Origin: a virus
DNA: 64,000 nt
IMG/VR virus record: IMGVR_UViG_3300026097_000010
Coordinates: 64,001-128,000 of that record
Reading direction: 5' to 3' (one strand)
A program made the position numbers and the translations under genes. The notes under the pieces are model-generated. The model ran no database searches. It had not been told where the DNA came from and saw only the letters and a list, made by a program, of their open reading frames with translations. Shown piece after piece: positions 1 to 64,000 of the stretch (the stretch's first letter is position 1; every line of letters begins with the position of its first letter).

Positions 1-2101
1 ATCTTGTAGATCTTAATTCATCACCTAAAATTGCTGTGTATGCAGGTACCCTAATCGGTAGAGTTTCTAGGTGTTCGCCTGTCGAAGCTTTTACTAGGTA
101 TTGAGGAACAGATCTGGCTGGTAATCTAGAAGTATCTTGATCTTCTAATGTATTAATTATAACTTGTAACAGCGATGCAAATCTTGTATCTGTGCCTGCT
201 TCTGCTGTGTATTCTGTATCTATATACTGACTAGCAATTGCTGTAGAATCGTCCGATACATTTTGATAGATTGTATCAGGTGCTTCGTTATCTAAGATCG
301 ATTGTGCCAAAGTTAACAAATAAGTATACGCCGCAACTCCTTCGTCAGCCTCAGCTGAAAGAGTTAAATAGGCTTTGTCTTCAGATTCGTCCGAAAATGG
401 GCCTTCACCTAATGCATCAACAAAAGATTGAGCGGCGGCCCGTGTTTTTAAATTACCGCCGTGTCCTATATCCCATTGTATCTTATCAAGTACAATACCA
501 ACATCTCTTTCGCATTTGTATTCATCGTAATCAAAAGAAGATGTAAACGGAGAAATATCATTGTCTATTTGATATCTTATCCATGCTGTGATTTCTTTTT
601 GTATAAACGCTCTGTTTAATTCTAAAAGTCTCTGTGCATTTGGATTCAGTGCACCTTTTTCGATTTGCTCGCAAGCATATCGTGTTGTTTTAAAAGGCTG
701 ATCCCATGTTTTTCCAAAAATAGGAGCAGGAGAATCTGTACCATGGGGAGCTACGTAATAGACATATTCTACAGCTCCTAAAGATCTCCATTCTGGATCT
801 TGTTCGCCAGCTACTAGAACTTGTCCTTGATTGCCGACTGGCAATCTAGAAGGGCCAGCACCGCCGAAGTATATTAGATCTCCTCGTTCGACTAAAACAT
901 CAGTTTCAGATCCAATTGCGAGAACGTTCCAATATGTACCTGTAGCATCCTGATCTGGACGACTGTCTGCATTACCGCCGCCTTCTGGATCTGCTCCGAT
1001 AGTTGATCCGTCATCGCCTTCTGAAATATGATTCTGTACACAAACATATACATTAGAAAGATATCTTACTACATCGCCGATTTTGTATTCGACGTCGTCG
1101 ATCCATAGTCCTCTCCAATTTAAACCGGTTGTAAGGGTGTTCCAATAAGAAATATTTGGAGGTTCGTTGCCTGTAGTAATTGCTGTACAAACATACGTGT
1201 TTCCGCCAAGCCTAACAACATCACCTGGCTTATATTCGGTGCCGCTGTCCCAAACTCCGACAAAGTTAAATCCTTCTGTAAACAAATCCCAGTTTGTTGT
1301 GCTGACAGACGGAACAAAATTTGTATGATTTGTTTTTGATATATATAGATTACCGCCATAAACGACTACATCGCCTGGTTGGTAAACTGCAGCATCACTC
1401 CAGTCGTTTTCAAACTCAAATCCTTTTACAAATTGATCCCAGTTGCCTTCTTCATCTGCAAAAGTTCCTGCTCCGGAGGTGTGCGGAGTTACACAAATCC
1501 AAAGTCCGGCACCGTATTTTACAACATCATTCTCTTTATATCGAGTGTCAATTGCCCATGTGCCTTTGTATTCAATGCCTTGATTAAACGAATCCCACTT
1601 GCTTGAATCTTCTTCAAGCCCTAAATTTTCAGTGTTGGCAGAAGTATGTCCTTCGTTACAAACATATGTGTAACCGCCATATTTTACAATATCATTTCTT
1701 TTATAGCGTGTTTCTAGATCCCAATCTCCTTTCCAGTCGAACCCTTCGGCATAAAGTGTCCAATTAGAGATATCATTTTCTAGTCCAAGAGCAACGGTTG
1801 CGGCTGATGTATGGCTAGTATTACAGATATAAAGTAGTCCGCCATATTTTACAACATCATTAATTTTGTAAGTTGTTCCGGTAGACCAATCGCCTTTCCA
1901 ATCTTGGCCGTCGGTCATTTGATTCCATTTTGTAGGATTAAAATTTAAATCTGTATCAAAATTTTCAGCAGAAGTATGCCCTACTTGACAAATATATGTT
2001 CTGCCGCCGTATCTAATAACATCATCTTTAAAATATGATGTTGAGGAAGACCAATCGCCTTTCCATACAAATTTAATTCTACCTAGTTTAAATTCTGCCA
2101 T
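1..2101 (-). CDS. Large virion structural/fibre protein with N-terminal CBM5/12-like repeats; runs off the window start; paralog of 2144..7642
   Basis: Absent from the ORF track because it is truncated. Manual translation from ATG 2101 (GGAG SD and ATAAATA upstream) gives MAEFKLGRIKFVWKGDWSSSTSYFKDDVIRYGGRTYIC..., ~8 WxGxW...YxxxDVVxYGGxxYxC repeats, then YYVAPHG...PFKT and PIRVPAYTAILGDELRST, colinear with the 1832-aa neighbour. Confidence 0.85.
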   Translation of the reverse strand, partial: MAEFKLGRIKFVWKGDWSSSTSYFKDDVIRYGGRTYICQVGHTSAENFDTDLNFNPTKWNQMTDGQDWKGDWSTGTTYKINDVVKYGGLLYICNTSHTSAATVALGLENDISNWTLYAEGFDWKGDWDLETRYKRNDIVKYGGYTYVCNEGHTSANTENLGLEEDSSKWDSFNQGIEYKGTWAIDTRYKENDVVKYGAGLWICVTPHTSGAGTFADEEGNWDQFVKGFEFENDWSDAAVYQPGDVVVYGGNLYISKTNHTNFVPSVSTTNWDLFTEGFNFVGVWDSGTEYKPGDVVRLGGNTYVCTAITTGNEPPNISYWNTLTTGLNWRGLWIDDVEYKIGDVVRYLSNVYVCVQNHISEGDDGSTIGADPEGGGNADSRPDQDATGTYWNVLAIGSETDVLVERGDLIYFGGAGPSRLPVGNQGQVLVAGEQDPEWRSLGAVEYVYYVAPHGTDSPAPIFGKTWDQPFKTTRYACEQIEKGALNPNAQRLLELNRAFIQKEITAWIRYQIDNDISPFTSSFDYDEYKCERDVGIVLDKIQWDIGHGGNLKTRAAAQSFVDALGEGPFSDESEDKAYLTLSAEADEGVAAYTYLLTLAQSILDNEAPDTIYQNVSDDSTAIASQYIDTEYTAEAGTDTRFASLLQVIINTLEDQDTSRLPARSVPQYLVKASTGEHLETLPIRVPAYTAILGDELRSTR

Positions 2102-2119
2102 TTGTTGCTCCGTATAGTA

Positions 2120-2126
2120 TATTTAT
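2120..2126 (-). promoter_or_regulatory. Late promoter box ATAAATA (gp55-type)
   Basis: ATAAATA followed by GGAG and ATG 2101; the same box recurs upstream of structural genes. Confidence 0.7.
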
Positions 2127-2143
2127 TAGTTTGTTGTCCATAA

Positions 2144-5100
2144 TTAAAAAGACTTATAAAATATTGTTTGTGCTACCATTGTTCCACTTATTCCTGCTTC
2201 TGGTCCTATAAAATCAGCCCTTACAGGAATTAAATTTGAAAGATCAGCAACATTACTGATTTCTTGTGGACCTACTTTTACTGTGCCTGCAACAAAACTT
2301 GCGGTTGCAATTTCTGAGCCACCTAGAGTCAATCTAGATTCTAGATATCTTCTAATGGCTCGTTGTGTAGGAACAATGTTGTTAGAATCTTCCGTAAAGG
2401 TTGTGTCTGTAGAAAATTCTCTAATTACAGCGCCAGTTCCGCCTACCCGGATTCCCCCTAATCTAATCTCTGTTAATCCTCCAAGATCAAAAAAGTCAGC
2501 ACTAATTGTAACAATACCAGTAGATTGTTCTACAGCAAACAGCTCTCCTGTTCTAAAGTTTCCGTCTTGATCGGTACTTGCATAGAAAACTCTGCCTCCC
2601 AATCTTTCAAACACTTCGTTTTCTGGAGCTGTTAAAAACACTGTTCCTGAAACATACAAATCAGGATAGTTTGTTTCTGTAAAGTTTCCGGTGCCAATAT
2701 CTAAGAAATCGTGACCGGTAATACGACATTGAGAGTAACGCTCTCTAATTGACATTTGCGTATTATGGACAAACTGATCTCTTACTTTTAATTCGGGGCT
2801 TATACGAACTTCGGCAGTAAGACCTCCTTCTATAGAAGCAATTTCTGATAAAGTCACTAATGTATAAATTTCGTCAGAGCCGTCAAATGTTATTTGTGCT
2901 CCTGGCCCATATAACTTTGATAGATCGGTTACAGTGATAAATTTACCAGAAGGAATAATGTCGGCAAATCCATCACCTGAGATTGTTACATCTGTAGTCA
3001 ATGTTCTGTATCCTAATCCTCGATTTATCCAACTAGGCTGTGATAACACGCCGTCTGCTGTTCTACACAAGGCTTCAGCATCACTAGAACTACTAGGATC
3101 TGTAAAGGTAACTGTTGGTACAGTTGTATATCCCGAACCCGGATCCCATAATTTAATTTCTTGAATCTTTCCTGACAAGACAGAAACTCGACCTAGTGCT
3201 CTAGCTCCTGTTCTAATTAGATTTATTTTTCTAGAAGAATCTGCTAATGTAATCCACACCGGTGACGAAAGATCGTTAGGATTACTACCCGAAGGAGCCG
3301 ACGGTCTTCCGAACGCTACGTCGATCCAATTCTCTGAATCGATAAGTTCTCTGTTGGTCCATGTTACCCCATCAAAAGAAGTTACAGCATAATTAGAAGG
3401 TCCCGAACTAGGATCATCACCAACAACTCTACCGCCGGTGTCTCCTATTGCAAAAAATACACCTTGTGCATATCTAATTTTCTGCCAAAAGTGTGCTGTT
3501 GATCCATCTTGCGAAGGCATTGTTTCTGCTCGCCATATAAAGCCGTCGAAACTATATGCAATTTCTCCTGTTGAAGAAATTGCAACAAATCTATCATTTC
3601 CATAAGCTATCGATCTCCAATCTTTTTGCGTTGAATCATCAATAACATCCATGATATATGTTTCCCAAGTTATGGCCGAACCGGATCTAGTTCCTACCGC
3701 AACACTGTTATTACTGTTTGCAAGTGCAACAAATCTTTCTTTTCCGTATGCAATATCTATAAATTGATTAACTGTCGAATCAAATGCATCAGGAAGAGTG
3801 GTAGCGACCCAATTTATTCCGTCTCTTGATACAGCACCTTCATTTCCGTCATCTGAGACAGCTACGAATGCGCCATCTCCATACACAACTGACCTCCAAG
3901 GTCCGTTTGATGGTAAAGATGAACTAGTCCAATTTACACCATTATATGAATACGCAGCTTCGGGCGAACCGAGTTTCAATGCCACAAACACTTCTCTGCC
4001 GTTTGTTTCTTCTCTGCCTGTTGCTAAACAGCTCCATGTTCCGCCTGAAGGAAATGTTGTTGTTGACCAAGTTGTTCCGTTAGCCGATGTTAAACCAGTA
4101 TCGCTTCCGGTGGGAAGAACAACAAATCTTCCTGTAGCGCCTATTCCGCTAGATAGAAAACTAATAATAGCACCGTTATCTGTTGTGCTTAAAACTTTAA
4201 CACTAATATTATTATAAGGAGACTGTGCTCCTAATACAGACCCACTAATTGTATATGTTTCTCCAACTTGATAACCTGTTCCTGGTGATGCTAATGATAA
4301 GTTATAATCTCTTCCGTTTTTAATTATGTTGAATGTTGCTGCATCTTCGCCAGATTCTGCGCTGAGACTAATTCCGCTAAATTCCAGGTAAGTTTCACCG
4401 TACCCGATCGCTGTAAAATCTGTAGATCCTGGCATTGTTTCCGAAGTTACAGTAAACCCTGGATGAGAAAATGTAACTCTAGGTTCTATTCTATAAGTTG
4501 TTTGATTGCCTAATGTTTCTGATAAAGGAAAACCGGGTCTGACATGATCCCAACCTGGCTGGTCATCACTTTCTCTAGAAACAGTAACTACTTTGGTTAA
4601 TTGGTCATACGATGTTATATAACCGTATTGTCCCGTACCTGGGCCGCTTGTTAAAATTATGCGTTTACCTAAATAAGTTGCTTCTTGGGCTTCGTCATTC
4701 TGAGCAATTGTTATCTGAGTTGTATTACCATCTTGTGCATTATTCTGCACAACGCTATAGCCGCCTCCGCCGATTTCAGTTCCGATTGAATCTAGATCTT
4801 CTATTGTGTCTTCTAATCTTGCTTCAAATATTGCATTATCTCTAAAATCTTCAAATACTACTTCTGCATTAACCCCTGCACCTGTAAACTGTGCAGATGC
4901 TTGCGTGTAATTTTGTCCGGCGTGCTCCCATTCGAGTATTTGAATTTCGTCAACAAAATCTCCTGCAAATGTTTGTGCGATGGTTGCTTGCTGATTTCTA
5001 TTAAAGAGTCGTGCTGCTCTAGGTGTTTCGTCTGGGTCGACTCCGTCTGCTACTGCACCAAATCTCCCGTAAGAACAGTTTCCGTTTGTTGCTCTTATTA

Positions 5101-7642
5101 TTCCGCCGTTTTCTGCTAGGTATCCAATTTGGCAATAATATGTAAACACAGACACAAGTTCTGCTCTACCATTGTTCAAGACCTGGGCGCCGATGCCGTC
5201 CGATAGTACCTGTGTAAAATCGTTAGAAACCATCGATTTATTGCCGCCATTATGCAATGCTCCATCAATCTTTTGTCCGACACAGTTATCTCCTATAGTG
5301 GTCACACCTTGAATATACGGAGATCTAGTTAAAATCCATGTACGATCATCGGCCGGTCCCCAACCTGGATCTAGCGAGCAAAATGCTCCACCTGTAGGTC
5401 TTTGATAGAGATCGAAAACTTCGGGAGGATTTAAAATTCCGTCGAGTCCTTGGAGTGTACAATCTCTAACGCCGGTAGCATCTCTTAGATAGAACATATC
5501 GTCAAAATTTGCTCCGGTGATAGCATTACTGTAGTATCTTCCTTCCAGTATTGTTTTGTAGTTTCCTGTATAAATTATATCATATTTAAAAGCATCAATC
5601 GCTCTTCTTATATTTGTTTTATACAATTCAGAATCAAAGGTGTAATCTGGAAATGTTTCTTCGACATAGGCAACTGCTTCATGTGCAAAAAATTCTTTAT
5701 TTGCTTCTAAAATTAATACAGTGTTTGTGTATGCACTATCTGTAACAGCAGTATTTGTACCGGTTAGGGTCGGATTAGCGCCTTGCGATAAAACAAAAAA
5801 GTTAATATACGATATTAAATTATTAACCAATGCAGCTGTTGCAAGAGCAGAATCATTGCTTCCTGTTACAGGGGTTCCTTCTGATGAAAGAAAAACAGGA
5901 TCAACAGTATTTCCTGATGTTTTTCCTACAGTAAGCTCTTGTCCTTGGATAATGTCGCTTATAAACGGAAGAAGACGGTTTAATGCTGCTGTATAATAAG
6001 ATCCGTCATTGGCTAACTCTGCAATCGGTGTTTGTGCTTTGATTGTTGTGGATCTTAACTCTGATCCTTGGATCACAGTTCTCGCAGGAACAATTATTGG
6101 ACCAATTTCACGATGCTCTCCAGCAGAACATCGAATAGTTGTAAATCCTTCAAAATCATCATCTACTTGTTCTGCGGCAAATCGAATCGTTTTCCAAGGC
6201 TTGAAAGGACTGTATCCTCTCTGTGCATCTGTTGACGAATCAATACCTTGCGGATCGACATACACTACTCTGTTAATTTCACCGTATCTTCTGTAGACCA
6301 AAGAATCTTCATTGTCGATAGTTAGAACGGTGTCTGCGTCTCCAAGTTCTACATTTGTAGGTCCAAAGGAACTAGTATCACCTACTTCGTCTCGAGACAA
6401 ATCATAAGTTAAAAGATCTCCGCGTTGACTCAAACCTGTTTGTGTTTGTACTTCTACTACAATGTTCCAATAGTCAAAACCGCTACCGTTATCTCCTGGG
6501 AAGTTATCATTGTTTGATATATGTTGTACATTGCTTGCATAAACACTGCCTTGAAAATTAACAATGTCGTTTACTGAATATTCAACACCGGCAGACCATG
6601 CAGATCTCCAGTTTTGTCCAAATCCTATTTGTTCCCAATTCGAATCATCTAGATAATCAAGAGTACTAGCATCATCTGTAGTATCAGAAATTGCTACATA
6701 TAAATTTCCGCCACGTCTAACAACATCGCCTGTCTTGTAAGTAGATGTTGACGACCACAAACCTCTAAAGTTTACACCTTTAGATAAAAGTTCCCAATAA
6801 ATTTCTGTTGGTTGGTAAATTGAGTCGAACGGTGACTTGTTACTATTAGCTCGTACACAATAATATAAATATCCTCCATATTTTACAACACTTCCTATGC
6901 CGTAAAATAATTGAGAATCCCAATCAGTTTCAAACTCAGAACCGTCTAATTCTATTTGCCAATTATCTTCTTCATAGTTTGTAGCTGCATGACTTACTGT
7001 ACATCTCAGTAGTGATCCGTTATAAGTTACTAGGTCGTTTAATTTATATTGTGTATCTAATACAAAATCGCCTTTGTAATCAATGCCGCTGTAATATAGT
7101 TGCCATGTTTCTAAGGTACTGTCTTGAATATCATTGTTGTCGCCTACTTCGATACCATTTGATATGGTTGATGAAGTATGTCCTAAAACACAAACATAAA
7201 CATTTCCTCCATATCTTACAACATCGCCGATACCATATCTTGTCGAAGATGTCCAATCGCCTTTGAAACTAGGAGCATAAACGTATAACGACCAGTCTGA
7301 AATATTTGCATCAAACGTTCCTTGCGAAGTATGAGGAACTGTACAGACATAAAGGGCACCGCCATAGCGTACAATATCTCCTACAGTATAAACTGTAGTA
7401 GTTGTCCAGGTATGTCTGAATGCAAGTCCGTCTGCCATTTTATCCCATGCAGGAGAAAAATCAGTATCGTTTGGATTTGCTAAAAACTCTTGATCTGTTA
7501 AAAATGCAGATGCTGTATGTTGACGTATACAATAGTATACCGAACCGCTATACTGAACTACATCATCTTTATTATACGAAGTTGAAGAGGTCCACTCGCC
7601 ACGCCACGTATATCTAATTCTACTTATCTTAAACTCTGCCAT
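2144..7642 (-). CDS. Large virion structural/fibre protein (1832 aa): CBM5/12-like repeats, beta-helix-like region, propeller-like repeats
   Basis: ~8 W-G-W/DVVxYGG repeats at the N-terminus; SPYIQGVT..GCVGQKIDG..SMVSNDFTQ region typical of T4-like marine phage structural proteins; WxxVAYGxGxFVA repeats in the C-terminal half. Confidence 0.8.
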   Translation of the reverse strand: MAEFKISRIRYTWRGEWTSSTSYNKDDVVQYSGSVYYCIRQHTASAFLTDQEFLANPNDTDFSPAWDKMADGLAFRHTWTTTTVYTVGDIVRYGGALYVCTVPHTSQGTFDANISDWSLYVYAPSFKGDWTSSTRYGIGDVVRYGGNVYVCVLGHTSSTISNGIEVGDNNDIQDSTLETWQLYYSGIDYKGDFVLDTQYKLNDLVTYNGSLLRCTVSHAATNYEEDNWQIELDGSEFETDWDSQLFYGIGSVVKYGGYLYYCVRANSNKSPFDSIYQPTEIYWELLSKGVNFRGLWSSTSTYKTGDVVRRGGNLYVAISDTTDDASTLDYLDDSNWEQIGFGQNWRSAWSAGVEYSVNDIVNFQGSVYASNVQHISNNDNFPGDNGSGFDYWNIVVEVQTQTGLSQRGDLLTYDLSRDEVGDTSSFGPTNVELGDADTVLTIDNEDSLVYRRYGEINRVVYVDPQGIDSSTDAQRGYSPFKPWKTIRFAAEQVDDDFEGFTTIRCSAGEHREIGPIIVPARTVIQGSELRSTTIKAQTPIAELANDGSYYTAALNRLLPFISDIIQGQELTVGKTSGNTVDPVFLSSEGTPVTGSNDSALATAALVNNLISYINFFVLSQGANPTLTGTNTAVTDSAYTNTVLILEANKEFFAHEAVAYVEETFPDYTFDSELYKTNIRRAIDAFKYDIIYTGNYKTILEGRYYSNAITGANFDDMFYLRDATGVRDCTLQGLDGILNPPEVFDLYQRPTGGAFCSLDPGWGPADDRTWILTRSPYIQGVTTIGDNCVGQKIDGALHNGGNKSMVSNDFTQVLSDGIGAQVLNNGRAELVSVFTYYCQIGYLAENGGIIRATNGNCSYGRFGAVADGVDPDETPRAARLFNRNQQATIAQTFAGDFVDEIQILEWEHAGQNYTQASAQFTGAGVNAEVVFEDFRDNAIFEARLEDTIEDLDSIGTEIGGGGYSVVQNNAQDGNTTQITIAQNDEAQEATYLGKRIILTSGPGTGQYGYITSYDQLTKVVTVSRESDDQPGWDHVRPGFPLSETLGNQTTYRIEPRVTFSHPGFTVTSETMPGSTDFTAIGYGETYLEFSGISLSAESGEDAATFNIIKNGRDYNLSLASPGTGYQVGETYTISGSVLGAQSPYNNISVKVLSTTDNGAIISFLSSGIGATGRFVVLPTGSDTGLTSANGTTWSTTTFPSGGTWSCLATGREETNGREVFVALKLGSPEAAYSYNGVNWTSSSLPSNGPWRSVVYGDGAFVAVSDDGNEGAVSRDGINWVATTLPDAFDSTVNQFIDIAYGKERFVALANSNNSVAVGTRSGSAITWETYIMDVIDDSTQKDWRSIAYGNDRFVAISSTGEIAYSFDGFIWRAETMPSQDGSTAHFWQKIRYAQGVFFAIGDTGGRVVGDDPSSGPSNYAVTSFDGVTWTNRELIDSENWIDVAFGRPSAPSGSNPNDLSSPVWITLADSSRKINLIRTGARALGRVSVLSGKIQEIKLWDPGSGYTTVPTVTFTDPSSSSDAEALCRTADGVLSQPSWINRGLGYRTLTTDVTISGDGFADIIPSGKFITVTDLSKLYGPGAQITFDGSDEIYTLVTLSEIASIEGGLTAEVRISPELKVRDQFVHNTQMSIRERYSQCRITGHDFLDIGTGNFTETNYPDLYVSGTVFLTAPENEVFERLGGRVFYASTDQDGNFRTGELFAVEQSTGIVTISADFFDLGGLTEIRLGGIRVGGTGAVIREFSTDTTFTEDSNNIVPTQRAIRRYLESRLTLGGSEIATASFVAGTVKVGPQEISNVADLSNLIPVRADFIGPEAGISGTMVAQTIFYKSF

Positions 7643-7647
7643 ATTTT

Positions 7648-8019
7648 TTAACCGTCGCTTGAAATTCCTTCAGGATATACGTACCCTTGATTTATTCTCT
7701 GTACTAGTCTGCCTTCATCATCAATATAATAAAGAACATTCCTGTTATCCCATCTATATTGAGGGTATACTAAATTTTCGTACTCTACTTCGTGGTCTTC
7801 TGCAATGCCTTCAAAGTAATCAATACCTGGTTCAAAATCTTCAAAATTTTCAGATATAGGTCCTGGAATATTTAATTCTATAGAATCTTTATCTTTTAAT
7901 TGATCGCTTCTTAGCAAGAACAATTCTCCATCTGCATTTCTACGAATCATATATAGATATCTAGGACTGTCGCCTAATGCCTGTTGTGGGGTTGTTCCTA
8001 AATAATAATTATCTGACAT
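7648..8019 (-). CDS. Hypothetical virion-associated protein (123 aa)
   Basis: Full ORF with AAGGA SD, tightly packed within the structural operon. Confidence 0.7.
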   Translation of the reverse strand: MSDNYYLGTTPQQALGDSPRYLYMIRRNADGELFLLRSDQLKDKDSIELNIPGPISENFEDFEPGIDYFEGIAEDHEVEYENLVYPQYRWDNRNVLYYIDDEGRLVQRINQGYVYPEGISSDG

Positions 8020-8028
8020 AGTCTATCC

Positions 8029-8361
8029 TTAAGATATCTCTACATAACTAATAGTAGAATCTACACTTGCATCTGTATCTGATACTAATCTTATTCCTGA
8101 AGTTTCTGGTAAGATTAATTTTTCACCTTGTGTTATTACTTTCACACTTGTATTAGGAGGTATAACAATTCCTTTTACATAATGTCCTTGTGTTGAGTTT
8201 TCATCAACAACAAACATATCAACATTTACTACATCAAACTCTGTAGTGTTTGCAAGATTACAACCTATCACAGTTGCTCTTACTCCTAACGGTATTTGTA
8301 AAACATCTACAGGTTCAGTTCCTATGTCAGTGTTTACCGCATGTTTAAAAACTGTTGGCAT
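8029..8361 (-). CDS. Small beta-sandwich structural protein (110 aa), paralog of 12899..13261
   Basis: Shares (I/L)xCN...IPxxxxV...EK(L/I)IL...D/TxxxS(Y/F)(V/L) pattern with the 120-aa ORF. Confidence 0.7.
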   Translation of the reverse strand: MPTVFKHAVNTDIGTEPVDVLQIPLGVRATVIGCNLANTTEFDVVNVDMFVVDENSTQGHYVKGIVIPPNTSVKVITQGEKLILPETSGIRLVSDTDASVDSTISYVEIS

Positions 8362-8365
8362 ATCT

Positions 8366-9418
8366 TTATCCTAACATTAATGCAAACGCTGCCGAAATGT
8401 CGTTTGCTTGAATTTCTGACACTGCACCTGATGCACCGGCTGGACTAGCCCATGTTGCACCATTCCAAATTTCAAGTGCTCCTGCTTCTGTATTATATCG
8501 TGTCATGCCTATAACAGCATATGCTGTAGGTCTTTCAGCATTATTTCCTACCGGAGGTACAAAGCCATTAGTCGTGTCGATTTTAAAGTACCCAGCTCCG
8601 GTCTGTGCAAAAATTGATATAGCATCATCTACTACGTTAGTTATGGTATTACTAGCTATTCTAAAGTTTCCTAATCTAACGCCGCCGGCACCGCTACCGT
8701 CGATATAGATATCATTTCCTGCAGATGAAGATATTGTGCTGTCAGTTATATTAATATCGCCAATATCCATTGTAGGCACATCAATAAAATCTGCAAAGAA
8801 TTCATTAGCAAACACAGTTCTCCATTTTTTGTCTGCAGATCCTAAATCATATGTGTTGTTTGCATCTGGTACAATATCACTTTGTATACTAGCATTAATA
8901 GTAATTGTATCTGTTAATTCGTCGCCTATTGTGATATTACCGCCTATAGTAACGTCACCAACCGCACTAACATTTCCAGAAACTGACAAGTTACCAGTAA
9001 TGTTTGTGTTGTTAACTAATTCTATGGTGCCTGCACCATTAGGTCTAAGTTCAATTGAACTGTTTGATACAGTTGTAGATATTACATTTCCTGCAACTTC
9101 AAAGTCATCGACCTGAAGTTTTGCATGATAAATTGTTGGATCTGAGCCGCTAGGGGAAAAACTAATAGTATCTTGTGTGCTACTAATTGTGTTTCCGGTA
9201 ATTGTTAAATTACCAATGTCTTGTTGATTATCAACTACAAGAGTTGTAGTTCGTGTGGTTCCAGTAACGTCTAGATCAGTTGTAGGAGAACTGTTGTTAA
9301 CGCCTATTCTACGATTGTTTACATCTAAATATAAAAGGTCAGTCTCAAAGGCCAAATCATTGCCATCACGCAATAAGTTAGACTTCAAGAGCGGACCGGA
9401 AATACGACCAATAGCCAT
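8366..9418 (-). CDS. Fibre-like structural protein (350 aa)
   Basis: GRISGPLLKxNLLRDGNDLAF N-terminus shared with the 934-aa ORF; IxxNxIS beta repeats; PxGxxAxRP..GMTRYNTE motif; hydrophobic C-terminus FALMLG; GAGGAG SD. Confidence 0.75.
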   Translation of the reverse strand: MAIGRISGPLLKSNLLRDGNDLAFETDLLYLDVNNRRIGVNNSSPTTDLDVTGTTRTTTLVVDNQQDIGNLTITGNTISSTQDTISFSPSGSDPTIYHAKLQVDDFEVAGNVISTTVSNSSIELRPNGAGTIELVNNTNITGNLSVSGNVSAVGDVTIGGNITIGDELTDTITINASIQSDIVPDANNTYDLGSADKKWRTVFANEFFADFIDVPTMDIGDINITDSTISSSAGNDIYIDGSGAGGVRLGNFRIASNTITNVVDDAISIFAQTGAGYFKIDTTNGFVPPVGNNAERPTAYAVIGMTRYNTEAGALEIWNGATWASPAGASGAVSEIQANDISAAFALMLG

Positions 9419-9424
9419 GCGCTC

Positions 9425-9510
9425 TCCTCAACCACCGTGTTTCACGGATAACCACCTTACATTGCGGGTTTACCACAGTTTGGTCATACAAAGAAAGGTC
9501 GTTCTTTGTA
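9425..9510 (-). promoter_or_regulatory. Structured 5' leader (putative cis-regulatory RNA) of the 350-aa gene
   Basis: Minus-strand hairpins UACAAAGAA/UUCUUUGUA, UGUGG/CCGCA and CCGUG-AAA-CACGG, closed by GACCA/UGGUU next to the SD; begins just after the late promoter. Confidence 0.5.
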
Positions 9511-9518
9511 ATCATTAG

Positions 9519-9525
9519 TATTTAT
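9519..9525 (-). promoter_or_regulatory. Late promoter box ATAAATA
   Basis: Intergenic ATAAATA about 100 nt upstream of ATG 9418. Confidence 0.7.
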
Positions 9526-9538
9526 GCGAGTTTGAGAT

Positions 9539-12343
9539 TTAACCTAGGATAAGACTATAAACGTTAGCAAAATCTTCTTGAATTTCTTCAGTGACTTCTT
9601 CACCAGCTCCTGTTGCAATTACATAGACATTGCCGTCAAAACATTCAAGATAGCCTTCTTCTGTGTTCCAGCGAGTATCACCTATTTCGGTCGTCGACGG
9701 ACGAGTCGAATTGTCTCCAGCAGGCAGAACAAATGCATTTGTGCCAGCAAATTGATAATATCCTCTATCTGTACCAGTAAACGATATAGGATCATTATTG
9801 TTTAAATTAGTAATGTAATCATTAGGAGCAAACGAATTAATAGTTAGTGTAACAAAATCTCTAGTAATTCTATCGTACATATAGATATTAGTATCAGTAA
9901 CAGCTATAATGTCAACTCGAGATTCATTTACAGATTCTCCATTTACAGCAAAATTTCCAATAGCCGACGGATCGGGACTAATATTCGATCTTCTGATATC
10001 ATAATCTCCTTGGAGAGAAGATCTGTAGATTTGTATGGTATCTGAAGGTGCTCCACTACTAGGCTGATAATATATTTCTCTAGGATTATTTGTATCCACA
10101 AACGTAGAAAATTTGTAAAAACTATAACCTATATAGTTTATGTTAGATGTAGTTGAACTAGCTGATGATAAATCGTGTCCAGTAGAAAGTGTAAATGTTT
10201 CAACATCGCCAAATGAACTATGAATAATAACTCTTGTGCCGTCAGCATTTACGTATATATTTCCAAACGAATTATTAATCGATGCATCGATAGTTGTAGA
10301 ACTTAGTAATGATGATGTTGTTAGATCATAAGGTGTTGTTAAATTATAGTTTTTAAGTATCTTATTATATGATGAATCTCTTAACATATAATAAAAATGA
10401 GTTCCATCTGGGCTAAATGTAAAAAATGATAGTCCTATGGTATACGGTGATGATTTATCTACTAAAATAGATTGAGATTGTACAACACTCGAAAAATCAT
10501 AGGGTGCATTTAAATCATATCTTCTTACAGTTTCGAAACTAGTTTGCCATCTAAAAAGAATTGTTCCTGTAGGGTCTATTTTCCATATATCGTCTGAATT
10601 AGCAGCAAATGCATTAACTTGGCTTACTATACCACCATTTATTAACGGAATATCGGGATAAAAATCTGTTCTAAATGAATAAATTGTACTACCAGATGCT
10701 GTGAATATTTTTTTACCGTCCGATGCTAATGCCATACAAGAGCCAATCACCGAACTAATACTATGAAACTCGTCAGTATGTTCAAGGCCGGCCCAATCTA
10801 TTGTTTTAACAATCTGGTTAAGACTGTCATCTAGTACTATAAGATCTTTTTCGTCAGGTGTAAGAAGTACACTATTAATATCGCTTGACCATCTTGAGGT
10901 GTTAAATCCGTCAATTATTGATAGTCCTGACGAAATATCCCAATTATTAGTTAAACCTATTTTCCACCAAGTTCCTCTTGAAGAAGTATTACTTCTAGCG
11001 TAGAAATACATAAATTTTCCATTTGGACTAAATCGCAGATCACTAAAATAACTTGCAGTTCGGGGAGATGTTCCTGTAGAATCTAGTGTTGCGGTTGTTA
11101 AATCAAATGGAGTAGTCATTGTATACTTGTATATAGATGCTGTATTCTCAATAATGAAAAGCATTGTGCCGTCTTCACTGAGAGTAACTCCACATCTAAA
11201 CATATTTGACACTTGTCCAGATACATCTAGAGAAATACCTGTTGTTGTAATTGTTGAAAAATCATAAGGAGTTGCAAGATCATATCTATAAATTATTTCA
11301 GTACCTGCTGCAACTATTAAAATTTTACCGTTGTTAAAAAAGTCAAAACTCGTAATACCGCCGCTAAACCCTAATGTGCTTATATTATAACTACCGTCGG
11401 TTTGTGCACCTGGAAGATAATAAGTTTCTCTTTGGGGTTCAAACATTATTTCTTCAATTCTGGTTGTTTGGGTAGCTGGAAGAATAGTTACATCGTCATT
11501 TGATTGAAGGGCAAAAATTTCGTTATCAACACCATTAATAAATATTTGGTCACTTATTCTAGCATTCACAGGTGTAATTGTATCAATCTCCGAAGTATCG
11601 GTAAAAAAGATATTCTGCCATTGCCCGAAAGACGAATCGGTTTGATTTCTACCAAGGTCGTATGCATTGTCTAATCCTGGTATTAAACTTTGCTGAAGTT
11701 CTACATTAAAATCAACTACATCGTTTTCTGGTTGAGACCCTTCATTGTCAATAACATCGTCACCTAGTATTAACGATCCTTGCTTAGTTAAATTTCCAGA
11801 AATATCAATATTTCCACTTACATATAGATCACCTGTAATATTTGTATTAGCAATTAACTCTATAGTTCCGGTAGCGTTAGGTCTTAACTCTATATTTTGA
11901 TCTGGTATTAATCCTGTTATATTGTTATCGTTAAACTCTAAAGAGTCTGTAATTAATCTGTCGTGTCTGATGTAAGGATTAGTTTGACTAGGAACAAGAT
12001 TAATAGGCCCCACAGATGTAGTAAAATATGAATTTGACTGAACAATAAGATTAGCTATATTAGCTTGACTATTGACTATATTATCTGTAGTAAATATGTC
12101 GTTATTAACATCTAGATCAAAAACTGGAACATCTACATTTATTCCTATTCCTGTACCTTGTAACGATGAAGGAAGAGAAGAATCGTAATTAGGATCGCCG
12201 TATTCGCCGTCTTCTATAAATGGTTCTATAACGGGAGAAACTTTGAGATATAACAGATCTGTATCAAATGCAAGATCGTTACCATCTCGTAAGAGATTGT
12301 CTTTGAGTAAAGGACCGCTGATGCGTCCTATATTTCCTGCCAT
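9539..12343 (-). CDS. Fibre-like structural protein (934 aa) with inserted beta-propeller (putative receptor-binding) region
   Basis: N- and C-termini colinear with the 350-aa ORF; middle has repeated FSPDG/FSPNG and YxLxTP(Y/F)D(F/L)S/T blades. Confidence 0.75.
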   Translation of the reverse strand: MAGNIGRISGPLLKDNLLRDGNDLAFDTDLLYLKVSPVIEPFIEDGEYGDPNYDSSLPSSLQGTGIGINVDVPVFDLDVNNDIFTTDNIVNSQANIANLIVQSNSYFTTSVGPINLVPSQTNPYIRHDRLITDSLEFNDNNITGLIPDQNIELRPNATGTIELIANTNITGDLYVSGNIDISGNLTKQGSLILGDDVIDNEGSQPENDVVDFNVELQQSLIPGLDNAYDLGRNQTDSSFGQWQNIFFTDTSEIDTITPVNARISDQIFINGVDNEIFALQSNDDVTILPATQTTRIEEIMFEPQRETYYLPGAQTDGSYNISTLGFSGGITSFDFFNNGKILIVAAGTEIIYRYDLATPYDFSTITTTGISLDVSGQVSNMFRCGVTLSEDGTMLFIIENTASIYKYTMTTPFDLTTATLDSTGTSPRTASYFSDLRFSPNGKFMYFYARSNTSSRGTWWKIGLTNNWDISSGLSIIDGFNTSRWSSDINSVLLTPDEKDLIVLDDSLNQIVKTIDWAGLEHTDEFHSISSVIGSCMALASDGKKIFTASGSTIYSFRTDFYPDIPLINGGIVSQVNAFAANSDDIWKIDPTGTILFRWQTSFETVRRYDLNAPYDFSSVVQSQSILVDKSSPYTIGLSFFTFSPDGTHFYYMLRDSSYNKILKNYNLTTPYDLTTSSLLSSTTIDASINNSFGNIYVNADGTRVIIHSSFGDVETFTLSTGHDLSSASSTTSNINYIGYSFYKFSTFVDTNNPREIYYQPSSGAPSDTIQIYRSSLQGDYDIRRSNISPDPSAIGNFAVNGESVNESRVDIIAVTDTNIYMYDRITRDFVTLTINSFAPNDYITNLNNNDPISFTGTDRGYYQFAGTNAFVLPAGDNSTRPSTTEIGDTRWNTEEGYLECFDGNVYVIATGAGEEVTEEIQEDFANVYSLILG

Positions 12344-12362
12344 TAGTTGCTCCTAATAGCAG

Positions 12363-12368
12363 TATTTA
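12363..12368 (-). promoter_or_regulatory. Late promoter box TAAATA
   Basis: GGTAAATACT upstream of AGGAG SD and ATG 12343. Confidence 0.6.
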
Positions 12369-12374
12369 CCGAGA

Positions 12375-12902
12375 TTAGTTGGCAAATCCGTAGTAGATAG
12401 TTACATACTTTCCTGAAGGTACAGGCGACGTAAATTTTAAATACCATCCATCGCTGTATGGAGAATTTGGGCCTGTTAAGCTTCCGCTTACACTTTGTTC
12501 TAGTGTAAAGTTTGTAGTGGAAATCTGCATAACATTTTCAACTAAAACAATAATATTATCAACCGCATCTGGTATAATACTTAACGAACCGAATACAGTT
12601 TCTGTATCATCTCCTGGACCTAACGTTTGTTTAGTAATAGTAGATGCACCCGGAGCTCGAACAATTTCCCAAGAGCCGCCGACATATGCTTCGATAGAAT
12701 TTGTATCTGTGTTATAACGAATATATCCTTCAGCATCTTCTGGCTGTCTAACACCTGTAATATCAGGACGTTGTGCTTCTGTTCCCTTTGGAAGCATAAC
12801 AGCTCCGGATATATCCATTACCGCTCGCCCGTAAGGATTTATCTGAAATGAATTATCACTAGGACTGTATTTTGATGTATTTTGTGATTTTAAAAACTTC
12901 AT
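12375..12902 (-). CDS. Structural protein (175 aa)
   Basis: PKGTEAQRP...GYIRYNTDTNSIEAYVGGSW motif shared with the 350- and 934-aa ORFs; ATGA overlap with the upstream gene. Confidence 0.7.
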   Translation of the reverse strand: MKFLKSQNTSKYSPSDNSFQINPYGRAVMDISGAVMLPKGTEAQRPDITGVRQPEDAEGYIRYNTDTNSIEAYVGGSWEIVRAPGASTITKQTLGPGDDTETVFGSLSIIPDAVDNIIVLVENVMQISTTNFTLEQSVSGSLTGPNSPYSDGWYLKFTSPVPSGKYVTIYYGFAN

Positions 12903-13261
12903 ACTTGTAAGAAACTCACTGTAACAGCAAGTAAACTTCCTGTATCTGTACCAACCTGGATAGTATCGCCTGCTCCTAAAATAATTTTTTCATCGCTAAA
13001 AAACACAGTTTCGCCTGCAGGAATTGTAAGATTACTAACTATTGTGTTTGCGGCTGTTCTTCCTGATGTAACCAAGAATACTTTACAGTCTACGGAATTT
13101 ACTGATTCATCTGTTAAATTCGGTGATCCTGTATTACAAAGAATCATAGTGGTGATAGCATTGCTAACCTGTGTGCTTGCCGATTCACCATCTGTAGTGC
13201 TGGTGAAAACTGTTTCCGGAGTATCAACATCTGTTGATGTAACTAGTGTACTTTTTATCAT
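12899..13261 (-). CDS. Small beta-sandwich structural protein (120 aa), paralog of 8029..8361
   Basis: ITTMILCN...IPAGETVFFSDEKIILGAGD...VTVSFLQV. Confidence 0.7.
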   Translation of the reverse strand: MIKSTLVTSTDVDTPETVFTSTTDGESASTQVSNAITTMILCNTGSPNLTDESVNSVDCKVFLVTSGRTAANTIVSNLTIPAGETVFFSDEKIILGAGDTIQVGTDTGSLLAVTVSFLQV

Positions 13262-13270
13262 TTTGTTCTC

Positions 13271-14284
13271 TTAAAATATCATACTAAACAACAATGCTCT
13301 ATTTTTACTTATTAATTCTCCGCCTTCTACGTTAGAGTTTGAAAAATAAAGACCTGTAGCACCAACACTTGGATCTTGAGCATTGATTGTTACAGATCCT
13401 GCTACATAGTTTACACTGTTTGAAATTTTTTCTAGCTGTATCGCATAATTTGTTTTTATTTTGCCAGTGCCGCCTGTTCGGAGATATAGATTTGTTTCAC
13501 TGTTAGAATCGTCATAATCTTCGGTTCTAATTTCAATATTTTCTCCGTCGATTTCTATTCCCGTTCTACCAACTTCACCTATTAATACTCTATCTTGATA
13601 ATATTGCGAAACTAATACGCCGTCAACAAGAACTGATATTGCACTAGTTAGCGGAGCTGGATAACTTGTTAAAGTAGCAAAATCACTACCAGCATCTGTA
13701 ACATCTAAATCTGTAACAACTATTCTTGTGTCGTCATCAACAATCTGAAACGTAGGGTTATCTCGAATGGCAGCATCGACATATGCTTTATTCGGAATGT
13801 CATCTGGATCGGTAATTTGATCTTCATAGTTTGTAGTGCCTCTAACGGTTATTACGCCGGTGCCGTTTCCTACTAAAACTAAATCTTGATCACCAGAATC
13901 TGGAGTTAAAATTCTTTTTACTTTTATTGAACTTACTTCGCCGCCGCCGAGTTCATAACTATATGTTCCATCTGAACCGTAGGTAAAAAGAAATGCTTCT
14001 TCAGTGTCGTCGTATATAATATTTGCATTTGACACAGTACCCCTGTCTATTTCTATTCCAGAGTATCTTTTGGTAACGCCAGCACCTGTTTCACCTCTAT
14101 TTAAAAGGATAACATTATCGTCGACTTGTAACTCTTCAGCAGAAATAGTGAGGGTATCACCTTCAACAATTAAGTTTCCAGTGACCCTCACTTCGCCTAT
14201 ACTCGGACCGGTATCTAAGGTAATAATTCCTTCGGCACGAGTTTTAATAGTATAATCGCCATTAGTTTGTATAAACTGGCTCAT
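13271..14284 (-). CDS. Fibre-like structural protein (337 aa)
   Basis: VTGNLIVEG..LQVDDNVILLNRGE..SGIEIDRG and IPNKAYVD fibre motifs; hydrophobic C-terminus ALLFSMIF. Confidence 0.7.
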   Translation of the reverse strand: MSQFIQTNGDYTIKTRAEGIITLDTGPSIGEVRVTGNLIVEGDTLTISAEELQVDDNVILLNRGETGAGVTKRYSGIEIDRGTVSNANIIYDDTEEAFLFTYGSDGTYSYELGGGEVSSIKVKRILTPDSGDQDLVLVGNGTGVITVRGTTNYEDQITDPDDIPNKAYVDAAIRDNPTFQIVDDDTRIVVTDLDVTDAGSDFATLTSYPAPLTSAISVLVDGVLVSQYYQDRVLIGEVGRTGIEIDGENIEIRTEDYDDSNSETNLYLRTGGTGKIKTNYAIQLEKISNSVNYVAGSVTINAQDPSVGATGLYFSNSNVEGGELISKNRALLFSMIF

Positions 14285-14292
14285 TGTTTACC

Positions 14293-14730
14293 TTACTTCT
14301 GTACGTCGATATTTGCTATAGTGAATCCGTCGCCTAAAATTGAATTATCTTTTCCTGGATTTTCCGATAACTGGTAAGTTAGATGAATCATATTGCTAGG
14401 GTCATCATCTGGCTGGCAACTAACCGTTCTGTTATGCAACTTAGTTACATAGTAAACAGCAGAGTCATTTAATGCTCCGTCTGCATCATCGTCAATTGTT
14501 ACAGCAATGCAAAATTCACCAACTCCCGGAGTTGCTTTTCCTACCAGTGAAAGTTTTTCACTGTTTTCACTATTTTTTACAATAAATTGAAGAGAGCTTC
14601 GTTGGCGATCAATGTAAAGAGGATCAGCAATGTCTCCTGATATTACTCCTCCGGTACTAAATCTTGCTGAAGTTACTTCGATTTTAGCCGTACCTTGACC
14701 AATTTTTCTTTCTTGAATAGGGCGTCCCAT
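14293..14730 (-). CDS. Hypothetical virion protein (145 aa), possible head decoration
   Basis: First gene after the capsid terminator, with its own late promoter and strong AAGGAG SD. Function inferred from position only. Confidence 0.6.
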   Translation of the reverse strand: MGRPIQERKIGQGTAKIEVTSARFSTGGVISGDIADPLYIDRQRSSLQFIVKNSENSEKLSLVGKATPGVGEFCIAVTIDDDADGALNDSAVYYVTKLHNRTVSCQPDDDPSNMIHLTYQLSENPGKDNSILGDGFTIANIDVQK

Positions 14731-14749
14731 TTGTTTTCTCCTTTTTTAG

Positions 14750-14824
14750 AAGTCCGATGCAGGTTCTAGCTGCTACGCTGTGGGTACAGCATAAGTCCAC
14801 CTTTTAGGGGCACACTATCTGACA
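14750..14824 (-). promoter_or_regulatory. Structured 5' leader (four-way-junction-like cis RNA) of the 145-aa gene
   Basis: Minus strand: GUCAGAU/AUCGGAC closing stem, CCU-AAA-AGG, UAUGCUGU-ACCC-ACAGCGUA, GCAG-CUAGAAC-CUGC; GGACUU occurs twice. Confidence 0.55.
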
Positions 14825-14828
14825 AAAG

Positions 14829-14835
14829 TATTTAT
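14829..14835 (-). promoter_or_regulatory. Late promoter box ATAAATA
   Basis: Lies between the gp23 terminator and the structured leader. Confidence 0.75.
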
Positions 14836-14859
14836 CATTATTTTAGATACTATAGTCAT

Positions 14860-14883
14860 AAAAAAAGGCCCCGTAGGGCCTTT
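14860..14883 (-). terminator. Rho-independent terminator after the major capsid gene
   Basis: AAAGGCCC-UACG-GGGCCUUU followed by a U-tract on the minus strand. Confidence 0.9.
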
Positions 14884-14905
14884 CGATGTGCATAAAGTAT
14901 AAAAC

Positions 14906-16081
14906 TTATGCGAAGCGTAGGTTTGCAGCTGTAACCGCAACTTTGCCAAGATAATCAGCAGCATTACCAAGAGATGATGCTGTGTTAGTTAGTTCTACAT
15001 AACCATATCTGGTCATGAAGCTAACTACTGGCTCGAAAGTTGACGGATCAAGTACAACACCAGAACTCATTAGAGGAATGTATGGGCAATAGAACGCTGC
15101 CGCATCTGATTCCGAAGTACCTTTGTATCCTACGATAACGTCATCGCTAGTAGCGTAGCCGTTAACATAAACACGCATTGCTGAGTTTAGTGTACCAACA
15201 AACTTGGTGTTAGTTGGAGCTTCGAAAGTACCTTCTGTAGTACGAGCAAACGCACTAGTTGTAGCACTTTGTAGAAGTGTTAGTACTGTTGGTGAAACAA
15301 CAGCCCAGTTACCAGCACCACGACGTGTACGCTGAGCAATCAAGTTACTTACACGGTTGATTTGAACAGCTAATGCAGCATGCTCGTCACCAACGAAAGT
15401 AGCAGTACCTGAAACGGCAGCTTGATCATATGTCAAAGCGGCTGTGCCAGCTAGTGTGCCTAGTGAAGCAAGAATTTCTTGATCAATTTCAGCGGTAATT
15501 TCTTGAGCAAGAGCAGCCATAATTTCTGCTTCTACATCAATACCTTGCTGAGCTTGTGCATCCTGTGCTGATTCGAAAGTCCAACGTGCGCTGAGCTTAC
15601 GAGTTTTAGCTTCTACAGTTTGCTTCAAGATTTGAATTGACATTCTGTTTCCAGCTGTACCTTCTAAAGCTGCTGTACTAGCTGCCTTGTCAGTAGCTGC
15701 AGAACCTGAATATCCTTCTGCAATCTTGAATGGCGAAAGTGCTTCTTCACCTGCTGTTGTATCAGTTCCACTTGCGCTATTGAACGAATCTGAATAACGA
15801 ACACGTAGTGTGTGGATTTGACCAACTGGTCCTGTCATTGGCTGTACACCAACTAATTCATTTGCAATGACCGTAGGCATTACACGTCTGATCACAGGAA
15901 GGATCACACGATTTAGTGTTGCAACGTTACCGGCGGAAGTAGCACCAGCTGTAGCTGACTCTGCGAGATACTTGCGAGTGTTCTCAAGAGTCGTCTCCAT
16001 AACTGAACGCTTGTTACCTTGAAGGCCTTCTAGTAGTGCCCCTTTAGTCTCCGACCAGCGTGACTCGAGTAATTGTGACAT
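14906..16081 (-). CDS. gp23: Major capsid protein (T4 gp23 family)
   Basis: LPVIRRVMPTVIANELVGVQPMTGP, VEAKTRKLSARWTFE, EITAEIDQEIL, FYCPYIPL, FMTRYG motifs. Start moved to MSQLLES (16081) because of the AGGAG SD. Confidence 0.97.
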   Translation of the reverse strand: MSQLLESRWSETKGALLEGLQGNKRSVMETTLENTRKYLAESATAGATSAGNVATLNRVILPVIRRVMPTVIANELVGVQPMTGPVGQIHTLRVRYSDSFNSASGTDTTAGEEALSPFKIAEGYSGSAATDKAASTAALEGTAGNRMSIQILKQTVEAKTRKLSARWTFESAQDAQAQQGIDVEAEIMAALAQEITAEIDQEILASLGTLAGTAALTYDQAAVSGTATFVGDEHAALAVQINRVSNLIAQRTRRGAGNWAVVSPTVLTLLQSATTSAFARTTEGTFEAPTNTKFVGTLNSAMRVYVNGYATSDDVIVGYKGTSESDAAAFYCPYIPLMSSGVVLDPSTFEPVVSFMTRYGYVELTNTASSLGNAADYLGKVAVTAANLRFA

Positions 16082-16094
16082 TATAGTTCTCCTA

Positions 16095-17183
16095 TTATAG
16101 TCCCGCAAGCCTGCGGATGTCAAAAATTTCTGCACCTTTCGATTCGGTGCTAGCTGTTTGTGCCTGTTCTTTATTGCCTGTTACTTCTTTCGCCTCGGTT
16201 AACGCTTTCTTAGTGGGTCTTCCTCCGTCCATAACGGCTGGAAGATACTTGTCAAAAGCTTTTTGTAGTTTGTCAGTTTGAACTGATTCAAGAAGTTCAT
16301 TCATTACTTCGCGCTTGTCTTTGCCAAGCGGTCCTAGTAACTCATTCATTACTTCAGCTCTCTGTTGAGATTCAGTAATTTTCTTGATTTCGCTCTCACG
16401 ACTTTCTACTTCTTGTTTAGCTTCAGCAACAATTTGCGCCGCTTCTTCGAGTTCTTGCTGTTTCTGCTGAACAACTTTTAGTAGTTTAGCAGTTTCGCTT
16501 TTCTCGTTGAGGTGACTTGTTGCATATTCGCTAGCAAAACTTTCAAAGATCCTACGACCAAAGTCATTTCTGCGTGCTGCTTCAATGTCTTCTTTCAGTT
16601 GAGTCATTTCAGTACGCAATCCTGTTGAGATTGTGTTTTCGATAACTTTAACTGAACGCTTGAGAAATTCTTTTTTAACTGATTCAAACTTGTCTCTGCT
16701 TTCTTTAACTAGGCGTACCTTAGTTTCTGCTAGGTCTTGTTTGTCAACGTGGAATTCTGCGATTTCTTTCGCTAGTGCATCCACAATAAAAGATTCTAAT
16801 TTAGCTACATTGTTTGCAACTGCCTTTCGATCTTCGTGTAGTTCAGCAAGCTCTTTCTTCAAATTTTGAAGAACAAATGATTCCATTGTTACAGAATCGT
16901 TTTTCATTTTTTGAATATATTTTGCTCTTGCTTCGATTAATCCCTGACGGTCTTCTGCAAATTCACCTAGCTCTGCCTGGAGGCGGTCTGCTAGCATGTC
17001 TTCAACAGCTTCAACCATTGCTGATTTATCGTGCTCGTATTTTTGAGCAAACTCTTCACGAAGTTCTTGAGTGACTAGTTCGCGGTTTTCTTGAATCTTG
17101 CTTTGCCAAGCTGACTCAATTTCCGATTTCATTTCTTCGGAAATCACATCATTTTCTAACAATTGTTGTACAAAATCTTGCAT
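16095..17183 (-). CDS. gp22: Prohead core scaffolding protein (gp22-like)
   Basis: Coiled-coil, E/K-rich, GRRIFESF motif, located between protease and capsid genes. Confidence 0.8.
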   Translation of the reverse strand: MQDFVQQLLENDVISEEMKSEIESAWQSKIQENRELVTQELREEFAQKYEHDKSAMVEAVEDMLADRLQAELGEFAEDRQGLIEARAKYIQKMKNDSVTMESFVLQNLKKELAELHEDRKAVANNVAKLESFIVDALAKEIAEFHVDKQDLAETKVRLVKESRDKFESVKKEFLKRSVKVIENTISTGLRTEMTQLKEDIEAARRNDFGRRIFESFASEYATSHLNEKSETAKLLKVVQQKQQELEEAAQIVAEAKQEVESRESEIKKITESQQRAEVMNELLGPLGKDKREVMNELLESVQTDKLQKAFDKYLPAVMDGGRPTKKALTEAKEVTGNKEQAQTASTESKGAEIFDIRRLAGL

Positions 17184-17193
17184 GTGATTCTCC

Positions 17194-17823
17194 TTATTTG
17201 AGTCCTGAAATGATTGTTTTCAGGCTCTCTGCAATATATTGTTGTGCCTTTGGATCGCCTTGCACTTCTTTCGAAGTTAAAATTGCCTTGTATCCACCTG
17301 TTTGATTCATTAGGTGTTCGTAAACCGGTGTAGGATAAGCTCCCGGAGCAGAAGGTTGGGCAACAATGTCTACAGTAATAATTTCAAAACCTTGAACATT
17401 ACCGCTGCTGTCAACTTCTCCGCTTCCTCTTGAGCTTACGCCTAGTTTTACTCCCGACTCCAGCATGGTCTGTATTAGTTGTCCCATTGGAGTTGGAAGT
17501 ATTTTTAGTTTTCCGTAGCCATTTGGACCGTCCATCCACATTTTAGTAATCATGTGACTAACACGGTCCAAATTGATCTTTAAATCCTCAGGGTGATCAA
17601 CTTCGCCGCAGACTGAATAACCACCAGCGATCTGTTCATTGAGCGTTTCAACAGCCCTGCCGATTTCTTTAGAAGAATATACACGCTGGTTCTGATTTCG
17701 GATATCACCCTGAATACAGATGCCATTCATGTAAAGTGACTTTTGATCACCTTCTTCGGATCGCTCCAGTACAATCTTTGCCTGGTCGAAACTCAAATGT
17801 TCTGCGAGAACGTTTCTCACCAT
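17194..17823 (-). CDS. gp21: Prohead core protease (T4 gp21 family)
   Basis: NQNQRVY, GEVDHP, INLDRVSH, TPMG, LGVSSRGSG and DIVAQPSAPGA motifs. Confidence 0.95.
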   Translation of the reverse strand: MVRNVLAEHLSFDQAKIVLERSEEGDQKSLYMNGICIQGDIRNQNQRVYSSKEIGRAVETLNEQIAGGYSVCGEVDHPEDLKINLDRVSHMITKMWMDGPNGYGKLKILPTPMGQLIQTMLESGVKLGVSSRGSGEVDSSGNVQGFEIITVDIVAQPSAPGAYPTPVYEHLMNQTGGYKAILTSKEVQGDPKAQQYIAESLKTIISGLK

Positions 17824-17830
17824 CTACTCC

Positions 17831-18709
17831 TTAAGATCTTTTGCCACGGAAAAGACTGCCGGTGTTATCGGCGCCGCTTTCGCTATTTGCCGCTCCACCT
17901 GATACTTTTGACATGCTCTTAGAAGCTTTGCCACCTGGCTTATTAACGTTGCCCATGTCATCTTCTTTTGGCTTGTCTGCTGTACGACCTTTTTCATCTG
18001 TCTTATCGCTTAAGATGTTTGCAGTAGTACCGCCCATGTCATTTTTCATATTGTCAACGACTGATTTAGTGTTTACGTTACTAACCGAAGTACCGTGGCT
18101 AGATCCAGCAACACCTTTACCTTCGTCGCCGCCTTTTGCGTTTTCGTAAGCACCAATTTTCTCAACATATTCACGAACAGTAGCAAGTTCAGCGTCGAAG
18201 TTATCTTTCATTTCTTCATCTTCGTCTCCCATGTCCATGTCGTCTTCGTCGCCCATGTCCATTTCTTCGCTGTCGTCTCCGCCTTTTAGTTCGTCAAACT
18301 TGGCTTGTAATTCATCGACAATGTCTTCTAGATCTTGGAAAAGTTCTTCTTCGTCAGCATCGCCCATATCTTCTTCGTCGTCCATGTCCATTTCGTCGTC
18401 AGACTCAATGTCACCAACTAAATCGTCAGTTTCGTCGCCGCCCATCATGTCTTCTTCGTCATCATCGGCTTCAATTACGTCATCGTCGAACAAGTCTTCT
18501 GAAACTTCTTCATCATCTTCGTCTTCTTCAGTAGACTCATCTACTTCTTCTTCATCTTCGTCTTCATCATCCATTTCTTCTTCAATGAGTGATTCGTAAA
18601 TTTCACGAGACTTAGCTACCACATACTCGTGGAATAGCTCTTCGGCTTTGTCTTGCTCATCGTTTACAAGATGCTCAAGCATTTGTTCTAGCGTTTCTTT
18701 TTGTGCCAT
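17831..18709 (-). CDS. Highly acidic prohead core protein (gp67-like position)
   Basis: Very D/E/M-rich low-complexity protein between portal and protease; own TAAATA box and AGGAG SD. Confidence 0.6.
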   Translation of the reverse strand: MAQKETLEQMLEHLVNDEQDKAEELFHEYVVAKSREIYESLIEEEMDDEDEDEEEVDESTEEDEDDEEVSEDLFDDDVIEADDDEEDMMGGDETDDLVGDIESDDEMDMDDEEDMGDADEEELFQDLEDIVDELQAKFDELKGGDDSEEMDMGDEDDMDMGDEDEEMKDNFDAELATVREYVEKIGAYENAKGGDEGKGVAGSSHGTSVSNVNTKSVVDNMKNDMGGTTANILSDKTDEKGRTADKPKEDDMGNVNKPGGKASKSMSKVSGGAANSESGADNTGSLFRGKRS

Positions 18710-18744
18710 GATATATTCTCCTATCGTGATAAGGCTGTCATTAC

Positions 18745-18750
18745 TATTTA
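18745..18750 (-). promoter_or_regulatory. Late promoter box TAAATA
   Basis: GTAAATAGT upstream of the acidic core gene. Confidence 0.6.
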
Positions 18751-18772
18751 CATTATAGTTACAAAACTATGG

Positions 18773-19429
18773 TTAAATGGTAGTTTTTTGAGTCATTTGG
18801 TTTGTATATATAGTGTCTCCAAAAGTTTTACCTAACTCTTCGTAGGTGATATGCTTTAAATTTTGAAGTTGTGGACCTAATTTATCAGGAATAAATGCAT
18901 TTGATTCGATAACCCTATAAAAATTAATTTTTTTGAATTCTTTTATGGTTCTCTCGGTTTGGTTTAGCCAATTACCAAAAAATGTTGCCGAATCTGCTGA
19001 TTTTTTATAGTTAAACGTGTCTGCATACACATTGTTAAACTTGCCATTATCTCCTTGAAAATCAAATCCAAAGAAATAAATTTCACGATGCCCGTTGCTG
19101 GATGCAAAATGTAGAGCAGTAGGTCCGCTACTCCATCCTTTGTGCGGAGAAAATAAGTTTATTCCGTTTTTTGTAGTTAAACCTTTGTTAGGATTGGTCC
19201 ATACTTGATTATTTTTGTGATAGCCGCTAGCAATAATTTCATTAACCATCTTTACATCAACAGCTACGAGATAATGCGGTTCAAATTCTCGGTACTGTGC
19301 ATTACACCCATAAACAGTTCCGAGATTTAAAAAAGAATCAAGCTTTACATTAAGCCTGCTTCTTCCATTTCCAAAAATAAATGCTATATCTTGATTTCTA
19401 TTCTTGTGGTGCTTCAACTGGGTTACCAT
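18773..19429 (-). CDS. Maf/DUF115/CstII-like glycosyltransferase-fold protein
   Basis: AFIFGNGRSR, VYGCNA..PHYLVAVD and SSGPTALHFA..GHREIYFFGFD match the GNGxS...CN...SG...A...G.xEIYxxGFD pattern of this fold. Exact start uncertain. Confidence 0.6.
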   Translation of the reverse strand: MVTQLKHHKNRNQDIAFIFGNGRSRLNVKLDSFLNLGTVYGCNAQYREFEPHYLVAVDVKMVNEIIASGYHKNNQVWTNPNKGLTTKNGINLFSPHKGWSSGPTALHFASSNGHREIYFFGFDFQGDNGKFNNVYADTFNYKKSADSATFFGNWLNQTERTIKEFKKINFYRVIESNAFIPDKLGPQLQNLKHITYEELGKTFGDTIYTNQMTQKTTI

Positions 19430-19640
19430 ACATCTGTTTAATAAACTCCAGCTCAGATTCTTTTTCTGCTTCGTGTGCTTCAGATTGTAAACGCATCTGA
19501 TTGATTTGTTTAAGGGTTAGACGAATTTTTCTTGTGTCAGAACGCTTGAGAACCGAGCTGTCACGCTTGTTATCATATCTGCGATCGACCGCAAAGTCGT
19601 TTACGTCACTGTTAAAATATAAAAATTCGTTTAAAAGCAT
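19398..19640 (-). CDS. Small head-module protein (80 aa)
   Basis: MLLNEF start, RKIRLTLKQINQMR...QMYG; immediately downstream of portal. Confidence 0.7.
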   Translation of the reverse strand: MLLNEFLYFNSDVNDFAVDRRYDNKRDSSVLKRSDTRKIRLTLKQINQMRLQSEAHEAEKESELEFIKQMYGNPVEAPQE

Positions 19641-19645
19641 AGTTG

Positions 19646-19652
19646 TATTTAT
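19646..19652 (-). promoter_or_regulatory. Late promoter box ATAAATA overlapping the portal stop codon
   Basis: TA-ATAAATA-CAACT-ATG. Confidence 0.65.
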
Positions 19653-21373
19653 TACGCTGGAGGTTCTTCTGGTGGTGCGGCTTCGCCACCTTCTGCAGGT
19701 GCGGCTCCGCCTTCTTCTGCTGGCGGTGCTTCCATTCCTTCCGGAGCTTCTGCGTCAATTGCACCAGCTTCGTCTGCCATTCCTCCAGCTGTAATTCCTG
19801 CTGATCGCATTTCACCGGCAGCATCAGGTGCTGGAGTTAGATTGTTTCCGTTTTCTTCTTTCCACAATCTTTCATTTTCTGCAATTTCTTCTGGGGTTAG
19901 CCCTAAGAAACGCTTCATAGCAAAACGTTTGGAAAGATAAGGAACTTGAGATATCGCACCATAAAGGTTAGCACGAGTAGTATCAAGTTCAGCCTGTCGA
20001 TATGCCGCAAAGTTTTGCGGCGGATTAAACTTCAGTTCGAACAAACTAGGATCAATATTGTATCCGCTTGTGTGCAACCAAAGTTTAAACTCTTGATCCA
20101 ACGGTTCTATAAGCATACTCTGAAGTCTCTTACAGTATTCGTTGAATCTTAATTCTTGAATATATGCTGTGCCAACCTTGCCATCTGCTACTGTGTTAGG
20201 CTGTTCGTCAATTGCGGTTGGCAAATAACTTGCAGGAATACGCAGGGCACGGAATAATTTGTTTGTGAAATATCTTAGATCGGTAATTTCACCTAGGTTA
20301 GTACCACCTGGAAGTGTTTCTACTTTAGATCCTCTGCCTTCTGCTGTCTGCGGAAAGAAATAATCTTCATTTGTTGAAAGAGGATTGTAGCTAGCATCAA
20401 CAATTGAGTTGCCGCCACCAGTTGAACTTGGAATTCTACGCTGTTGAATCTCATTTTTTACCCTTTCAACAAAACTCATTGCCATATGTGCTGGCATATT
20501 ACCAACATCCACATAGAAAATACGTCTTTCTGGGGCTCTCTGAATACGATAAATGATAATTGCGTCTTCTAACAGTTCTTTTTGCTTGTAAACTTTAAAA
20601 ACTGATTCTAAAAGTGAATTTCCAAAAGGATAATTGTTGTCTAGACCTTCGGAAATTGAAATATGCAATACGTGTTCTGCGTCAACGGTGGTTTCATCTT
20701 GTTCAGTTTGAAATCTTGTACCTGGAGATCTTGCAGCATCACCCACATAGCCTCTGCCGAAGCCTCCACCGCTAGTATACGAACTAGTTCCACTAGGCTG
20801 TGTGTTCTGTGTACCGTGCGGAGTAGTTGCTAACAGATCTTTGAAGTTAAAATTAATATCTTTGACTACATACTGTTCAGGAATCTTGCCTTCTGATTCG
20901 TTGACAATAATTTTCGATACTTTGGCCGCATCAACAAACAGCAATTTTTTAGTTTCGGGGTCTCTTACAAAGAAAGTGTCTCCGTATTTGAATGCATTTC
21001 TAACAATACGAAAAATTCTGTTTTCTAATTGCTGTAATTTAACCCATTTTTGCAAAGCTTCTTTTAGAAGTTTGGTTTCGGTGTTAGTAGGCTGTCCTCT
21101 AAAAAAGAATTGAAACGGTGTTGCGTTTTCTGTGTCTTTTTGTGTGCAGAATTCAGCAAGAATATCAAGAGCCGCATTAACTTCCGAGTCCATATCCATT
21201 GTGTCATACTGAATATAGCGTTCTGTTCTGTTTGGAGCACCCGCATATACATCTGGTAGGTACGAACTGTAGTTTGATCTAGCCGGACCTGGTCTGCCGT
21301 TACCGCCCAATGGGCTGTAGGTTCCGTCTTGATTGTCAACGTTGACGGGAGTAAAATATTTTTTCCAAGACAT
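19652..21373 (-). CDS. gp20: Portal vertex protein (T4 gp20 family)
   Basis: LLEDAIIIYRIQRAPERRIFYVDVGNMP, EDYFFPQ..GRGSKVETLPGG.NLGEI.D..YF and ELRF motifs. Confidence 0.97.
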   Translation of the reverse strand: MSWKKYFTPVNVDNQDGTYSPLGGNGRPGPARSNYSSYLPDVYAGAPNRTERYIQYDTMDMDSEVNAALDILAEFCTQKDTENATPFQFFFRGQPTNTETKLLKEALQKWVKLQQLENRIFRIVRNAFKYGDTFFVRDPETKKLLFVDAAKVSKIIVNESEGKIPEQYVVKDINFNFKDLLATTPHGTQNTQPSGTSSYTSGGGFGRGYVGDAARSPGTRFQTEQDETTVDAEHVLHISISEGLDNNYPFGNSLLESVFKVYKQKELLEDAIIIYRIQRAPERRIFYVDVGNMPAHMAMSFVERVKNEIQQRRIPSSTGGGNSIVDASYNPLSTNEDYFFPQTAEGRGSKVETLPGGTNLGEITDLRYFTNKLFRALRIPASYLPTAIDEQPNTVADGKVGTAYIQELRFNEYCKRLQSMLIEPLDQEFKLWLHTSGYNIDPSLFELKFNPPQNFAAYRQAELDTTRANLYGAISQVPYLSKRFAMKRFLGLTPEEIAENERLWKEENGNNLTPAPDAAGEMRSAGITAGGMADEAGAIDAEAPEGMEAPPAEEGGAAPAEGGEAAPPEEPPA

Positions 21374-21385
21374 ATATTTCTCTGT

Positions 21386-24043
21386 TTACACTGACTGGAA
21401 TAAATCGCCAGTCATTCCTCTTACTGCTCTTAATTGATCTTCTTGTAGCCTATTATTAATTGCCATTAATCTTATCAGCTGATTAATGTTAGTATTTAAT
21501 TGATCTGATGCAGAACTTCCTCCAGACTGAGCAACTGTTTCTGCCGCTGTTTCGGCTGCCTGCTTAGTAGAATCCGCATCTGCCATTTCTTGTTCTTGAG
21601 TAATAGCACTGTCTCTTCCTGCGTCAACACTAGCAACACTTGATCTTTTATCTTTAATAGCTCCTTGTGGATTTAACGCCAGTTGCTTTTGCTCTTCGTC
21701 TGTTAATTTATCTTTAACGAAGCCACTGCCTTGTGCTGTAGCTTCGTCGAGTAGTGTCTGCAATGGATCTGAATAGTCTCGCTTGGTACCGGTCACAGCT
21801 TTGGCAATTTTTTCTTCTTCTCGCTGATTCATTTTAAGCCCAGCGAGTCTGTCTTCCATTGTTTTTGTAGTTTTGTGTTGTTGATGTATTCTTGCTTCGT
21901 CCTCAGCTTGTGCAACTTTGGCAGCAATTTTCTTTAACTGAATCTGTTCATCTTCGACAGCTTCTGTTTTGTTACGCATCCTTTCTTTCGTAGCTAAATC
22001 TCTTCGTCTAGCGGCTGCTTCTTCTTCGCTTAAACCTGCGGCACCGAATGTAATTGTGTTTATTGCCTCGCCTAGGTCAATCATTAGTCGTTCGTACCCA
22101 GTAGCTAGATAATTAAAGAAATCGTCAAATCCATCTTTTATACTGGCAATTAGATAATGAAATCCTTCTTTACTGATGTAGGTTCTTAGTGTATCCCAAG
22201 TTGTGCTAATTGCATCTCCTAGTCCTTTGAATACACCGCTTAAAAATTCTGAATTTGCAATAAAACCAGTGACCATATCTATAAGACCGATAAATCCACC
22301 GATGGCAAATTTAACAACTTCGCCTAAAAATTCAAATGCACCGCTAACATAGTCCCCTACTTCGAGTAATTTCCTGCCTAAAAAGTCTGCTCCGCCGAAC
22401 AAATCTAGTATTTTCAAATACAAAGACTGGAACGGCTCTATTAAACTTAAAGAAGTAGTGACTACACTTTCAAAAACGTTTCTTAGAGCAAGCACTGTTG
22501 CTTCTAGCATTGGCCAAATTGCACTGGCAAAGTTCATTATGCCGTCGCTAACACGCTGAAATGCCGGAACAAAAAGATCTCGGAACATCGGAACAATAAG
22601 AGTTTGAACTACTGTCGCCATCATTCCAAACATATCCATAAGATGTGGAATTAATCCACTGGTTGCTAGAACTTCTTTGAATCCGTTTGAAAATTCTGCT
22701 AGCTGTTGTTTAGCGGCATTAATTTGTTCATTAAATCCATCAGTGCCAGCTTTTGCAGCTCCTTGTGCATTAGCGGCATCTAACACAGCATCTCTCTGTA
22801 GCCTTGATGTGGCAGTTAATGAATTGACCACGCCTGCTAATTCTGGAACGGCAGCACCAGCAGTTTTAATCCTTTGTAGATTTCTTGCACCTTCCTGTTG
22901 CATTAGATTATTAAGAGCATTTCTTTCTTGATCTGAAATCTTTTCTCCTCTCTGCATTCTAGAGTGAAAATCTTGCAACATGGCTGCGGATTCTGGCATT
23001 TGAGCCATTAATTTTTGACTTTCTTCCGAAGTTGCTGTTCCTGTTGCTAAAATATCTTTTGCAAAATCACCTAACTCTTGTGTAGGCATTTGTCCTATCA
23101 AATTACCAAAACTTTTTCTAACATCTTCGTTAAGTCCGGCCATTGACGCTTGGAACTGTGCATCTTTAAGTAATCTTTCACGTTCTGCTTCTTTAGCCTT
23201 GCGTTCTTGTCCTGTAATTTTAGCAAGAGCATCCATTTCTTTTAGATAATCCTGTGTTCCTGACACAAGCTCATCATTATTTTTTGTGTTTTGCATACCT
23301 TGTAATCTAAGATTACGGGCATAATTTGCAAGGCCTTCATTGATTGATTCGGTTGAAAACCCTAGAGCATACAGACCGTCTGAACTGGTTCTTAAAGATC
23401 TAGACAGAGTAGCAAATCTTCTTGCACCTTCAGTGGTAGTGCTTCCTAGGGCAACCATTGCTTCACCGTTTTGTGCAATTAGTCCTGCAAACGCATCTAG
23501 AGTCATACCAGCGGCTGATGCACTTCGTGTCATCTCACTTACACTACCGCCAAAATCTGCACCACTAGCTGTTGCTTGTTGGAAATTCTGAGCCATTGCT
23601 TCAGCTTGTCCGGCTACCGCACCGAACACCGTAGCCAATACACCGCCTACTATAGGAATATGATTAAGTGTTTGAGCGGCAGATGTCAAACTATCACCTA
23701 CATTGGCAAATTCGTCGATAACTTTTGTTGATTCTTCTGCTAATCTAGTAAATCCGCCAACTACATATCCGGCACCGGCAGCAACTAAACCTAAACCTTT
23801 ACCTACCACTCCAACAGTGCCAGATAATCCGCTTAGTGCTTTAGATGCCGCGTTAGCCGTTCCTCCAGAACCGCCGATGGCACCAATACCTCCGCCGCCG
23901 CCAGCTCCGCCTCCGCCAGCTCCGCCGCCACCGGCTCCACTACCTTTCATTAGGGTTACTAGTTCTCTGAGAGTAGATTCAGATGCGGCATTATTTGCTT
24001 CAACTGCACCAACGCCTGGAATATCTACGGTTACTGTTGCCAT
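21386..24043 (-). CDS. Putative tail tape-measure protein (885 aa)
   Basis: Long Ala/Gly/Gln-rich helical protein with amphipathic/hydrophobic mid-region, adjacent to gp26/gp51-like chaperone genes. Confidence 0.6.
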   Translation of the reverse strand: MATVTVDIPGVGAVEANNAASESTLRELVTLMKGSGAGGGGAGGGGAGGGGGIGAIGGSGGTANAASKALSGLSGTVGVVGKGLGLVAAGAGYVVGGFTRLAEESTKVIDEFANVGDSLTSAAQTLNHIPIVGGVLATVFGAVAGQAEAMAQNFQQATASGADFGGSVSEMTRSASAAGMTLDAFAGLIAQNGEAMVALGSTTTEGARRFATLSRSLRTSSDGLYALGFSTESINEGLANYARNLRLQGMQNTKNNDELVSGTQDYLKEMDALAKITGQERKAKEAERERLLKDAQFQASMAGLNEDVRKSFGNLIGQMPTQELGDFAKDILATGTATSEESQKLMAQMPESAAMLQDFHSRMQRGEKISDQERNALNNLMQQEGARNLQRIKTAGAAVPELAGVVNSLTATSRLQRDAVLDAANAQGAAKAGTDGFNEQINAAKQQLAEFSNGFKEVLATSGLIPHLMDMFGMMATVVQTLIVPMFRDLFVPAFQRVSDGIMNFASAIWPMLEATVLALRNVFESVVTTSLSLIEPFQSLYLKILDLFGGADFLGRKLLEVGDYVSGAFEFLGEVVKFAIGGFIGLIDMVTGFIANSEFLSGVFKGLGDAISTTWDTLRTYISKEGFHYLIASIKDGFDDFFNYLATGYERLMIDLGEAINTITFGAAGLSEEEAAARRRDLATKERMRNKTEAVEDEQIQLKKIAAKVAQAEDEARIHQQHKTTKTMEDRLAGLKMNQREEEKIAKAVTGTKRDYSDPLQTLLDEATAQGSGFVKDKLTDEEQKQLALNPQGAIKDKRSSVASVDAGRDSAITQEQEMADADSTKQAAETAAETVAQSGGSSASDQLNTNINQLIRLMAINNRLQEDQLRAVRGMTGDLFQSV

Positions 24044-24069
24044 TAATTAAAATCCTAGAAATATGCGTA

Positions 24070-24077
24070 TATAAATA
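24070..24077 (+). promoter_or_regulatory. Late promoter TATAAATA for the gp26-like gene
   Basis: Exact T4 late consensus, followed by GGAG SD and ATG 24112. Confidence 0.8.
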
Positions 24078-24093
24078 TACTGAGTTCGTAATG

Positions 24094-24100
24094 TATTTAT
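24094..24100 (-). promoter_or_regulatory. Late promoter ATAAATA for the tape-measure/portal operon
   Basis: Opposite-strand box facing the plus-strand promoter. Confidence 0.65.
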
Positions 24101-24111
24101 TGGAGAAAAAG

Positions 24112-24957
24112 ATGACTGATTTACAAAATCAAGGAAATTTGTTAAGTCAATACTATAGACAGCCTAAAATTTATATAAGATTGCCTTCTAATGGCGAATT
24201 TTACCCCGATGGAGCACTTGATAAAAGTGAAAACGGTGAGTATGCCGTATACGGCATGACAGCAAAGGACGAACTAATGTTTAAAACGCCCGATGCACTG
24301 TTAAGCGGCCAAAGCACCGTGGAAGTAATTAAAAGCTGTGTACCTGCTATTAAAGACCCTTGGCAAATGCCTACCTTAGATGTAGACACAGTGTTAGTTG
24401 CTATTAGAATTGCAACATTCGGCGATAAAATGGAAATGTCTTCTACTTGTACAGAATGCACAGAATCAAATGACTACGAACTAGACTTAACTAATCTTCT
24501 ATCTAGCTTAGGCAACATCGAATATAACTCAGTTATCGATGTTGATCCTTTAAAAATACATATACGTCCTTATACATACCGAGAAATGACAAAAACTGCT
24601 TTAAAGACTTTTGAACAACAAAGAATCTTTCAAATTATCAACGACGACTCGATGTCCGACGAACAAAAAGTCGATATGTTTGGTCAAAGTTTTGTAAAAA
24701 TTACAGAACTTTCGGTAGATATCATTGCAGGTTGTATCTATGCAATCGAAACACCTCAAGGCACTGTGCAAGATCAAGCACAAATTAAAGATTTTATCAA
24801 TAATACAACTAAAGAAATATTTGACACAATTAGCAATCATATTCAAGCAATGAAAAGTCGTAACGAAATCGAGCCTGTCGACGTTACCTGTACAGGTTGT
24901 GGACATGAATACAAACAACCGTTTACGATGGATCAAGCAAATTTTTTCGATCGATGA
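24112..24957 (+). CDS. gp26: Baseplate hub assembly/tail chaperone protein (T4 gp26-like)
   Basis: IYIRLPS.G..Y, MTAKDE, DVDTVLVAIRIAT.G, two CxxC motifs, C-terminal NFF. Start moved to 24112 (GGAG SD, downstream of promoter). Confidence 0.7.
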   Translation: MTDLQNQGNLLSQYYRQPKIYIRLPSNGEFYPDGALDKSENGEYAVYGMTAKDELMFKTPDALLSGQSTVEVIKSCVPAIKDPWQMPTLDVDTVLVAIRIATFGDKMEMSSTCTECTESNDYELDLTNLLSSLGNIEYNSVIDVDPLKIHIRPYTYREMTKTALKTFEQQRIFQIINDDSMSDEQKVDMFGQSFVKITELSVDIIAGCIYAIETPQGTVQDQAQIKDFINNTTKEIFDTISNHIQAMKSRNEIEPVDVTCTGCGHEYKQPFTMDQANFFDR

Positions 24958-25175
24958 TCCTTACGCAAACCGAGTCTGAAATTAGAGATTTTTCAGAGCG
25001 TTTGGATCAAGATGCCAAGGCAATTAAAAAAGAAGCATTAAAAATGTCTTGGTATATGAGAGGAATGGGCTACTCGGAAGCTATGAATTTATCCTACGAC
25101 GAACGAGAAATAGTATCAGACATTATCAAAGAAAACCTAGAAACAACTAAGAAGTCAGGACTACCGTTCTTTTAA
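24954..25175 (+). CDS. gp51-like small hub assembly protein; possible -1 frameshift extension of the gp26-like ORF
   Basis: WYMRG.MGYSEAMNLSYDEREI motif; ATGA overlap, no clear SD, slippery site upstream. Confidence 0.6.
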   Translation: MILTQTESEIRDFSERLDQDAKAIKKEALKMSWYMRGMGYSEAMNLSYDEREIVSDIIKENLETTKKSGLPFF

Positions 25176-26002
25176 GCGGTAGTCGCTGTTGCTGTCTTCG
25201 GTTTTGGAGTAATCTTAGGTTGTTTTTTACCAACCTGTGAAGTCATATTGGTAAATTTTTGGTTGTAGCCCATTTGCTGTCCTGCTTTTTGACCCGTTGT
25301 TGCTGTACTTGCTGTACTTGATGTAGCATCTTTTGCTGTATTTCCACCTTGAGCAGTTGTGTTCTGTGTTTGATCACCGCCTTGAACATTAATATTAATG
25401 TTGTTAGGCTGTGTTGGAGACTGTTGTTGCTGTTGTTGATCTTGTCCAGAACCTTTTTTAGCGTCTAACCCTGCAATTTCTTTTTCTAGCATTTTTCTAA
25501 TTTGTGCTCTTTGCTGTCCAGTTAATCCTGATAGCATATCCTGAGCTTGTTTGTAATTTGTAGCTCTGTTTGGATCCGGTTCTGGAGTTGGAGTTGGTCC
25601 AGGAGTTGGCGTTGGCGTTGGAGTCGGTCCGGGTGTTGGCGTTGGAGTCGGTCCGGGTGTTGGTGTTGGCTGTGGAGTAACTCCTTGAGTACCACCAGCT
25701 CCGCCACTTGTTCCATCAGCACCATCAGCACCATCAGCACCGTCTTTTCCAGAATCGCCATCACTTCCGCCGTCTAAGCTTGTAGTCTTGTAACCTGCTT
25801 TAACACCTTTAGTAAATGCTTTACCTAACCCTGCTAGACCTCCAATTGCGGCACCAGCACCTTTAGCAACTGTACCTGCGGCTGTGCCAGCACCTTTAAC
25901 TATCTTACCACCAATTTCTTTGGCTTTATCTAGCTTAGGACCTTCTGCCAGATATTCTAGTTCGTTAATTTCAGATTCTGTTAAAAAGTCATTGAATTTC
26001 AT
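25172..26002 (-). CDS. Low-complexity putative internal head protein (276 aa) with Pro-Thr repeats
   Basis: MKFNDFLTESEINE N-terminus; Gly/Ala-rich segment; (PT)n and Qn tracts. Confidence 0.6.
   Translation of the reverse strand: MKFNDFLTESEINELEYLAEGPKLDKAKEIGGKIVKGAGTAAGTVAKGAGAAIGGLAGLGKAFTKGVKAGYKTTSLDGGSDGDSGKDGADGADGADGTSGGAGGTQGVTPQPTPTPGPTPTPTPGPTPTPTPTPGPTPTPEPDPNRATNYKQAQDMLSGLTGQQRAQIRKMLEKEIAGLDAKKGSGQDQQQQQQSPTQPNNININVQGGDQTQNTTAQGGNTAKDATSSTASTATTGQKAGQQMGYNQKFTNMTSQVGKKQPKITPKPKTATATTA
25584..25741 (-). repeat. Coding tandem repeats (PTPTPGPT and DGA units)
   Basis: 24-nt unit GTCCGGGTGTTGGCGTTGGAGTCG and 9-nt unit ACCATCAGC repeated on the plus strand. Confidence 0.8.
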
Positions 26003-27795
26003 GCTGTTGGTCCTGTTGTTTGATATCCACCTTGTTTAATTCCTGCTGGTTGGGTAGCTGGTTTCTTAGCAGGAGCTTTTGTCGTTGTAGAAGATGGTTG
26101 CGATCTACCTAGATATTTTAAAAGTCTACGCTTGTCTTTTGCTGTTAATTTGGCAATATGAGCTTTAACGTCGTTATACGAAAATCCTTGAGCGGCTTTC
26201 TTTCCACCAGCTCCGCCTGTTTGGCCAGTAGGAGATGTTTTTCCTCCAGTAGCACCACCTGTTTGGCTAGCACCACCGTCTTTTGCTTTTGTAGCATTAT
26301 CTTGTTTTGCGTTAGGATCAGTTTGCTTAGGTGCCGCAGGAACTTTCAATTTCATTTGCTTGTATACTGGAGTAATTACTTCGTCGTTAACTCCTTGCTG
26401 ACGTAAAAAGTTTGCCAATTCATTTGAATCTGTAGGCGATCCTGCTTTTTTCCACGCTTTGTTTAGTTTATCTGCGGTAATTTTTGTGGTTAGATTCTTG
26501 CCCATTCGTGAAAAGAAGCCAGGCTTCTTTTCTTTTTGTTCAGGCTCACCTTCGGGTGCTGGCTTAGCATCTTGCTCTGCTTCTGCTTCAGAAAGTATTT
26601 GGATTCTTTCCAGTGTGTTAAAGACCAAATAAACCTGTCCTTCACTGAGTTTAGACTTGTAAAACTCTGTGCTTTCTTTTTTAGATTCACCGTCTTGCAC
26701 AGGTTCACCTTCAACTTTAACATCTTTGCTGTCAAATTTACCTTGTATTGAACCTTGTGCTAGTGCCGCGACAGCATCGTTAACTTTAGTCATTCCTTGT
26801 AAAAACGCATCGTTCTGTTGAGCAACTTCTTTTGCTACAGCATTAATAGCATTTACATTGTCTAAGTATTCGTTAACATCGAACGAATCAGCAAACATTG
26901 ATATTTCTCTAAATGCATCTACATCACCTGCGGCTGCTTTTTCTACAAGAGCCTGTAGTTCAGGCACCATGTCTTCAGGAACGAATATACCAAGGATTGT
27001 GTCTTTAAATGAATAACCCGGCATTTCAAGTGTGTGGGTAAGATTTACATCTACCTTGGCTATTCCAGGTGCTTTATCGTACGGAATAACATCGGCTCTG
27101 ATACCTTCTAGCCAATCGCCAATTCCTTCCAGTGCCCAACCTGCCATAGCACCATATGCAGCAGTCTTTACTGACTTACCAACGGCTGTGGATAGTTTTT
27201 CACCTTTGAGCAATTCATTGGCCGATCTTAAAAAGAAACCAGCGGCAGCACCACCTGCTGGTCCAGCGGCAAACGCCGCGGCAGCGGTTAAAATACCAAC
27301 TGCTAGACTTGCTTTTCCTGGATTGGCTTTTGCCCAATCAGAAACTGACTTGATTCTTTTTGCTACTTCGGGATTATCTGTGGAAATCTTTTTCTTTAGT
27401 TCTTCGAACTTGGCATCTATATTTTTAATAGGACCAGCATTTTGAACCATTCTGCCTAGCTCATTGATTTTATCGTCAATGGCTGATACAACTTTACCTG
27501 GTAATTTAGCGGCATCTACGCCTTTTCCTACCATGGTTCTGTTACTGCCACTTGCTGTAGCACCTTGCTCTACATTGCCAAATATCTGTTGGATTTGATC
27601 AGCTGATAATGTTGCTTCCATTAATCGCAATTCAGCAATAAGAGGTTCAAACCCATTATAAAATTCATAAACAACTTTGCGTTGCTTGGTTGTAAGTCCA
27701 CTCATTGATTCGATAAGAATCTTACGAGATTCATACATCTGTGCTTCAACAAGAGACTGTCGTGATTCTACAATTGTAACTTCATTTAGTTTCAT
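25999..27795 (-). CDS. Putative internal head/ejection protein (598 aa)
   Basis: MKLNEVTIVES N-terminus, hydrophobic SLAVGILTAAAAFAAGPAGGAAAGFF segment, late promoter upstream. Confidence 0.55.
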   Translation of the reverse strand: MKLNEVTIVESRQSLVEAQMYESRKILIESMSGLTTKQRKVVYEFYNGFEPLIAELRLMEATLSADQIQQIFGNVEQGATASGSNRTMVGKGVDAAKLPGKVVSAIDDKINELGRMVQNAGPIKNIDAKFEELKKKISTDNPEVAKRIKSVSDWAKANPGKASLAVGILTAAAAFAAGPAGGAAAGFFLRSANELLKGEKLSTAVGKSVKTAAYGAMAGWALEGIGDWLEGIRADVIPYDKAPGIAKVDVNLTHTLEMPGYSFKDTILGIFVPEDMVPELQALVEKAAAGDVDAFREISMFADSFDVNEYLDNVNAINAVAKEVAQQNDAFLQGMTKVNDAVAALAQGSIQGKFDSKDVKVEGEPVQDGESKKESTEFYKSKLSEGQVYLVFNTLERIQILSEAEAEQDAKPAPEGEPEQKEKKPGFFSRMGKNLTTKITADKLNKAWKKAGSPTDSNELANFLRQQGVNDEVITPVYKQMKLKVPAAPKQTDPNAKQDNATKAKDGGASQTGGATGGKTSPTGQTGGAGGKKAAQGFSYNDVKAHIAKLTAKDKRRLLKYLGRSQPSSTTTKAPAKKPATQPAGIKQGGYQTTGPTA

Positions 27796-27822
27796 TTTTT
27801 ATAATTCCGAAATATTATAATT

Positions 27823-27829
27823 TATTTAT
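27823..27829 (-). promoter_or_regulatory. Late promoter box ATAAATA
   Basis: About 28 nt upstream of ATG 27795. Confidence 0.7.
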
Positions 27830-27844
27830 CGCATATTAACTAGA

Positions 27845-28328
27845 GAACGATCTAAAGATCGTTTGCGTTATCGCTTACGCTCAACGCATTTTTTTTAATT
27901 ATTAACTGCGAAGCAGTTTTAGTATTATCTAGATTGTTCGGTCATAAAGAGCCCGTTGCGGGGCTCAATATTTTCTGCACATTATCTGAGTTGCACAGTC
28001 ATAACAGCATTAGGATTATATGTATTGCTACACTCGCAGGCGGTTGGCCGATACCTGCTCATCCCGTTCGAGTTTCTAGTTGTCCAACGGCAGCCATGTA
28101 TATAAAATGCTGTCTTTTATACATGACCTGGGTTTGTTCCCATCCTTAGCCTATAAAATTTTGTTCTAAACGCATCAAACTGGTTAATTAGGCATATCCA
28201 GTCATCATCATCTGGTAGTGATACGAGTCTCCGCCGTCAAACGAATATTCAATTCCCTGCGCAACTCTGGTGCCAGGTGTAAGTCCACTATAACTGCGCC
28301 AGTGGAGGCTTAATTGACGGTGTTTTGC
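27845..28328 (-). ncRNA. Large structured non-coding RNA of unknown class downstream of the GIY-YIG gene
   Basis: Only long intergenic region in the window; more than 12 stems, several with G-U pairs and GNRA loops only on the minus strand, plus 2-3 loop-loop/pseudoknot complementarities. Confidence 0.7.
27864..27896 (+). terminator. Terminator-like hairpin with T8 on the plus (antisense) strand
   Basis: TGCGTT...AACGCA followed by TTTTTTTT; no plus-strand gene directly upstream. Confidence 0.4.
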
Positions 28329-28754
28329 CTATAATTTTTTAAGATGTTCTTTAAGAATGTTTGAACTGCCTACACGCACATTGATAATACCGTTATAGTA
28401 TTCATCCGTTTCTAGTACACGCCTGTCGAATTGCTCTTTAGCCTCTAGATAACTTAATACGCCTCTGCTAGGACAAAAATGAAGGATTTCTCTTGTGAAT
28501 TTGTCTGGGCCTAATGCCTTTACATCAGCATTTAGATGATCTGAAGATCCCCAATAGTCTCTCCAGTCACTTTCTACTGTGCTACGCCTTTTATTTTTTC
28601 TGCCTTTGAGTGGTGGTCTAGTTTTTTTGAATCGTGCTAGTTTTTTGCCTATGTATTTTTTATTGTTAGTAATATTTGTGATCAGATAGACAAAGCCTTC
28701 GCAATCTTTAGGAAGTTCTTGTACTATTTGACCGTTGTAAGTCCACTCTGACAT
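28329..28754 (-). CDS. Seg-type GIY-YIG endonuclease, catalytic domain only (141 aa)
   Basis: GFVYLITN..NKKYIGKK, YWGSS, FTREILHFC, LSYLE (catalytic Glu) and YYN; basic insert RFKKTRPPLKGRKNKRR; no C-terminal DNA-binding domain. Confidence 0.85.
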   Translation of the reverse strand: MSEWTYNGQIVQELPKDCEGFVYLITNITNNKKYIGKKLARFKKTRPPLKGRKNKRRSTVESDWRDYWGSSDHLNADVKALGPDKFTREILHFCPSRGVLSYLEAKEQFDRRVLETDEYYNGIINVRVGSSNILKEHLKKL

Positions 28755-28759
28755 CAGAC

Positions 28760-28987
28760 TTACTTAGTTTTCTTCGGTCTCCCTACCATGCCTTTTCTGG
28801 CGGCCTTTCGCGCTTCACGCTTTGCTTGTATTTCTTTGCGCCTCTCGGAAGCATGGTTTCTAATTTCACTCAGCCAAAAACGTGCTTTAATACCTGCTTC
28901 GTCAGAGCCTTTGTATTCAAAGTTTGTTTGCCATTTGAAGTATTCTTGGAATGCTTCAATCATTTTATCGTGACTGTCAGTGGCCAT
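28760..28987 (-). CDS. Small basic protein, Hc1 (histone H1-like) family-like
   Basis: KGSDEAGIKAR..LSEI....ERRKEI resembles the Hc1 KGNKAAGTRAR..E.RK core; basic tail ending GRPKK. Confidence 0.55.
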   Translation of the reverse strand: MATDSHDKMIEAFQEYFKWQTNFEYKGSDEAGIKARFWLSEIRNHASERRKEIQAKREARKAARKGMVGRPKKTK

Positions 28988-30762
28988 TACACTATATCTA
29001 CATCCGTTGAGTAGGAAGTGAATCCGTTTTCCTTGATCACTTTCAGAACTTGGCTGACTCTATTAGTTAAGTCATCTCTGTGAGATATTAAAAACACATT
29101 TTTGTCACGCTCACGGGTCATCTTTTTCAGCACACTTATGCTGTTTTCAACACCGTTCGCATCTAATCCGTTGTCAATCAGTTCGTCAATGAACAACAGG
29201 TTGATCGAGTGATACAGATTTTCCCACACATCTCTAAACGCAAAACTTAAAGACAGGATTAATCTGTTGCGTTCACCTCTTGATAGATTGTCAAAATCTA
29301 AATCCTGACCTAACTGTGTGATAATCACGCTGAGGTCATTTTGAAACTCCACTAGATGTGGCAGACCTGTCTTGTTCAAATAGTATGTAAGACGTTGATT
29401 TAAAAATGCAAGATTCTGATCGATAATGCGTTTGCGAATATAACTGTCCTTGTTGGTAAGCAGTTTGTATAAAAACTCTTGATGCTCTTTGATCCGAGTA
29501 AGTTCATTGACAGTGTCCCAGTTAATTTCTTGCATTGCACTGTCTTTCAGTTCTGCAATTTGATCGTCGTAAGGATTGGTTTCTGTGTTTTTGTTCTCTA
29601 ATTCTTTTTCTAATCCGTCAATCGTTGCTCTATGATTAAGAGCTTCTTCTAACGTACTGTATTCTACACTGGGACAATCACCGAGTTCTCCAATCAAAGA
29701 CAGTGCTTCATTATAATCTCCAAGCTCACTAGACTGTGTATCCACACGCTTTTGATAGTCAGCAACCTGCTCTGCTTTTTTCTCAACCATCGATTCGTGC
29801 TGATCGTCGTGAACTTCTTGACCGCAAGCGTGGCACTTGTGATCTGCCAGTTTTTCCAATTCGATTTGCAATTTGTCTAAATGACGTTGATCATTTTCTA
29901 CCTGTGTAACCAATCTTGCGACTGTTTTTTCAAGCTGATCTTTTTCTCTCTTGTGTTCACGCCATTGCTGTAGTGCTTTTTGTTTTTCAATTTCTACATC
30001 AATATCAATATGATCCAAGACAGAAATACTCTGTGCAATGTCTTTGAGAGACTGTGCTTTGTTATCATCCCACATACGCTTCTTGCGTTCAAGGCTTTCG
30101 ATGCTTTGTTGTATACGTTCGTTTGATGCTTTAATTGCTTCAATTTTGGTAGTTTCTGTCTGTATTTCGTCTTTGGTAAATTTAATCTGTTCTTTGAGAT
30201 TTTCTGCTTTTTCTGAAAGCATAGTAATACCCAGTAACTGTTCAATGATAGCTCGTTGGTCATTACTTCGCATACTCAAAAACGGTTCAGTATATGTGTT
30301 CAATGCCACAAGATGCTTGAACATATCGTGACTCATTCCGAACAGTTCTTCGATAGACTTTTGTGTTTCTCGGCTATCGCCTTGACTTTCGTCAGCATCT
30401 TCGGGTGTGTGTTCGTGACCGTTTACACTTAATTTTAGAAAATTGGGTTTGCGTCCACGTTCAATATGATATTCAACGCCGTCCTTTTCAAAGGAACATG
30501 TAACCAGCATATTCTTGCCATTGATTTTGTTAATAAGATTGTCTTTTTTAATATTAGTCAATGCAGAACCGTAAATGGCATAAGAAAGCCCGTTCACAAT
30601 GGTAGTTTTACCTGTTCCGTTTCTAGCACCACCATCATCGCCTCCTAGATCTAAGTTCTCACCTAACACCAAAGTAAGATGACCTTTATCAAAATCAATA
30701 GCCTGCGTTTGATTGCCCACACTCATAAAATTTTGTACTGTTAGTGTCTTGATTTTAATCAT
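28987..30762 (-). CDS. gp46: Recombination endonuclease ATPase subunit (gp46/Rad50/SbcC)
   Basis: Walker A NGTGKTT, coiled coil with CHAC zinc hook, LSRGE signature, LLFIDE Walker B, ISH. Confidence 0.95.
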   Translation of the reverse strand: MIKIKTLTVQNFMSVGNQTQAIDFDKGHLTLVLGENLDLGGDDGGARNGTGKTTIVNGLSYAIYGSALTNIKKDNLINKINGKNMLVTCSFEKDGVEYHIERGRKPNFLKLSVNGHEHTPEDADESQGDSRETQKSIEELFGMSHDMFKHLVALNTYTEPFLSMRSNDQRAIIEQLLGITMLSEKAENLKEQIKFTKDEIQTETTKIEAIKASNERIQQSIESLERKKRMWDDNKAQSLKDIAQSISVLDHIDIDVEIEKQKALQQWREHKREKDQLEKTVARLVTQVENDQRHLDKLQIELEKLADHKCHACGQEVHDDQHESMVEKKAEQVADYQKRVDTQSSELGDYNEALSLIGELGDCPSVEYSTLEEALNHRATIDGLEKELENKNTETNPYDDQIAELKDSAMQEINWDTVNELTRIKEHQEFLYKLLTNKDSYIRKRIIDQNLAFLNQRLTYYLNKTGLPHLVEFQNDLSVIITQLGQDLDFDNLSRGERNRLILSLSFAFRDVWENLYHSINLLFIDELIDNGLDANGVENSISVLKKMTRERDKNVFLISHRDDLTNRVSQVLKVIKENGFTSYSTDVDIV

Positions 30763-31769
30763 AAGTTTTGATAGATATCCAGTAATATTTTTTGATCGTA
30801 ATTTTCACTTTCGATTTGATTGAGCTGATTCATCACAATAGTATCAACACTTTCAAAGTTTAAATCAATAGGCTCTGATTGTGAATCCAGTTCTACTTTT
30901 TCTGGAATCATCATTAGTTCGCGAAGCCCGTATCTAGGAATAAGTTCTTCTTTAATAAAGTTTGCTTCTTCAAACGAAATTTCAACATCGATCGTTGCTC
31001 GAACATGCATTTTTTCTCGGAGAACAGAATCTGTGTCTTCTAGTAATTCACTGAGTTTCATGGTTCTGTAAACAGGCTGTTCAGGCCACGCTTCGTACTC
31101 AGGTACGCCTCCCCATTCTAAGGTCATCATTCCTCGATCATCGTCCCACGCATCTGCATAATTGTGCGGAAATGCATTGCCCATATACACAATATTGCCT
31201 TTTTGCTGACGTTTGTGAAAATGACCTGAAAACACATATTCTGCATTTTGAAAGTGACTAGAACGGAGAGTTCCGTGATCTGGCATTTGTACCATTGCAT
31301 TCATATAGAAACTAGGCAGTTCAAAATGTCCAAACATATATCTTGAAGTGTCTTTTTCAATCAGCTTCCATTCGTCACCCACTAACCAGGGAAATATAGT
31401 TACTTCGCCTTCTGTGAATGGTTCTCTGATAGGAACAACATTAGGAAACAGTCGCATAAACTCCACTGAGTTAATCTCACGCTTGTCTTTGTAAAACAGA
31501 TCGTGATTTCCTAGAATAAAATATACTTTTTCAAAGTTTTTGCTCAGTGTTTCTAGATTGCTCAGAGTATAGTTCATTGTGGATACATCTGTAGAACTAC
31601 GATTGTGATGCCAGTCGCCTAAAAAGATACAGGTTTCTGCACCTTTTTCTTGTGCTCTTTTACAGAACCAATCCACAAACTGTTCACAGTCGATATTGTG
31701 AACTCTGCTACCGCTTTTCATACCAAAATGAATATCGGTAAAGCAGGCCGCTTTTTTAAATAAAGACAT
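30759..31769 (-). CDS. gp47: Recombination endonuclease nuclease subunit (gp47/Mre11/SbcD)
   Basis: TDIHFG, LGDWHH, GNHD, GHFE and SGHFH metallophosphoesterase motifs. Confidence 0.95.
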   Translation of the reverse strand: MSLFKKAACFTDIHFGMKSGSRVHNIDCEQFVDWFCKRAQEKGAETCIFLGDWHHNRSSTDVSTMNYTLSNLETLSKNFEKVYFILGNHDLFYKDKREINSVEFMRLFPNVVPIREPFTEGEVTIFPWLVGDEWKLIEKDTSRYMFGHFELPSFYMNAMVQMPDHGTLRSSHFQNAEYVFSGHFHKRQQKGNIVYMGNAFPHNYADAWDDDRGMMTLEWGGVPEYEAWPEQPVYRTMKLSELLEDTDSVLREKMHVRATIDVEISFEEANFIKEELIPRYGLRELMMIPEKVELDSQSEPIDLNFESVDTIVMNQLNQIESENYDQKILLDIYQNL

Positions 31770-31786
31770 TATCTACCTCCATTAAG

Positions 31787-31815
31787 AGTATAGTTTAAAT
31801 TTAAATAAAAGTCAA
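31787..31815 (-). promoter_or_regulatory. Sigma70-type early promoter for the gp47-gp46-Hc1-GIY-YIG-RNA unit
   Basis: TTGACT-N17-TATACT, followed by GGAGG SD. Confidence 0.8.
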
Positions 31816-32658
31816 TCATTCGTCCCCGCTTGTGCCTCTTTCTTGGGTAAGTCCATTATCTCTACCTTCGTTCTGTCTGGTCCAACTAGGATTCATACCA
31901 TTCATTTCTAAAATATCGTCACGAATGTTTTGATTGCGTTTTTCAATGTTAATGATCCTTACAAATGAATTTGTAACAGCCGCAGTGTAGTATGCAAAAG
32001 GATTGTCTGATTTTGATTCATCGAACTGTAGTCCGATCTGTGCTAGCTGTAAAATAGCCTGCCCTTGCATTTCGTCATTGTAGGTATATCCTCGAACGTT
32101 GCCTCGTGTACCGTAACGTTCGCACAATTTCATCCACATTTTAGCCAGTTCGTTGGTGGCCATACCGTGGTCCTTAGAGAACTTACCACTGTCTAAAGGA
32201 CCACGCCAGTGACTTTTTCCTACGCATTCTAACTCTCCTTCGTCATTACTAAATTTCCAATGTTGGAACGGAGGAAAATTAACTTTTTCGTGTGCATCGG
32301 CAACAGTCTTTACTGTTTTCTTTCTGCCAGGTGCAAGCGGAATATGATCAAATGTCATAATTCTAAAAATCAACTCTTCTTTGGTAATTTTTCTATAATC
32401 GATTTCGAAATCTTTTAGGCTGGGCTTTTTTCCTTTATAATCTTGACAAGCAAGTTCGTGTGCTTCTTTGGCCAATCTTGCGGCCTTGTTTCGCTTTGCT
32501 TCAGCAACAGTCCGAATATTGATTTTGTCGATGCTAGGCAAAATTATATCGTACCGATGGTAATCTTTTTGAAGGTAAGAACAGAATGTATTCTTGCTCC
32601 TGTGAATTTCTTTCAATAAATCTTTATTGTTTAAATATTTTACTCGGCGCTGTGTCAT
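31816..32658 (-). CDS. gp55: Late transcription sigma factor (T4 gp55 family)
   Basis: YLNNKDLL..I, N.RGYTYNDEM, QFDESKSDNPFAYYT....NSF.RII..EK motifs. Confidence 0.9.
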   Translation of the reverse strand: MTQRRVKYLNNKDLLKEIHRSKNTFCSYLQKDYHRYDIILPSIDKINIRTVAEAKRNKAARLAKEAHELACQDYKGKKPSLKDFEIDYRKITKEELIFRIMTFDHIPLAPGRKKTVKTVADAHEKVNFPPFQHWKFSNDEGELECVGKSHWRGPLDSGKFSKDHGMATNELAKMWMKLCERYGTRGNVRGYTYNDEMQGQAILQLAQIGLQFDESKSDNPFAYYTAAVTNSFVRIINIEKRNQNIRDDILEMNGMNPSWTRQNEGRDNGLTQERGTSGDE

Positions 32659-32706
32659 GTTATGTGTATACTCCTATCGCTATTATAATAGCATATTTTT
32701 CTAAGA

Positions 32707-32713
32707 ATAAATA
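32707..32713 (+). promoter_or_regulatory. Late promoter ATAAATA heading the baseplate operon
   Basis: At the strand switch, 28 nt upstream of ATG 32741. Confidence 0.75.
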
Positions 32714-32740
32714 GAGTTAAGAATAGGAAATTTTACCAAA

Positions 32741-33805
32741 ATGGCATTAAAAATTAATCCTTTAGCAATTGCTGTTGGAGCAATTGCGGTACAAGCTGCA
32801 AGCCAGGCATCAAATGAAAACTCTGCAACAGTTCCGTCGCAGGTTTCAGAAAGCTCAAAACAAAGTCTAGATTCAACAGTTTCTAGATTGTCCGATGGAC
32901 TTGCAGAAGCACAACGAGGTGTTTCTGAAACCTTAGGAAATCTTGACGAAAGAATTAGCGATTTTGCAAATGATACATTCGGCAGTCTAACTGATACAGT
33001 TAGTACATTTCGAGATACAGCTGATATTGCAGGCGCATTAGACAAATTAACAGGCGGCAACCTCGCCGGCGGTTTATCTGACTTGGCATCGGGAATCTCT
33101 AAATCAGCAGGCATTCTTAACGATATTCTCAGTTTAAAAAGGGGAGCGAATCTCCCCGCAGGTGCTGATTTATTTCAAGCTTCAGGTCCAGCAATTAAAG
33201 TTCAACCTAACGCTAAAAATGACTGGAGAGTAAAAATTAATACTAATTGGGCAATTTTTAACTCTGCGTTATTCAAAAGACTAGAAGAAACTGGAGGTGT
33301 AGTATTTCCTTTTACACCTCAAATAACCTTTTCAACTTCTGCCAGTTATAACGAAATAGAACCAACACATAGTAATTATCCTTTCAATGCATATCAAAAT
33401 AGCAAAATTGAAGATATACAAATTAATGCAAATTTTGTAAATCAAACCGAACGAGATGCAGAATATTTTATAGCCGCTATGACATTTTTTAAAACAGCTA
33501 CAAAAATGTTCTACGGACAAGGCGCAAATGTAGGCAACCCGCCAATAATTTGTCATCTTTCGGGTTACGGCAGTCAAATGTTTGATAGGGTTCCGGTAGT
33601 TGTAACGAGTGTTAACTTAGATTTGCCGAATGATTGTGATTATATCAGATACACATCAGGAAACGATACTACCTGGGTACCATCAGACCTCAGTTTAAAT
33701 CTTAGTGTAAGACCGGTATACAATAGAGCACAATTGCGCCAGTTTAGTTTACAACAGTATGCTCAGGGTAATATGATCTCGCCAACCGGAGGAAGATACT
33801 TATAA
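32741..33805 (+). CDS. Baseplate tail-tube initiator-like protein (gp48/gp54-like)
   Basis: Tube-fold-like C-terminal domain (VFPFTPQI...PPIICHLSGYG..MF.RVPVV) immediately before gp53. Confidence 0.5.
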   Translation: MALKINPLAIAVGAIAVQAASQASNENSATVPSQVSESSKQSLDSTVSRLSDGLAEAQRGVSETLGNLDERISDFANDTFGSLTDTVSTFRDTADIAGALDKLTGGNLAGGLSDLASGISKSAGILNDILSLKRGANLPAGADLFQASGPAIKVQPNAKNDWRVKINTNWAIFNSALFKRLEETGGVVFPFTPQITFSTSASYNEIEPTHSNYPFNAYQNSKIEDIQINANFVNQTERDAEYFIAAMTFFKTATKMFYGQGANVGNPPIICHLSGYGSQMFDRVPVVVTSVNLDLPNDCDYIRYTSGNDTTWVPSDLSLNLSVRPVYNRAQLRQFSLQQYAQGNMISPTGGRYL

Positions 33806-34104
33806 TGGCAAGTTACAGTAAAAGTTCTCCGTATTCGTCTACTCCGCAAAATAGACTCTATCTGGAATTGTTAGATATAAGACCTGTTCCTGCAGAACCC
33901 GACGATTTTTTGTATACAATCGAAAGCCAATATCAACATCGTCCTGATTTATTAGCTTACGATTTATATGGCAACGAAAAGCTTTGGTGGGTATTTGCTC
34001 AAAGAAACATGGCAATTATTAAAGACCCTATATATGATTTTGAAATAGGAAATAAAATTTATTTGCCTAAAAAAACAAATTTAGAAAGATTTTTAGGAGT
34101 CTAA
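33805..34104 (+). CDS. gp53: Baseplate wedge LysM-like protein (gp53)
   Basis: RPDLLAYDLYGNEKLWWVFAQRN...IYLP. Confidence 0.85.
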   Translation: MASYSKSSPYSSTPQNRLYLELLDIRPVPAEPDDFLYTIESQYQHRPDLLAYDLYGNEKLWWVFAQRNMAIIKDPIYDFEIGNKIYLPKKTNLERFLGV

Positions 34105-34105
34105 T

Positions 34106-36568
34106 GTGGCTGCAGAATTCACTGAAAGACGGCTACAGTCGACTGGTAGCACCACAAATGCTAATATTGATAGAAGCCAGCCATATGTTGATATTCAAAA
34201 GAACGGCAAGACTGAAAGAATATACGGAGATCAAGCACAACTTGAATCTTTTAAACAGAAACAAGCCGCCCGAAAATCCACAAACACTGGAACTCAAAAC
34301 GTTTCAGTTGCATCTGGACAAGCAACTAATATAACAGGAATAGATGTTCCAGGCGCTATTAGTGAATTTATTAATAATTCACCCGAAGAAACATTGCAAT
34401 CGGCTACTAAAACTCAAACTCAAGGCGGCCGAGGACTTACAAACATAGTTGCTAACCCAATGGAGCAATTTGCTTCGTATACTCCATTGTGGACCATGGC
34501 TGTTTTAACTCCTACACAATTCAATGATCCTGCTTCGTATCGCACCGACGATTTAAGTTTTGCTGGAGATTTCGACATCAATTTCGAAACAGGAAATACA
34601 ATCGAATCAAGTATAATTTTTTCTAGTGCAGGAAGAGGAGACGAATATCGAACGACAACATTTTATGGATCTCCTGAATATTTTGTAGATAATTTTGTTA
34701 TGCGTTCAATAATATCAGCAACTCCTGCAACCGGAAATTCAAATGCAATAAAATTTGATTTTGAAATACACGAACCGTACTCTATGGGCCTTTTGTTACA
34801 GAGTATGCAAAATGCAGCTTTAAAAGCCGGATATGCAAATTATCTTGATAATTGTCCATATTTGCTAAGATTAGACTTCAAAGGATTTTCAGAAACCGGA
34901 CAAGAATATACTTCTATTAAACCGAAGTATTTTGTTATGAAATTGTCTAGCGTTAAATTTGAAGTAAATGAAGGCGGAAGTCTTTACAAAGTAGAAGCTA
35001 TTCCTTATAACCATCAAGCATTTAGTGATGCAATGGATATAACATTTAAGGATTTATCTTTAAAGGCCGGTAGCAAAGGAACAGTTGAAGAGTTGTTGGT
35101 TAACGGCCCAGAAAGTTTGGTGGCTGCACTTAATGCAAATGAACTGAAACTTGTAGAAGAAAAAAGAATTACTGTGCCTGACGAGTATGATATTCAATTT
35201 CCAGAAAAATCTAGCGACTTTCAGTCAAGATCTAAATTACCAGTTGAAAAAGGTGCTACAAAAAACCCAAAAGCAGGCAGCGGAAGAAAAGTCATCAAAG
35301 GAACAGATGTAGAAGTTGTTACTGATTTTACATCTAATCCTATAGGAAAATCATCTTTCGGATATGATGCAGGCCAAGGCGGCAATTTTGTTTTTAAGAA
35401 AGAAGGCGATGTTGTTGACGAAAAAACAGGAAAGATAAGAAGGGATCAAATGATAATTGATCCAAAAAACAGAACCTTTATGTTTAGTCAAGGACAGAGT
35501 TTAACAGACATTATAACACAAGTTGTTTTAAGTTCGCAATATGTAAAAAATGCAATTTCTCCTCCTGTAAATTCAGACGGATTTATTAGATGGTTTCGAT
35601 TGGATATACAGATAGAGTTTGGCCAGTTTGACTATCTAGTGGGAGATTACGCTAGAAAAATTACATTTCGTGTTGTACCGTTTTTGGTTCATCACAGCAT
35701 TTTTTCAAATCCCAATTCTGCACCAATCGGATACGATCAATTAGAAAAGAAAATTGCTAAACGGTACGACTATATCTATACCGGACAAAACAATGACATT
35801 ATAAATTTTGATATACAGATAAACAATTTATTTTATTCAGGAACTAATTCTAGTTCAGAAGGCAATACAGCCTCAGAACAGAATCCTGATATTAAAGGAG
35901 CCTCGCCGGATCCAGGACTTGAAACAGAAACTCCTGCAGGTGCCGCACCGGAGACGCAAGCTGCCCAGACTGGACGAGCTAGACCGATGGCAGATCCTGA
36001 TAATCTAAAAACTAAGTTTAAAGGAGGATCAGGATCTAAAGACACAGAACAGATGGTTGCTGAATCTTTTCATAATGCATTTATTACTGGAAGTAGTGCT
36101 GACATGGTAAGTTTAGATCTAGAAGTTTTAGGAGATCCGTATTGGCTAGTCGACAGCGGAATGTCAAATTATTTTGCAGACACTAACGAGCCTACTGATC
36201 TTATAAATGCTGATGGCACAGCAAATTATGAAGGCAGCGATGTCTATATCTATATTACATTCAGAACTCCTGCTGATATAGACATAGCATCGGGAATGTA
36301 TCAATTTAGTAAAAATCAAACTGAAAGCCCGTTCGGCGGCATATACAGGGTTACTATGTGTGAAAATACATTTAATGAAGGCAGATTTACACAAAAACTT
36401 AGATGCATAAGAATGCCGGGACAACCAGCAGATTACGACGGCGAGACTGCCACTAAAGATCCACAAAATGCACTGGCAGTCCAAACCGGAAAACAAAAAT
36501 CTGAAAAAACTGGAGTAAATGACGACTCGAAATCAGTAGCTAAAAGAGTGCTCGGAGGCAGCATTTAA
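34106..36568 (+). CDS. Baseplate hub protein (gp27-like)
   Basis: Between gp53 and gp5; C-terminal LEVLGDP and FGGIYRV...F..GRFTQKL hub motifs. Confidence 0.6.
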   Translation: MAAEFTERRLQSTGSTTNANIDRSQPYVDIQKNGKTERIYGDQAQLESFKQKQAARKSTNTGTQNVSVASGQATNITGIDVPGAISEFINNSPEETLQSATKTQTQGGRGLTNIVANPMEQFASYTPLWTMAVLTPTQFNDPASYRTDDLSFAGDFDINFETGNTIESSIIFSSAGRGDEYRTTTFYGSPEYFVDNFVMRSIISATPATGNSNAIKFDFEIHEPYSMGLLLQSMQNAALKAGYANYLDNCPYLLRLDFKGFSETGQEYTSIKPKYFVMKLSSVKFEVNEGGSLYKVEAIPYNHQAFSDAMDITFKDLSLKAGSKGTVEELLVNGPESLVAALNANELKLVEEKRITVPDEYDIQFPEKSSDFQSRSKLPVEKGATKNPKAGSGRKVIKGTDVEVVTDFTSNPIGKSSFGYDAGQGGNFVFKKEGDVVDEKTGKIRRDQMIIDPKNRTFMFSQGQSLTDIITQVVLSSQYVKNAISPPVNSDGFIRWFRLDIQIEFGQFDYLVGDYARKITFRVVPFLVHHSIFSNPNSAPIGYDQLEKKIAKRYDYIYTGQNNDIINFDIQINNLFYSGTNSSSEGNTASEQNPDIKGASPDPGLETETPAGAAPETQAAQTGRARPMADPDNLKTKFKGGSGSKDTEQMVAESFHNAFITGSSADMVSLDLEVLGDPYWLVDSGMSNYFADTNEPTDLINADGTANYEGSDVYIYITFRTPADIDIASGMYQFSKNQTESPFGGIYRVTMCENTFNEGRFTQKLRCIRMPGQPADYDGETATKDPQNALAVQTGKQKSEKTGVNDDSKSVAKRVLGGSI

Positions 36569-38382
36569 TGTCACAACAACGAAGAAGAGCACAAAATCAA
36601 AGACAGCGTCTTAACGAATCGCTTCCTACAAGTCCTATACTTGCAAGAGTTATAAGTCATCTTGATTCTAAGGTAATGGGCGGTCTTGAAGTTACTCTAT
36701 TGCGTAATCAGGGAAACACGCTAGGCGAAGACACAGAAACGTATTCTTGCTGGCCAGCATTTCCGTTCTTTGGATATACCGGATATGAATTTCAAGGGCT
36801 AAACAACCAAGACTTTAACGACACACAAAAAAGTTACGGAATGTGGATGGTTCCACCAGACGTTGGAGTAACTGTAATGGTAGTGTTCATTGAAGGAGAT
36901 CCTAGTAAAGGTTATTGGATTGCCTGTGTTCCTCCTGACTTCAATAATCATATGGTTCCTGCTCTAGGAGCGAGCACAGAAGTTGATTTAAGTAAGGAGG
37001 ATCAACAAAAGTACAATACTACACAACCACTACCTGTAGGAAATCCTAACAAAAAATATATGCGCGATATTGGGTTTCCTGCAGAAAACATTGATTTTCT
37101 AAAAAAACCAGTTCATCCAATAGCCGATAGATTTTTAGAACAAGGCACACTTGAAGACGATATTAGAGGTCCTACTACAACGACAGCCCGCCGCGATATT
37201 CCTAGTGCGGTATACGGCATTTCGACTCCAGGTCCGTTAGACAGACGTCCAGGATCTAAAAGAGCAAGAATAGGAAAAAATAATAATCAAACTCCTGCTC
37301 CTGTTCCTGTAAGTCGACTAGGTGGTACAACTTTTGTAATGGACGATGGCGATGATCGTTATCAAAGAAAAACGCCAGCCAGCGAAGGTCCTGTAGATTA
37401 TGCTGATACACTTAATGATGAAACAGGCGATCCTACAATACCATACAATGAATATTTTCGTATAAGAACCAGAACCGGGCATCAAATTTTGATGCATAAT
37501 TCAGAAGATTTAATTTATATCGGAAATGCCAAAGGCACTACTTGGATTGAATTAACCGCCAACGGAAAAATTGACATCTATGCAGAAGACTCTATTTCAG
37601 TACATACACAAACAGACATAAATTTTCGTGCCGACAGAGACGTCAACATCGAAGCAGGCCGCAATATTAATATGAAGGCTACCGCCGAGTACCAAAGTCC
37701 AGACAGCTTGATTAACGAAAAGAAAATTCAAGATGCCAGAGAGTTTGAAAACGGCAGGATACAATTTGAAAGTGCTTTCAATACTAATATTTTAGTCGGT
37801 GCAAATTTAAAAGTCGAAACTAGAAAATATAAAAATATAGACGATGAAGATGTTGATGGAAACTTAGATATTAACATCAAAGGTAACACTAAAATAGCGA
37901 CCGGCACTGGAGATGTAGAAGATCTATATAGGCTTGATATAAACACCGACGGCAATGTGTTTGTAACTACAACAAATAATGTTGATCTTTATACCGAAGC
38001 AAATGTTAAAATCAAAACTGGTGGAAATTTAGATCTGAATACCGATGGCAATAATGCCTATACTGCAGGTGGGTCAACTGATATTTTAAGTGGCGGAAAC
38101 CACACAGAAACTGCCGCAAGAATTGATATGAACGGCCCAACAGCTAGAACAGCAGAAGAAGCTGTCGAAAGCAATATTGCCGAAGTCATAACTGATCTTA
38201 TATTACATGATAATGTAAGAACCGACGGAACACAAGTTTGGGCTGATACAAAATATCAAACAGAAATAATAAAGAGCATTATGCGAAGAGTGCCTATGCA
38301 CGAACCCTGGGCACAGCATGAACATCTTGCTCCGCAAATACAAACGCCCAACGATACAGATAGAGAGTTAGGAGAAGAATAA
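36568..38382 (+). CDS. gp5: Baseplate central spike (gp5/VgrG-like), no lysozyme domain
   Basis: OB-fold GMWMVPPDVG..V.V.F..GD...GYW; RTRTGHQI; beta-helix repeats ending IDMNG. Confidence 0.8.
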   Translation: MSQQRRRAQNQRQRLNESLPTSPILARVISHLDSKVMGGLEVTLLRNQGNTLGEDTETYSCWPAFPFFGYTGYEFQGLNNQDFNDTQKSYGMWMVPPDVGVTVMVVFIEGDPSKGYWIACVPPDFNNHMVPALGASTEVDLSKEDQQKYNTTQPLPVGNPNKKYMRDIGFPAENIDFLKKPVHPIADRFLEQGTLEDDIRGPTTTTARRDIPSAVYGISTPGPLDRRPGSKRARIGKNNNQTPAPVPVSRLGGTTFVMDDGDDRYQRKTPASEGPVDYADTLNDETGDPTIPYNEYFRIRTRTGHQILMHNSEDLIYIGNAKGTTWIELTANGKIDIYAEDSISVHTQTDINFRADRDVNIEAGRNINMKATAEYQSPDSLINEKKIQDAREFENGRIQFESAFNTNILVGANLKVETRKYKNIDDEDVDGNLDINIKGNTKIATGTGDVEDLYRLDINTDGNVFVTTTNNVDLYTEANVKIKTGGNLDLNTDGNNAYTAGGSTDILSGGNHTETAARIDMNGPTARTAEEAVESNIAEVITDLILHDNVRTDGTQVWADTKYQTEIIKSIMRRVPMHEPWAQHEHLAPQIQTPNDTDRELGEE

Positions 38383-38825
38383 TGGCCACTACTAGATTGT
38401 ATAATCAAACAGTTGTTGCAAGAAATAAAGTCAGTGTCGGTGATGCAAATACAGGATCGTTTACTTATAAAGGATTTAGTTCGAAAGAAAAAACTAAAGG
38501 TTTTAAACTATATGATATAGATCTTGTAAAGCAGGATTTAATAAACCATTTTTACATAAGAAAAGGTGAAAAGTTAGAAAATCCTGCGTTCGGAACCGTA
38601 ATATGGGATATGTTGTTTGAGCAATTTACAGAAGAAGTAAAAGAAATTATTGCCAAAGACGTCGAAGATGTTATTAATTATGACCCTAGGATAACTGTTA
38701 ATTCTATTGCAATCGATGCAACAAGCATGGGTATAAGAATAGAAGCAGATATAACATATCTTCCTTTTGATGTTAACGAAAGGATGACCTTTAATTTCGA
38801 TAGAGATAACAATACAATAAACTGA
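38382..38825 (+). CDS. gp25: Baseplate wedge subunit (gp25)
   Basis: LVKQDLINHF.IRKGEKL.NP.FG..IWD.LFE...DPR. Confidence 0.9.
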   Translation: MATTRLYNQTVVARNKVSVGDANTGSFTYKGFSSKEKTKGFKLYDIDLVKQDLINHFYIRKGEKLENPAFGTVIWDMLFEQFTEEVKEIIAKDVEDVINYDPRITVNSIAIDATSMGIRIEADITYLPFDVNERMTFNFDRDNNTIN

Positions 38826-38843
38826 CCAGTTTATCAAGTATGG

Positions 38844-38849
38844 TAAATA
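38844..38849 (+). promoter_or_regulatory. Late promoter box TAAATA for gp6
   Basis: GGTAAATAC upstream of AGGA SD and ATG 38867. Confidence 0.6.
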
Positions 38850-38866
38850 CCATATAGGAAACATTT

Positions 38867-41800
38867 ATGAGTTCAACAGCTAGACAAAACAACCTTATTT
38901 TAAACGAGGACTGGACGAGAATATATCAGACATTTAAAAATGCTGATTTCAAAAGTTACGACTTTGAAAATCTTCGTCGTGTAATTATTGCATATCTACG
39001 TGAAAATTATCCCGAAGATTTTAACGATTATATTGAAAGTTCCGAGTATCTTGCTCTTATCGATGCTGTTGCATTTTTAGGACAAAGTCTCAGTTTTCGT
39101 GTAGATTTAGCCAGTCGCGAAAATTTTATTGAGCTTGCAGAACGCAAAGAAAGTGTCTTGCGTATCGCAAAAATGTTAGGATATAACGCTAAAAGAAATA
39201 TCCCTGCCACCGGATTATTAAAGTTTACGTCAGTAACGACCACAGAACGCATTACCGATTCTAACGGAAGAAATTTAGCACAACAGTTGGTAACATGGAA
39301 CGATCCTACTAATACAAATTGGGCAGAGCAATTTATTTTAATTCTTAATGCAGCTATGTCTGACAACACAGAATTTGGTAGAAGCCAAGGCAGTGCAACT
39401 ATTTTGGGTGTTCCAGCAGAACAGTATAGATTTAGAACGAGTACCAGTGACATACCATTATTTACTTTTTCAAAAACTGTTTCAGGCAGGTCGGCAGCTT
39501 TTGAATTGGTAAGCACAGTTTTTAAAGATGCAGAAAATTTTTACGAAGAAGCACCTACTCCTGGTAGTCAACTAGGTTTTGTATATCGACAAGATGGTCA
39601 AGGTCCGGGTAGTATAAATACCGGTTTTTTCTTGCAATTTAAACAAGGCAGTTTAGAGTTTGCCGATTTCAATATCGAAGTTCCTACCACAAACGAAAGA
39701 GTTACAGTAGATAGTCAAAATATTAACAACGACGACGTGTGGTTGTTTAAATTAAATTCAAACGGACAGCAACTTTCAGAATGGACTAAAGTTTCTAATT
39801 TTGTAGGAAATAATATTGCATATAACAGTGTTATTGGTAATATAAAAGATATCTATGCTGTAGAAACAAAAGAAAATGATAGAATTGATTTAGTTTTTGC
39901 AGACGGAGTATATGGAAATCTGCCCCAAGGACCTTTCAGAGTATATTACCGTGTTAGTAACGGACTAAATTATTCAATTACACCTCAAGAAATGCGGAAT
40001 ATTTCTATTTCGATAGATTATGTAAACAATAATGGAGAAAGCCACACATTAACAATCGGCTTATCTTTGCAATCGACGGTTGCTAATGCCAGCGAAACTG
40101 AAAACATTGATACAATAAGACAGAATGCTCCTGCATTGTACTATACTCAAAATAGAATGATTACAGGAGAAGATTACAATCTAGCTCCATTTTCTAGTTC
40201 TCAAGATATATTAAAAGTTAAAGCCATAAACAGAACATCTAGCGGAATAAGCAGAAATTTTGATATTGTCGATGCTAGTGGAAAGTATTCTAGCATTAAC
40301 GTATTTGCCGACGATGGCTTTATCTATAAAAACGAAAGCGAAAGAAATTTTTCTTTTAAGTTTACCAACAGAACAGATATTATAAATGTTATAAAAAGAC
40401 AATTAGAACCTGTTTTTAGTAGTACTGGTGTTTATAATTTTTATCTTACCAAATATGATAAAGTTGTATTCACTGATAATAACAAGGTATGGAATCAATC
40501 TACATCGGATATAAATTCGTCAACAGGTTATTTTACAGATGCGGTAGATTTAACTTTTCAAAAAGTCGGAGTGTTTTCAACTAGTTCATTACAATACCTT
40601 AAGGTCGGTTCCACAATAAAGTTTATTGCACCTTCTGGACAATCTTTTAAGAATGGAAAGTTAGTTACTTCTAATTCGTCAGATTCTGATCAAACTTCGT
40701 ATATTTGGACCAAAGTTGTTAATATTTTAGGTGACGGTACAAATGCAAGCCGAGGTAATCTGCCGTCGGGTTTAGGTCCTATTACATTTAGTGATCCTGT
40801 TCCTACTGGTGCAATTGCTAACAGAATTCTTCCTAGATTTGTTACCGATCTTCCTATATCTCTTGAAAATGAAATTGTTAATTATGTTTTTCAAAATATT
40901 AATTTTGGACTTCGTTATGATAATCTTGCGTCTCAATGGAAAATTATTCAAGCATCCAATTTAGATTTAATTAGTCCTTTTACACAAGGTCGTGCTGGAG
41001 ATACTTCTAACACAAATCTTGACGGAAGTTGGAGTGTTGCTTTTGTGAAAGAAGCCGACGAATATGTTGTGCGTATTAGAACAATTGACTATATTTTTGG
41101 AAGTGTAGAACAGAATAGATTTTATTTTGACGCTAACGAAAAAAATTACAATAGTCAAACAGGACAGGTTGTAAAAGATCAAGTAAAAGTTTTAGGAATT
41201 AATACCGGAAAAGACTTTATTACACCACTTAATAATGATTTTTCTTTTGAAATATCTGATACAATTAAATTTGATGACGGATACGAAAGCACAGAATCTA
41301 TTAAAATTTCGTTCAGCGACTCAGATGACGACGGAGCAATTGATAATCCAGAATCTTTTGAAAATATAGTCGGCGAAGATACAGATTTAAATTACCTTTA
41401 CTTTCAAGAAACTACCGACGAATATGGCAGTGTTATCTATGAAAAAATTGATAATTCAAATGAAACAATAAAAATATTGCAAACAGAAACAACATTTACA
41501 TTTGATGATGAAGAAACATACCCAGACGGGCAATTAATTTACTTCTATGATGCAAACGAAGACAGAGTTAAGCGTGTAGATAGAACAACAAACACTCTTG
41601 TTCTAGAAAGCAGTTACCGAGCTAATATAGGACGAGATGGTTTAAAATTCCAGTATATTCACAATGCAAGCGAAGATAGAAGAATAGATCCTAGTTCTAG
41701 TAATATAATCGATCTCTTTCTGTTAACAAGAGGATACGACACCGCATATCGAAATTATCTCCGCTCCGGAGGTTCAAGACCTCAAGAACCCAGTACTGAT

Positions 41801-42271
41801 GAATTAAGGATTACATATGGTGCTAGATTAAATCCTATTAAAAGCATCAGCGATGAAATTATATACCAGCCTGCCAAATATAAAGTTCTCTTTGGGTCAG
41901 AGGCACAAGAATCATTAAGGGCTAAATTTAAAGTTGTTAAAAACAAAGACAAAGTAATTAACGATAACGACTTAAAGGTTAGAATTGTAGACGCTATTGA
42001 TGAATTTTTTAATGTCGCTAACTGGGATTTTGGAGATAAATTTTATCTGAGCGAATTGACAACCTACATTTTAAATTCTGTGTCGCCCGACATTAGTAAT
42101 ATTGTGATATTGCCTAGACAGGCAGATCAAATTTTTGGAAATTTATTCGAAATACAGAGTAATCCCGATGAAATATTTGTAAGCGGAACAAGTGTAGATG
42201 ATATTGAAATTGTTTCTTCTATAACAACAGCAGAAGTTAGGACTGGAACCAATCAACAGGATAATTATTAA
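38867..42271 (+). CDS. gp6: Baseplate wedge subunit (gp6)
   Basis: DFE.LR....YL....F.DY..SS, ENFIELAERKESVLRIAKMLGY, F.DG.YG, IRQNAP..Y.TQNRMITGEDY. Confidence 0.9.
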   Translation: MSSTARQNNLILNEDWTRIYQTFKNADFKSYDFENLRRVIIAYLRENYPEDFNDYIESSEYLALIDAVAFLGQSLSFRVDLASRENFIELAERKESVLRIAKMLGYNAKRNIPATGLLKFTSVTTTERITDSNGRNLAQQLVTWNDPTNTNWAEQFILILNAAMSDNTEFGRSQGSATILGVPAEQYRFRTSTSDIPLFTFSKTVSGRSAAFELVSTVFKDAENFYEEAPTPGSQLGFVYRQDGQGPGSINTGFFLQFKQGSLEFADFNIEVPTTNERVTVDSQNINNDDVWLFKLNSNGQQLSEWTKVSNFVGNNIAYNSVIGNIKDIYAVETKENDRIDLVFADGVYGNLPQGPFRVYYRVSNGLNYSITPQEMRNISISIDYVNNNGESHTLTIGLSLQSTVANASETENIDTIRQNAPALYYTQNRMITGEDYNLAPFSSSQDILKVKAINRTSSGISRNFDIVDASGKYSSINVFADDGFIYKNESERNFSFKFTNRTDIINVIKRQLEPVFSSTGVYNFYLTKYDKVVFTDNNKVWNQSTSDINSSTGYFTDAVDLTFQKVGVFSTSSLQYLKVGSTIKFIAPSGQSFKNGKLVTSNSSDSDQTSYIWTKVVNILGDGTNASRGNLPSGLGPITFSDPVPTGAIANRILPRFVTDLPISLENEIVNYVFQNINFGLRYDNLASQWKIIQASNLDLISPFTQGRAGDTSNTNLDGSWSVAFVKEADEYVVRIRTIDYIFGSVEQNRFYFDANEKNYNSQTGQVVKDQVKVLGINTGKDFITPLNNDFSFEISDTIKFDDGYESTESIKISFSDSDDDGAIDNPESFENIVGEDTDLNYLYFQETTDEYGSVIYEKIDNSNETIKILQTETTFTFDDEETYPDGQLIYFYDANEDRVKRVDRTTNTLVLESSYRANIGRDGLKFQYIHNASEDRRIDPSSSNIIDLFLLTRGYDTAYRNYLRSGGSRPQEPSTDELRITYGARLNPIKSISDEIIYQPAKYKVLFGSEAQESLRAKFKVVKNKDKVINDNDLKVRIVDAIDEFFNVANWDFGDKFYLSELTTYILNSVSPDISNIVILPRQADQIFGNLFEIQSNPDEIFVSGTSVDDIEIVSSITTAEVRTGTNQQDNY

Positions 42272-45200
42272 TGGCAAATAGATCATACCCTAAAAGTAAC
42301 TTACCTATAAGAAAAACATCGGAGTTACTACCACAAGTATTTCAAACAGATACCAATAATAAATTTTTATCCGGAGTAGTAGACCCGTTGGTTCAGCCAG
42401 GAGTCTTAGATAAGACTGTCGGTTATATAGGCAGACGCTACGGTAAAACATTTAAAGGTTCTGAGGTATACCTAGATAATGATCAAACCTTACGAAGTAG
42501 GTATCAGTTAGAGCCAGGCGTAACAATTTCTGAAGACGGAAAAATAAATTCTTTCTACGATTATTTAGATTTCAAAAATCAATTAAAGTTTTTTGGAAAT
42601 GATAATGATAGAGATGATAAAATAACCTCACAAGAACACTATAGTTGGAACCCTCCTATTAACTGGGATATGTTTGTAAACTATAGAGAATATTATTGGA
42701 TGCCATTGGGGCCAGAACCTGTTTCCATAACCGGTCAAACAGGATCTATTGTTAGCACATACAAGGTAATGGCTTCAACAGGCACAAGCTGGATTTTTAC
42801 TCCTGATGGATTAACAAACAACCCGTCGATTACATTGTATAGAGGACAGACTTATGAATTTAATGTAAACTCTCCCGACGAAGGATTTACCATAAGAACA
42901 AATTATGATACTGGATCGTTACTATTTGATCCTAACAAAACATATTTTTCTGGCGATCTTGCTGTATTCGATGAGAAACTATGGAGAGCCGATACAGAAA
43001 TATCACCACTAGATGGTAGCACAATAGATATTAATTCTCAAGATTGGACTTTGATAGATTCGAGTGTTGCTAATTCTAGCTTAAATTATAATCAAGGTAT
43101 CGAAAATAACGGAGTGAAAAATGGAAAATTAACATTTACTGTTCCTCTAGATGCTCCGGATATTCTTTATTACCAAAGTGATGTGATACCTGATAGGTTA
43201 GGAACATTTATAATCGCCGATATAGAATCTAATACTTTTATAAATGTTGAACGCGAAGTAATAGGAAAAACAACCTACAAATCGAGTAACGACATCGAGT
43301 TAACAAACGGGCTGGTTGTAGAGTTTAAAGGAAATGTAACTCCGGAGAGTTATTCAAAATCAAGATGGTTAGTCGAAGGAGTTGGTAATGCTATCACACT
43401 AACAAAGTTCGAAGATTTAGTTCCTCCTGCGTTAGCACAAGACACTCCAGAAGTCCTTTTCGATAATGAAGGGTTTGATACTCAGCCATTTGATGATGCT
43501 GATCAATTCCCTGCAGAAAAAGATTATATAGTAATTTCTAAAAACAGTAAAGATCTTAATCCGTGGAGTAGATATAATCGTTGGTTCCATCGTAGCGTAA
43601 TCGAGCAATCGGCTAATTTTAATAATTCTAGTTTTAGTGCGTCTGAAGAATCTAGAGCTAAAAGACCTATAATTGAATTTAAACCGAACACAAAATTGTT
43701 TAATCACGGCGTTGTTGCGAAAAGAACAGTCGATTATATTGATACTGTTACAGACGATGTATTTTCACAAATAGAAGGAAGTATAGGCTACAGCATCGAT
43801 GGAGAATTTTTATTCGAAGGCGCCCGCATTCTTATTGTTGCTGACACTGATTCTCTTGTGAATAATAAAATCTATGAAGTTAAATTTATAACACACAATG
43901 GAATAAGAATTATTAATTTGCAAGAAACTGAGGATAGTGATTCTTTACTAGATGAAAGTGTGTTAATTAGACGAGGACAGTTAAACGCTGGACTAATGTA
44001 TCATTTTAATGGCGTTGCTTGGATAAGAAGCCAGCAAAAAACATCTGTAAATCAATCGCCGCTGTTTGATGCATTTGATTCCAACGGTGTTAGTTTTAGT
44101 GATATTGAGACATATCCTGTTTCGACCTTTCAAGGAACTAAATTATTAAGTTACCAAATTGGAACTAGTATTAATGATTCGGAGTTAGGGTTCAGTTTAA
44201 GTTATCTAAATATCGACAATGTTGGTGATATACAGTTTAACTGGAATTGGGATATTGATAATTTTCAGTATACTGAAAATCAAGTTACTAACACCGTAAA
44301 ATTAAACACAGGATTTTATAAAATTGATTCCGATTTTGATAATGGGTGGACCCAAACAGATCTAACTTTTACCCAACCAATAATTGACAGTGTTATTTTA
44401 GATACAGACACTAACGAAGTTGAACTTAGAACAGTACAGTGGGAAAATTTAACAGATTCTGCGATAATTAATTTTTATCTAAACGGACAACGAATAAACA
44501 ATAATTACAGCAGACAAGGTAACAAATTTTTATTTCAAACAACATTTTCTCAAAACGATGTAATATCTATTAAGATAATAGATAATATAGAACCTGATCA
44601 AGGATACTATGAAATTCCGTTAGGGTTGGAAAAAAATCCGCTGAATCAGGAAATTACGAGTTTTACACTAGGACAGGCGATAGATCATGTCGAATCGTCT
44701 TTGGAATTTGATAGAGAGTTTGTAGGTTCTATACCAGGTTCGTCAAATTTAAGAGATTTATCAAATTATCAATCTAAGACTACTCGATTTATAAAGCACG
44801 GCGGCGTTTCTGCATTACCGATTGTATTCTTGTGCAATAAAGATCAAAATTTAATAAAAGCATTAAAGTATGCTAAACAAGAATACACTAGATTTAAAAA
44901 CAATTTTATCGAAACAGCAACAAGTTTAAATTTTGATGGAAATACAGCAGATTTTGTAGACGAAATAGTTAACCAGTTATCAAAAACAAAGACGGTTGAT
45001 AGTCCTTTTATCGACTCGGACATGATCGGAAGCGGCGCCTACACTTCTTTAGATTATACGGTAGACGATGAAGGCATTAAAACATTTGCTCTTAGTGAAA
45101 ATTTTGATCTAGACACTCTAAGTAATCGAGCGGTGTATGTCTATTTAAATGATAACCAATTATTGCATGGAGCTGAATATACTTTCGACAGCACCTTTGG

Positions 45201-48200
45201 TTTTATTACAATAAACAAAGATCTAAGCAGAGGTGATCAGTTACAAATTAGAGAGTATGTGTCTACAACATTTAGTCACATTCCTTCGACACCAACCTCA
45301 CTTGGCCTTTTTAAAAAATATACACCGTCTAAATTTATTGATAATACTTTTCTGGAACCTAGAGAAGTAATTATTGGACACGATGGAAGCTTAACACCTA
45401 CCTATAATGATTTCCGAGACGATCTAATATTAGAATTAGAGTATCGAATTTATAACAACATCAAAGTTAATTACGACGAAACTGTATTTGATATTGATAG
45501 TGTACTAGGAGGATATTATCAGCAAGGCGATTTTACAAAATCAGATGTAGATGCAATTGTTTCGCAAGAATTTCTTTCTTGGGTTTCTAATACCGGTGTA
45601 AATTATGCAATTAATCAGTATTTTGATAGCGAAAACGCATTCACCTATACTTATTCTAATATGACCGATCCGACTGGTACACAAAACTTACCAGGTTATT
45701 GGAGAGGTGTATATCAATGGTTCTACGACACCGACAGACCGCACCGTTCTCCTTGGGAAATGTTAGGATTTAGCGAAAAGCCTACTTGGTGGAATGATGA
45801 ATATGGTCCTTCTCCATATACTCGAGGAAATTTATTATTGTGGGAAGATATACAGCAAGGCATAGTTCGTCAAGGACCTAGAGCAGGAAGATATTCTAGA
45901 TATGCTAGACCGACAATATTGAATCATATTCCAGTTGACGATGACGGTAATTTGTTAGATCCGCTATCATCTGGACTTGCAAGAGATTTTACATTGGTTA
46001 ATAATCAAGGAAGTTTTAAACTAGGTGATGTAGCTCCTGTTGAACATGCCTGGAGATCAAGTTCTGAATGGCCGTATGCTGTTTTGATTGCTTTATCATT
46101 GTTAAAACCATTTGATTTTATTACTAGATGTCTTGATAGGTCTTCTGTTACTACAAACTTGATCGGACAAGTAGTAACTAAAAATACTGGATATTTTCCA
46201 ACAATTAAAGACATTGTGGTACCTGAGCCTACTGTTCGCTTAACGAGTGGTTTAATTAATTATATGTCGTCTTATTTAAGATCTATAGGATTAAGCCCTG
46301 GCTTGTTGACAGATACCATTCAAAATATATCTGTTAGTTTATCTTCTAGATTAAGTGGATTCGTTGATAAGACACAACAAAAATATCTTTTAGATAGCAA
46401 AAATCCTAATTCTGCATCGGGTAGTATTTTCATCCCACCTGAAAATTATGATATCATTTTTAATGTTAGTTCTCCTATAGATACTATTACCTACAGCGGT
46501 GTAATTTTAGAAAAAACGTCTAGGGGATGGATAGTAAGAGGGTACGACAATATAAGTCCCTTCTTTAAATTTTATCAAGCCGTGCCGAATCAACGAGATC
46601 CTATAATTAAAGTAGGCGGTATAAGCGAAACATTTGTTGAATGGGCTCCTGAGCAAACATACAACAACGGATCTATAGTATTATATAGAAATGATTATTA
46701 TAGATCGTTAAAAACACATGTATCGGGTGAAACACTTGATACTTCTTTATGGAATAAATTACCTAATCTTCCGTTAGTAGGGGCTATCGAAGCACAGCGT
46801 AGAAGAAACTTTAATAAACTGAAATTACAACAAATAACATATGGACATGAATTTAATACAATTCAACAAGTTGTAGATTTCTTATTAGGTTACGAAGAAT
46901 ACTTAAAATCCACCGGCTTTGTTTTTGACAATTACGATACTGAAAATCAAGTTTCGCAAGATTGGACAACTAGCTGTAAAGAATTTATGTTTTGGACCAA
47001 GCATAATTGGGCGGAAGGCTCGATTATTACATTAAGTCCATCAGCTACCAAGATCCAGATCACGGCACCGGTAGGAGTAGTGGATAATATTTTAGACAGT
47101 TTCTACGAATATAGTGTTTTTAAAGGCGATGGAAACCCGTTAGATCCGAAGTTTATAGATGTAAACAGGGATTTTCAATCAGTAACAATTAATACAACTA
47201 ATACAAATCAAGGAATATATTTTCTAAAATTAAATTATGTCCTTAAAGAACATGTTGTTGTATTTGATGATAGAACTGTTTTTAATGATGTAATATACGA
47301 TAAACCTACCGGGTACCGCCAGCTTAGAATTAAATCTAGAGGATTTCGGACGGTTGATTGGGACGGCGATTATACGAGTCCTGGATTTTTATTTGATAAT
47401 GTTAATATCGAATCTTGGCAACCGTTTAGAGATTACAGTTTAGGGGATATTGTTTCTTATCGTTCGAATAACTGGGTCGCACGAGTTTCACACCCAGGCA
47501 ATGAGAATTTTGATGATGCCCAGTGGAGCCTATTAGATTCGGAACCAGAAAAGAAATTAATACCTAATTTTGATTATCGAATTAATCAATTTGAAGATTA
47601 TTTCGAAACCGGTGCTGAAGGAGTTAGCGAAGTTCAACGCCAATTAGCTAGAAATACTATAGGATTTCAATCTAGACAATATCTGAATAATTTAGCAGAA
47701 GACACAGTTACTCAGTACCGCTTATACCAAGGCTTTATAAGAGAAAAAGGAACTAATAACGCACTTACTAAACTTTTTACAAAATTAAGTGACGATACAG
47801 AAGATACTAGTTTGTTGTTAAACGAAGAATGGGCTTTTAAAGTCGGTGAATTTGGAGGTACAGACCAGTCATCAGAAGTCGAGTTCGAAATTAAAATAAA
47901 CAATTTTGAAATCAATCCTCAACCGTTGTTAGTTACATCGACCCTGCCAACTAGTAATTTAGATCAAAATTACAGAGTCACGGGAGACGAATTTACAATT
48001 TCTGCTATACCGTTCTCAACAAACATTATTCCGGTATCTTACAACTCTGAACCTGTTAAAACAGCAGGATATGTAAAATTAGACCAACCCGAATGGACGG
48101 TTAGAGATAGAATATCTCTTAATAATTTAGATATAGATCAAATTGTAGAAAATGATCATATATGGATTACATTCGACACTATTGACTGGGACGTTGTAAG

Positions 48201-51200
48201 ATTCAACCAAATACCCGGAGTAATCATTACAGATATCGAATTGACCGCAAATTCAACTGCATTAATATTTTTGAATAAAGAAAGCGGTTTAGAAATTGGT
48301 AGCTATATTGGTATTAAAAATATAACAAATCTTTCAGGCTTTTTTGAAATTGTAGATAAGTTTGTAGAAAGAAGTGAAGTTTTGCTAACACATATTATAG
48401 AAATATCTATTCCTGAAGGCACCCAGACGCCGGAATTTGAAGGAAGCACTGTAAATAATTTGTATACATTAACTGATGCTAGATTCGATGCATATGACAA
48501 TTTAGATCCTCAGTTATCGGCATTGCTAGATGAAAATAGCAAGTTATGGGTCGATAACAATGGAAATGATCTCTGGGAAGTTGTTGAAAAGAAAAAACAA
48601 TTTATATCTAAAAAGATAGAAAATTTTGGATTAATCGACCCTAGCAAAGTAGGAAGTAAAGTAGTTTATAATTCCACTTTAAATCAGACACTAACTGCCA
48701 TTCCAGATCCAGGATTTGTAATTGCATATACCGAAGCCCCAGAGTTTTTATCAGTAAGACAAATATTATCTCCTCCAGATTTTCTGCAAAGCACAGTAAC
48801 AGGACTCTTCGGCGAAGAAATATCAGTCAGTCCTGATGGAAAATGGCTTGCTGTAGGATCACCTCTTGCCAGCGGCGTCGGAAGTTATTATAAAGGATTG
48901 TTTAATCCTACCATTACATATAACCCTCTAGATATAGTATTATATGAAGGAAAATTATGGAGAGCAACCCAGCAGTATGACAGAGATCTTCTTGCCAGTT
49001 TAGACGACTCAACTTGGATAGCACCAGGAACAGAAGGTTGGGAACCTGCTACTATCGTGGAAGCGGTCAACAATCCTTCAGCTGAAGGACACACCGAGCA
49101 AGGAGTTGTTACGTTATATGAATTTGCAAATAATCAATGGTCACGAAGAATAAGCGTAGTTAGTCCAAGACCTAATAATAGAGAAAAATTCGGATCATCT
49201 ATCAGCATAGGTGTTGCAGACGGAATATATTATATGGCTGTCTCTGCACCAGGTGCCGCAGAAAATAGAGGAAGAGTATATCTGTACATTTTTGAAAACT
49301 CAGAATGGAAACATATCGAAAATGTAAAATACAGAGGAATTTATGACGACGAAGCATCTGTCTACTATGCAGGAGACATTGTTTGGTACAATGGAAATCT
49401 TTATGAGTGTCTCGACAATTCAACAACCTATGTTGATGTTAAAGATACCGGCGACTTATCATCTACAGGAAATTGGGTCAAATTAAACAATGTTGCTACA
49501 CAGAACTCTTTACCTCAAAGTGTATCTGTGGAAGATGATGGTTCGACTTTGCAAAGTGGTATACTTAATCCTATCCAAATGGCCGAACTAATAAAGGTAG
49601 GAGATCAATTTGGATCCAGTGTAGCAATGAATTACGATGCTAGTATTTTAGTAGTCGGCGCTCCGTTCTCTGATGATCAATATTTTCCTAACTATAAAGG
49701 AGTTTGGCGCCCGGATTACGAGTACACTCAAAACGACACTGTTAGACACAAAGGTAATTATTATCAGTTAGCTAACATAGGCGAAACCGCAGTTGCTTTA
49801 GATTCTACCATTACTAGTTACAATCAAGAACCTGTCGGAGAACCATGGATAGAAATTGGCGATAGTTCGACAGATCCGACCGGAAAAGTTTTTGTCTATC
49901 AACGATCATTGCTTGGTACATACGAGCTCAAACAAACCGTTTCCGCAGATAATTTTATAAACCAAAGCGGAACAGCTATATCTATTAACACAGGTGACGA
50001 GTTTGGATCGTCGGTTGATATAGATTTTTCAGGAACAACGATAGTTGCATCAAGTCCTAAGTCGGATATTGAATTTTCAAATCAAGGGTCTGCATATATT
50101 CTAAGAACCGATTCTGTAATCTTGCCCGAATACAAGCTAGTTCAAAAAATACAAAGTTATGAAAAATATCCAAATGAATTTTTCGGATTTAATGTTAGTA
50201 TAAGTCCAAATACCTCTAAAATTGCAATAGGTGCAAACAATGCACAATTTAGTTCTCCTATAAGATTTGATTCAAGCTCTACTACATTCGACGAAGGCAG
50301 ATCGTTATTTTATAGTTCTAGAGGATTTGTTGGAGCTGTATATGTTTACGAATTAAAAGATGATATCTATTTTTTAACAGAAAAACTTGAAGCTGATTTC
50401 CAAGTAGGCGAGTCTTTTGGATACAGTGTTGATTGTGACGATTCAGTGGTTGTTGTCGGGTCCCCCTTCTATAAAACAACTGGTATGGTTAGAACATTTA
50501 GAAAAGATCCAACAAAGAACAGTTGGGAAATTTTAGCTCAACAAACTCCTGTAACTCAAATAGAAAAAGTTAAAAGTATTGCATTGTATGATAACATAAA
50601 CAATATTAAAATTCAAGATCTTGATTATGTCGATCCTGCAAAATTAAAAATTTTAAACGAAGCCGAACAAGAATTAAAATTCAAAACACCTTACGACCCA
50701 GCGGTATATTCAATAGGCACCGAAACTGTGGTAGTTGATTCAGACATCGCATGGACTACAAAAAATGTCGGCGAGCTGTGGTGGGATTTAAGTACAGCAA
50801 AATGGATATACTACGAGCAAGGCGATACAGCCTATAGAACAGGAAATTGGGGAGTTCTTGCTGAAGGAGCAAGCATAGACGTGTACGAATGGGTTGAATC
50901 TTCGATCCTTCCGGCAGATTGGGCGATATTAGCAGACACCACAGAAGGTCTTGCCGAAGGTATAAGTGGACAGCCGTTGTATCCTGATAACTCTGTGTAT
51001 AGTATTAAAGAATTATACAATGTACAAACATTAGAACCTACAGAAACATTGTATTATTTCTGGGTAAGAAATAAAACAACAGTGCCTAATGATATGAACA
51101 ACAGAAGACTGTCAGCATCTTCGGTTGCAAATTTAATTTTAAATCCTTCAGCTAACAATACTTTTATAACATTGGCAGGGTCTGATAAATTATTGGCATA

Positions 51201-54200
51201 TAATTTTGAGACTGTGATTAATGAAGAAACAGCCCTGGTAAATTTAGATTTTTTCAACAAATTAGAAAAACAAAATGCGGTCCATAAAGAGTATCAATTA
51301 ATATCTGAAGGTATTGCAGACAGTTTACCTTCAGATCAATTAGAAGCAAAATGGATTGATAGCTTAATAGGTTACGACAAAGAAGGAAACAGGGTTCCGG
51401 ATACAAATTTACCATCTAAGCAAAAATACGGTTTAAATTTCAGACCTAGACAAAGTATGTTTGTAGATAGAATACCTCCTTTAAGAACGGCTATCATAAA
51501 CGTAAACCGTGTATTACAGAGAGAACCATTTGCCGACATCATAAATTTTGAAACTTTAAATTCGTTCGACGAAAAACCTAATGCAATTTTAAATTTGTAT
51601 GATGTTGCTGTTCAAACATTAATAGATTTAGAAACAGTAGGAACTGTAAGAATCAAACAAGCTGTACTAAGGGCCAACCTTATCGATGGCAGTATCGATA
51701 CTGTTGATATTTTAGATCCGGGATATGGATATAGAGTACCACCGCCTGTAGAATTTGAAGGAGATGGTACAGATGCAAAAGTATCTGTGGAATTAGATAA
51801 TCAAGGACGCATTGTTAATACGATTATCGAAAACCCAGGAAGAAAATACGCAAATATAACGACAAAAGTTAGAAATTTTTCTGTACTAGTAGAATCAGAT
51901 AGTACATTAAATGGTTTTTGGAGTATATATGCTTGGGACGATGTAAGAAAATCATTTTTTAGAAGCAGATCGCAATCATTCAACACCACTAGATATTGGG
52001 ATCTAGTTGACTGGTGGAAAGAAGGATATTCACCGACCACACGTATTGTAAAAGAAGTTAATTTAGCATTTGAAGAACAAACCATAAATGTAGAAATAGG
52101 CGATTTAATTAGAATTAAAGAATATGGTTCCGGCGGCTGGGCGGTATTTGAAAAAGTTTCTCAGTCTTCTGAGACTTTATTAGACAACTATACACTGGTC
52201 GGAAGACAGTTAGGTACTATAGAATTCAGTTCAACCTTGTATGATACATCTCAGTCCGGTATTGGATTTGATAATGTAAATTCTTTTGATACAGGATTAT
52301 ATGACATAGAAAATTCTAAGGAACTTAGAAATATTTTACAAACAATAAAAGAAGATATTTTTATAGGAGATTATAGTGCTGAGTGGAATAAACTATTTTT
52401 TACTTCGATTAGATATGCATTCGCAGAACAAACGTATGTAGATTGGGCATTTAAAACAAGTTTCTTAAATGCTGTACACAATGTCGGTTCTTTGAAGCAA
52501 AAAACAAACTATAAAAACGATAGTTTAGAAAGTTATAGAGATTATATAAATGAAGTTAAACCTTATAAAACGTCAATAAGAGAATATACAAGTAGATATA
52601 CGAGTCAGGAAAACACGCAAACTGCTGTTGGCGACTTTGATCTTCCTCCAGTATACTCCGAAATCGAAGGAAAAATTGTTTCTGTAAATCAATCGTTAGC
52701 ATTTATTGATCAATACCCGTGGAAGCTCTGGAAAGACAGCCAAGGATATTCTATCGAGTCTATACAAATTGCAGATCAAGGTACTGGATATAAGCAACCT
52801 CCGTCTGTTTTAATTCAAGGAGACGGTACAGGTGCAACCGCACAAGCATATATATCTAACGGAAAAGTAGTAGCAGTACGAATGATTAATGAAGGCATCG
52901 GTTACACTGTTGCAACCGTAACTTTAGTCGGAGGAAACGATAATGCGTCTACAACAGCAAAAGTTGTTCCAATTTTAGGTAAATCTAAATTTAGAACTCT
53001 AGATTTAACAGTAAAATTTGACAGATATACAAAGGAAGGGCTTTATACACAGTTTAATTATACACAAGAATTTATAGCAGATGGAAATTCTTCAGTGTTT
53101 AATTTAAATTATGCTCCTACTAGAGATAAAAGCAAAATTTCTGTAATACGTAATGACAACCCTGTTCTCGATGGAGAATATACAATATCTTTATTTTCGT
53201 CTGATACTGATTCGTACAGTTTGTTAAAAGGTAAAATAACATTCATAGAAGTTCCTAACAATGGCGATATAATATCAATTGAGTACGAAAAGAATGACGA
53301 ACTACTAGATTCAGTAAATCGAATTAACAAATATTATTCTCCGGTATCTGGTATGAAAGGTTCTGATATTAACCAATTAATGACAGGTATCGATTTCGGT
53401 GGAGTACAGGTTCAAGGAACTACTTTTGATGTTACAGGCGGCTGGGACGCATTACCATGGTTCACTGATAGTTGGGATAGCGTGGAAGTCTCTTCGGATT
53501 ATTATGTTGTAGCAGACGGTAGTACAACTGAAATAACGCTACCATATATTCCTTCAGAAGGACAAATAATTAACATCTATCTCAAGCGAAATACCACGGT
53601 AGAACCGAGATCGATTAATGATTTACAATATACTACTGAAATACCTGATAGTGCTACAATTCGAATTGACGATCCCGAGTATGGAACTCAAAATCAAACC
53701 AATGAAAATGCATTATTGCCTACATTTGTAGGAGACGGCTCGACTAGCACTATTGAAATTGGCACTTCTGTAAGAACCAGTACAGGCGATATCTTAATTT
53801 TCCGCCCTATCGAAAGTGATGGCTCGGTGACAATTACCGATCCTACAATTGTAGATACAAACATTCGCGGCGGCACTCTATCTGCAATGAACGGAGCTTA
53901 TTCGACAGCAACTGGATTAACAGCAGAAGAAATAGTTATCGACGGCGAAACGTTTATAAGTCCCGATCAAGTACCTGCTCCTGAAGAAAATATTCCGGGA
54001 CAGATACTTGATAGTGTTAGTATCAAAGTTTTTACTACAGACTCACAAGGAGCAGCTCCATTAAAATCAAAAATAAGCTATGGTGATAATTCTACGTCAG
54101 TGTTTGAAATAGGACAAACTATATTAGAAAATAGTTCAGTTATTGTTTACATAGACAAAGAACAACAAATCTTAGACACGGACTATTCAATAGACATAGA

Positions 54201-56052
54201 AAATAACAATGTAGTTTTTGCAGATCCGCCTGCCGCAGAAGAAGTTATTGAAATTGTTTCTTTAGGCATCGGCGGCATTTCTATTTTAGATTATCAAGAA
54301 TTTGTTGGCGACGGCAATACCAAGAACTTCTTTACCGGAGCAAGATTCGAAGATACAACTTCTACGGTTGTTATTGTGGACGGGGAAGAAATTAACATTG
54401 ATTTTATTAATGGTCTCGATGTCGGCGCAGATTCTGATATTACCGCAATTCAGTTTGTCAATAGCCCGCAAACTGGCAGTGTTATTAAAGTTATAGTATT
54501 AGCAGGATCTGTATCGAATCAGCAACTTGTTAGAGTTAATCAGCAAACCGAGTTATATGACGGTTCAACAAGATCATATGATCTTAACAACTTCGTTAAT
54601 TTAAACAGAGGAAGTGCATTATCTTCATTAATTGTTGAAGTGAATAATAGAGCATTGCAAGGTGTAGATACTCGATATTTTACTGTTAGTAACGAGTTCC
54701 TAGTGCCAAAAACTACTACAAACCAAGCAGGAGAGGTGATCGATACTTTTAACGAATGGGAATTTGAGATAGGTATTGATCCTGCAGAATCTGCAGGTGC
54801 AATTTTAACAGAGAATATCAGGGTTGAAGTTAACGGATCTACTCTTACTGGTGGACAAAACTTTGTTTACGATGGAATTAACAGAATCTTAATTTTCAGT
54901 GAATCGGTGTTATCGGAAGGCGATATATTAAAAATAGAAAATAATTTTAGAACAGAATACAATATATCTGGAAACATTTTAACTATAGATTCGGAATATA
55001 CTTTAACAGAAGGCGACGAAATAAAAATAACCTGGTTCAGCGAATATCCGTCTATGGAAATTTTATCAGATGAATACACTGGAGGAAAAGTTAATTTTGA
55101 ATTAAAGTATCAACCTATATCCTCAGATTTTGTTTGGGTATATAAAAACGGATTGAGACTGGCCCCTGAAGTTGATTATTCGGTAGACCAGCGAAATAAA
55201 ACAGTTTATTTAAAAGATCGCACCAGCGTAAACGATATAATTAAAATTATTTTATTTGGAACACAATCCTTTAAATTATCAAGTGCATACGAAATACACA
55301 AAGATATGTTTAATGTTTATCAATATAAGCGATACTCTCAAGGATCAGTTAAACTTGCAAAATCTCTAAATTATTATGATACTTCTATTGAAGTTACAAA
55401 TGGCGATTTACTAGGAGAACCTAATTTATCTAGAAATATACCCGGAGTAATTGAAATTAACCAAGAAAGAATTGAATATCTAGTTAAGTCGGGAAATATT
55501 TTATCTCAAATTAGAAGAGGAGCGACCGGAACCGCAATTAACGAAATTGTTGAATCGGGTGCAGGCATTATTGATCTAGGAGTTAATGAAAGTTTGCCAT
55601 ACGTTGAAGATCAAGAAAGATACGATTTCTTTAGTGACGGAAGCTCACAAGATATAGGACCGTTGCCGTTTACTCCGAATGCAACTGAAATCGATAACTG
55701 GTATAGAGATACTATTTCGGAAGACCATAAACAGTGCGACGATATTGAAGTATTTGTCGGCGGCCGTCGCTTGCGTAAAAACCCTATTAGAATATATGAT
55801 GAAAATTTAGGAGCCTCTAGTACGTCTGCCGATAAGACAGTTGAAGCAGAATTTAGTGTAACTGGTAATGATGCAGAAATAAGATTAACAGTCGCTCCGC
55901 CGGCCGGAACACGTATATCCGTAATACGGAAAGTTGGCAAAGTTTGGTATGATACAGGAGAAAATAGTGCAACTTCTGGAATAACTTTGCTTGAAAACGA
56001 ATCGTCGATAGCTAAATTCATTGCTCAGAAGTCAACGGATTTACCTGAATAA
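42271..56052 (+). CDS. Giant baseplate wedge/initiator protein (gp7-like, 4593 aa)
   Basis: Uninterrupted 13.8-kb ORF after gp6; LLPQVFQT N-terminus, LYQGFIREKGT and YINEVKPY wedge-type motifs; CBM-like and FG-GAP-like propeller inserts. Confidence 0.7.
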   Translation: MANRSYPKSNLPIRKTSELLPQVFQTDTNNKFLSGVVDPLVQPGVLDKTVGYIGRRYGKTFKGSEVYLDNDQTLRSRYQLEPGVTISEDGKINSFYDYLDFKNQLKFFGNDNDRDDKITSQEHYSWNPPINWDMFVNYREYYWMPLGPEPVSITGQTGSIVSTYKVMASTGTSWIFTPDGLTNNPSITLYRGQTYEFNVNSPDEGFTIRTNYDTGSLLFDPNKTYFSGDLAVFDEKLWRADTEISPLDGSTIDINSQDWTLIDSSVANSSLNYNQGIENNGVKNGKLTFTVPLDAPDILYYQSDVIPDRLGTFIIADIESNTFINVEREVIGKTTYKSSNDIELTNGLVVEFKGNVTPESYSKSRWLVEGVGNAITLTKFEDLVPPALAQDTPEVLFDNEGFDTQPFDDADQFPAEKDYIVISKNSKDLNPWSRYNRWFHRSVIEQSANFNNSSFSASEESRAKRPIIEFKPNTKLFNHGVVAKRTVDYIDTVTDDVFSQIEGSIGYSIDGEFLFEGARILIVADTDSLVNNKIYEVKFITHNGIRIINLQETEDSDSLLDESVLIRRGQLNAGLMYHFNGVAWIRSQQKTSVNQSPLFDAFDSNGVSFSDIETYPVSTFQGTKLLSYQIGTSINDSELGFSLSYLNIDNVGDIQFNWNWDIDNFQYTENQVTNTVKLNTGFYKIDSDFDNGWTQTDLTFTQPIIDSVILDTDTNEVELRTVQWENLTDSAIINFYLNGQRINNNYSRQGNKFLFQTTFSQNDVISIKIIDNIEPDQGYYEIPLGLEKNPLNQEITSFTLGQAIDHVESSLEFDREFVGSIPGSSNLRDLSNYQSKTTRFIKHGGVSALPIVFLCNKDQNLIKALKYAKQEYTRFKNNFIETATSLNFDGNTADFVDEIVNQLSKTKTVDSPFIDSDMIGSGAYTSLDYTVDDEGIKTFALSENFDLDTLSNRAVYVYLNDNQLLHGAEYTFDSTFGFITINKDLSRGDQLQIREYVSTTFSHIPSTPTSLGLFKKYTPSKFIDNTFLEPREVIIGHDGSLTPTYNDFRDDLILELEYRIYNNIKVNYDETVFDIDSVLGGYYQQGDFTKSDVDAIVSQEFLSWVSNTGVNYAINQYFDSENAFTYTYSNMTDPTGTQNLPGYWRGVYQWFYDTDRPHRSPWEMLGFSEKPTWWNDEYGPSPYTRGNLLLWEDIQQGIVRQGPRAGRYSRYARPTILNHIPVDDDGNLLDPLSSGLARDFTLVNNQGSFKLGDVAPVEHAWRSSSEWPYAVLIALSLLKPFDFITRCLDRSSVTTNLIGQVVTKNTGYFPTIKDIVVPEPTVRLTSGLINYMSSYLRSIGLSPGLLTDTIQNISVSLSSRLSGFVDKTQQKYLLDSKNPNSASGSIFIPPENYDIIFNVSSPIDTITYSGVILEKTSRGWIVRGYDNISPFFKFYQAVPNQRDPIIKVGGISETFVEWAPEQTYNNGSIVLYRNDYYRSLKTHVSGETLDTSLWNKLPNLPLVGAIEAQRRRNFNKLKLQQITYGHEFNTIQQVVDFLLGYEEYLKSTGFVFDNYDTENQVSQDWTTSCKEFMFWTKHNWAEGSIITLSPSATKIQITAPVGVVDNILDSFYEYSVFKGDGNPLDPKFIDVNRDFQSVTINTTNTNQGIYFLKLNYVLKEHVVVFDDRTVFNDVIYDKPTGYRQLRIKSRGFRTVDWDGDYTSPGFLFDNVNIESWQPFRDYSLGDIVSYRSNNWVARVSHPGNENFDDAQWSLLDSEPEKKLIPNFDYRINQFEDYFETGAEGVSEVQRQLARNTIGFQSRQYLNNLAEDTVTQYRLYQGFIREKGTNNALTKLFTKLSDDTEDTSLLLNEEWAFKVGEFGGTDQSSEVEFEIKINNFEINPQPLLVTSTLPTSNLDQNYRVTGDEFTISAIPFSTNIIPVSYNSEPVKTAGYVKLDQPEWTVRDRISLNNLDIDQIVENDHIWITFDTIDWDVVRFNQIPGVIITDIELTANSTALIFLNKESGLEIGSYIGIKNITNLSGFFEIVDKFVERSEVLLTHIIEISIPEGTQTPEFEGSTVNNLYTLTDARFDAYDNLDPQLSALLDENSKLWVDNNGNDLWEVVEKKKQFISKKIENFGLIDPSKVGSKVVYNSTLNQTLTAIPDPGFVIAYTEAPEFLSVRQILSPPDFLQSTVTGLFGEEISVSPDGKWLAVGSPLASGVGSYYKGLFNPTITYNPLDIVLYEGKLWRATQQYDRDLLASLDDSTWIAPGTEGWEPATIVEAVNNPSAEGHTEQGVVTLYEFANNQWSRRISVVSPRPNNREKFGSSISIGVADGIYYMAVSAPGAAENRGRVYLYIFENSEWKHIENVKYRGIYDDEASVYYAGDIVWYNGNLYECLDNSTTYVDVKDTGDLSSTGNWVKLNNVATQNSLPQSVSVEDDGSTLQSGILNPIQMAELIKVGDQFGSSVAMNYDASILVVGAPFSDDQYFPNYKGVWRPDYEYTQNDTVRHKGNYYQLANIGETAVALDSTITSYNQEPVGEPWIEIGDSSTDPTGKVFVYQRSLLGTYELKQTVSADNFINQSGTAISINTGDEFGSSVDIDFSGTTIVASSPKSDIEFSNQGSAYILRTDSVILPEYKLVQKIQSYEKYPNEFFGFNVSISPNTSKIAIGANNAQFSSPIRFDSSSTTFDEGRSLFYSSRGFVGAVYVYELKDDIYFLTEKLEADFQVGESFGYSVDCDDSVVVVGSPFYKTTGMVRTFRKDPTKNSWEILAQQTPVTQIEKVKSIALYDNINNIKIQDLDYVDPAKLKILNEAEQELKFKTPYDPAVYSIGTETVVVDSDIAWTTKNVGELWWDLSTAKWIYYEQGDTAYRTGNWGVLAEGASIDVYEWVESSILPADWAILADTTEGLAEGISGQPLYPDNSVYSIKELYNVQTLEPTETLYYFWVRNKTTVPNDMNNRRLSASSVANLILNPSANNTFITLAGSDKLLAYNFETVINEETALVNLDFFNKLEKQNAVHKEYQLISEGIADSLPSDQLEAKWIDSLIGYDKEGNRVPDTNLPSKQKYGLNFRPRQSMFVDRIPPLRTAIINVNRVLQREPFADIINFETLNSFDEKPNAILNLYDVAVQTLIDLETVGTVRIKQAVLRANLIDGSIDTVDILDPGYGYRVPPPVEFEGDGTDAKVSVELDNQGRIVNTIIENPGRKYANITTKVRNFSVLVESDSTLNGFWSIYAWDDVRKSFFRSRSQSFNTTRYWDLVDWWKEGYSPTTRIVKEVNLAFEEQTINVEIGDLIRIKEYGSGGWAVFEKVSQSSETLLDNYTLVGRQLGTIEFSSTLYDTSQSGIGFDNVNSFDTGLYDIENSKELRNILQTIKEDIFIGDYSAEWNKLFFTSIRYAFAEQTYVDWAFKTSFLNAVHNVGSLKQKTNYKNDSLESYRDYINEVKPYKTSIREYTSRYTSQENTQTAVGDFDLPPVYSEIEGKIVSVNQSLAFIDQYPWKLWKDSQGYSIESIQIADQGTGYKQPPSVLIQGDGTGATAQAYISNGKVVAVRMINEGIGYTVATVTLVGGNDNASTTAKVVPILGKSKFRTLDLTVKFDRYTKEGLYTQFNYTQEFIADGNSSVFNLNYAPTRDKSKISVIRNDNPVLDGEYTISLFSSDTDSYSLLKGKITFIEVPNNGDIISIEYEKNDELLDSVNRINKYYSPVSGMKGSDINQLMTGIDFGGVQVQGTTFDVTGGWDALPWFTDSWDSVEVSSDYYVVADGSTTEITLPYIPSEGQIINIYLKRNTTVEPRSINDLQYTTEIPDSATIRIDDPEYGTQNQTNENALLPTFVGDGSTSTIEIGTSVRTSTGDILIFRPIESDGSVTITDPTIVDTNIRGGTLSAMNGAYSTATGLTAEEIVIDGETFISPDQVPAPEENIPGQILDSVSIKVFTTDSQGAAPLKSKISYGDNSTSVFEIGQTILENSSVIVYIDKEQQILDTDYSIDIENNNVVFADPPAAEEVIEIVSLGIGGISILDYQEFVGDGNTKNFFTGARFEDTTSTVVIVDGEEINIDFINGLDVGADSDITAIQFVNSPQTGSVIKVIVLAGSVSNQQLVRVNQQTELYDGSTRSYDLNNFVNLNRGSALSSLIVEVNNRALQGVDTRYFTVSNEFLVPKTTTNQAGEVIDTFNEWEFEIGIDPAESAGAILTENIRVEVNGSTLTGGQNFVYDGINRILIFSESVLSEGDILKIENNFRTEYNISGNILTIDSEYTLTEGDEIKITWFSEYPSMEILSDEYTGGKVNFELKYQPISSDFVWVYKNGLRLAPEVDYSVDQRNKTVYLKDRTSVNDIIKIILFGTQSFKLSSAYEIHKDMFNVYQYKRYSQGSVKLAKSLNYYDTSIEVTNGDLLGEPNLSRNIPGVIEINQERIEYLVKSGNILSQIRRGATGTAINEIVESGAGIIDLGVNESLPYVEDQERYDFFSDGSSQDIGPLPFTPNATEIDNWYRDTISEDHKQCDDIEVFVGGRRLRKNPIRIYDENLGASSTSADKTVEAEFSVTGNDAEIRLTVAPPAGTRISVIRKVGKVWYDTGENSATSGITLLENESSIAKFIAQKSTDLPE

Positions 56053-56055
56053 ATA
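56049..56055 (+). promoter_or_regulatory. Late promoter ATAAATA overlapping the gp7-like stop codon
   Basis: GA-ATAAATA-CACT-ATG. Confidence 0.65.
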
Positions 56056-56059
56056 CACT

Positions 56060-56725
56060 ATGAAACCTAAAGAGACCAAGATGACAGATCAAGAAATTGA
56101 ACCAAAATCAGAAAGCAAAAGTCCTGATGAAAACAGCGGATTCCACGTCGAAGGACATATAAAAATATTCGACCCAAACACCGATGAAGTGTTTGTTGAT
56201 AAAAGAAATGCTATACATTATGAAAACATGAGTGTGGCAATGGTAAATTCTTTATCTAATCAAGGTCAAGGTTGGATATATGAAATGAGTTTTGGAAGTG
56301 GCGGTACCACTGTCGATCCTACAGGATTAATAACTTATCTCACTCCGAATACAGTTGGCAGAAATTCTAGTTTGTATAATCAAACATTTTCTAAAATAGT
56401 TGATCAAAACTCTATTGCCAATACTGATCCTGTAAGAAATAAAATGGAGATTCGACATATCAGTGGCGCATCTTATAGTGATATAGTAGTTAGTTGTATA
56501 TTAGATTATGGCGAACCATTGGAACAAGAAGCGTTTGATAATTCAGTTGACATGGATAGTGATTTTGTTTTTGACGAATTAGGTTTAAGATCATACGATC
56601 CTGCAGGAACAGGAGATTTGTTAACACATGTTATTTTTCACCCTGTTCAAAAATCTTTGAATAGGCTTTTGCAGATCGATTATACAATACGTGTTCAGAG
56701 TTTAACTGGTTTTACCGAGGTATAA
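56060..56725 (+). CDS. Baseplate/tail-associated protein
   Basis: EGHIKI.D...DKRNAIH, FDELGL, LLTHVIFHPVQKSLNR. Start is 56060 or 56081 rather than 56021. Confidence 0.7.
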   Translation: MKPKETKMTDQEIEPKSESKSPDENSGFHVEGHIKIFDPNTDEVFVDKRNAIHYENMSVAMVNSLSNQGQGWIYEMSFGSGGTTVDPTGLITYLTPNTVGRNSSLYNQTFSKIVDQNSIANTDPVRNKMEIRHISGASYSDIVVSCILDYGEPLEQEAFDNSVDMDSDFVFDELGLRSYDPAGTGDLLTHVIFHPVQKSLNRLLQIDYTIRVQSLTGFTEV

Positions 56726-56728
56726 TAA

Positions 56729-58888
56729 ATGCCGTATATTATTAATTTTACAGACAGCGAAAATAAGACACCGATAACGGTCTTTGATAACACATCAAGT
56801 AACGACACCAGTTTAACTTTTCCTGGAAGAAACGTTACAGGATACGGTCAGATAATTGGAGAAAATTTTCTTGCCCTTTTAGAAAATTTTGCTAATGCTA
56901 GTGAGCCTATCAATCCAGTTGAAGGACAATTATGGTATGATAGCAGCGACGGTGTACAACAATTAAAAATTTGGAACAATACACAGTGGACAGCTGCTTC
57001 GGGTATTCAGCGTGGACCAACTGCACCTGCTGTTGAAGAATCAAAAATTGGCGAATTGTGGGTTGATACAACAAAGCAACAACTTAATATCTTTACAGGA
57101 AATCGGTGGATTTTAGTAGGCCCAACAGAAAGTTCTATTGACGGGTTACGATATGGTCCGTCTGTTGAACAGATATCAGATACCGATGACGATATTCGAG
57201 TTGTACTGATTTTGTATATTGCTGATCAACCGGTAGCAATAGTTAGTAAAGACTCGTTCACTCCCAAAATTACAATTTCAGGATACAGTGATATCAGGGC
57301 CGGAATAAACGTTATAACACCAACAGATGCGGCACAAATAGCATTGTTTGAAGGGGGGCTGATACCGAAATTGGTTGGTACCGCATCAAATGCAGACGCA
57401 CTGAATATAGGCGGCACTGAAGTTCCGGCAAGTTTATTTTTAAGATCAGATACAACTAATACCACAGAATTTGGCTTCAATATAAGGAATAATTTTGGAT
57501 TAACAATAGGTGTCGATGGAAGTCTGAGCATTTCTACATCATCTACTGGTGCTAGAATTTATAATGCAACTCCGGGTGCGTCTTTAGACCTACAATTAAA
57601 CCGAAACAGTGTTCCGAGTACAATTTTAAGAGTAATTGACAATACTGTAGGCATAAACAAATTAGATCCGAATTATGAATTAGATGTTGCTGGCGATATT
57701 GGCCTGTCTGGATCTTTGATTATTGAAGGCACAGCAGAAACAACCAATTTAAATAATGGTAGTTTAAGAACAGCCGGCGGATTAGCTGTGACTAAAAGCG
57801 CCAGAATAGGACAGAATTTGTTTGTGGAAGGTACAACACAAGCAGAAAATATTCTACCAGCAACCGACGAGTTATACGATATAGGATCTTCTACAAGAAG
57901 ATGGAACAGAGTTTTTTCTAAAGATATCATCGCAGACACCATCACAGGAACAATTGTTGGCGATATTCAAGGCAACTCTCAGACAGCAACATCGTTGCGA
58001 AGTGTATCTTCGTTTGAACTAACTGGAGATATTGTATCTCAGAAAGCTACATTTGACGGGTCTCCTAACACACAAATCGAATTCAATACAAGTCTTTCTG
58101 CTTCCTTGATTAGAGAACGACCTGATGCCCAGCCAAATTTGTCAGAACCTAATGATTTAATACTAGTATATAGATCATCTGCAGAAGCCGCAGGAACAGG
58201 AGAATCAGCAGGATTAATTAAACAAACTAGAGATACATTTATAGGTGATTTAGGAATTCCGCTAGGTACTATTTTACCGTATGCCGGAGTAAATCCACCT
58301 GAAGGATTTTTATTGTGTGACGGATCTGAACTAGAAATTAATCAATACATTCAACTATACGGAATATTAGGCGATAGGTACAACGGTAATGCTCCTCTTG
58401 CAGGCGACAACACGTTTAGACTTCCAGATCTAAGAGGTAGATTTGCCCTAGGTAGACATAATATGGATAATAACAGAAATGTTCCGGCAGCTTCGGGATC
58501 AGGAGCACTAGTCAGTGCAGGCGGCGGCGAGCCAAGTCCTGCAAGGGTCGAAGGTGTAGAAGCGTCGACATTATCTGCATCTGCTGGACAAAGTTCGCTA
58601 TCATTAGAATTAACAAATATCCCCCAACATGAGCATAGTTTGAATGTGGATAATGTACAATACTCTGCTGTAAGGGTCGATAATGCTATTCGACCAGCCG
58701 CTCAGACCGGAAACGGCCCGACAGCTCCAGGACAAGCTCAGTATTTAAATCGATCGGGAGGTGTGCTGTCTGGCGCAAGAATACCTCTTGATGCCAGTCA
58801 GTTAGGACAACCTTTTGGTATAATGAATCCGTTTTTAACTTTAAACTACATTATCAGAGCTGGCCAGCCAGAATTTACAAGAGATTAA
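56729..58888 (+). CDS. Short tail fibre/baseplate protein with phage tail-collar domain (719 aa)
   Basis: Shared GYGxxxxENF..LLENFA..P..GQLWYD N-domain; collar motif PLGTILPYAG..PEGFLLCDG...FRLPDLRGRF at ~58250-58450. Confidence 0.8.
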   Translation: MPYIINFTDSENKTPITVFDNTSSNDTSLTFPGRNVTGYGQIIGENFLALLENFANASEPINPVEGQLWYDSSDGVQQLKIWNNTQWTAASGIQRGPTAPAVEESKIGELWVDTTKQQLNIFTGNRWILVGPTESSIDGLRYGPSVEQISDTDDDIRVVLILYIADQPVAIVSKDSFTPKITISGYSDIRAGINVITPTDAAQIALFEGGLIPKLVGTASNADALNIGGTEVPASLFLRSDTTNTTEFGFNIRNNFGLTIGVDGSLSISTSSTGARIYNATPGASLDLQLNRNSVPSTILRVIDNTVGINKLDPNYELDVAGDIGLSGSLIIEGTAETTNLNNGSLRTAGGLAVTKSARIGQNLFVEGTTQAENILPATDELYDIGSSTRRWNRVFSKDIIADTITGTIVGDIQGNSQTATSLRSVSSFELTGDIVSQKATFDGSPNTQIEFNTSLSASLIRERPDAQPNLSEPNDLILVYRSSAEAAGTGESAGLIKQTRDTFIGDLGIPLGTILPYAGVNPPEGFLLCDGSELEINQYIQLYGILGDRYNGNAPLAGDNTFRLPDLRGRFALGRHNMDNNRNVPAASGSGALVSAGGGEPSPARVEGVEASTLSASAGQSSLSLELTNIPQHEHSLNVDNVQYSAVRVDNAIRPAAQTGNGPTAPGQAQYLNRSGGVLSGARIPLDASQLGQPFGIMNPFLTLNYIIRAGQPEFTRD

Positions 58889-58901
58889 GGGTTAGATATA
58901 C

Positions 58902-60830
58902 ATGGCTTATCAAATTAACAAAACAGACGGAACAATAATTGCAACAGTAGCTGATGGGCAACTCGATGATCTCTCAACAGATTTAACTCTTATTGGAAAA
59001 AATTATAGCGGTTACGGAGAAGCTTTCAACGAAAATTTTGTAAAAATCTTAGAAAATTTTGCTGATGTTTCTCAACCAAGTAATCCTATAAAAGGACAAG
59101 TTTGGTTCGACTCGTCAGAATCAAAATTAAAAGTTTATAATGGAACAACATTTGTTCCAGTTAGCTCTGCTACTGTAAGCAACACACAACCAGATACATT
59201 AGCCATTGGAGATCTGTGGTTTAATAATGTTGATAAACAATTGTATTTTTTCGACGGTAGCAATGCAATTCTTTTAGGGCCGGATTATTCTGAATCTCAA
59301 TTGTTAAGCGGGTTAAGAGTAGAAAATATTCTCGATAATCTAAACCAAACTCGAGTAATAACAAAACTATTTACTAACGGTATTTTGTTAGGAATATTTT
59401 CTAAAGATACATTTACACCCAAAGATCCTATTGTAGGATTTGCAGGAAGTATTCAGCCGGGATTTAATGCCAGTACTTTGGCAGGAATAAAATTTAATGT
59501 AACCGCTACAAATTCTGAATCTCTAGGCGGAGCAGATGCAGGACTGTACGTGAGAAATGATTCGTCTAATAACATCAACGGACAATTGTCATTACGAAAT
59601 GATCTAGGACTTGTAGTAGGCTCGAGTGGTACCGCATCGTTCCGTGTGGAAAATAGAGATCTTGTTATTAGAAATTCTGCAGATAATAGACAATTTATTA
59701 TAGACGTAAGAAGAGATACTAGAGGAGAAGACGCTGTAGTAATTGATGCGGCTGATAGAAGCATTGGGCTGTACGAAGAATTTAGCGATAGTCAAGTTAA
59801 TATAGGTGGCGATCTAACTATAAACGGTGACATTACTATTAAAGGTAATTTTACCATTAATGACGGCGATGTCACCCAGGTCAAGACATCTGAACTAGTT
59901 ATTGAAGATAAAGTTGTTATTCTAGGACAAACAGGCGATAGTTCATTAAACACAGATGAAAATGCAGATGGTGGCGGAATTGTATTAAAAGGATCTAATG
60001 ATCATATAATTTTATGGAGTGACGCTGGACAGGCGGCTACAGGATCATATCCTGCGTTACTAAGCAATTCGTGGACTTTTTCAGATCATATAAATCTTGC
60101 TACTAACAAATATTTTGCGATTGACGGAATTCCTATAATCGAACAAACTAATAGTACTCCAGGTTCTCAAACTTTTAAATTAACTTCGGCGGTTACATCA
60201 GTCGAAGGTGTTAGCTCTTTTGGTAAACAAACTGTAATTACAGTAGGTCCGGGAGCTGTATCAGCCGATCCGCTTTTAAGACTAGAAGATGCTAAAATAT
60301 CTACCGAGCAAAATCAAGATTTAACAATTTCTCCCGACTCTGGACAGAATATTGTTCTAGAAAACTCCCCTAGAATACAAGGCCTAGCAGATCCTAGAAG
60401 CGGTTCGTCTGGAGAGCAAGATGCAGCCACAAGAGAATATGTAGATAGTGAAATTGAATCTAGACCGATCCTTTTAAGTATTGATCTTTCAGACGGTAAA
60501 CCGAATAGCTACATTATTAGCAATATATTAGACAACATGGCTCCTGTTTCTGAATACAGATCAGGAACTGTTGCAAGAATTTTGTGTAATATTTTGAATA
60601 ATTCAGCATCGTCTTTAGATTTTGATCCGTTATTGGCAGCCGGAACTTCGAAATCAACATTCAACACGCCAACAGGAACCGCGCCGGCTGTTACAGATGT
60701 ACTTCCGGGTATTATTAATTTTCCTGCGGCAGGGCATTCAACGACCAGAATCATAAAAACATTTCAAATTACCGGACCAGAGAGTGCTAAAAATTGGAGC
60801 TTTGTTAATGACACAATTTTGGCACCATAA
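58902..60830 (+). CDS. Tail fibre-like protein (642 aa), paralog family
   Basis: LIGKNYSGYGEAFNENFVKILENFA N-domain; DAATREYVD fibre motif. Confidence 0.75.
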   Translation: MAYQINKTDGTIIATVADGQLDDLSTDLTLIGKNYSGYGEAFNENFVKILENFADVSQPSNPIKGQVWFDSSESKLKVYNGTTFVPVSSATVSNTQPDTLAIGDLWFNNVDKQLYFFDGSNAILLGPDYSESQLLSGLRVENILDNLNQTRVITKLFTNGILLGIFSKDTFTPKDPIVGFAGSIQPGFNASTLAGIKFNVTATNSESLGGADAGLYVRNDSSNNINGQLSLRNDLGLVVGSSGTASFRVENRDLVIRNSADNRQFIIDVRRDTRGEDAVVIDAADRSIGLYEEFSDSQVNIGGDLTINGDITIKGNFTINDGDVTQVKTSELVIEDKVVILGQTGDSSLNTDENADGGGIVLKGSNDHIILWSDAGQAATGSYPALLSNSWTFSDHINLATNKYFAIDGIPIIEQTNSTPGSQTFKLTSAVTSVEGVSSFGKQTVITVGPGAVSADPLLRLEDAKISTEQNQDLTISPDSGQNIVLENSPRIQGLADPRSGSSGEQDAATREYVDSEIESRPILLSIDLSDGKPNSYIISNILDNMAPVSEYRSGTVARILCNILNNSASSLDFDPLLAAGTSKSTFNTPTGTAPAVTDVLPGIINFPAAGHSTTRIIKTFQITGPESAKNWSFVNDTILAP

Positions 60831-60851
60831 TAGACAATCAGGAGCGAATAG

Positions 60852-63233
60852 ATGTCCTACTTAATTAATAAATTCAACGGAGACGAACTAGTCATCTTAG
60901 AAGATGGAACAGTTAATGTATCCACTAGTTTAGGATTGGTCGGTAGAAACTACGTCGGATACGGAGAAATACAAAATGAAAATTTTGTATTTCTATTGGA
61001 AAATTTTGCAAATGCCGAAGCTCCAAGCAGGCCCATTACCGGACAATTATGGTATGACACTGATATAGAAACTCTTAAAATATATAACGGTAACGCCTGG
61101 GGAATTGTAGGATCTGCTCAACTTAGCGACACAGCACCTGAGGATAAAAGAGAAGGCAGTTTATGGATTGACACTGTTAATAATATATTATACGTATGGT
61201 CCGGTGCAGAATGGATTTTTATAGGGCCAGAATCTGCTCCGGGATTTGGGGTTACTAGAGCCAGGTCGGCCACAGTAATTGACAACACCGAGTTAGGCCA
61301 TCCAGTTATCTTGTTAACCATTAATGATACTGTAATCGGTATAATTGCTAACGATTCATTTAGATTATCGGGCGATCCGGGCGATTCTTTTAATGGATTT
61401 TTAGATATTGAGCCGGGTATAAATTTATCAAATACTGTAACTGTAAACGGTGACTTAAAAGGTACAGCATCTAGAGCAACGGTTTTAGAAACCAGAAGAA
61501 CAATAAATGGAATTGGATTCGACGGCTCTCAAAATATAACAATTACCGCAAATACAACCAATCATTTAGTTTCGGGACCGTATATATCCGGTTCGGATTT
61601 TAACGGGTCTACTCAAGTAACCTGGGAAGTAGACGCTAGTCCAGAAAATCGAGCAGGTAAAATAGTAGCAAGAAATGCAAACGGTGACTTCAGTGCAAAT
61701 ATTATTACATCTGATGTCGTAGGAAATCTAACAGGAAACGTAAATTCTACAGGAACAAGCAATTTTAATATTGTAACAGCTAGCGAATTTAGAGGTGCAG
61801 TACTAACTGGAAATGCGTTTACAGCAACTAAATTAAATAACTCTAGAGAAATTAACGGAGTAGAGTTTGACGGAAGTCAAAACATCACTGTTCCTGTAAG
61901 CGGTAGAGATGTTACAGGAGACACTCTTGCGTCTGCTGTTAAATTTTCGTCTTTGCAATCTGTTGGTGTACTACAAAGTTTAGATGTAGACAACACAGGA
62001 ATAGAAATTGGATCCGGAAAAGAATTAAAATTATCGGTCGATAGCGGTGCTCCTGTAATCGAAAGTAGTCAAGCAAGCCTAACGTTAGAAATAGATCAAG
62101 GATCTAGTAGAGTTCAATTTTTGTCTTCCAGTGTTATAGATGGTTCAGACAATCCTACAATATCGGCACAGAACTGGAATATTGGATCTCCAGCAGAAAC
62201 ATTAGATAACATATACGCAGATAATTTTATAGGTAGATTAGTAGGTAATTCTGATACAGCTACACTTGCTACTACAGCTACAAATATTCAAGGCGGCGGC
62301 CTAGGTGCTATTCCGTATCAAACCGCATCAGGAACTACTAGTTTTGTTGCTCCTCTTGCTAATAAAATTTTAAGATCAAACGGCTCAGGAGTGCCATCTT
62401 GGGGAGAAGCTACCTTTGCAGATCTTATCCCTGGAGATTATATAAACGGATCGACATATACAGGTCTTTCGGAAGAAACATGGAGTATAAATGCTACCGA
62501 TGCTAATACTTCTTCTGCAATTGTAGCAAGAGACACAAATGGTAATTTTAGTGCAGGAACAATCACGGCAGACTTATCAGGTACCGCATCTCAAGCAACT
62601 TCTGTGTATATTGAGGAAACCGGAACCGGCGGCGGGCTATTCACTAGCGGTGATCCTAACGAGGATTTTAACGTTGTATTCCAAGGAGAGTCCAGTGCCG
62701 GTGATAGATTTACTAATTTGCAAGTTGACAACGGTGGCCTCCAATTTAATCCTTTTACTAACACCATTTCAGGAACAAACTTAACTTTAGATGGTAGAGC
62801 AACAGATAATGTAGAAAAAGCCGGCGATACAATGACAGGTTCATTAACATTGAATGCCGATCCAACTGCAAACTTGCATGCCGCTACAAAACAATATGTT
62901 GATTCGGTAGTACAGACTGAAATTACAGCATTAGGAGCAGGGTTAGTAAGAGCATTTGTAAAATTTGATGGTAGTGATCTTAACATTGCAAACACGTTAA
63001 ATGTATCTGCTGTACAAAGAATTTCAGCAGGTAGGTATCGTCTAACATTTATTCCAGGAACATTTGAAAACGCCGATTATGTTATGAGCGGTATGGCAAG
63101 TGATACCGATCATTTTGTGGCGTTTAGGAATTCTTCAGTAGATAGCGTTGATATTTTTACGGTTGACAACGGTTCGGGAAATAATACTCCTAGCAATACC
63201 AGCGGAGCCGTAATGGTAACGTTCTTTACATAA
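60852..63233 (+). CDS. Tail fibre-like protein (793 aa), paralog family
   Basis: LVGRNYVGYGEIQNENFVFLLENFA; RTINGIGFDGSQNIT repeats; HAATKQYVD; C-terminal VRAFVKFDG..GRYRLTF domain. Confidence 0.75.
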   Translation: MSYLINKFNGDELVILEDGTVNVSTSLGLVGRNYVGYGEIQNENFVFLLENFANAEAPSRPITGQLWYDTDIETLKIYNGNAWGIVGSAQLSDTAPEDKREGSLWIDTVNNILYVWSGAEWIFIGPESAPGFGVTRARSATVIDNTELGHPVILLTINDTVIGIIANDSFRLSGDPGDSFNGFLDIEPGINLSNTVTVNGDLKGTASRATVLETRRTINGIGFDGSQNITITANTTNHLVSGPYISGSDFNGSTQVTWEVDASPENRAGKIVARNANGDFSANIITSDVVGNLTGNVNSTGTSNFNIVTASEFRGAVLTGNAFTATKLNNSREINGVEFDGSQNITVPVSGRDVTGDTLASAVKFSSLQSVGVLQSLDVDNTGIEIGSGKELKLSVDSGAPVIESSQASLTLEIDQGSSRVQFLSSSVIDGSDNPTISAQNWNIGSPAETLDNIYADNFIGRLVGNSDTATLATTATNIQGGGLGAIPYQTASGTTSFVAPLANKILRSNGSGVPSWGEATFADLIPGDYINGSTYTGLSEETWSINATDANTSSAIVARDTNGNFSAGTITADLSGTASQATSVYIEETGTGGGLFTSGDPNEDFNVVFQGESSAGDRFTNLQVDNGGLQFNPFTNTISGTNLTLDGRATDNVEKAGDTMTGSLTLNADPTANLHAATKQYVDSVVQTEITALGAGLVRAFVKFDGSDLNIANTLNVSAVQRISAGRYRLTFIPGTFENADYVMSGMASDTDHFVAFRNSSVDSVDIFTVDNGSGNNTPSNTSGAVMVTFFT

Positions 63234-63236
63234 ATA
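63230..63236 (+). promoter_or_regulatory. Late promoter ATAAATA overlapping a stop codon
   Basis: AC-ATAAATA upstream of AGGA SD and ATG 63259. Confidence 0.6.
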
Positions 63237-63258
63237 TTAGACAACATAGGAAATAATA

Positions 63259-64000
63259 ATGTCATATCAGGTAGACAAATTTAATGGAACATTTCTAACA
63301 GCGGTTGAAGATGGAACCATCGATACAACCACGGATATTCGACTTGTTGGTAAAAATTATGCTGGTTACGGCGAAGTTCAAAATGAAAATTTTGTTCATA
63401 TGCTTGAACATTTTGCTAATACAACTGCTCCTCCGAGATCAATTACAGGCCAAATTTGGTTCGATTCTACAACTACTGAGAAAAAATTAAAGTATTACGA
63501 CGGTACCAGATGGAAAGTGATAGGCGGCGCACAAGTAAGTTCTTCTGCTCCTGCTGGATTATCGAAAGGTGAATTCTGGTGGGACGATTCGGCTAAACAA
63601 TTATATACCTGGTCCGGAACAGATTTTATTTTGGTAGGTCCAGAAACCAGCCCCGAGCTTGGCGCAACTGGCTTAACAGCTCGAACAGTAAAAGATGACC
63701 AAGAAAACGATAAAACAATTTTACAATTAACCGCTAATGATATTCCAGTAGCTATTATTAGTTCTGAAGAATTTAATCTTAATAAAACATCAGGACTATA
63801 TGAAGATTTAACAGCATTTAATTTAATCGGTAAAGGCATAACAATTGCAGGTGCTACTACCGGTATTTCAGACGCCAATAACTACAAGTACAGAGGCACA
63901 GCTACAAACTCTGATCGACTCGGCGGATTCGCAGTAGACCAATTTGTGAGAACTGGGTCTATCATATTCGATGAAACTATTTCTTTTGGAAAAACTGGAT
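63259..64000 (+). CDS. Tail fibre-like protein, paralog family; runs off the window end
   Basis: Absent from the ORF track. Manual translation gives MSYQVDKFNGTFLTAVEDGTIDTTTDIRLVGKNYAGYGEVQNENFVHMLEHFANTTAPPRSITGQIWFDS, open to 64000. Confidence 0.85.
   Translation, partial: MSYQVDKFNGTFLTAVEDGTIDTTTDIRLVGKNYAGYGEVQNENFVHMLEHFANTTAPPRSITGQIWFDSTTTEKKLKYYDGTRWKVIGGAQVSSSAPAGLSKGEFWWDDSAKQLYTWSGTDFILVGPETSPELGATGLTARTVKDDQENDKTILQLTANDIPVAIISSEEFNLNKTSGLYEDLTAFNLIGKGITIAGATTGISDANNYKYRGTATNSDRLGGFAVDQFVRTGSIIFDETISFGKTG

Follow-up and report, generated by a model that had tools for sequence, protein, structure and literature searches.

The question raised by this locus is what occupies a non-coding gap of about 530 nt behind a small GIY-YIG nuclease gene of an uncultured giant phage from an aquatic setting, and whether the gap and the nuclease belong together. 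The window (the whole 64,000-nt stretch of DNA analysed) is part of a 152-kb viral record that is ~42% complete, and the gp47 of this phage is nearest to those of the jumbo phages PA5oct/Paride and Phosso (50-54%). On the minus strand, the genes run in the order late sigma factor, gp47, gp46, a 75-aa basic ORF, a 141-aa ORF, a gap of 534 nt and a 598-aa ORF (Table 1). An earlier sequence-only reading had noted this gap, which does extend from the stop of the 141-aa ORF (28329-28754) to the next gene, and had placed in it a pseudoknotted RNA that may guide or scaffold the nuclease, or be otherwise linked to recombination or replication.

Table 1. Features at the nuclease-RNA locus (window coordinates)
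Feature	Position	Strand	Description
Hc1-like ORF	28760..28987	-	Small, basic, 75 aa; usual upstream neighbour under either nuclease
Possible late-promoter variant	28761..28766	-	TAAGTA, 12 nt before the GIY-YIG start
SegE-type stand-alone GIY-YIG nuclease	28329..28754	-	141 aa; PF19835, E 2e-35; phrog_447
5' domain, Rfam RF01718 (Polynucleobacter-1)	28168..28310	-	95.7 bits, E 2e-19
Double-pseudoknot core	28003..28153	-	Hairpin 28128-28092, both pseudoknots and helix 28064-61/28016-13; covariation
Variable-length GNRA hairpin	28033-28020	-	Within the core
Twin box 1	27981..28003	-	UGAC, ~10 nt, then AGAUAAU at 27987-27981; identity covariation with box 2
Hairpin between boxes	27949..27966	-	97% paired
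Twin box 2	27924..27946	-	Layout of box 1, word at 27930-27924
Tail	27846..27918		Three short hairpins around an AT-rich spacer; loops TTC (= GAA on the other strand), tandem GA mismatches, TTTA
Late promoter of the 598-aa ORF	27823..27828	-	TAAATA; sets the 3' limit of the element

Gene order and promoters

TAAATA stands before many structural genes of the window phage, often at -11. The related TAARTA is found at -10 to -12 upstream of the nuclease in 62 of 172 distinct sequences, and at the same distance before several other genes in the window genome. Judged by its position, TAAGTA could yield a leaderless late transcript that enters the RNA, but the same letters also encode the Lys-stop that ends the preceding gene, which confounds this reading. 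The 75-aa ORF falls in no Pfam or PHROG family, the Hc1 label being that of the sequence-only reading.

The N-terminus of the downstream 598-aa ORF resembles the capsid-targeting sequence of T4. Two ORFs downstream of the element (25999-27795 and 25172-26002, minus strand) start with M-K-x-x-E/D, like that sequence, and have no PHROG and no significant Pfam family. Elsewhere in the window, an Rfam freshwater-2 RNA (RF02980, 73.9 bits; 14728-14812, minus strand) ends at a start codon. A search of the window genome for Endonuclease VII gave no match, in a genome that is 42% complete and with no positive control detected.

A structured RNA larger than Polynucleobacter-1

Comparative evidence indicates that the gap holds a real structured RNA, some 400 nt long (28328-27924, minus strand), whose helices covary strongly and which has two pseudoknots that covary as well. 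The body (27925-28325) folds beyond shuffled sequences on the minus strand alone (z -2.5, against -0.6 on the other strand), and its hairpin loops across the family are GNRA in 47 cases against 3 for the complement, which suggests that the body acts as RNA on the nuclease strand, as had been proposed. Covariation was scored by a G-test with average-product correction in 60 non-redundant homologues of the window copy, whose mean identity is 65%; the null re-deals substitutions along the tree. Twenty-two column pairs exceeded all null values; 18 of the 22 are Watson-Crick helix pairs, including the pseudoknot pair 28109-28008.

Many of the pairs named in the sequence-only reading covary in this set (E < 0.05). 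When the named structure is laid over 46 sequences of two classes, 83% of its cells are paired and 26 of its 36 pairs have changed on both sides, with shuffled and slid controls far below. Covariation supports five of the six pairs in the UCCACU/AGUGGA hairpin, the long hairpin 28128/28092 and the GCAGG/CCUGC, CGG/CCG and GAGCCC/GGGCUC stems; CCGUCAA/UUGACGG and CGUAUCA/UGAUGCG gain support from compensatory changes among close relatives, and GACUGG/CCAGUU is 100% paired. The pseudoknot drawn between the loop at 28114-28106 and 28011-28003 is upheld, with the hairpin loop pairing with 28010-28004. For GCCUA/UAGGC, three pairs are conserved but scarcely vary. The proposed GCGCAGUU/AGUUGCGC pseudoknot does not hold, being 44% paired and broken in close relatives, and CCGUU/AACGG gives way to a second pseudoknot in which GUUGG (28088-84) pairs with CCAAC (28047-43). 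A helix overlooked earlier, 28064-61 with 28016-13, is 99-100% paired.

The 5' third of this RNA is already catalogued. A full-length member of RF01718 makes up its first 143 nt (positions 1-141 of the model, 95.7 bits against a gathering cut-off of 37 bits), so the novelty that had been supposed is lost there and stands for the remainder, where no other Rfam score comes near a gathering cut-off. That model spans roughly a third of the whole, leaving out the pseudoknot core, the boxes and the tail. RNase P, tmRNA and group I/II introns, which the sequence-only reading had not recognised here, have no Rfam match in the window at E up to 10; for these and for known ribozymes, GOLLD and ROOL, there is no match in the window (E <= 10) or in island copies of the element (E <= 1). 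According to the 2010 supplement, most Polynucleobacter-1 examples are found downstream of genes resembling PSSM2_218 (Weinberg et al., PMC2864571), and this P-SSM2 locus is a homologue of the 141-aa nuclease ORF. The RNA's 5' third and its link to the nuclease family have thus been known since 2010, and the rest is uncatalogued. The passages on the motif propose no function and do not name the gene as GIY-YIG (PMC2864571); in the literature searched, the motif is named in the 2010 paper only.

Eighty loci were gathered by protein and more than 200 by RNA patterns. The family comprises at least five classes that differ in their 5' domain: the RF01718 domain is present in only 4 of 20 sampled loci though most carry the element, the other classes having other 5' domains, and a core covariance model built from two classes also detects the other three (classes B, D and E). 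Polynucleobacter-1 is the 5' third of one class in a much larger family, members of which are found at a single locus across hundreds of contigs from uncultured jumbo phages. The element with a GAGCG-N-AGCGA hairpin occurs in one copy per genome in two complete genomes. Most of the RNA-pattern matches in genome contigs lack a nuclease in their vicinity and were set aside as apparent chance matches. Short AGGCAC-type repeats precede the RNA at one locus (L261), and many copies, the window copy among them (28330-28326), have an AGGCA motif at their 5' end.

Twin boxes and a DNA-type tail

The 3' part of the RNA carries two boxes, each made up across the family of a UGAC-like motif, ~10 nt and a 7-nt word, with one hairpin between them. 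The search pattern left three word positions free, and at these the two words agree in every one of 101 distinct spans (101/101), in eight variants. At 27983 and 27926, 44 sequences have AA and 16 have GG, never mixed (n = 60), and this identity covariation survives the tree null. Such perfect co-change demands a mechanism under any reading of the element. A box C/D kink-turn was considered for the boxes and dropped, the G needed for its sheared pair being A in 44 of the 60 sequences.

The tail beyond the boxes is of another kind. Loops of the form c(GNA)g are stable in DNA and not in RNA. Such loops or their complement are found in 174 of 355 tail hairpins of the family, against 5 of 339 body hairpins, and the window tail as DNA folds equally on both strands (z -3.9 and -3.6). 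From its sequence, the tail probably behaves as DNA hairpins, not RNA, and would be a single-stranded-DNA signal.

Copies on Polynucleobacter islands

RF01718 scores above its cut-off in 12 of 121 Polynucleobacter genomes. Thirteen full island copies have the core, the boxes and the tail, and no nuclease. The islands, 6-8 kb long, carry an integrase, a small tyrosine recombinase, a gp44 clamp-loader-like ATPase (AAA), two unannotated ORFs and a DUF6641 gene that is divergent from the RNA; an ORF whose N-terminus resembles those of the phage proteins (capsid-targeting-like) is often present as well. No Rep or primase was recognised among the conserved island ORFs scanned. TAAATA lies 19-53 nt upstream of the RNA in 13 of 13 island copies, and the words in the island boxes are not those of the phages sampled.

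DUF6641, on which the literature search returned nothing relevant, occurs in 118 of 241 Polynucleobacter genomes (species), often in several copies. TAAATA stands at the same distance in 28 of 30 sampled DUF6641 loci, and the slot is occupied by a 150-180 aa ORF in 16 of the 30, by an RNA-type module with a tail in 10 (three kinds, several with visible twin boxes) and by an HUH Rep-like ORF in one. A targeted search yielded 14 HUH Rep-like loci, all divergent from DUF6641 and ten with TAAATA at -11. By published motif definitions (PMC5714925), the HUH motif is present at 14 of these loci and W-x-x-Y-x-x-K at 13; H109, H111, W153, Y156 and K159 are invariant in 14 aligned Rep-like members, nine of which are matched by Pfam REP_ORF2-G2P (best E 5e-7). 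The predicted structure of the commonest occupant gives generic beta-barrel matches only (best Z 5.9), with no Atlas match above 0.79, and the slot thus does not appear to serve replication purely.

These DUF6641 islands, on Polynucleobacter chromosomes (L435-L481), are probably a minimal phage-satellite family with a TAAATA-driven, swappable slot. Like the phage satellites PICI, PLE and PICMI, they are small and integrase-bearing, often lie at tRNA genes and have a phage-type late promoter. The usual module of those satellites is a primase-Rep, whereas the putative satellites here, read from sequence alone, carry the RNA module or a small HUH Rep. A further structured non-coding slot module, behind a 100-120 aa ORF, is seen at L439 (about 700-1080), L445, L451 and L457, with the same tail and a different body, and with twin boxes in L445 and L451. 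The 150-180 aa beta-barrel slot protein (L458:656-1189, minus strand; alignment A5) is a candidate phage-induced effector. One contig of a Polynucleobacter assembly (L365, G122:C80) has a phage-type locus with gp46, GIY-YIG and the RNA, and may be a mis-binned phage or else point to the host of the freshwater members. The core model, which also scores island copies poorly, found none in 150 Burkholderiaceae genomes, and blastn of an island copy against plasmids gave no match.

A possible RNA-primed replication origin

The reading that we prefer, tentatively and with somewhat less than even confidence, is that the element is an RNA-primed replication-origin module of jumbo phages, resembling ColE1 RNA II, that satellites have borrowed. 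It is suggested by the joining of a folded RNA to hairpins of the single-stranded-DNA type, in a single-copy element that lies beside recombination and replication genes, is borrowed whole by islands with no recognised initiator and alternates there with a Rep-like gene. The element usually closes a gp47-gp46-Hc1-nuclease operon, the RNA-type body being followed by the DNA-type tail. The link to replication or recombination raised in the sequence-only reading is plausible.

Transcription of the body by RNA polymerase would start at the operon promoter or at a late promoter of the TAAATA type, and the folded RNA would remain on its template, or re-invade it, near the twin boxes, as ColE1 RNA II does. 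The processed 3' end of the RNA would prime leading-strand synthesis, and GNA-loop hairpins would form in the unwound tail and serve to load lagging-strand or helicase proteins. One dimeric protein may bind both boxes as its two sites; alternatively, the upstream copy, as RNA, could pair with the downstream copy in the DNA, on its template strand. Polynucleobacter islands, as probable satellites, would borrow the module and replicate once a late sigma factor of the phage activates their TAAATA promoter, and sister islands would use an HUH Rep in place of the RNA module.

The systems for comparison are ColE1 RNA II, the primer RNAs of marine MRB plasmids with their downstream primosome signals, and the R-loop origins of T4. 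As in ColE1 RNA II and the MRB primer RNAs, a folded RNA of several hundred nucleotides is followed by predicted single-stranded-DNA hairpin signals, and, as in ColE1-type systems, no initiator gene is recognised on the islands. The element has no sequence or Rfam similarity to the ColE1, MRB or T4 R-loop origins, and differs from ColE1 in its twin boxes, double pseudoknot and late-promoter control; its priming role is putative.

An origin would account for a body that is strand-asymmetric (GNRA 47 vs 3) next to a tail that is symmetric and has c(GNA)g loops, and for the single copy in two complete genomes. It would also account for the full copies, tail included, on 6-8 kb integrase islands that have a clamp-loader-like AAA but no nuclease, and no recognised Rep or primase among the conserved ORFs scanned, for TAAATA upstream of all 13 of them, and for the HUH Rep-like ORF that sister DUF6641 islands carry in the same slot under the same promoter. 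In the phages, the mutual exclusion of GIY-YIG and RusA-like genes in five genomes is consistent with it, as is a ~1-kb spacer with a similar-looking tail between the resolvase and RNase HI genes of Phosso. The commonest slot occupant (16/30), however, is an un-Rep-like beta-barrel, so that the slot may serve more generally for payloads induced by the phage. The two unannotated conserved island ORFs could include the real initiator. Further objections are the difference between island and sampled phage box words, the failure of the RNA models to match the spacers of Phosso and PA5oct, and an RNA more ornate than a primer requires. The lack of a GC-skew switch at the element in three genomes is a weak objection, since skew follows gene direction.

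More doubtful is the fuller version of this proposal, that a widespread aquatic jumbo-phage clade starts replication with a 400-nt, doubly pseudoknotted primer RNA, locked onto its template by the co-evolving boxes, which hands over to the GNA-hairpin tail, and that a family of minimal satellites hijacks this RNA origin under a late promoter as a protein-free substitute for Rep. Were the element an origin, large T4-like phages would have an RNA-primed origin that is unusually complex, and the islands would form a satellite family defined by replication with RNA instead of a Rep protein. No function has been assigned to Polynucleobacter-1 in the years since 2010, and the role of large structured RNAs is a long-standing question. 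Copies on islands of a culturable, harmless freshwater bacterium, swapped with a Rep-like gene under the same phage-type promoter, make the function directly testable without culturing the phage.

Rival readings: a trans-acting RNA or a packaging site

A close second to the origin, possible though less likely than not, is a stand-alone trans-acting RNA that binds protein, as a GOLLD- or ROOL-like scaffold or as a protein sponge. The boxes would then bind two copies of one protein, the islands would express a decoy or defence variant, and the tail would be a terminator or processing signal. The ornate double-pseudoknot core shared across classes and the late promoter that the element has of its own where it stands alone speak for such an RNA; the perfect concerted change of both boxes, the non-Rep protein in the island slot and the island words unlike those of phages also fit. 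The DNA-type loops on both tail strands and the alternation with a Rep-like gene are left unexplained by it. The element is like GOLLD, ROOL and other large ornate RNAs in its size, pseudoknots, phage association and lack of an assigned function, and unlike GOLLD and ROOL, to which it has no Rfam match, in its twin boxes and DNA-type tail.

It is unlikely that the element is a pac module, in which late transcription opens the DNA, the tail and boxes recruit terminase, the adjacent resolvase trims branches, and islands copy the module for packaging. Packaging in T4 is coupled to late transcription and to a resolvase, and the late-promoter control, the single copy and the neighbours with capsid-targeting-like N-termini in phage and islands would suit such a role. 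Rep-type and beta-barrel islands, however, would need packaging too and are without the element, and the known pac sites of the T4 type include no folded RNA of 400 nt.

The nuclease as a neighbour of the RNA

The 141-aa protein has both the GIY-YIG fold and the Tyr-Tyr-Glu-Asn catalytic set, with Y23, Y34, G36, E104 and N121 invariant in 80 homologues. Its AF2 model (pLDDT 96.7) has the I-TevI catalytic domain as top match (Z 8.1, rmsd 2.8, 83 aligned) and Slx1 as a weak one (Z 3.0). The basic insert seen in the sequence-only reading is present at residues 41-61 as a predicted beta-hairpin, and is shared by homologues that have no RNA. The protein is like SegE/I-TevI-type GIY-YIG nucleases (PF19835, phrog_447) in fold and catalytic residues. 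Unlike the I-TevI type it has no C-terminal DNA-binding domain, and unlike a homing endonuclease it is ~80% conserved at a fixed position and interchangeable with a RusA-like resolvase (phrog_244). Relatives of the phrog_447 nuclease are present in 796 records; public phage records widely label the family 'NAD synthetase', apparently through an error copied from one record to another.

The proposal that the RNA guides or scaffolds this nuclease as a ribonucleoprotein, in the manner of IscB and omegaRNA, is now very improbable. Its strength was the linkage of the RNA to the nuclease gene across related phages, which is indeed tight: the nuclease is directly upstream in 191 of 206 testable viral copies (RNA-pattern set, not dereplicated), and the basic beta-hairpin and intact catalytic residues agree with it. 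Among 172 loci with enough flank, however, 159 have GIY-YIG, in 10 its place is taken by a RusA-like resolvase (phrog_244), and both are missing from 3; the two genes are mutually exclusive in five genomes (two complete), and nearly identical RNA follows either nuclease at L052 and L196. RusA-type phages and the islands thus have the RNA without GIY-YIG. Conversely, there is no element behind 18 of the 80 closest viral nuclease homologues, nor behind the nuclease in five cultured phages inspected (Melnitz, S-SRM01, P-SSM2, phiM12 and ACP17), all of which keep all or part of the insert; the Melnitz nuclease is 81% identical. The hypervariable guide segment that such a system would need was sought in close relatives and is absent, differences being confined to paired helices and length-variable hairpins. 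As in IscB-omegaRNA (HEARO) and TnpB-reRNA, a small nuclease gene abuts a large structured RNA, but the element has no variable guide, is not mobile, is single-copy at a fixed locus and is separable from a nuclease of a different fold. The literature search returned nothing relevant on RNA-guided GIY-YIG nucleases. An obligate partnership is largely refuted, and the nuclease is a neighbour of the RNA, not its obligate partner. GIY-YIG is a separate DNA nuclease, probably for branched DNA, as its replacement by a RusA-like Holliday-junction resolvase suggests.

Least likely of all is a ribozyme or other catalytic RNA that cleaves itself, splices or processes the operon transcript, for which the nested double pseudoknot with invariant unpaired bases would speak, against the absence of any ribozyme, intron or RNase P family match at E up to 10, of exon context and of a reverse transcriptase in five genomes. 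A retron-like msr-msd was rejected separately, as RVT_1 is absent from five genomes (two complete) in which positive controls were detected.

Spacers in cultured phages

The window element has no blastn match in cultured phages, and HMM and covariance models do not detect it in PA5oct, Phosso, SCTP-2, Vibrio phage 2.275.O or Melnitz. None of the four ncRNAs of PA5oct (PMC7318152) lies within the syntenic spacer, coordinates being assumed comparable. That spacer (L356:7668-9180) has the same position relative to the baseplate-hub gene and does not match the RNA models. In Sinorhizobium phage Phosso, the ~1-kb spacer between the RusA-like resolvase and RNase HI genes (L358:6760-7773) has GNA-type hairpins and a similar-looking tail, likewise with no match to the RNA models. 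Both spacers are 1-1.5 kb long and gene-poor, with divergent TAAATA promoters beside the RusA-like gene, and may be distant counterparts of the element that serve as leads.
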